This document shows positions 1 through 12,161 of a DNA stretch of 12,161 nt, piece by piece. How positions within the stretch are numbered: the first letter of the stretch is position 1; each line of letters opens with the position of its first letter. The notes beneath the pieces are model-generated. The model saw only the letters and a program-made list of their open reading frames with translations, had not been told where the DNA came from and ran no database searches. The stretch lies in IMG/VR virus record IMGVR_UViG_2675903313_000008. The stretch is one strand, 5' to 3'. The stretch comes from a virus. Lineage: Duplodnaviria; Heunggongvirae; Uroviricota; Caudoviricetes. The position numbers and the translations under genes were made by a program.

Positions 1-693
1 CTGCTGACCGCCAAACTGCTCCGCATCCACCTGCAGCCCCACAATCGCCGTGTTCGGGTAGCACTGTTTCACATCGATGATTTCGGTGTATGACGACCAG
101 AGCGTCTTATTCTGCAGCTGGTCCGGGGTGCTGTCCGCTGTCTCCCGGACCATCCGGATGTTAAAGGGCCGCTCAGGCAGATTCTCCAGAATCACCGACG
201 CCAGGTACTGTGAGGTGGTCTTGCCGTTAATGGTGACATCCTTTTCCGTCACCCAGTTACCGTTACGCTGCAACTGAATCAGCAGTCGGACAGAAGAGGG
301 ATTACGGTCGCCCTTTGAGGTGGTCTCCAACAGTGACTGCACCCCGAAGGTGACCCGCAGGCGGTCAATGTTCGCGGATGTAATGGTGCGCGTTACCGGC
401 TTTGCCTTCGTCACTTCCACGCCCAGTGCGGTTTCCGCCCCGGAGGACTCAAAGCCTTCAGGTGGTGTCTGCTCCTGCTCCCCGGCGCGCCAGACCGCGG
501 TCACACCATGTATCACAGGATTACCGTCCGTGTCCGTCAGCGGGGTTTTGTTCACCAGGATACTCTGCAGCCCCTTCACCGGACCTTCAATCGGCCCTTC
601 ACCAATGGCATCAATCACGCTCATCATCTGCGTGGACTTAAGATTGTCCTTTACCTCAACCGGCGTGTGCGCCCTGCCGCCACCTTTACCCAT
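1..693 (-). CDS. J: Tail tip / host specificity protein J, N-terminal 231 codons only; the rest lies beyond the window start
   Basis: Manual reverse translation from ATG (693-691) gives [38 protein letters not shown]..., which matches my recollection of the lambda gpJ N-terminus ([38 protein letters not shown]). An AGAGGA Shine-Dalgarno sits about 6 nt upstream on the minus strand. The frame stays open to position 1. Confidence 0.85.
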
Positions 694-826
694 AATGTTC
701 CTCTCAATTGGTATTATTAATCGCAGTGATAGGATATTGCACAGCTATTGCGCGATATCATCAGAACGCTGTTTGTTACCCTGTAACCAGCAAGCTCAGT
801 CTGTTAACGGAATTAATGAGGGTTTT

Positions 827-1354
827 ATGAAATGTAAAATCATTGCTGCCATTGCCATGCTGACAGCAGCATCATGCGGATACGCAGCAGAACAGGAAGT
901 CCCAATGAACCTTGTCAGTGCTGACGGAAAAGAAGTCAGCATTGGAAAAATAACCATTCAGGAGACCCCCTACGGTCTGCTGTTCACACCAGCCCTTCAC
1001 TCTCTGTCTGAAGGCATTCATGGTTTTCATGTGCACGAAAAAGGAAATTGCGCCCCGGCACTGAAAGACGGAAAACCGGTCGCAGCATTATCGGCTGGCG
1101 GTCACTTTGACCCGAAAAACACCGGCAAACATCTTGGCCCCTGGTCTCCGGATGGACACCTGGGCGACCTCCCTGCGCTGTTCGTGACGCATGACGGAAA
1201 AGCGAACTACCCGGTCCTGGCCCCGAGACTGAACTCATTAAAAGAGATTAAAGGGCGTTCTCTCATGCTTCATGCTGGCGGTGATAACCATCATGACCAT
1301 CCGGAGCCCCTGGGCGGTGGTGGTGCGAGAATGGCCTGCGGCATCATTCAATAA
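827..1354 (+). CDS. sodC: Periplasmic Cu,Zn superoxide dismutase (SodC family, phage-borne SodCI-like), 175 aa with N-terminal signal peptide
   Basis: The in-frame ATG at 827 is preceded by GAGGG 6 nt upstream. The translation [24 protein letters not shown]... carries the SodC hallmarks [30 protein letters not shown] and [12 protein letters not shown] (metal-binding His/Asp and the disulfide Cys pair). The ORF-track entry 320..1354 is the same frame extended upstream through the antisense of J. Confidence 0.9.
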
Positions 1355-1361
1355 TCAGTCA

Positions 1362-1390
1362 GGTAAGGGGCGGGCCCCTTACCTTTATTC
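1362..1390 (+). terminator. Intrinsic terminator downstream of sodC
   Basis: GGTAAGGGG (1362-1370) pairs with CCCCTTACC (1375-1383) around a 4-nt loop, followed by TTTATT. It starts 8 nt after the sodC stop. Confidence 0.6.
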
Positions 1391-1502
1391 CTCAGGACGA
1401 TAAATCCTTTCTCCCTGAAAAGAACGGCACATCCTCCCTCTCTGAGTTAATGTTTTTGTCGTGACATAAGAATAATTCCTTACACTCAATCTTCGTAACT
1501 CT

Positions 1503-1540
1503 CCCGCAGTTCCTGTCCGTGAGCACTGCGGGATTTTTTA
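1503..1540 (+). terminator. Second plus-strand intrinsic terminator, abutting the 3' end of I
   Basis: CCCGCAGT (1503-1510) pairs with ACTGCGGG (1525-1532) around a 14-nt loop, followed by ATTTTTTATGTTTT. The U-tract is only on the plus strand, so it is oriented for plus-strand transcripts. Confidence 0.5.
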
Positions 1541-1544
1541 TGTT

Positions 1545-2225
1545 TTATGCCTGCCGCCCGATAACCACCACCTTCCCGTCACCGCCTTCATCACGGGTAC
1601 TGATGTCCTGGGAGATTCGCCGGGAGCCAACCAGCATTTCACCGTAAGGCACCGGCATCGGGTTCCCCTGGGCAATCATGTTATCCAGCGAGGAAAAGTA
1701 CGTGTTCTGTCTGCCGTTATCCGTTGCGCGGTAATCCGGTGTTTTTGCCTTCGGGGCCAGCATCTGGGCCACACCGCCCAGAATCATGCTGGCTCCAAGT
1801 GAAAACAGCATCGTGGTGGCAGAAAAACCACCGGCTGCCAGGGCTGAACCCCATAACGCCATTGATGCCCCGGCAGTGAAGAAAGAGCCCACGATGGCTG
1901 CCGCCCCCAGCACAATCTGCAGTCCACCCTTTCCGGCCCCGGCCAGTCGCGGCACAATGTGGATGACCGTTCCCTCACCCAGCTGTTCGTGAAGACGGGC
2001 GTACACCGCCTCCGGTGCCGTGTCCTCACCGCGAATACGTATCTGGTACCAGCCTTCGTTCATCTGACGGCGGAATCCCGGCATCTGCATCGACAGGGCA
2101 CGAATGGCTTCCGCTGCCGTGTTCACATACAGGCTGAGGCGGCGGCCAAATCGTTGTAAATCCCCGTGAAGGCAGATACGTGCCAGTGGCGGTGACGCCA
2201 GGCTGAATGCGTTCGTCGTTGCCAT
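1545..2225 (-). CDS. I: Tail tip assembly protein I (226 aa)
   Basis: ORF translation MATTNAFSLASPPLARICLHGDLQRFGRR...GASMILGGVAQMLAPKAKTP...NTYFSSLDNM matches my recollection of lambda gpI. ATG at 2225-2223, TAA stop at 1547-1545. Confidence 0.85.
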   Translation of the reverse strand: MATTNAFSLASPPLARICLHGDLQRFGRRLSLYVNTAAEAIRALSMQMPGFRRQMNEGWYQIRIRGEDTAPEAVYARLHEQLGEGTVIHIVPRLAGAGKGGLQIVLGAAAIVGSFFTAGASMALWGSALAAGGFSATTMLFSLGASMILGGVAQMLAPKAKTPDYRATDNGRQNTYFSSLDNMIAQGNPMPVPYGEMLVGSRRISQDISTRDEGGDGKVVVIGRQA

Positions 2226-2866
2226 TTTTCGGAATACCTCTCCCGTTTACTCAGTTGTTCAGGCAGATGGTGAAGCAGCTCACCGTTGCCGCAGTAAATG
2301 GCGGCATGATTGGCCACCGATGCGCCAAAGCAGCACAGCAGGATATCGCCCGCCTGTGCAGAGGACAGGGGCACCCGGTAAAAGCCGGTGACCGCCATAT
2401 TGTCCAGGTAAAGGTTCTGACCGTTACGCCACCAGTCATCCTCACGCTCAAAATCCGGCATATCAATTCCCGCCAGATGGTATGCATCCCGGAACAGCGT
2501 GTAACAGTCCGTCACCCCGTGCTCAAAGCGCCGTCCTGTCAGATGTGGCACACAGCGGAATTTATGAATTTCCCCCCGGCAGACCAGCCACCAGGACAGT
2601 GCACTTTTTATCTGCAGCCGCCGGTCGGCCTCGCTCAGCCAGGGCAGACCACCGGGGTGGCTGTGGACCAGCGCCACAATCTCCCCCTGCATCTCTGCCC
2701 GCAGCCAGTCTTCCGGTGCAATACGAAAATACGCCTCCGGCTCTGCAGAGATATTCACACAAGGGATATACCGCTCCCCCTCCGGCGTTCTCACCACGAA
2801 GCCGCACGACTCCGCAGGCACACACCGCCGGGCATGCGCCAGAATCGCTGATTCAGTCTGTGTCAT
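2123..2866 (-). CDS. K: Tail tip assembly protein K, full length (247 aa); JAMM/MPN-like N-terminal half plus NlpC/P60-like C-terminal half
   Basis: From ATG at 2866-2864 the translation is MTQTESAILAHARRC...VHSHPGGLPWLSEADRR (JAMM-type HxH...S..D motif) ...DCYTLFRDAYHLAG...HAAIY (Cys/His of a C40-type peptidase). The track ORF 2123..3127 is the same frame with an 87-codon upstream extension that overlaps L. Confidence 0.85.
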   Translation of the reverse strand: MTQTESAILAHARRCVPAESCGFVVRTPEGERYIPCVNISAEPEAYFRIAPEDWLRAEMQGEIVALVHSHPGGLPWLSEADRRLQIKSALSWWLVCRGEIHKFRCVPHLTGRRFEHGVTDCYTLFRDAYHLAGIDMPDFEREDDWWRNGQNLYLDNMAVTGFYRVPLSSAQAGDILLCCFGASVANHAAIYCGNGELLHHLPEQLSKRERYSEKWQRRTHSAWRHRHWHVSAFTGIYNDLAAASACM

Positions 2867-2876
2867 AAACCGGGAT

Positions 2877-3575
2877 TTACTGCGAAAGTTTGTTAATGGA
2901 AAGGAAACCGCCAAAATTGCCGACATTCCTGCGCAGTTCACACCCGCGCATGCACTTGCTGCATCTGTCCTTACGGATATCCGTGGTGGGTTTATCGAAC
3001 TCATCCGCCACAGCCCCGCCCGTGTAACCACACTCATCAGAGCGGTAGGTCCACATACAGGTGTTCGCCAGCATGATGCGACCGGGAAACAGCGCCCCGT
3101 CCGTCTCGGTCGGTGTGGCCAGCACAAACGAGGCCGTCATGGCCGTCAGCTCTGATAACTGCTCCACCACCCAGCGGTCGCTCAGCTCCTGCTCCGGGTC
3201 CGCTTCCGGATTGCCCGCCACAAAATTCACCGCATCCAGAAAACGGGCATACACCCGGCGGCGGACCACCGTGGCCCCCACCAGGCTCTGCAAATCCTCC
3301 GCCATTCCGGTGACCAGACCAAACAGATTGGACACCGTCAGCGACGGGCGGGCACTGCTGCCCTTCCCGCTCATCTCAAAACCGCTGCCGTCAATCGGGT
3401 ATGCCTGATATTGCCGCCCCTGCCAGGTGACCGGCTCCCCTTTTTCATTCAGCTCATTACAGAAAAAATACCGCTCACCACCCTGTACCGTCAGGTCGAT
3501 TTCCCAGAGTACCACCCGCGGTGACTGCTCTGACTTAACCGACTCGTTCAGGCTTTCTTCGTGAATATCCTGCAT
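2877..3575 (-). CDS. L: Minor tail protein L, allele 1 (232 aa)
   Basis: MQDIHEESLNESVKSEQSPRVVLWEIDLT...NVGNFGGFLSINKLSQ matches my recollection of lambda gpL. ATG at 3575 overlaps the stop of the upstream M-like gene; TAA stop at 2879-2877. The C-terminus is Cys-rich. Confidence 0.85.
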   Translation of the reverse strand: MQDIHEESLNESVKSEQSPRVVLWEIDLTVQGGERYFFCNELNEKGEPVTWQGRQYQAYPIDGSGFEMSGKGSSARPSLTVSNLFGLVTGMAEDLQSLVGATVVRRRVYARFLDAVNFVAGNPEADPEQELSDRWVVEQLSELTAMTASFVLATPTETDGALFPGRIMLANTCMWTYRSDECGYTGGAVADEFDKPTTDIRKDRCSKCMRGCELRRNVGNFGGFLSINKLSQ

Positions 3576-3916
3576 CAGTTCACCACCTGCTCTATCGTGC
3601 AACTGAAATCACTGTACCGGGCATTATCCGTGACACTCCACTCACGGCACACAACCCTCACCGTCCGGTTATGTTTCGGCGGTCGCCACAAAAAGGCACG
3701 GTAACCACCATGCCACGATAAAAACTCTTCCAGCCAGCGCCGGGTTGACTCATCCGTCACCCGGAACACCGCCTGAAACGTCTTCAGTTGAGGATTCAGT
3801 CCTGTGGGGCGACGCTGTTCATAACCGTCACCAAACCGCACCCTCACCACCGACGGCTTCTCACTCACCTGCATCCCTTCACGCGGGACCAGATGCAGCG
3901 TTTTTATCTCAGCCAC
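3575..3916 (-). CDS. Minor tail protein M, divergent variant (113 aa, apparent GTG start), copy 1
   Basis: The translation ...SVVRVRFGDGYEQR...GGYRAFLWRPP...EQVVN aligns with the lambda gpM core (RFGDGYSQR...GGWKSFLWTPP...EQVVN) but is clearly diverged. Its stop overlaps the L start. Confidence 0.7.
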   Translation of the reverse strand: MAEIKTLHLVPREGMQVSEKPSVVRVRFGDGYEQRRPTGLNPQLKTFQAVFRVTDESTRRWLEEFLSWHGGYRAFLWRPPKHNRTVRVVCREWSVTDNARYSDFSCTIEQVVN

Positions 3917-4003
3917 TCAGCATTCCTCCGTCACGTCGCATGGACAGCATCACCGCCTGCACCCGCTGGTCAATCAGCTGCACAAGACTGCCTGCCGCCT
4001 CCG
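3909..4003 (-). CDS. 3' end of a tape-measure (H-like) gene, truncated by the N-run; last ~30 codons only
   Basis: The sequence is identical to 5425-5519, where the same frame is the C-terminus (...RRDGGMLSG*) of a long H-like ORF. It stops at 3909-3911 and is cut off at 4003 by the N-run. Confidence 0.5.
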
Positions 4004-4014
4004 NNNNNNNNNNN
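4004..4014. other. Run of 11 N: assembly/scaffold gap
   Basis: Literal n characters in the sequence. The left flank is H-type sequence and the right flank restarts inside K at ACAGCGTGTAACAG. Confidence 0.95.
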
Positions 4015-4387
4015 ACAGCGTGTAACAGTCCGTCACCCCGTGCTCAAAGCGCCGTCCTGTCAGATGTGGCACACAGCGGAATTTATGAATTTCCCCCCGG
4101 CAGACCAGCCACCAGGACAGTGCACTTTTTATCTGCAGCCGCCGGTCGGCCTCGCTCAGCCAGGGCAGACCACCGGGGTGGCTGTGGACCAGCGCCACAA
4201 TCTCCCCCTGCATCTCTGCCCGCAGCCAGTCTTCCGGTGCAATACGAAAATACGCCTCCGGCTCTGCAGAGATATTCACACAAGGGATATACCGCTCCCC
4301 CTCCGGCGTTCTCACCACGAAGCCGCACGACTCCGCAGGCACACACCGCCGGGCATGCGCCAGAATCGCTGATTCTGTCTGTGTCAT
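4015..4387 (-). CDS. K: Tail assembly protein K, 5' fragment (first ~124 codons), truncated at the gap; copy 2
   Basis: ATG at 4387-4385. The translation MTQTESAIL...HGVTDCYTL is identical to the copy-1 K N-terminus and the reading frame runs into the Ns. Confidence 0.7.
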
Positions 4388-4392
4388 TGGAT

Positions 4393-5091
4393 TTACTGCG
4401 AAAGTTTATTAATGGAAAGGAAACCGCCAAAATTAGCCACCATGCCGCGCATCTCACACCCGCGCATGCACTTGCTGCATCTGTCCTTACGGATATCCGT
4501 GGTGGGGGTGTCGAACTCATCCGCCACCGCAGGACCGTTATACCCGCATTCATCTCCCCGGTAATCCCACATACAGGTGTTCGCCAGCATGATGCGACCA
4601 GGAAACAGCGCTCCGTCCGTCTCCGTCGGTGTTGCCAGCACAAACAAGGCTGTCATGGCCGTCAGCTCTGACATCTGCTCCACCACCCAGCGGTCGCTCA
4701 GCTCCTGCTCCGGGTCCGCTTCCGGATTGCCCGCCACAAAATTCACCGCATCCAGAAAACGGGCATACACCCGGCGGCGGACCACCGTGGCCCCCACCAG
4801 GCTCTGCAAATCCTCCGCCATTCCGGTGACCAGACCAAACAGATTGGACACCGTCAGCGACGGGCGGGCACTGCTGCCCTTCCCGCTCATCTCAAAACCG
4901 CTGCCGTCAATCGGGTATGCCTGATATTGCCGCCCCTGCCAGGTGACCGGCTCCCCTTTTTCATTCAGCTCATTACAGAAAAAATACCGCTCACCACCCT
5001 GTACCGTCAGGTCGATTTCCCAGAGTACCACCCGCGGTGACTGCTCTGACTTAACCGACTCGTTCAGGCTTTCTTCGTGAATATCCTGCAT
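4393..5091 (-). CDS. L: Minor tail protein L, allele 2 (232 aa)
   Basis: Same architecture as allele 1. It differs in the C-terminal Cys-containing region (CMWDYRGDECGYNGPAVADEFDTPTT...CEMRGMVANFGG versus CMWTYRSDECGYTGGAVADEFDKPTT...CELRRNVGNFGG). Confidence 0.8.
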   Translation of the reverse strand: MQDIHEESLNESVKSEQSPRVVLWEIDLTVQGGERYFFCNELNEKGEPVTWQGRQYQAYPIDGSGFEMSGKGSSARPSLTVSNLFGLVTGMAEDLQSLVGATVVRRRVYARFLDAVNFVAGNPEADPEQELSDRWVVEQMSELTAMTALFVLATPTETDGALFPGRIMLANTCMWDYRGDECGYNGPAVADEFDTPTTDIRKDRCSKCMRGCEMRGMVANFGGFLSINKLSQ

Positions 5092-5432
5092 CAGTTCACC
5101 ACCTGCTCTATCGTGCAACTGAAATCACTGTACCGGGCATTATCCGTGACACTCCACTCACGGCACACAACCCTCACCGTCCGGTTATGTTTCGGCGGTC
5201 GCCACAAAAAGGCACGGTAACCACCATGCCACGATAAAAACTCTTCCAGCCAGCGCCGGGTTGACTCATCCGTCACCCGGAACACCGCCTGAAACGTCTT
5301 CAGTTGAGGATTCAGTCCTGTGGGGCGACGCTGTTCATAACCGTCACCAAACCGCACCCTCACCACCGACGGCTTCTCACTCACCTGCATCCCTTCACGC
5401 GGGACCAGATGCAGCGTTTTTATCTCAGCCAC
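5091..5432 (-). CDS. Minor tail protein M, divergent variant, copy 2 (113 aa)
   Basis: Protein identical to the 3575..3916 product. Confidence 0.7.
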   Translation of the reverse strand: MAEIKTLHLVPREGMQVSEKPSVVRVRFGDGYEQRRPTGLNPQLKTFQAVFRVTDESTRRWLEEFLSWHGGYRAFLWRPPKHNRTVRVVCREWSVTDNARYSDFSCTIEQVVN

Positions 5433-6670
5433 TCAGCATTCCTCCGTCACGTCGCATGGACAGCATCACCGCCTGCACCCGCTGGTCAATCAGCTGCACA
5501 AGACTGCCTGCCGCCTCCGGCCCTATCTGGCCATTAGTCCCGTCATTCTGAATGGCGATGTGGTAGACCGGGGAATACACCAGACCCGCACTACCGTTCA
5601 TACTACCCACGGCGCGTACGCCCAGCGAGCCATCCGCCGCCCGGGTCAGGGGCATAATGGCTTCAGGTCCGGCTTCCCCCATCAGCCCGGCCCCTTTTGC
5701 AAAGGCAAAGTACGTGGGCGTGTCCACAATGCTGTTGCTGTACGCGCTCAGGTTTGCCGAGGTATACACGCCGCCTTTTGCATTGACCACCGCACCGCCC
5801 AGCCAGTCACCAATGCTGCCAAGAAATCCTCCCGCACCGGACATACCGTTTGCCGCCGTCTTGATCCCGTTGACAATCGCGGCATTCATAAGGACTTTTG
5901 AGATTTCCTGCAGTACGGATGAGGCCCAGTTGCGCCATTCCACTTTGTTTCCGTTCAGCATCTCCGTGATGTTATTCACCAGTCCTGAAATCCCCTCAGT
6001 CGCCAGCTGTGCTGCCTGAGAGGCGTAATCGGACGCATTATCCACCCAGTTACTGAGCCCCTCCTGCAAGCCTTTCTGCCAGTCCGCACGCTGCGCATCC
6101 GATTCGGCATAAAAAGTTTCCTGGTCTTTAAGGCGTTCACTCAGATACTGCGCGTTCTGTGCCAGAGCCTGTCTGTAAAAATCCTCACTGATATCCCCGG
6201 TCTGATACTGAGACTGAAGGTCCGCATCCTTCTGGCGGAAGCTGTCGCGGATCTGCTGCAACTCCCGCATGCGTTCCCTGGCTCGTTCCCCCTGCCCGTA
6301 CCCCAGCAGTTCAGATTCATTTGATGCACGCGCAGCCACATTATCATTCTTCAGGGTCTCTTCCCGGTACCGCAACTGTTCCCGGATTTTTTGCTGGTCA
6401 ATCAGGGCCGCGTTACGCAGCAGTTCCTGCTTCTGCATCTCCGTCAGGGTTTTCAGTTCGCCCTGCGCAGTCTGGTACTTCAGCTTCGCCAGCTCTGTAT
6501 TCTGACCCGCCAGTGCCAGTTGCTCTTTCTGCTGCTTCAGTAGCCGGGAAAAACTGTCTTCCGCTTTTTCCGTCTCTGATTTTCCACCCCGGGATTTAGG
6601 TTTGTTCGCCTCGTTATTACGCCAGGCTTCCAGAGCATTACTGATATAACGCTGTCTCGCCTCCTGATAC
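5425..6670 (-). CDS. Tape measure protein, H-like variant, C-terminal ~415 codons; 5' end cut off at the single N
   Basis: The translation is rich in coiled-coil Q/E/K/R/L repeats (LKQQKEQLALAGQNTELAKLKYQ...) and ends with a Gly-rich tail ...HIAIQNDGTNGQIGPEA...MRRDGGMLSG, parallel to the lambda-like H C-terminus in this window (...NNHVVIQNDGTNGQAGPQ...MRDGGVFSGGRR). The track ORF 5425..7044 joins it through the N to the K fragment and is not a real protein. Confidence 0.7.
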
Positions 6671-6671
6671 N
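6671..6671. other. Single N marking a second join between unrelated sequences
   Basis: Left of it is the interior of the H-like gene; right of it the sequence restarts at exactly the same K-internal position (ACAGCGTGTAACAG) as after the first N-run. Confidence 0.85.
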
Positions 6672-7044
6672 ACAGCGTGTAACAGTCCGTCACCCCGTGC
6701 TCAAAGCGCCGTCCTGTCAGATGTGGCACACAGCGGAATTTATGAATTTCCCCCCGGCAGACCAGCCACCAGGACAGTGCACTTTTTATCTGCAGCCGCC
6801 GGTCGGCCTCGCTCAGCCAGGGCAGACCACCGGGGTGGCTGTGGACCAGCGCCACAATCTCCCCCTGCATCTCTGCCCGCAGCCAGTCTTCCGGTGCAAT
6901 ACGAAAATACGCCTCCGGCTCTGCAGAGATATTCACACAAGGGATATACCGCTCCCCCTCCGGCGTTCTCACCACGAAGCCGCACGACTCCGCAGGCACA
7001 CACCGCCGGGCATGCGCCAGAATCGCTGATTCTGTCTGTGTCAT
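6672..7044 (-). CDS. K: Tail assembly protein K, 5' fragment (first ~124 codons), copy 3
   Basis: ATG at 7044-7042; same MTQTESAIL...DCYTL translation, truncated at the N. Confidence 0.7.
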
Positions 7045-7740
7045 TGGATTTACTGCGAAAGTTTATTAATGGAAAGGAAACCGCCAAAATTAGCCACCAT
7101 GCCGCGCATCTCACACCCGCGCATGCACTTGCTGCATCTGTCCTTACGGATATCCGTGGTGGGGGTGTCGAACTCATCCGCCACCGCAGGACCGTTATAC
7201 CCGCATTCATCTCCCCGGTAATCCCACATACAGGTGTTCGCCAGCATGATGCGACCAGGAAACAGCGCTCCGTCCGTCTCCGTCGGTGTTGCCAGCACAA
7301 ACAAGGCTGTCATGGCCGTCAGCTCTGACATCTGCTCCACCACCCAGCGGTCGCTCAGCTCCTGCTCCGGGTCCGCTTCCGGATTGCCCGCCACAAAATT
7401 CACCGCATCCAGAAAACGGGCATACACCCGGCGGCGGACCACCGTGGCCCCCACCAGGCTCTGCAGGTCCTCCGCCATTCCGGTGACCAGACCGAACAGA
7501 TTCGACACCGTCAGCGACGGGCGGGCACTGCTGCCCTTCCCGTTCATCTCAAAGCCACTGCCGTCAATCGGGTATGCCTGATATTGCCGCCCCTGCCAGG
7601 TGACCGCCTCCCCTTTTTCATTCAGCTCATTGCAGAAAAAATACCGCTCACCACCCTGTACCGTCAGGTCGATTTCCCAGAGTACCACCCGCGGTGACTG
7701 CTCTGATTTAACCGACTCGTTCAGACTTTCTTCGTGAATA
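6672..7740 (-). repeat. Repeat unit copy 3 (K 5' half + L), diverging toward the lambda-like M
   Basis: 6672 to about 7450 is nearly identical to 4015 to about 4790. Substitutions accumulate toward the 5' end of L, and beyond 7748 the sequence is unrelated to copies 1 and 2. Confidence 0.8.
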
Positions 7741-7748
7741 TCCTGCAT
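7050..7748 (-). CDS. L: Minor tail protein L, allele 3 (232 aa)
   Basis: MQDIHEESLNES...; closest to allele 2 but with scattered substitutions (e.g. EAVTWQ, FEMNGKG). ATG at 7748 overlaps the M stop (ATGA). Confidence 0.85.
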   Translation of the reverse strand: MQDIHEESLNESVKSEQSPRVVLWEIDLTVQGGERYFFCNELNEKGEAVTWQGRQYQAYPIDGSGFEMNGKGSSARPSLTVSNLFGLVTGMAEDLQSLVGATVVRRRVYARFLDAVNFVAGNPEADPEQELSDRWVVEQMSELTAMTALFVLATPTETDGALFPGRIMLANTCMWDYRGDECGYNGPAVADEFDTPTTDIRKDRCSKCMRGCEMRGMVANFGGFLSINKLSQ

Positions 7749-8077
7749 CAGTTCACCACCTGCTTAAACTCGGCACTGAATTCAACCCGCAGCATGCGAA
7801 CCCGTGATGACCAGGCGGCACTGGTCACCTTTATCTGCCGGTATGCATAAGGAGGTGTCCACAGAAACGCCTTCCAGCCACCGTGCTCTGCCAGGAATGC
7901 CTCCAGATGTCGGGCCTCCTCCCGGGTCACGGAAAGCGTCACACGGTATGTTTTCAGGTCAGCATTCAGCCCCGCCGCCATACGCTGCGAATACCCGTCA
8001 CCAAAACGCACTTCACGCACCGATGGCTGCGAGTTCACCTCCATATCCGGCTTCACTTTCCAGCGAAATGTTTTCAT
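7748..8077 (-). CDS. M: Minor tail protein M, lambda-like (109 aa)
   Basis: MKTFRWKVKPDMEVNSQPSVREVRFGDGYSQR...FLWTPPYAYRQIKV...RVEFSAEFKQVVN is near-identical to lambda gpM as I recall it. ATG at 8077 overlaps the H stop. Confidence 0.9.
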   Translation of the reverse strand: MKTFRWKVKPDMEVNSQPSVREVRFGDGYSQRMAAGLNADLKTYRVTLSVTREEARHLEAFLAEHGGWKAFLWTPPYAYRQIKVTSAAWSSRVRMLRVEFSAEFKQVVN

Positions 8078-10653
8078 CGCCTGCCTCCGGAAAATACGCC
8101 GCCATCACGCATCTGCGCCTGAATCTCATCCTGCGCCCCCTTGCGGGCCATGTCATACACCGCCTTCATCAGCTGCGGCCCCGCCTGTCCGTTGGTGCCG
8201 TCGTTCTGAATCACCACGTGATTGTTCTGATTAAAATTAATGCCTTCCGTCCGCCGCATCTGCGCCGGACTTCCGGCACCGCCCACATAACCACCTTCCG
8301 CATAGCCCCGCATCAGGCGGTACAGGTTGCCGACGCCAATCCGGCTGGTTGCCTCCTTCGTGAAAACAAACTCCCCGCGATGAACAATCCCCGCAGGCTC
8401 ATATTTGCCGCCCGTCCCCGTAAATCCTCCGGTCGCGAAATGGAAGTTCGCCGCCGCAGCCTGAATGGCCGTCCCCGTGGAGGCAGACGCCCCACCACCG
8501 AAAGCACCACCCATGGCGCTGCCAATACTCCCGACAATCCCCACCATGGCCTGCTTCAGAAAAATCTCTGTCAGCATGGAGAGCACAGAACGGGTGAAAC
8601 CACGCCAGCTCTGTTCGCTGCCGGTCAGCATCGCTGCCATATTCTGTGCAATACCGTCAAAGGTCTGCGTGGCCACGCTTTTAACCTGCGAAAAACTGTC
8701 CGTCACACTTTCCGCCCACTCGCCCCAGCCGGACTTCAGCCCGGCCATCCAGCTGCCACGAAGCTGGTCCTCCGCAGACCAGGTGTTCTTCAGTGCAGAT
8801 GTGGCCTTCGCCAGCGCATCCGGATTATCACCGTACACGTCACGAAGGCGCTGCGATTCCGACTCCCGCTGTGCCTGACGGTCCGTCAGCCCCCGGGCTT
8901 TTGCGCTGATTGCAGCCTGCTTCGCACTCTGCTGCTGTTCAAACCGCACAGCCTGATTTGCCAGCTCATTCAGCCGTTTCTGGTATTCAACCTTGTCACC
9001 CAGGTCAGCCAGCTGGCGTTTGTACTCCAGCGTCTCTTGCTCATGGGCCAGCAGGGATTTCTCCTGTGCAGACAGCTGGCGACGTTGCGCCGCCTCCTCC
9101 AGTACCGCGAACTGACTCTCCGCCTTCCACAAATCCCGGCGCTGCTGGCTGATTTTCTCATTCGCTCCGCTGTGCTTCTCCAGCGTCCGGAGCTCGGTTT
9201 CAAGCGCCAGCAGGGCAGCATGCGCCTGGTCTTCCTGACGCTCACCGGCTGACACTTTGACTCCTGACGACTTCGGCTTTTTCAGCGTCGATTCATAATC
9301 CTTTTTCGCCGCCGCCATCAGCGTGTTGTAATCCGCCTGCAGGATTTTCCCGTCTTTCAGGGCCTTATTCAGCTCTTCCTGCCGGTTAGTATATTTCTCC
9401 AGCGGCGTCAGCAGACGCTCATACGCCTTCTGCGCCTCTCCGGTATACTTCAGCCGTGATGCGTCCCGTTCGGCCCGGTCCCTGGTAGCCAGTTCACCGG
9501 CTTTTTCCATATCTGACTGCAGCGTGGCCGCTGCCAGCCCCAGACGGGCATTTTCCCGGTCATTCCATGCGCCCTGAAGGTTGGCCCGGAAAGAGGCGGT
9601 TTTTCCCCGGCGCTGGCTCCGGCTCTGGTACCACTGCCATTTTTTATCCGCCTCATCAAATGCCTTCTGTGCACTGGCGAGCATATCCGCTGAGGACTCA
9701 GGACGACCGATATCCAGAATGGCATCCCACATCGATTTGAATGCCTTCCCTGTTTTATCCGCCCAGGTCTCCAGTGTTCCCATGTTTTCTTTCAGGCGAC
9801 GGGTCTGCTCATCAAAGCCTTTCGTGGCGATATCGTTCGCCGCCTGCAATGCCCCGGCCTCGTCTCCGGAACGCTGCAGCTGTGCAACATACGCAATCTG
9901 CTCTGCCGTCACGTTACGGAACTGGCGCGCCATCGCCATCAGTCCCGACGTCGGGTCGGTGGTCAGTTTTCCGAAAGCCTCTGCAACCTTGTCCACCTCC
10001 ACACCGGATGCAGAAGCAAAACGCGCGACACTCTGGTTGATGGCATCAAACTGTTCACCACCACGCACACCGGCATTCACCAGGGCTGCCAGTGACTCAC
10101 TCGCCTGGTTAAACGTCAGCCCTGCGGCCTGTCCGGCTCTGGAGAGCGTCAGCATGCGATCGGCAGTCAGTCCGGACTGATTACCGGAAAGAACCAGGGT
10201 TTTATTAAACGCTGAAAGCGTGGAATCCCCCTGGTACCAGGCGTACGCCAGCGCACCTGTCGCCACCGCCAGCGAGGTGACCCCGACCATCGGCAGGGTG
10301 ATCGCACCGGCAAGTCCCCTGAACATGGGGATCATCCCGCCGAAGGAGTCCTTCACCTGACCGCCCTGTTGCAGCAGGATCAGCCAGGGATTCTGACCAC
10401 CGGCAAGCTGCGTGGCGATATCCGTAAACTGTGCGGGCAGGGTTCGCATGGCCGCTTTATACTGCCCGACGGAAATCCCGGCTTTTTGTGCAGCCAGCGC
10501 CTGGCGGCTCAGGCCCTGTTCAACAGCACTGGCGGTTTTTCTGGCGTCAGTCTCCAGTCCGGAAAAATGACGCCTTACCCGGCTCATCTGCTCATCGAAA
10601 CGGACCGCATCCAGACTCAGGTCAATAACAAGATCACCAACCGGCTGGGACAT
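8074..10653 (-). CDS. H: Tail tape measure protein H, lambda-like (859 aa)
   Basis: MSQPVGDLVIDLSLDAVRFDEQMSRVRRHFSG...QYKAAMRTLPAQFTDIATQLAGGQNPWLILLQQGGQVKDSFGG... matches lambda gpH along its length. A strong GGAGGTG Shine-Dalgarno precedes the ATG at 10653. Confidence 0.9.
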   Translation of the reverse strand: MSQPVGDLVIDLSLDAVRFDEQMSRVRRHFSGLETDARKTASAVEQGLSRQALAAQKAGISVGQYKAAMRTLPAQFTDIATQLAGGQNPWLILLQQGGQVKDSFGGMIPMFRGLAGAITLPMVGVTSLAVATGALAYAWYQGDSTLSAFNKTLVLSGNQSGLTADRMLTLSRAGQAAGLTFNQASESLAALVNAGVRGGEQFDAINQSVARFASASGVEVDKVAEAFGKLTTDPTSGLMAMARQFRNVTAEQIAYVAQLQRSGDEAGALQAANDIATKGFDEQTRRLKENMGTLETWADKTGKAFKSMWDAILDIGRPESSADMLASAQKAFDEADKKWQWYQSRSQRRGKTASFRANLQGAWNDRENARLGLAAATLQSDMEKAGELATRDRAERDASRLKYTGEAQKAYERLLTPLEKYTNRQEELNKALKDGKILQADYNTLMAAAKKDYESTLKKPKSSGVKVSAGERQEDQAHAALLALETELRTLEKHSGANEKISQQRRDLWKAESQFAVLEEAAQRRQLSAQEKSLLAHEQETLEYKRQLADLGDKVEYQKRLNELANQAVRFEQQQSAKQAAISAKARGLTDRQAQRESESQRLRDVYGDNPDALAKATSALKNTWSAEDQLRGSWMAGLKSGWGEWAESVTDSFSQVKSVATQTFDGIAQNMAAMLTGSEQSWRGFTRSVLSMLTEIFLKQAMVGIVGSIGSAMGGAFGGGASASTGTAIQAAAANFHFATGGFTGTGGKYEPAGIVHRGEFVFTKEATSRIGVGNLYRLMRGYAEGGYVGGAGSPAQMRRTEGINFNQNNHVVIQNDGTNGQAGPQLMKAVYDMARKGAQDEIQAQMRDGGVFSGGRR

Positions 10654-11098
10654 ATCTCACACCTCCGGAAATCCCCGCTGAAGCCATCATTAATGCGACA
10701 TCATCCTCGCTGACATCCGCCACATCCGCAGACGATAAAATCTCACGCCCTCCGTCCCCACCAAACCGTACGCCTCCGGCAAGTCCTGCCGCTTTCTGCA
10801 TCAGCATTTTTTCCTCATCCGGCATCTCCGTCTGCGCTTCCTCACGCCGGGGGGCAAGCAGACTGAAATCAGAGGGATGCATATCCGGATCGCAAAAAAA
10901 CAGGCTGAGTACGGCGTACGTCAGCCCGGAAAAATGCATATCCAGCTGGGTATCGTGAAAATAATGCGTACGGTAAAAATGTCGCCAGTCGGCATATTCG
11001 GTGGATGTCATCCCGGCAAGCATGGCGCGCCAGTCAGGCCTCCCCATCTCACGCGCCAGTCTGAGGGCAAAATTCAGCTCGCCGTCGAAGACTTTCCC
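10634..11098 (-). CDS. T: T reading frame of the tail assembly chaperone, expressed as a G-T fusion by -1 ribosomal frameshift
   Basis: The frame translates ...MGRPDWRAMLAGMTSTEYADWRHFYRTHYFHD...AGGVRYVPAGW, which matches lambda gpT. It is in the -1 frame relative to G and reachable from the slippery heptamer at 11092-11098. TGA stop at 10636-10634. Confidence 0.8.
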   Translation of the reverse strand, partial: GKVFDGELNFALRLAREMGRPDWRAMLAGMTSTEYADWRHFYRTHYFHDTQLDMHFSGLTYAVLSLFFCDPDMHPSDFSLLAPRREEAQTEMPDEEKMLMQKAAGLAGGVRFGGDGGREILSSADVADVSEDDVALMMASAGISGGVRYVPAGW

Positions 11099-11505
11099 GC
11101 AGAAAAATCATCATCAGTCAGCGCGTTATTTTTCGCCACTTCGGTGCTGTCAGTATCCGCATGAACAGCCCCGCTCATCCCGGACAGACGCAACACCACA
11201 TCTTCCGCCCGTGCAATGGCATCCGCAGGCCAGGTGGTGAGCACCTCCTGTTCGATCTGCATCACAGCCTCATTCATTGACGGTGATGCCGTTTTCTGCG
11301 GATGGTTATGCCACAGGGACATCGCCACCAGAAACGCGCCGGTTCTGACGAGATCTTCCACGCTTACCTGCAGGTTGCCGCTGGATTCTGCCTGTTCTGC
11401 ACGCCGTTTCAGGAGGGCAAGATGCTCAATACGCTGCAGCGCAGACAATTCGGAAAGCGTGACGGACACACCGTTATATTCAAATTGTTCTGTTTTCAGA
11501 AACAT
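11074..11505 (-). CDS. G: Tail assembly chaperone G (143 aa)
   Basis: MFLKTEQFEYNGVSVTLSELSALQRIEHLALLKRRAEQAES...TGAFLVAMSLWHNHPQKT... matches lambda gpG. A GGAGG Shine-Dalgarno precedes the ATG at 11505. Confidence 0.9.
   Translation of the reverse strand: MFLKTEQFEYNGVSVTLSELSALQRIEHLALLKRRAEQAESSGNLQVSVEDLVRTGAFLVAMSLWHNHPQKTASPSMNEAVMQIEQEVLTTWPADAIARAEDVVLRLSGMSGAVHADTDSTEVAKNNALTDDDFSAGKSSTAS
11092..11098 (-). promoter_or_regulatory. Programmed -1 frameshift slippery heptamer G GGA AAG
   Basis: The plus strand reads CTTTCCC, so the minus strand reads GGGAAAG in G frame G|GGA|AAG, 5 codons before the G stop. After a -1 slip the next codon begins at 11092 in the T frame (11092-11047 is a multiple of 3). 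Confidence 0.8.
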
Positions 11506-11518
11506 GTATTACCTCCGT

Positions 11519-12161
11519 TTACCCTGCAGCGCCCGCTTCAGTAACGGTGACTTCAGCCACTGCGGCGAACTGACCATTTCCGCTCACCACAGGGATCTGC
11601 ACCTTACCTGTCGCCACGCCGTTTACCGTAATTGTCATATCTTTCACACTAATGGTGGCTTTCGACGGATCGGCGGAAACCGCTCTGAACGTCTTGTCGG
11701 TTGCACTTTCCGGCTCAAAAGAAACCGTCAGGGTGGTTGTTTTCCCTTTTGCCACCGTACCGGATGTCGGCGTCACCTTAATCGCAGTGACCGGCGTAAT
11801 TTTGCTGCGTTCTTCCGCTACAGAAGGTTTGCCCACGTTGGTCACTTTCACCGTGCGGGTGATCACTTCTTTCGCCGTCACGGCCTTACCGATACTGCTG
11901 ACCCAGCCACGAAACACATCCACCGTGCCGTTCGGAAAACGGATTTTATAGGCCCGCACATCCCCGCTTTCAAACCAGCCTATAAGCCCTTTCTGACCTT
12001 CTTCTCCCGGTTTCCAGGCCAGCGTAAAACTGGTATCTCCTGCAGACTTCTGCCCCTGCCCGGTCGCGGTCCAGTCCGCGTCTTCATCATCCAGGTAGTT
12101 ATCATCGTAGGGTTCTGCCGTCATCTCGCCCGGCGTCAGATCCTTCACCTTAGCCAGTCGC
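11519..12161 (-). CDS. V: Major tail protein V, C-terminal ~213 codons; N-terminus beyond the window end
   Basis: ...[49 protein letters not shown]...[39 protein letters not shown]... plus a C-terminal Ig-like segment matches lambda gpV from about residue 38 onward. The frame is open to 12161; the track ORF start at 12148 is an internal GTG. Confidence 0.9.

Follow-up and report, generated by a model that had tools for sequence, protein, structure and literature searches.

A sodC-F moron between genes I and J of a lambdoid tail operon, adjoining a promoterless PasB homologue

Positions 694 to 1438 of the window (the whole 12,161-nucleotide stretch of DNA that was analysed) very probably form a self-contained sodC-F moron, lying in the spacer between tail genes I and J, expressed in the lysogen from its own promoter and encoding an exported superoxide dismutase (SOD). 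The gene itself is already known: sodC-F was published in 2008 and is routinely annotated in hundreds of genomes. The locus carries little weight as a discovery, and its practical value is that of a marker. The one point of fresh interest is the anatomy of the I-J slot, a cargo slot with a resident small RNA (sRNA) gene, pasB, whose promoter has been displaced by sodC and whose body and terminator have been retained.

The tail operon on the minus strand of the window is of the lambda type, and K (with JAB and NlpC/P60 domains) and then L come after I along it (Table 1). The start codon of J occupies positions 693-691 and the stop codon of I positions 1545-1547, both on the minus strand, and the I-J gap measured between them, 694-1544, is 851 bp long, in line with the approximately 850 bp of the original prediction. 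The accompanying claim that the two genes overlap in lambda was wrong, since in that phage 60 bp separate the end of I (15444) from the start of J (15505). A gpJ annotation is present in the identical locus L001, and the RefSeq annotation has a shorter version of gene I, 1545-2126. The ribosome-binding site of J, GAGAGG, is the complement of 700-705 and falls within the J/sodC spacer. The gap had been predicted to carry a plus-strand gene for a Cu,Zn SOD, convergent with I and provided with a Shine-Dalgarno sequence, a signal peptide and a downstream terminator, and all of these were found in it.

Table 1. Features of the I-J region of the window
Feature	Position	Strand	Evidence
J, 5' part, first 231 codons	1..693	-	Pfam FNIII-A_GpJ 7e-42; truncated by the left end of the window
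Divergent J/sodC spacer, 39.8% GC	694..826	.	Sequence, GC
Shine-Dalgarno GAGGG of sodC	818..822	+	Sequence; 4 nt 5' of ATG
sodC (sodC-F1 type, Leu112), 175-aa Cu,Zn superoxide dismutase precursor	827..1354, including stop	+	Pfam Sod_Cu, PDB matches, ligands
Signal peptide, residues 1-20	827..886	+	Translation; LipoP and fractionation in PMC2569942
First sodC terminator hairpin	1361..1384	+	10-bp stem, -17.4 kcal/mol, z = -3.1, tail TTTATTCC, modest U-tract
Promoterless PasB sRNA homologue	1439..1544 (body ~1441-1541)	+	Alignments; terminator 1502-1533 plus TTTTTT
Second terminator, 9-bp stem	1502..1533, then TTTTTT 1534-1539	+	Folding
Tail assembly gene I	1545..2225 (longest ORF)	-	Pfam Lambda_tail_I 5.6e-16; annotation in L001

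The identity of the sodC product was established by several comparisons. Its match to Sod_Cu (PF00080) scored 111.9 bits, with 28.9 as the cut-off, and took in positions 3-133 of the 133 in the profile. Among solved structures in the PDB, bacterial Cu,Zn SODs matched it at 1e-56 to 1e-62. The 175-aa protein was 60% identical to SodCIII, 58-59% identical to SodCI and 100% identical to ECs_1989 of Escherichia coli O157:H7 Sakai. Alignment with SodCI and SodCIII showed that H68, H70, H93, H102, H111, D114, H149, C75, C171 and R168 are invariant, and the same ligand, disulfide and arginine residues were matched in the alignments to the solved structures. Among these residues we take four histidines to be the copper ligands and three histidines plus the aspartate to be the zinc ligands, one histidine bridging both metals; C75 and C171 would form the disulfide, and R168 would be the active-site arginine. 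The Sod_Cu match and the retention of every metal ligand bear out the assignment to the Cu,Zn SODs.

The predicted signal peptide was present, and its description has to be amended, as the leader contains a lipobox as well, AASC (residues 14-17, nt 866-877), and the protein is partly lipid-anchored (PMC2569942). Two cleavage options are predicted from the translation, either processing by signal peptidase I after A20 or processing at the lipobox to yield a lipidated Cys17. This agrees with the published analysis of the SodC-F leader, in which LipoP returned both a signal peptidase I site (20/21) and the AASC lipobox, and in which fractionation recovered SodC-F partly as a soluble periplasmic protein and partly bound to membranes (PMC2569942).

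The identical protein ECs_1989 is encoded by prophage Sp10 of Sakai, and the correspondence extends to the whole 851-bp gap, which is 99.5% identical to the I-J gap of Sp10. The gene order in Sp10 is I (ECs_1987), sodC (ECs_1989) and J (ECs_1990), likewise with an 851-bp gap, at 1963484-1964334 of NC_002695.2, and the geometry is the same in both, with 133 bp between sodC and J and 190 bp between sodC and I. Nucleotide 335 of the gene is a T (Leu112), which corresponds to the SodC-F1 form. No substantive difference from sodC-F of O157:H7 was found, the window being derived from another assembly.

The published properties of sodC-F apply to the very same gene. D'Orazio et al. 2008 found sodC-F to be expressed in log-phase, stationary and anaerobic cultures and under no RpoS control (PMC2569942). 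SodC-F is a dimer with a specific activity of 19380 U/mg, three times that of the chromosomal SodC, and it withstands proteinase K as well as EDTA; it was relatively enriched in bacteria within Caco-2 cells, and sodC-F deletion mutants survived H2O2 more poorly (PMC2569942). The proposal that the gene marks the prophage as a lysogenic-conversion element holds as regards expression in lysogens and peroxide resistance, both reported for the identical gene (PMC2569942). Its virulence side is narrower: the phenotype of E. coli sodC-F is limited to in vitro survival of H2O2, and a virulence role is established only for Salmonella sodCI, the role of Gifsy-2 SodCI in animals being established in Salmonella according to the account given in PMC2569942.

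The original prediction treated the whole gap as the sodC insert. Alignments established that 694-1438 is indeed sodC-specific, and that 1439-1544 belongs instead to a resident PasB sRNA gene. The latter segment is 90-95% identical to an element present in sodC-less prophages (alleles of Stx phages and of commensal strains) and 68% identical to PasB of strain E2348/69. In the sodC-less spacers this element comprises a promoter, TTCACA-16-TATAAT (11/12), a transcript of ~85-100 nt and an intrinsic terminator, on the strand opposite to the tail genes. The resident spacer unit was found in 1776 of the 5426 complete E. coli genomes and is annotated in none of them. The homology between the window and these spacers breaks exactly between the -10 box of pasB and the transcribed part, so that the window copy has sodC sequence in place of the promoter. 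The promoter TTCACA-16-TATAAT is missing in the window, and a relaxed scan of 1350-1470 gave no site of at least 7/12. An Rfam scan of 600-1700 (E <= 1) returned sub-threshold noise only (STnc400 with 23 bits versus 80, and one snoRNA); the sodC-less spacers likewise gave only noise, and PasB is absent from Rfam.

PasB of enteropathogenic E. coli E2348/69 is an 83-nt RNA encoded at 1466343-1466261 of NC_011601 (PMC8550237 table S6), a location that we found to lie between I and J. It was validated by Northern blotting and was strongly reduced in a delta-hfq strain (PMC8550237), and its probe sequence (PMC8550237 table S6) matches the terminator stem. [quoted passage not shown] In O157 Sakai, three Hfq-CRAC peaks have been reported, EcOnc22, EcOnc23 and EcOnc24, of which EcOnc22 corresponds to an RNA of ~85 nt that is destabilised without Hfq (PMC4104026). 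All three lie between I and J, in Sp15, Sp14 and Sp11. With AgvB as the anchor, the published EcOnc coordinates proved to be offset by ~+130-140 nt with respect to the current record, and with this offset the three peaks land on the PasB-like body. EcOnc22-24 are probably PasB alleles, an assignment that we make with moderate confidence. Segment 1439-1544 of the window occupies the same place as PasB of E2348/69 and the probable EcOnc22-24 alleles, immediately beyond the stop codon of I and in antisense orientation relative to the tail operon. A separate candidate for the spacer RNA, the anti-GcvB sRNA AgvB, was rejected, as its map position in Sp10 is near the Q/moron region; it sits downstream of pR' (PMC4104026).

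Lacking the promoter, 1439-1544 is filed here as an apparent promoterless remnant and not as a functional pasB gene, and the simplest reading of this remnant would be that it provides a strong terminator behind the first one and shields I, K and L from transcripts running in the sense of sodC. It seems unlikely to us, if worth weighing, that the PasB-like body is still made as an Hfq-binding 3'-UTR sRNA of the sodC transcript, generated by read-through and a stop at 1539, possibly with processing. Were this so, the phage would have a regulatory RNA under the sodC promoter, and oxidative-stress defence would be coupled to the PasB targets. The U-tract of the first terminator (TTTATTCC) is modest, so that some transcripts may run on into the PasB body; the hairpin itself, however, is stable (-17.4 kcal/mol), and the body has no promoter upstream. 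The body and its strong terminator are 97% identical between Sp10 and the window, which would fit with a retained function, but the sodC-bearing loci are mutually 97.7-100% identical, so that this retention is uninformative on selection. Finally, the promoter-bearing homologues do yield Hfq-dependent RNAs of ~83-85 nt, whereas in Sakai the Hfq-CRAC table places peaks between I and J of Sp11, Sp14 and Sp15 and none near the sodC-linked copy in Sp10.

The homology to sodC-less phages ends exactly at the ATG of J, which sets the left edge of the module, and no direct or inverted repeats suggestive of transposition were found at the module edges, 694 and 1438. Stx1a and Stx2c phages, commensal prophages and several E. 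coli prophages (including loci L002 and L006-L010) have the same I and J flanks and no sodC, with 238-343 bp between the two genes. The AT-richness that had first been judged by eye was confirmed by composition. The GC content was 52.8% for sodC and 39.8% and 45.8% for the two spacers, against 58-60% for the flanking tail genes, and sodC had a GC3 of 50.9%, where the tail genes taken together had 65.6% (Fisher p = 1e-4). The sodC-specific segment 694-1438 had a GC content of 50.5%, compared with a mean of 57.3% (sd 2.7) for the window, and the lowest-GC 745-bp stretch of the whole 12 kb begins at 681, on the insert.

The low GC of sodC and of both spacers relative to the flanks would also be expected if the entire 851 bp were a single foreign insertion into an I/J junction that otherwise overlaps. 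This is very improbable, given the 60-bp gap in lambda and the spacers of the sodC-less relatives, and it is refuted by the alignments, in which 1439-1544 is 90-95% identical to the resident spacer. A module confined to 694-1438 remains the reading that we adopt, and the empty slot in the relatives, the composition, the conserved ligands and the identity to ECs_1989 together uphold the view of sodC as a horizontally acquired cargo gene, or moron, between I and J and convergent with I. Like the lambdoid morons lom and bor of lambda, it is an extra gene between conserved phage genes, of deviant composition and expressed from the prophage; classical morons of this kind have their own promoter and terminator (Juhala et al. 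2000, as cited in PMC4104026). It differs from lom and bor in its position, antisense inside the tail operon and not downstream of J or pR'.

Regarding expression, the sigma-70 consensus scan of 500-1800 on both strands gave no site of at least 9/12. The best candidate in a relaxed scan was TTGGTA-16-TAGGAT at 708-735 (8/12), with an upstream TG, which we put forward as a guess at the sodC promoter. The upstream region of sodC-F showed promoter activity, not dependent on RpoS, in lacZ fusions mentioned as data not shown (PMC2569942). When the upstream regions of sodC in the window, Fels-1 and Gifsy-2 were aligned, only patchy similarity was observed, with the exception of the J leader. By eye, and by analogy with Salmonella sodCI, a possible PhoP half-site, TGTTTG, was seen at ~772.

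Downstream of the gene, both hairpins fold far better than shuffled sequence. Read on the minus strand, both hairpins lack a U-tract, and late-operon transcription should therefore not be stopped by them. Small open reading frames in 1355-1544 (34-45 aa), located in known RNA or coding sequence, were discarded as unsupported, as were antisense frames inside sodC, which overlap known coding sequence.

That sodC is a silent or decaying passenger, either a pseudogene or a gene expressed only lytically within the late operon, is hardly credible: no strong consensus promoter was detected, but the reading frame is intact with all catalytic residues kept, the gene runs opposite to the late operon, whose transcripts are antisense to it, and the identical gene is expressed in uninduced O157 cultures, with the protein detected and a phenotype (PMC2569942).

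The moron very probably works as follows. In the lysogen, a promoter of its own, within the 133 bp between J and sodC, would drive transcription of sodC against the direction of the tail operon. The signal peptide would direct export of the product, with either cleavage by signal peptidase I or lipidation at Cys17, and the stable SodC dimer would dismutate periplasmic superoxide, conferring greater resistance to exogenous oxidative stress. Plus-strand transcription would be halted by the hairpin at 1361-1384 and then by the pasB terminator at 1502-1539, sparing I, K and L from antisense transcription. During lytic growth, the Q-modified late transcript would cross I and then the gap, antisense to sodC, to reach J. 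This antisense passage is soundly inferred by analogy, from the lambda model taken together with the lack of minus-strand terminators and of a detectable J promoter. As to its origin, the module took the place of the ancestral spacer on the side towards J, pasB promoter included, and came with a J leader of its own.

The closest Salmonella counterpart is found in Fels-1, where sodCIII (STM0924) occupies the same I-J slot on the strand opposite to the tail genes, with 60% protein identity and all ligands conserved. No nucleotide-level match between the window sodC and Fels-1 sodCIII was obtained by blastn. The neighbouring products are 67% (J N-terminus), 70% (I), 72% (L) and 74% (K) identical between Fels-1 and the window, compared with the 60% of SodC. 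Fels-1 differs from the window in having no PasB-like segment, only 53 bp separating the sodCIII stop from the I stop, and its SodCIII has no lipobox Cys17. The J leader is alike in Fels-1 and the window over ~20 nt, and differs in sodC-less E. coli phages. From the shared position and orientation and this leader similarity we infer a single origin, which suggests one old insertion between I and J, passed on afterwards from one lambdoid tail module to another by recombination. For its part, SodCI of Gifsy-2, also a phage-borne Cu,Zn SOD of the dimeric type and 58-59% identical, has a cysteine at the lipobox position. Its gene is likewise antisense in the tail operon, but in a different place, with L on one side and a lom-like gene adjoining M on the other.

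The window as a whole is a scaffold. Runs of N at 4004-4014 and 6671 split it into three pieces, the second and third of which start at the same point inside gene K, and segments 2494-4003, 4015-5519 and 6672-7764 are repeats, 95-99% identical to one another, where the complete reference locus has a single K-L-M set. The window thus consists of three contigs, in a pattern as from different prophages joined by the scaffolder. A 539-aa open reading frame at 5425-7044, which runs across the N, was rejected as an artefact. The first piece (1-4003) contains the entire sodC locus, which is therefore unaffected by the scaffolding.

The distribution of the locus was established among complete E. coli genomes. 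The segment 600-1650 was present at a coverage of at least 80% in 547 of 5426 genomes, in all of which sodC is annotated between the tail assembly protein and gpJ, and two Stx2a-converting phages carry the locus too. The closest complete genome is that of E. coli Z1323HEC0108, whose prophage is 100% identical to the window over this segment. The sodC locus marks the window as coming from a lambdoid prophage of the EHEC/STEC/aEPEC type, and in the closest complete locus it is accompanied by the effector genes nleB2, nleC, nleH and nleF.

The sodC module of the window has taken the place of the pasB promoter. The junction falls exactly at the boundary between the -10 element and the transcript, and what lies beside sodC is a remnant homologous to PasB, the Hfq-dependent prophage sRNA encoded between tail genes I and J in enteropathogenic Escherichia coli (EPEC) E2348/69. 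In the I-J spacers of related prophages lacking sodC at this site (L002, L006, L009 and L010), the PasB unit consisted of a TTCACA-16-TATAAT promoter, a stretch of about 90 nt and a terminator. Of 5,426 complete E. coli genomes, 1,776 had such a unit between I and J of their lambdoid prophages, with as many as 9 sites in a single genome. The unit carried no annotation among the matches listed, and no family for it was found in Rfam.

The I-J gaps of the O157 Sakai prophages Sp15, Sp14 and Sp11 are the sites of EcOnc22, EcOnc23 and EcOnc24, O157 Hfq-CRAC sRNAs of about 85 nt that are Hfq dependent (Tree et al. 2014, PMC4104026). Given a coordinate offset of about +130 to 140 nt between genome versions, these three sRNAs appear to be alleles of PasB. 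For its part, the EPEC study gave EHEC homologues for PasA and PasD1 and none for PasB (PMC8550237).

Near J, the sodC-less spacers also contained a further strong hairpin (for example, CAGGCATCC...GGATGCCTG, -19 kcal/mol), which is followed on the tail-operon strand by TTGTTTTTGT and thus constitutes a terminator-like signal within the late operon, directly ahead of J. The window lacks this hairpin because its place was taken by the sodC module.

At the J end of the module, the leader of J and its ribosome-binding site, which adjoin sodC (window 694-712), resemble those of Salmonella phage Fels-1, which carries sodCIII (L004 3851-3872), both leaders containing the motif CATAAT..GTTCC(C)TCT, whereas the corresponding region of the sodC-less E. 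coli phages is unlike either. This resemblance hints at one common origin for the sodC-J junctions of the window and Fels-1.

Coordinates of the features compared
Feature	Location	Strand	Remark
PasB homologue	window 1439-1544	+	no promoter; terminator included
PasB unit	L006 600-730
PasB unit	L002 3196-3330
PasB unit	L009 962-1058	-
PasB unit	L010 (Sp15) 1095-1230
J-proximal hairpin	L002 3131-3160
J-proximal hairpin	L010 (Sp15) 1041-1066
J-proximal hairpin	equivalent positions in L006/L008
K-N-terminus/L/M block	window 2494-4003, 4015-5519, 6672-7764		95-99% mutual identity
M-region comparison	window 3575-3916 and 5091-5432 vs 7748-8077
Tape-measure C-terminus comparison	window 5425-6670 vs 8074-10653

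The window is a scaffold built from three pieces, with N joins at 4004-4014 and 6671, and pieces two and three share a start point inside tail gene K. The block comprising the K N-terminus, L and M occurs three times in it, compared to once in a complete genome. Assembly or scaffolding has almost certainly created this structure artificially, by mixing tail regions from different prophages. Among the pieces, M is of two kinds (113 and 109 aa) and so is the tape-measure C-terminus, which shows that no fewer than two distinct prophage tail modules contributed to the window. A 539-aa open reading frame (5425-7044), in which the K N-terminus is joined to a tape-measure C-terminus across N, is not real.

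In the closest complete-genome match, E. coli Z1323HEC0108, the prophage whose sodC locus is identical (L001 2944-8549) contains a Lom-family gene 3' of J together with tail-fibre genes, and after these come nleB2, nleC (partial), nleH (frameshifted) and nleF, all of them type III effector genes. It is thus an effector-carrying lambdoid prophage.

Follow-up and report, generated by a model that had tools for sequence, protein, structure and literature searches.

Organization of the J-sodC-I region

The stretch of DNA analysed here as a whole, hereafter the window (12,161 nucleotides, one strand, 5' to 3'), is the tail region of a lambdoid E. coli prophage. Its positions 1300-1600 are 100% identical to NZ_CP148579.1, from which the RefSeq annotation was taken over (window coordinate = locus coordinate − 4701). 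The tail genes V, G, T, the tape-measure gene, M, L, K and I lie on the minus strand, as does the 5' part of J, the tail-tip/host-specificity gene (1-693, start codon at 691-693, RefSeq annotation of NZ_CP148579.1). J runs leftwards from 693 and forms the far border of the I-J slot. The same gene order was found in O157:H7 H6437 and in Sakai Sp4.

Between J and I lies sodC, a Cu,Zn superoxide dismutase gene of the sodC-F type with an AASC lipobox (827-1354, plus strand, ATG at 827, stop codon at 1352-1354). This moron is convergent with I, and its product, WP_000649829.1, is present in O157:H7 too. In lysogens, SodC-F is transcribed in log phase as well as in stationary phase, and does not need RpoS for this (PMC2569942); it reaches its peak in stationary phase. 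Mechanical ORF calling gives a 344-aa ORF at 320-1354, which is an in-frame upstream extension of sodC; the true start is ATG 827, with a signal of the lipoprotein type. On the opposite strand, the extra length overlaps the region where J starts. The tail assembly gene I (1545-2126, minus strand) has its stop codon at 1545-1547, so that the spacer from the sodC stop to the I stop is 190 nt long. Late-operon transcription traverses this whole spacer on the minus strand.

Elsewhere in the tail cluster, repeats were observed: 2493-2792, 4014-4313 and 6671-6970 are 100% identical, and 2873-3172, 4389-4688 and 7046-7345 are 87% identical. A K'-L-M block is present three times, and the ORF at 5425-7044 is a K-like fusion of 539 aa. 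All K-L-M repeats map to one K-L-M region of about 3 kb when compared with the complete E. coli genomes that match best. The triplication would thus result from mis-assembly, from a hybrid of several prophages, or from a rare rearrangement.

The sodC-I spacer holds no credible ORF, as had been predicted from the letters of the window: only ORFs of 34-44 aa occur. One small protein has been proposed here on the tail strand, the former ECs1119 of Sakai (68 aa), which extends across the spacer into the 3' end of I. The annotation of the first Sakai genome included it, and PMC5597208 counts it among the short annotated genes, but it has been dropped from the current RefSeq, its ribosome coverage relative to RNA is 0.25, 0.03 and 0.03 (Sakai RIBO-seq, PMC5597208), and in the window a stop codon interrupts its frame (equivalent to 1386-1598, minus strand), leaving only the short ORFs just mentioned. 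We regard a protein-coding explanation of the spacer as hardly credible. A literature search for ECs1120 found nothing relevant.

Two predicted terminators downstream of sodC

Two plus-strand hairpins bracket the spacer (1361-1384, and 1502-1533 followed by U6), and on this point the original prediction was correct. The first, T1 (1361-1394 with its tail), appears to be the intrinsic terminator of the sodC cassette itself. It begins 7 nt past the sodC stop codon, and its 10-bp stem is formed by AGGTAAGGGG (1361-1370) pairing with CCCCTTACCT (1375-1384) around the loop CGGG. The hairpin has a free energy of -17.4 kcal/mol (z = -3.1 versus shuffles) and is followed by an interrupted U-tract, TTATTCCTCA (1385-1394), with 5 T in 8 only. 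The second, T2 (1502-1539), has a stem of 9 bp, and not of 8 bp as first described, in which TCCCGCAGT (1502-1510) pairs with ACTGCGGGA (1525-1533) across a 14-nt loop (-16.1 kcal/mol, z = -3.6). Its strong U-tract and its position next to I were rightly noted: T6 follows the stem directly at 1534-1539, and the I stop codon lies 5 nt beyond.

To score these hairpins we used a d'Aubenton-Carafa-type rule of thumb, in the style of 1990, the values of which are not termination efficiencies. T1 obtained -0.8, which is borderline, and T2 obtained +21.9, which is strong; the terminators of the sRNA family described below score +22 to +29. T1 is thus predicted to be borderline or leaky. On the minus strand the two hairpins score -42 and -61. 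Such very negative values suggest that neither of them would stop the tail operon and that the late transcript would pass through. Within 600-2400 we counted four terminator-like sites, versus 1.7 +/- 1.5 in shuffled sequences, so that their number alone is not above chance. What places T1 and T2 above chance is the stability of the hairpins, together with a T2 stem that is invariant in 28/28 variants of the family (see below).

A sub-threshold match to the Rfam model of the Salmonella sRNA STnc400 was seen at 1318-1394 (23 bits versus a gathering threshold of 80, E = 0.038). It covers the last sodC codons and T1, and may only reflect a generic stop-codon-plus-terminator shape.

The right-hand part of the spacer resembles a family of prophage sRNA genes

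PasB (pathogenicity-associated sRNA B) is an sRNA of EPEC O127:H6 E2348/69, encoded by prophage PP6 and found by RIL-seq (Pearl Mizrahi et al. 2021, PMC8550237). Its coordinates are 1466343-1466261 in NC_011601.1 (minus strand), and its 83 nt were validated by Northern blot (PMC8550237 Table S6). It is strongly Hfq-dependent, with a log2 fold change of -6.8 in an hfq deletion, and has 37 RIL-seq partners in the core and accessory genome (PMC8550237). We found its gene between I and J, in antisense orientation to the two and 5 nt past the I stop codon. In EHEC O157:H7 Sakai, EcOnc22, EcOnc23 and EcOnc24 were defined as Hfq-CRAC peaks in the J-I spacers of Sp15 (Stx1), Sp14 and Sp11 (Tree et al. 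2014, PMC4104026 Table S2). They are Hfq-bound, measure about 85 nt on Northern blots and are destabilised in an hfq deletion (PMC4104026).

Relative to the sRNA body in the current NC_002695.2, the peaks listed for EcOnc22-24 in PMC4104026 Table S2 are displaced leftwards by about 100 nt. We attribute this offset to a coordinate shift between genome versions, and their identity rests not on coordinates but on the Northern probe they share, which matches the family module in the Sakai J-I spacers. The Sakai record versions presumably differ by 128 nt in length.

Judged by slot and terminator stem, which are the same in both, and by sequence (74% identity between PasB and EcOnc22), PasB of EPEC and EcOnc22-24 of EHEC are one family. 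The two studies do not cross-reference each other's names, and the note field for PasB lists no EHEC homologue (PMC8550237 Table S6; PMC4104026). In our locus collection, PasB and EcOnc22-24 are represented by L003 (3001-3100, minus strand), L244 (1334-1428), L245 and L246.

The window contains a copy of this module. An nhmmer search with a profile made of PasB and EcOnc22 matched 1446-1539 (E = 1.6e-9, 31.5 bits), the sole significant match in 12 kb; used as single queries against the window, PasB and EcOnc22 gave E = 1.3e-5 and 5.4e-6. On the basis of the profile match, the slot and the family alignment, we assign to this family a putative sRNA body at 1444-1539 on the plus strand. It is about 67-68% identical to PasB and to EcOnc22. 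From 5' to 3' it consists of GUUA and a U-run, a variable region, the core AATTCCTTA (1474-1482) ... TCAATCTTC (1486-1494), and the terminator T2. Homology to the family gene spans 1439-1539. The original prediction of a small RNA segment thus holds for the 3' 100 nt or so of the bracketed stretch, of which about 96 nt (1444-1539) are sRNA-derived and 1385-1438 are cassette spacer; its other part, an independent transcript, fared less well, as the promoter has been replaced (see below).

The likeness to PasB extends to the position right after the I stop and before J, to the orientation antisense to the tail operon, and to the elements of the transcript, i.e. the 5' GCGUUA with its U-run, the UCCUU...AAUCUUC core and the stem CCCGCAG/CTGCGGG with its U-tract. 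The two differ in the middle region and in the terminator loop, and their overall identity is about 67%. EcOnc22-24 share the J-I slot, the strand, the architecture and the terminator stem with the window body (68% identity), but they lack an upstream sodC, and the promoter block that they possess is more degenerate.

A search of the collected loci with the family profile returned 116 copies, and the alignment comprises 28 distinct variants. All 28 share the 5' GCGUUA and U-run, followed by a variable middle, and the core (A)AYUCCUUA ... UUAAUCUUC, which is apparently single-stranded. The 7 consensus pairs CCCGCAG/CTGCGGG of the T2-type stem are identical in 28/28 variants, around a hypervariable loop of 10-16 nt, and the stem is followed by U6-8. 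In the window this invariant stem is followed by U6 (a U-tract of at least 6 is the rule in the family), and T2, on the plus strand, ends 5 nt before the stop of I, which like J is a minus-strand gene. The proposal to fold the segment and look for covariation had a mixed result: both hairpins are stable, but no covariation was found among the 28 variants, where RNAalifold predicts only the terminator stem, and this stem never varies. A long-range pairing between GAGUUA (1444-1449) and UAACUC (1496-1501) was considered and is not claimed here; despite apparent compensation between two variants, all four base combinations occur.

The element is absent from current annotation. Rfam found no match in the whole window at gathering thresholds, a search which includes AgvB (RF02702), AsxR (RF02703), STnc100 and IsrG; when 1200-1700 was searched at E <= 10, only sub-threshold hits were obtained, namely STnc400 as above and anti-hemB (14 bits versus 49.5). 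The PasB/EcOnc22-24 family is absent from Rfam 15, and the window element is unannotated in RefSeq. A 15-mer scan of genome contigs gave only chance matches in unrelated phyla, and a gapped pattern scan of viral contigs gave mostly noise.

Other prophage sRNAs were considered. The EHEC prophage RNAs AgvB and AsxR (anti-sRNAs) and HnrS (EcOnc10-12) are, like the family described here, short Hfq-associated sRNAs of lambdoid moron slots. They are also multicopy and vary in their 5' part while the 3' part is conserved, but they have another sequence and another locus (downstream of PR'/Q or within late genes). Identity with AgvB/AsxR was rejected, as those sit downstream of PR' and their Rfam models fail to match the window. 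HnrS was rejected as a different sRNA.

The published distribution of PasB was established by BLAST with a word size of 28 (Zhu, Shabalina & Storz 2026, bioRxiv 10.64898/2026.05.13.724894). The longest exact word common to the window and PasB is about 16 nt, and variants of the window type were therefore probably missed in that study.

We also compared the spacer with phage genomes. The segment 1300-1600 was found at full length in two Stx2a phages only, both of which carry sodC. Its right-hand part, 1439-1600, has matches of 91-96% identity in dozens of Stx1a, Stx2c and other lambdoid phages devoid of sodC, and these matches always adjoin the tail gene I. The right-hand 100 nt or so thus form a resident module of the I-J spacer and are not part of sodC.

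This bears on the proposal that the spacer is purely a tandem terminator, in which both hairpins would have evolved as a double terminator of sodC protecting I, the DNA between them being filler. Two plus-strand terminators do stand in series after sodC, the second adjoining I, with no promoter-like site between them upstream of the body, and T2 would act as a back-up terminator whatever its origin. But in phages and prophages without sodC, T2 and the 60 nt preceding it are present at the same position, with a promoter, as validated sRNAs. T2 thus did not originate as a sodC terminator, nor is the spacer filler, and we consider this explanation very improbable. What can be retained from the fail-safe terminator initially suggested is its role: T2 is an sRNA terminator by origin, which now effectively serves as the second and final terminator for transcripts passing T1.

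Probable loss of the sRNA promoter at the sodC junction

In copies without sodC, the block directly upstream of the sRNA reads AATAAAAATTCTGAATATC-TTCACA-16 nt-TATAAT-TTCTCTG, with variants of the -10 box (AATAAT in Stx phages, TATCAT in another subtype). From the 7-nt distance to this native -10, we infer that the native +1 corresponds approximately to window 1444. In 16/16 sodC-linked loci, homology to native copies begins at TCTCTG, 1-7 nt downstream of the expected -10. The right junction between the sodC cassette and the resident module can thus be placed at 1439-1445: TCTCTG (1439-1444) is common to native copies, and A1445 is found in 16/16 sodC-linked copies, where native copies have C/A-G. 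At the -10 position itself (1432-1437), the window has TCCTCC in place of TATAAT. All that lies to the left of TCCTCC is unrelated to native copies, back to the J start: a 54-nt spacer (1385-1438, plus-strand numbering), which travels with sodC and takes the place of the sRNA promoter, then T1, then sodC. PasB, with its near-consensus TTCACA-16-TATAAT, differs from the window in this respect as well, the latter having sodC, T1 and the spacer there. As read from these alignments, the sodC cassette therefore appears to have replaced the sRNA promoter, while the whole transcribed part was kept.

Promoter scans agree with this reading, and with the earlier remark that no convincing sigma70 promoter could be seen. 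A consensus scan found no promoter-like site in the spacer. With a position-weight scan, the native promoter scores 13.0 and the Stx-phage form (AATAAT) 9.4, whereas the best site upstream of the window body scores 1.9; no sigma-70-type promoter of its own was found for the body in the window or in any of the 16 sodC-linked copies. The best site in 1340-1500 is internal to the body, TTGTCG-19-TACACT, with a score of 8.4 (top 5% of window tiles). A transcript starting from it would comprise the terminator hairpin only.

Could the body nevertheless be an independent sRNA gene, driven by a missed promoter in 1385-1443 or inside the body and giving a discrete plus-strand RNA of 50-100 nt that ends at T2? 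It is intact and nearly identical to promoter-bearing copies of Stx phages, and scanning can miss real promoters: that of Sakai EcOnc22 scores just 5.6, a weak consensus match, yet EcOnc22 is expressed. The internal site, with its 8.4, might also be invoked, but it has a 19-nt spacer and would yield the hairpin alone. Moreover, nothing upstream of the predicted +1 is related to the conserved promoter block, the two scans gave respectively nothing and a best score of 1.9, and the Sakai Hfq-CRAC catalogue (PMC4104026) has no peak at the sodC-linked Sp4 spacer. With its promoter missing, an independent transcript is improbable.

We consider it likely, in view of the alignments with native copies, that the spacer is a composite, made of the weak terminator T1 of sodC followed by a copy of a known prophage sRNA gene without its promoter. 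This estimate applies to the composite identity and to the loss of the promoter, and not to any of the expression outcomes discussed below.

Distribution of the sodC-linked arrangement

The sodC-linked arrangement was found in 539 of 5,426 complete E. coli genomes (about 10%), and the sRNA body in 1,255 of them; matches to the body alone start at window 1439. Hosts of the arrangement include O157:H7, O55:H7, O145:H28, O103 and O111, and many are Shiga-toxin producers. Nearly all sodC-linked copies are at least 99% identical, suggesting that the junction arose once and spread recently. For this reason, conservation cannot tell function from spread. Sakai Sp4 has the same spacer, with 1 nt different in the body; there it occupies NC_002695.2 1202487-1202676, and the sRNA is on the minus strand of that record. 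The arrangement is not present in Sakai Sp17, nor in the region first examined for Sp10.

Possible fate and expression of the sodC-linked copy

The following scenario would account for the present structure. A sodC moron would have brought T1 and some 54 nt of trailing DNA into the I-J slot, its cassette taking the place of all DNA from the start codon of J up to the -10 box, so that the sRNA promoter was lost. The resident sRNA gene would have been kept from approximately its first transcribed base through T2. T1, having a strong stem but a poor U-tract, may stop only part of sodC transcription. Read-through would then pass the sRNA body and end at T2, which would keep plus-strand transcription out of gene I. 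Since the body has no start site of its own, any PasB-like RNA would have to stem from read-through past T1; it would correspond to the 3' end of an extended sodC mRNA, perhaps processed, and co-regulated with sodC. If T1 is efficient, on the other hand, the body would be a silent relic, with only the back-up terminator role of T2 left.

We estimate that the silent or negligible expression of the sodC-linked body has a little less than an even chance of being right. An sRNA derived from read-through is a serious candidate, although it is somewhat less probable. A cryptic promoter of the body's own, or some other expression outcome, would each be surprising. As the Hfq-CRAC catalogue includes multicopy loci, EcOnc10-12 and the promoter-bearing EcOnc22-24, multi-mapping is not the reason for the missing Sp4 peak. 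Its absence speaks against an Hfq-bound RNA being abundant in the conditions used, and shifts the balance towards a silent relic. Start-site tables of EDL933 list the chromosomal sodC only.

Another role would be cis-antisense regulation: by pairing with the late mRNA at the I-J junction, the plus-strand RNA would modulate the processing of that mRNA, or the expression of J, in the lytic cycle. The late transcript crosses the element and is its perfect complement, neither hairpin is predicted to terminate on the minus strand, and many lambdoid phages share the slot. However, PasB, with its 37 partners, acts as a trans-acting Hfq sRNA, and the insertion of sodC puts about 750 nt between the sRNA body and the J start. 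For the family, a cis-antisense role on the late mRNA is conceivable at most, and as an explanation of the present element we find it quite improbable, slightly more so than an independent gene.

To return to read-through, a bolder form of it can be put forward. The sodC moron may have captured a free-standing sRNA gene as its 3'UTR, and read-through of a leaky T1 may be processed to a functional Hfq-dependent sRNA. This is a tentative idea, and a rather unlikely one at present. CpxQ and SroC are 3'UTR-derived Hfq sRNAs which originated inside their parent mRNA or are cut out of it. With a leaky T1, the present case would be similar, body and terminator being the 3' end of the sodC mRNA and possibly released by processing; it would differ in that a free-standing sRNA gene would be captured secondarily by an inserted gene. 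If true, about 10% of complete E. coli genomes would express their prophage defence against oxidative stress together with an sRNA regulon, both from a single promoter, and the conversion of an independent sRNA gene into a 3'UTR-derived sRNA by gene insertion would have a documented example.

The window element is now placed in an experimentally validated sRNA family tied to the lambdoid I-J slot. The family itself was already known, and the sodC-linked promoter-less arrangement is a modest new variant of it; the biological stakes are likewise modest, unless the read-through sRNA is real. As a natural promoter deletion, the sodC-linked copy nevertheless offers a test of whether the insertion of a moron silences or rewires a resident sRNA. 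It also serves as a warning for annotation, since sequence matches to the PasB/EcOnc22-24 family need not be expressed genes.

Other insertions in the I-J slot

The I-J slot is a hot spot of insertion. Among the 116 family copies, 37 (in L142, L241 and 35 other IMG/VR loci) lie behind a non-coding insert of about 150 nt, located upstream of the sRNA promoter. This insert ends in a strong terminator, CCCCGGTATCAGCAGATACCGGGG followed by T4 (score +32), and the sRNA promoter is intact there. The contrast is suggestive, if anecdotal: the insert with a strong terminator keeps the sRNA promoter, whereas the sodC cassette, with its weak T1, does not. The insert of 150 nt could itself be another small transcript. 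Finally, two loci, L172 and L168, have three family matches each.

Follow-up and report, generated by a model that had tools for sequence, protein, structure and literature searches.

The window analysed here, a stretch of 12,161 nt, contains K codons 1–124, L, and an M gene three times, raising the question of whether a phage tail-tip module has been amplified in tandem or whether the repetition arose during assembly. Our analysis indicated that the apparent triplication almost certainly reflects short-read scaffold joins of overlapping contigs that carry paralogous lambdoid tail modules, and not a biological structure.

The entire window is the reverse complement of contig CYBZ01000052.1 (12,161 nt, GCA_001277615.1). 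CYBZ01 is a Sanger Institute draft of the atypical EPEC strain 504005_aEPEC of E. coli (sample ERS085403, project ERP001141), and the project used Velvet and VelvetOptimiser to assemble 100-bp paired reads from a HiSeq instrument; the source is a scaffolded short-read draft. The pipeline of the institute has been described as including SSPACE and 120 rounds of GapFiller, with joins receiving N gaps, and its authors call its algorithms greedy and false joins possible (PMC5320598, Page et al. 2016). Gaps treated with GapFiller stay open mainly in repeats (PMC3446322, Boetzer and Pirovano 2012). We infer from the published pipeline that SSPACE and GapFiller were applied to the CYBZ01 deposit, for which the dataset papers document only Velvet and VelvetOptimiser, and the program behind each join was presumably either the scaffolder built into Velvet or the combination of SSPACE and GapFiller.

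We propose that strain 504005 carries several lambdoid prophages whose K-L-M tail-tip modules share near-identical blocks exceeding the read length. The assembler would then have yielded three pieces, each with the shared K5'-L block: piece 1 (1–4003), comprising J-sodC-I-K-L-M(a) and the end of H(a); piece 2 (4015–6670), comprising K5'-L-M(a) and the 3' part of H(a); and piece 3 (6672–12161), comprising K5'-L-M(c)-H(c)-T-G-V. The starts of pieces 2 and 3 would correspond to the edge of the shared repeat, and read-pair scaffolding would have laid the pieces in series, leaving short N tracts at the joins because the pieces could not be merged. In the real genome, the pieces would overlap one another or sit in different prophages, with probably at least two real prophage modules contributing. 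The features of the window are as follows.

1–695, minus strand: 5' part of the tail-tip gene J, ended by the contig end; colinear with annotated gpJ in finished genomes
827–1354, plus strand: sodC (Cu/Zn superoxide dismutase), a cargo gene between J and I; Pfam Sod_Cu, E = 3.9e-32
1545–2225, minus strand: tail assembly gene I; Pfam Lambda_tail_I
2123–2866, minus strand: intact K, 247 aa; Pfam Prok-JAB (residues 3–105) and NLPC_P60 (111–224)
2494–2866, minus strand: K codons 1–124, copy 1 of the repeated block, within the complete K
2877–3575, minus strand: L copy 1, intact, 232 aa, with an allele of its own in the 3' third (2855–3158); Pfam Phage_tail_L, E = 3e-92
3575–3916, minus strand: M allele a, copy 1; Pfam Phage_min_tail; identical to 5091–5432
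3909–4003, minus strand: last 95 nt of the tape-measure gene H(a), at the right end of piece 1; 3917–4003 identical to 5433–5519
4004–4014: join 1, 11 Ns; junction absent from all collections searched
4015–4387, minus strand: K codons 1–124, copy 2, truncated at the join; identical to 2494–2854 and 6672–7032; translation ends in ...GVTDCYTL
4393–5091, minus strand: L copy 2, a chimera (left from copy 3, right from copy 1) by exact blocks
5091–5432, minus strand: M allele a, copy 2; identical to M copy 1
5425–6670, minus strand: 3' 1246 nt (414 codons) of H(a); Pfam Tape_meas_lam_C; 98.3% identity to the second NZ_CP148374.1 prophage
6671: join 2, a single N; junction absent from all collections searched
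6672–7044, minus strand: K codons 1–124, copy 3; with 1–2493 it makes the K gene of a finished-genome prophage
7050–7748, minus strand: L copy 3; annotated as minor tail protein L in a finished-genome locus (L001)
7748–8077, minus strand: M allele c, 109 aa, divergent from allele a; Pfam Phage_min_tail, E = 8e-37
8074–10653, minus strand: complete tape-measure gene H(c), 859 aa; Pfam TMP_2 and Tape_meas_lam_C
10634–11047, minus strand: T; Pfam Phage_tail_T
11074–11505, minus strand: G; Pfam Phage_TAC_2
11519–12161, minus strand: major tail gene V, ended by the contig end; Phage_TTP_12 and Big_2

The original prediction had described three occurrences of K5', L, and M, and these are indeed present. 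However, the range given for the third, 6672–7748, comprises K5' and L only, with the third M being a different allele located at 7748–8077, and that given for the first, 2494–4003, contains the last 88 to 95 nt of H in addition to K5', L, and M.

Only two N tracts are present in the window, each coinciding exactly with a suspected join. The 14-mer ACAGCGTGTAACAG is found at 2494, 4015, and 6672, and at the latter two positions it follows the Ns directly, as had been noted for the shared K-internal start of copies 2 and 3. Base 2494 belongs to K codon 124 and falls within the NlpC/P60 match, with the result that the break truncates K in this domain. The earlier view that 2494 is not a natural gene boundary agrees with the finished genomes, in which K was unbroken across this base in 4379 of 4386 matching records. 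We also considered 2494 as a natural mosaic boundary of K alleles but rejected this option given that K aligns across the position in nearly all records. In the paralogues of NZ_CP148374.1, the last differences are at 2481 and 2483, and the shared run begins at 2484, 10 nt before 2494. The start at 2494 might thus stem from 10-nt edge trimming by GapFiller, although this comparison is suggestive only, in that it uses the paralogues of NZ_CP148374.1 and not those of strain 504005.

The left flanks of both joins are H sequence, as originally described: 5425–6669 matches Tape_meas_lam_C, and 3917–4003 is identical to 5433–5519. In a finished genome, H runs on past the equivalent of 4003 exactly as it does from 5520 onward, and the natural continuation after 6670 is GAATCCCCCACAAA, which is further H. 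A tandem duplication would be expected to show continuous, determined sequence at its junctions, whereas both junctions here consist of Ns. A difficulty for read-pair scaffolding lies in the link between piece 2, which ends inside H(a), and piece 3, which opens in K, given that uniquely mapping pairs able to support such a link are difficult to envisage.

The three copies were found to be non-identical, as predicted, with overall identities of 97.1% for copies 1 and 2, 99.0% for copies 2 and 3 (K5' and L), and 94.9% for copies 1 and 3. They form a strict mosaic of exact blocks: 2494–2854, 4015–4375, and 6672–7032 are identical in all three copies (361 nt), 4015–4808 equals 6672–7465 in copies 2 and 3 (794 nt), and 3159–4003 equals 4675–5519 in copies 1 and 2 (845 nt), with 134 nt (3159–3292) being common to all three. 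Identity without a mismatch over 361, 794, and 845 nt lies far above chance. The left 794 nt of copy 2 equal copy 3 and the right 845 nt equal copy 1, which makes this copy an exact chimera, and within piece 2 only 5520–6670 is unique to that piece. For no k up to 135 does copy 2 contain a private k-mer, and therefore no 100-nt read could prove that it is a separate copy; a complete lack of private k-mers is what a path along shared nodes of the assembly graph should show. The best match for the L allele of copy 1 (2855–3158) in any finished genome was 97.3%, and the allele was not found in the closest finished genome. Units and flanks of a tandem duplication should be copies of one another, which was not the case: the repeat units differ in length (1521 versus 2657 nt), M(a) and M(c) share 58.6% identity in DNA and 44.5% in protein, and amino acid identity between H(c) and the H(a) fragment is only 26%.

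Comparison with finished genomes showed that taking out 2494–6671 restores colinearity. A splice of 1–2493 with 6672–12161 matched one prophage of NZ_CP148374.1 end to end over 7983 nt with 99.69% identity, and 6672–12161 alone matched with 99.96%. For the whole window, the best 25 places in finished genomes all covered 84%; 24 of them spanned 7983 nt, and the remaining place was longer owing to an IS679 insertion. This span equals 12161 minus 4178, with 4178 being the distance from 2494 to 6672. Piece 2, by contrast, matched at full length (98.3%) a different prophage of NZ_CP148374.1, which is located at 4.58 Mb, 3.6 Mb away, and encodes a head of the HK97 type and a tape measure of 1080 aa. 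NZ_CP148374.1 has six to nine homologous places. In NZ_CP104639.1, piece 1 is present in one block (97.7%), and the stretch unique to piece 2 comes immediately after it, an arrangement according to which join 1 is an unmerged overlap.

The junctions were missing from the independent assemblies searched. Junction 1 had no match in 5426 finished E. coli genomes, and exact searches for the junctions, allowing any base at N, gave none in IMG/VR, species-representative genomes, or JGI metagenomes. Among 50,697 phage records, none spanned more than the single-copy length and neither junction was present. The sole apparent match to junction 2 among finished genomes, in NZ_CP050998.1 (100% coverage), was rejected: K5' and H stand there in natural order, the reverse of that in the window, as a consequence of an internal deletion that removes L, M, and the 3' end of H. 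Gene callers create two chimeric open reading frames across the Ns, one of 539 aa (K1–124, X, and the H COOH-terminus) and one of 137 aa. Neither protein was found by exact look-up in a collection of 15 billion proteins, and the 539-aa frame over the single N is recorded on exactly one contig, CYBZ01000052.1. The suggestion that contigs had broken at the edge of a shared repeat and been joined over Ns is thus upheld by the Velvet origin of the draft, by the colinearity of the splice, and by the finding of the junctions nowhere else.

The further suggestion that the copies represent paralogous modules from different prophages of one genome held in that the pieces match two prophages of NZ_CP148374.1, but three physical copies are not demonstrable from the sequence. 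Given that all of copy 2 can be found in copies 1 and 3 as well, two real modules and one chimeric path could also account for the window. According to this reading, which we regard as possible but rather doubtful, only two modules sharing the 361-nt and 134-nt blocks exist, and copy 2 is no third prophage but a chimeric route taken through the graph of the assembler. The 134-nt crossover block in copy 2 exceeds the 100-nt reads, this copy lacks private k-mers up to k = 135, and 5520–6670, the sole part unique to piece 2, can directly follow piece 1, as it does in NZ_CP104639.1. On the other hand, one NZ_CP148374.1 prophage combines an L whose 3' end resembles copy 3 with M(a) and H(a), just as copy 2 does, at 98.3% identity; this prophage, together with the six to nine homologous places in that genome, makes a real third module equally natural.

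The pieces might instead have been concatenated by reference-guided contig ordering or manual editing, and not by read-pair scaffolding. All three would map to the same region of a reference prophage and so would sort side by side, and contig-ordering tools are named among the available improvement steps of the pipeline (PMC5320598). We nevertheless consider this highly unlikely, given that the record is a 12-kb scaffold and not a pseudomolecule, that gap lengths of 11 and 1 resemble size-estimated or partly filled gaps and not fixed spacers, and that the published pipeline makes read-pair joins and then fills gaps.

A genuine tandem amplification of K5'-L-M(-H') within a single prophage of strain 504005, with each junction left unresolved over a few bases, would agree with the order in the deposited record and with the single-N join keeping K5' and H(a) in frame. 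An in-frame fusion is nonetheless expected by chance in one case in three, and join 1 is out of the H frame, with the K frame of copy 2 (3974–4387) stopping 30 nt past the Ns. Moreover, both junctions carry Ns and the same start base, and two independent recombinations are unlikely to have hit an identical K position with different left partners. As the H and M comparisons indicate, the copies are no mutual duplicates, the pieces fall in distinct prophages of a closely related genome, and the junctions were in no finished genome, phage, or metagenome contig searched, all of which renders such an amplification exceedingly unlikely. It is scarcely credible that strain 504005 harbors a tandem K5'-L-M array interrupted by tape-measure fragments as a result of recombination between co-resident prophages.

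The triplication is therefore best attributed to the scaffold joins; the feature is not real and holds no biological novelty. The warning that gene order and copy number in the window should not be trusted proved justified, in that both are wrong in CYBZ01000052.1. The value of the result is as a quality flag for this record, whose two chimeric open reading frames are also untrustworthy. Surveys of prophage structure, of the copy number of tail genes, or of novel fusion proteins would be misled by this record or by similar drafts. Copies that start at an identical base after Ns, together with a middle copy without private k-mers longer than the read length, provide a simple diagnostic.

The window resembles known false joins of short-read scaffolds in its Ns at the joins, in pieces that start from a repeat edge, in repeats longer than the reads, and in its origin from 100-bp paired reads. 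Repeats usually collapse or fragment an assembly, however, whereas here the repeat-bearing pieces were placed one behind the other, with an inflated copy number and chimeric reading frames as the outcome. Once 2494–6671 is removed, gene order and Pfam families correspond to the lambda tail module V-G-T-H-M-L-K-I-J, with the H, M, L, K, I, and J families in lambda order. The window differs from lambda in its longer K, a 247-aa form with JAB and NlpC/P60 domains, and in carrying sodC, encoded on the opposite strand, between I and J. The sodC lambdoid prophages of EPEC and STEC, as in NZ_CP148374.1 and NZ_CP104639.1, for example, share the order J-sodC-I-K-L-M-H, with 97.7–99.7% identity and no difference beyond allelic mosaicism, and finished genomes have sodC annotated in the equivalent position. 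Depending on the genome, one and the same J-sodC-I-K segment is paired with either of two unrelated M/H alleles. A GGGAAAG slippery site is present at the end of G.

The triplication of the K(5')-L-M block in the window is not a biological feature. All phage genes of the window are encoded on the minus strand. In the layout listed here, copies 1, 2 and 3 denote the blocks starting at 2494, 4015 and 6672, respectively, and H(a) and H(c) are two alleles of the tape-measure gene. Pfam supports every listed gene but J and V, with V having been assigned from the Pfam families on record for the called genes of the source contig.

Features of the window
1-695, minus: J, 5' part (annotation of colinear finished loci)
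827-1354, plus: sodC (Pfam)
1545-2225, minus: I (Pfam)
2123-2866, minus: K, complete (Pfam)
2877-3575, minus: L, copy 1 (Pfam)
3575-3916, minus: M, copy 1 (Pfam)
to 4003, minus: H(a), last 95 nt
4004-4014: join 1, eleven Ns
4015-4387, minus: K codons 1-124, copy 2
4393-5091, minus: L, copy 2
5091-5432, minus: M, copy 2
5425-6670, minus: H(a), 3' 1246 nt (Pfam)
6671: join 2, one N
6672-7044, minus: K codons 1-124, copy 3
7050-7748, minus: L, copy 3
7748-8077, minus: M of a different type, copy 3 (Pfam)
8074-10653, minus: H(c), complete, 859 aa (Pfam)
after H(c), minus: T (10634-11047), G, then the start of V (T and G, Pfam)

As claimed in the original prediction, copies 2 and 3 begin at one K-internal base directly after Ns (4004-4014 and 6671, the only Ns in the window), with ACAGCGTGTAACAG at 4015 and 6672; the same anchor is found at 2494. 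The block ranges described there were accurate on the whole, except that the third (6672-7748) holds only the 5' part of K and L, and the first (2494-4003) includes the end of H. Given that the Pfam domains of K are JAB (residues 3-105) and NlpC/P60 (residues 111-224), the repeat start at codon 124 falls inside the second domain, and translation of the truncated K copies ends with ...GVTDCYTL. In 4379 of the 4386 matching records K runs unbroken through 2494; this position is therefore not a gene boundary, in agreement with the original prediction, and is not often a recombination boundary either.

The three copies form a strict mosaic. A stretch of 361 nt is identical across all of them (2494-2854, 4015-4375 and 6672-7032), and 134 nt at 3159-3292 are likewise common to all three. 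Copy 1 departs from copies 2 and 3 only in 2855-3158, by 45 substitutions and one 5-nt indel (50 differing positions). The first 794 nt of copy 2 equal copy 3 (4015-4808 = 6672-7465) and its last 845 nt equal copy 1 (4675-5519 = 3159-4003), with copy 3 diverging from the other two from 7466 on; its M shows 58.6% DNA and 44.5% protein identity to M of copies 1 and 2.

The whole window was compared with 5426 finished E. coli genomes. The best 25 places each covered 84% of the window, and the span on the record was 7983 nt in 24 of them, the remaining one being longer because of an IS679 insertion. This span equals the window length minus 4178 nt, the distance from 2494 to 6672. When 1-2493 and 6672-12161 were spliced, all 7983 nt matched a single prophage of strain Z1323HEC0108 (NZ_CP148374.1) with 99.69% identity, and 6672-12161 alone matched it at 99.96%. 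Piece 2 (4015-6670) matched over its full length, at 98.3%, another prophage located 3.6 Mb from the first on this chromosome; the tape measure of that prophage is 1080 aa long and its head module is of the HK97 type. Piece 1 (1-4003) was found as a single block in finished genomes (97.7%). In NZ_CP104639.1, the piece-1 block runs directly into the sequence unique to piece 2 (5520-6670, about 96% identical), and beyond the equivalent of 6670 H runs on with GAATCCCCCACAAA. The best reading of join 1 is therefore that two contigs with an overlap of ~1.5 kb stayed unmerged owing to their different L alleles. Join 2 links sequences that are adjacent in no genome examined.

A 611-nt query across join 1 had both sides covered in no finished E. 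coli genome, and a 601-nt query across join 2 in one (NZ_CP050998.1). The latter was rejected as a true junction, given that it has the natural order: the 5' part of K precedes H, and L, M and the H 3' end are deleted. This locus (6378-9258, O39:NM), which looked like a junction match until the order of the matching parts was inspected, is a decayed prophage that has lost the entire M gene, a 5' portion of L and the tape-measure 3' end, and its K is frameshifted. Exact patterns of the two junctions, in which N served as a wildcard, had no match in IMG/VR, JGI metagenomes or species-representative genomes; a control on the window itself confirmed that the wildcard matches Ns. No phage record carried more than the single-copy span. 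The proposed concatenation of contigs, as opposed to a real array, was thus borne out by the colinearity obtained on excising 2494-6671 and by the absence of the junctions from the collections searched.

The window is the exact reverse complement of CYBZ01000052.1 (GCA_001277615.1, 12,161 nt), the one public contig with a 539-aa ORF on record (5425-7044) that opens at the third K start, crosses the single N and continues into H(a). The strain behind CYBZ01 is E. coli 504005_aEPEC, which came from human faeces in India; in the GEMS atypical-EPEC collection it is isolate 504005 (lane 7790_1_70, sample ERS085403). For this collection (project ERP001141), 100-bp paired HiSeq reads from the Sanger Institute were assembled with Velvet and VelvetOptimiser. 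In the Sanger pipeline, Velvet is followed by SSPACE scaffolding and 120 rounds of GapFiller, and its authors state that these greedy tools can make false joins and that N gaps are put at joins (PMC5320598). GapFiller trims 10 nt at gap edges and adds one base at a time by a majority rule; gaps in repeats tend to stay open (PMC3446322). We infer that SSPACE and GapFiller were used on this deposit.

The called genes of the contig include two chimeric ORFs across Ns, both on the minus strand: the 539-aa ORF, consisting of K residues 1-124, X and a 414-residue H(a) COOH-terminus, and a 137-aa ORF (3974-4387). Both are without a Pfam hit on record, and the exact sequence of neither was found in a 15-billion-protein collection. 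In practice, the analysis serves as a warning on this record and its chimeric ORFs.

The exact blocks in the paralogous tail modules (361, 134 and 845 nt) exceed the read length, and the pieces start at a shared-block edge with only Ns between them. The assembly graph would have broken where the paralogues turn identical, repeat-bearing paths may have been output more than once, a read-pair scaffolder would have ordered them with gap estimates near or below zero, and the 11 Ns and the single N may be what gap filling left. The K paralogues at two prophage loci of NZ_CP148374.1 (L001 and L002) have their last differences at 2481 and 2483 of the window, and the run that they share from 2484 on precedes the piece start (2494) by exactly 10 nt; the default GapFiller edge trim is also 10 nt. 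Judged as it is on the paralogues of NZ_CP148374.1, not those of 504005, attribution of this offset to trimming is suggestive only and may reflect coincidence.

Three or more real prophage modules in 504005 are plausible. The copy-3 and copy-2 types of allele combination have natural examples at L001 and L002, respectively, and a copy-1-like combination has one in NZ_CP104639.1 (L005); the related genome NZ_CP148374.1 contains 6-9 homologous places. These observations make a real third module as natural as two real modules with a chimeric path for copy 2, a possible alternative consistent with the finding that no k-mer of copy 2 (4015-5519), up to k=135, is missing from pieces 1 and 3. With 100-nt reads, a separate physical copy 2 is provable by no single read, only by read pairs. 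The original assignment to paralogous modules of different prophages agrees with the mapping of piece 2 to a separate prophage, with at least two real modules contributing. A true tandem amplification within one prophage is highly improbable, as it requires that recombination struck one K nucleotide twice, with left partners unrelated to each other, and that both junctions are unresolved by chance.

The copy-1 L allele looks like a real one: it encodes an intact 232-aa protein with 16 synonymous and 11 non-synonymous codon differences from the other two alleles, although the best match to its variant region (2855-3158) among the 5426 finished genomes is 97.3%. This allele includes a 5-nt insertion, AAACC, between K and L. 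The insertion is also present in the L005 prophage together with some of the copy-1 L variants, and L alleles are thus finely mosaic.

With the artefact removed, what is left is an ordinary lambda-type tail module (V-G-T-H-M-L-K-I-J) with the cargo gene sodC, an organisation known from the annotation of many finished EPEC and STEC genomes. sodC is flanked by J and I, runs opposite to them and has a terminator-like hairpin of its own at 1361-1384. In the annotation of finished EPEC/STEC genomes, this J-sodC-I arrangement accompanies one or the other of two unrelated M/H alleles. The scaffold contains prophage tail genes only, and both of its ends cut a gene (J at 1, the major tail gene at 12161), probably at further assembly breaks induced by repeats. 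The motif GGGAAAG at 11092-11098 (minus) is the classic slippery sequence of the lambda G/G-T -1 frameshift; the G stop codon (11074-11076) follows shortly after it, with T (10634-11047) next in another frame.

Follow-up and report, generated by a model that had tools for sequence, protein, structure and literature searches.

Tail-gene modules in a draft Escherichia coli contig are very probably pieces of several lambdoid prophages joined across N gaps

Gene content of the window

The stretch of DNA analysed here (the window, 12,161 nt) is the entire contig CYBZ01000052.1 of GCA_001277615.1, a short-read draft E. coli assembly. Two runs of N, at 4004-4014 and 6671, lie precisely at the borders between the supposed copies of a tail-gene set and divide the window into block A (1-4003), block B (4015-6670) and block C (6672-12161), whose features are listed in Table 1. 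Each gene can be identified from matches in RefSeq, in phages and in Pfam. These N joints were overlooked in the first-pass annotation, which had described three tandem copies in one locus, a description that was not upheld. Blocks B and C have their first nucleotide at the identical position within gene K, and a 539-aa ORF (5425-7044) reads open through the single N at 6671.

Table 1. Features of the window, with the evidence for each
Feature	Position	Strand	Evidence or remark
J, 5' part, truncated by contig end	1-693	-	aligns with gpJ start in NZ_CP148374.1
Cargo gene sodC, between I and J, encoding a Cu,Zn superoxide dismutase	827-1354	+	ORF translation; sodC annotated at equivalent place in relatives; PF00080 on record
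Tail assembly gene I, longest ORF	1545-2225	-	PF06805 Lambda_tail_I; relatives' annotation; RefSeq-type start near 2126
Gene K, complete, block A	2123-2866	-	Prok-JAB and NlpC/P60 domains; 744 nt, the RefSeq C40 peptidase length
Gene L, block A allele, 232 aa	2877-3575	-	PF05100, E=3e-92; 77.6% identity to lambda L
M variant, 113 aa, GTG start, first occurrence	3575-3916	-	PF05939; protein identical to WP_000807964.1
H variant, final 95 nt, truncated by N run	3909-4003	-	identical to 5425-5519
Scaffold gap, joint 1, 11 N	4004-4014	.	adjacency in 0/5,426 complete E. coli genomes
K 5' fragment, about 124 codons, truncated at N run, block B	4015-4387	-	identical to 2494-2854 and 6672-7032
Gene L, block B allele, 232 aa	4393-5091	-	present on three draft contigs
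M variant, 113 aa, second occurrence	5091-5432	-	PF05939
H variant, C-terminal 414 codons, HK97-like tape measure, truncated at single N	5425-6670	-	PF09718; 51% identity to HK97 gp16
Scaffold joint 2, single N	6671-6671	.	without adjacent match in complete genomes
K 5' fragment, truncated at N, block C	6672-7044	-	K intact onward in NZ_CP148374.1 and one sister draft
Gene L, block C allele	7050-7748	-	PF05100; 11 differences from block B, all in 7466-7725
Lambda-type M, 109 aa	7748-8077	-	80.7% identity to lambda M; PF05939
Mosaic joint, last M codons (QVVN, stop), common to both lineages	7749-7764	-	B/C DNA similarity stops at 7765
Lambda-type tape measure H, 859 aa	8074-10653	-	78.9% identity to lambda H; PF06791 and PF09718
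Tail chaperone genes G (11074-11505) and T (10634-11047)	10634-11505	-	slippery heptamer, GGGAAAG, spans 11092-11098
Major tail gene V, 5' end truncated by contig end	11519-12161	-	RefSeq homologue is 753 nt

Two lineages of M and H

The M variant had been reported as an intact 113-aa gene with a GTG start, and this was borne out in both places, 3575-3916 and 5091-5432, which have the same nucleotide sequence. The C-terminus described for the H variant was likewise found, in an open frame (5425-6670) ending in ...HIAIQNDGTNGQIGPEA...RRDGGMLSG, and the proteins encoded at 7748-8077 and 8074-10653, described as the M and H of a third copy, are lambda-like, with the identities to lambda given in Table 1. 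At the protein level, the M variant and the lambda-type M share 45% identity (E=4e-31), and the C-terminal parts of the H variant and of the window's lambda-type H share 27%. Both M proteins are full-length on PF05939 (Phage_min_tail), from profile positions 1-2 to 108, with scores of 101.9 bits for the variant and 126.4 bits for the lambda type (cut-off 39), while PF09718 was matched by both H proteins and PF06791 additionally by the lambda-type H. The M ORFs of 113 and 109 aa are both intact and positioned between H and L; the H-variant and M-variant ORFs overlap by 8 nt, and M and L overlap by 1 nt in both lineages.

As only fragments of the H variant are present in the window, the M and H variants might be read as decaying pseudogene copies of the lambda-type genes. 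We consider this extremely improbable. The H fragments stop at the N gaps, at 4004 and 6671, without terminating mutations, the lambda-type H being complete with 859 aa; in the complete genome NZ_CP148374.1 the H variant is full-length, at about 1080 aa, and a full H of this length is annotated in relatives. The M variant, in turn, is intact, identical to a RefSeq protein and complete on its profile, and DNA with 96-97% identity to the variant M-H region occurs in 91 phage records, among them the Stx phages 1717, 2851 and BP-4795. Protein identities of 45% and 27% without frameshifts indicate an old, functional divergence of the variant M and H, and the concern raised with the original description, that they might be frameshifted or degraded lambda-like genes, does not apply: they are divergent homologues. 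Two distinct M and H lineages beside nearly identical L genes, proposed there as modular mosaicism, were upheld. The lineages are genuine, with an intact M, and are already well known from E. coli prophages, both being annotated in thousands of genomes.

The mosaic joint at the M/L border

The switch between the lineages had been placed inside the 5' part of L (7450-7748), and the alignment of blocks B and C did not bear this out. Both blocks are identical over 4015-4808 and 6672-7465, and over 7466-7725 they differ at 11 scattered sites and no more. Altogether, identity amounts to 98.99% over 1,093 nt, after which the sequences are unalignable from position 7765, 17 nt upstream of the L start codon. 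The final five codons of M contain the real switch, at 7764/7765. Such an abrupt change from near-identity to unalignable sequence at the M/L gene border is what characterizes a lambdoid mosaic joint, and the switch is textbook lambdoid mosaicism, a long-known property of lambdoid prophages.

The joints between the blocks

Both N joints were searched for among 5,426 complete E. coli genomes. The whole 600-nt probe spanning joint 1 was found in none of them, and for joint 2 no true adjacent match was obtained; the lone match with 100% coverage, in NZ_CP050998.1, is an unrelated H-L deletion remnant in which the probe halves lie 660 nt apart and was discarded. Over 5,490 nt, block C shows 2 mismatches (99.96% identity) to an ordinary single-copy prophage of strain Z1323HEC0108 (NZ_CP148374.1), in which K runs on into I-sodC-J. 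The best match of block B (98.3%) is in the same genome, 3.6 Mb from the block C match, and belongs to an HK97-like prophage whose H is complete at 1080 aa. Two sister drafts, CYGP01000052.1 and CYDL01000091.1, contain the same modules with 99.4-100% identity, joined at other points and always by a single N, and there the block B- and C-type K genes continue uninterrupted past the break seen in the window. The first SNP that separates the prophage copies is found 10 nt past the K break, which fits a contig ending at a branch of the assembly graph. Position 2483 and sites within 2855-3158 and 7466-7725 are examples of SNPs specific to single copies.

Since the joints are absent elsewhere, block C is single-copy in its complete relative and the sister drafts are joined differently, we interpret the copies as scaffolding artefacts. 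N at the joints, borders at repeats or branches and a lack of reproduction between assemblies, all expected of such artefacts, were found here; junctions of determined bases present in independent assemblies, expected of a genuine tandem duplication, were not. A real triplication, in which illegitimate recombination or slipped replication produced tandem partial tail modules with K'::H' fusions in one prophage, would account for the deposited sequence reading through, with the 539-aa ORF open over the single N, and compound prophages are on record in STEC. It is nevertheless very unlikely, given that both junctions contain N characters and occur in none of the complete genomes, that the two truncated K copies stop at the same base so close to the copy-distinguishing SNP, that a complete genome nearly identical to block C has one normal module and that the same pieces are chained at other points in the sister drafts.

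If just two tail modules were real, block B would be a chimeric path through the assembly graph, with the block C prophage supplying the left half and the block A prophage the right. In agreement with this, B equals C over 4015-4808 and equals A over 4675-5519, and the 134-nt overlap is identical in A, B and C, as would result from a mis-resolved repeat node. However, the same arrangement is present in two independent sister drafts, one of which runs on into a K/I allele unlike the block A and C type, and the block B-type L is combined with the variant M and H in the complete genome at 98.3% identity. Because the sister drafts and the complete genome have the same combination, we regard the chimera as unlikely. 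The left part of block A was also considered as the continuation of block C, and this was rejected, as it resembles the block C-type prophage of Z1323HEC0108 closely without matching it fully: I and J differ. With these differences, block A is best treated as a separate prophage.

Origin of the window

The window is very probably a scaffold built from short reads in the draft genome of an atypical-EPEC E. coli, with contigs of several co-resident lambdoid prophages chained across two N gaps. CYBZ01 corresponds to strain 504005_aEPEC from India (PMC11893012), which, going by its name and country, would belong to the aEPEC set of Ingle et al. (ENA ERP001141), described as Velvet-assembled (PMC5343136). 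Homologous prophage content in STEC is poorly handled by short reads (PMC10925052), and we propose that the assembler chained the contigs of co-resident prophages head to tail across N gaps. Block C (6672-12161) is the V-G-T-H-M-L-K stretch of a lambda-type prophage, and blocks A (1-4003) and B (4015-6670) very probably come from prophages whose tail shaft and tape measure are those of Stx phages of the 1717/2851/BP-4795 type, which has an HK97-like H plus its own 113-aa M. All three blocks carry almost identical lambda-like L-K(-I-J) tip genes, probably because lambdoid prophages swap modules by homologous recombination.

Compound (tandem) prophages do occur in STEC (PMC10925052), so that two of these prophages may lie physically close to each other. 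There is a very small chance that at least one N joint is a real adjacency, with truncated tail modules of the two lineages adjoining after recombination between prophages in a compound prophage of 504005_aEPEC; such a joint would capture an intermediate in the exchange of lambda-type and 1717-type tail modules.

The exchange point between the lineages lies at the M/L boundary, within the last five M codons, where the ribosome-binding region of L is also situated. L-K-I-J may act as a swappable tip module, while M would move together with its own H and tube genes. In the lambda tail, gpM forms a hexamer above the gpL/gpJ hub and the C-terminus of gpH touches gpI (PMC11101478). The M proteins of the window may similarly sit as a hexameric ring where the tail tube meets the L/J hub, a position that would explain this joint movement and suggests co-adaptation of M with H and the tube.

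These results call for caution, as false tandem gene arrays can arise in scaffolded short-read drafts of prophage-rich E. coli and chimeric proteins can enter public databases; the K::H fusion of 539 aa annotated on the record of this window is one of them. In a tidy example of lambdoid modular exchange, two M/H lineages are attached to one shared L-K-I-J tip module, which they meet at the M/L border. Since both lineages were already known and the copies are joined prophage pieces, the finding is an ordinary one, and nothing is added to what was known from comparisons of lambda, HK97 and the Stx phages.

Comparison with known systems

Block C has the gene order of lambda (NC_001416; V-G-T-H-M-L-K-I-J), the same overlapping stop and start codons and the same GGGAAAG slippery site between G and T. 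Its proteins are 80.7% (M), 78.9% (H) and about 77% (L) identical to those of lambda, and H has 859 aa versus 853 aa in the phage. Unlike lambda, relatives carry sodC as cargo between I and J.

For the variant module, the closest systems are the long-tailed Stx-converting phages 1717, 2851, BP-4795 and Stx1a/Stx2c, together with the corresponding E. coli prophages. In the phages the similarity of M and the C-terminal part of H extends over all 1,580 nt, and 1,244 complete E. coli genomes cover at least 80% of block B. Among relatives in which the variant M stands beside an HK97-like head/tail module, some share the J-sodC-I-K-L arrangement of block A. There is no substantive difference between these phages and the window, which has fragments of H only.

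The H variant is 51% identical to gp16 of HK97 (NC_002167) over the C-terminal 420 aa, and the neighbouring head and tail genes in relatives bear HK97-family names. The HK97 M, however, is just 34% identical to the M variant, its L is just 36% identical to the window's L, and over roughly its last 45 residues the H variant is closer to lambda H than to gp16. The weak identity of M and L together with the lambda-like end of H indicates that the variant module is a hybrid and not an HK97 module.

Finally, the window resembles short-read assemblies of prophage-rich E. coli in which repeats have led to scaffolding errors, with the same N-marked joints at repeat borders, near-identical prophage pieces and a chaining that depends on the isolate.

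Layout of the window

In the ORF map of the window, all phage genes but sodC are encoded on the minus strand and follow the gene order of the lambda tail, and 12 N characters divide the window into three blocks, as listed in the table of features. In block C, V is cut by the contig end. The K nucleotide sequence at the start of block B is exactly that at the start of block C (ACAGCGTGTAACAG...). A sodC cargo is annotated at the equivalent I/J position in many E. coli prophages, and the lambda G-T programmed frameshift heptamer is also conserved. The two long plus-strand ORFs look like by-products of composition and not genes; in relatives, nothing is annotated at their positions.

Features of the window (minus strand unless marked +)
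Feature	Coordinates	Description
Block A	1-4003	J 5' part, sodC (+), I, complete K, L, 113-aa M variant, final 95 nt of H variant
Joint 1	4004-4014	11 N
Block B	4015-6670	K first 124 codons, L, M variant as in block A, H variant C-terminal 414 codons
Joint 2	6671	single N
Block C	6672-12161	K fragment as in block B, L, 109-aa M, 859-aa H, T, G, V
Long ORF (+)	320-1354	344 aa, upstream of and in frame with sodC
sodC (+)	827-1354	Cu,Zn superoxide dismutase with signal peptide, between I and J, strand opposite to tail genes
A/B patch	2855-3158 (A), 4376-4674 (B)	~300 nt
Variant M-H DNA	5091-6670	
H variant, last ~50 codons	5425-5575	extreme C-terminus ..IQNDGTNGQ..RRDGGMLSG
Gene called across joint 2	5425-7044	539 aa, K N-terminus fused in frame to H-variant C-terminus
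L start codon, block C	7746-7748	
M stop, block C	7748-7750	
Lambda-type M and H	7748-10653	
Long ORF (+)	7804-9252	482 aa, antisense to H
Heptamer GGGAAAG	11092-11098	close to G 3' end

The three-copy arrangement

The first-pass annotation had read the window as one locus carrying three copies of the tail genes. This arrangement is very probably an assembly artefact, and N characters stand at both borders between copies. An exact match at the protein level identifies the window as the entire contig CYBZ01000052.1 of GCA_001277615.1; the strain behind CYBZ01 is 504005_aEPEC, from human faeces in India (PMC11893012). Judging by its name and country, it probably forms part of the aEPEC collection of Ingle et al., for which Illumina sequencing and Velvet assembly are described (PMC5343136). 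In STEC-like genomes, homologous prophage content is described as beyond what short reads can resolve (PMC10925052).

Complete E. coli genomes were searched with two probes, one comprising 300 nt from either side of joint 1 and one across joint 2. None of 5,426 genomes contained the entire joint 1 probe; each of its halves was present in more than 4,300. The lone apparent full match to the joint 2 probe, NZ_CP050998.1, was rejected, as its halves lie 660 nt apart in a separate H-L deletion remnant. There (locus L002, 5378-8258), a natural deletion has brought the 3' end of L up against a tape measure gene that lacks its C-terminal part; this is a decayed prophage tail module with no relation to the joints of the window.

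The blocks themselves have ordinary counterparts. Compared with 963142-968631 of NZ_CP148374.1, the complete genome of E. coli Z1323HEC0108, block C shows 2 mismatches in 5,490 nt (99.96% identity); this region is a single-copy lambda-type prophage where K runs on into I, sodC and J. Block B has its best match (98.3%) elsewhere in that genome, at 4.586 Mb, in a prophage with head and tail genes of the HK97 family, a 1080-aa H and the 113-aa M. Block A matches, at 97.7%, prophages ordered J-sodC-I-K-L-M variant-H variant.

In two sister drafts, the modules of the window recur at 99.4-100% identity but are chained differently, with a single N each time. In CYGP01000052.1, the K of block C type and that of block B type both continue intact into I, and the joints are I|H-variant and I|L. 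The corresponding piece of block B type in CYDL01000091.1 extends 10 nt further into K before the N, which is followed by L. The first SNP separating block B type K from the A/C type is at window-equivalent position 2483, 10 nt past the break (2493/2494), as expected where branching of the assembly graph brings a contig to its end.

No Pfam matches are recorded for the 539-aa gene that is called across joint 2 in the public record. A sister draft (locus L008, 3654-4559) encodes a 301-aa I::H-variant fusion with PF06805 and PF09718. Both are artefactual chimeric proteins, which are now present in protein databases.

Two M/H lineages

The variant M, GTG start and quoted motifs included, was found as first described, and so were the C-terminus of the H variant and the lambda-like pair of M and H. 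PF05939 is matched over its full length by both M proteins, PF09718 by both H proteins and PF06791 additionally by complete H. WP_000807964.1, as annotated in two complete genomes, is identical to the M variant. The variants are divergent homologues and not degraded copies of the lambda-like genes; the M variant is intact in the window, and the H variant, present here as fragments, is a complete 1080-aa protein in NZ_CP148374.1.

Protein comparisons of the tail genes
Protein	Compared with	Protein identity
M variant	lambda-type M	45% (E=4e-31)
M variant	lambda M	45%
M variant	HK97 M	34%
Lambda-type M	lambda M	80.7%
H variant C-part	lambda-type H	27% over 250 aa
H variant	HK97 gp16	51% over 420 aa
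Lambda-type H	lambda H	78.9%
L, all three alleles	lambda L	about 77%
L	HK97 L	36%

Over its full length, the variant M-H DNA was found at 96-97% identity in 91 phage records, including Stx2 phage 1717, phage 2851, BP-4795 and many Stx1a and Stx2c phages; the lambda-type M-H DNA matched 146 phage records, Lambdavirus among them, at up to 94.6%. At least 80% of block B was covered in 1,244 complete E. coli genomes and at least 80% of block C in 3,674; in these searches, a single genome had as many as 14-15 related places.

The switch between lineages

Blocks B and C are identical over 4015-4808 and 6672-7465, show 11 scattered differences over 7466-7725 and have no DNA similarity left from 7765 on. 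Given the positions of the L start codon and the M stop, the shared DNA begins within the five final M codons (..QVVN, stop); the ribosome-binding region of L lies in these codons too. The breakpoint had been placed in the 5' part of L (7450-7748), but this stretch is merely mildly divergent (about 4%), and the real switch is at the M/L gene border. Of the original interpretation, the two distinct M/H lineages stand, while the arrangement and the breakpoint do not.

Blocks A and B differ in 46 alignment columns clustered in the A/B patch, which takes in the spacer between K and L, with a 5-nt indel, as well as the 3'-terminal third of L, and are otherwise identical. The patch shows about 85% identity, with 100% on either flank, and is a sub-genic mosaic patch within L; the L portion encodes a cysteine-rich C-terminal domain.

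In lambda, a ring of six gpM separates the tail tube from the pseudo-hexameric gpL/gpJ hub, and the C-terminus of gpH is a coiled coil touching gpI inside the tip (PMC11101478). M would have to match both the L/J hub beneath it and, on its upper side, its own tube and tape measure, and a joint right at the M/L border could allow the shaft set V-G-T-H-M to be paired with a tip set, L-K-I-J, that is shared. Homology for repeated exchange may come from near-identical L-K sequences in co-resident prophages.

Comparison with HK97 and lambda

The biology of these tail lineages is already known. Juhala et al. reportedly compared HK97 and lambda in 2000. That lambdoid phages are mosaic in structure and that their tail genes are transferred together is established (PMC9836094). 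The variant module is a hybrid of an HK97-like tape measure, its own M and a lambda-like L-K-I-J. Within the 80 residues preceding the last 50 of the H variant, a 38-aa stretch is 84% identical to HK97 gp16, with a local score of 158 against HK97 versus 44 against lambda-type H. The last ~45 residues have a much higher score with lambda-type H than with gp16 (103 versus 36). This lambda-like C-terminus reflects either an old joint within H or co-evolution with the lambda-like tip.
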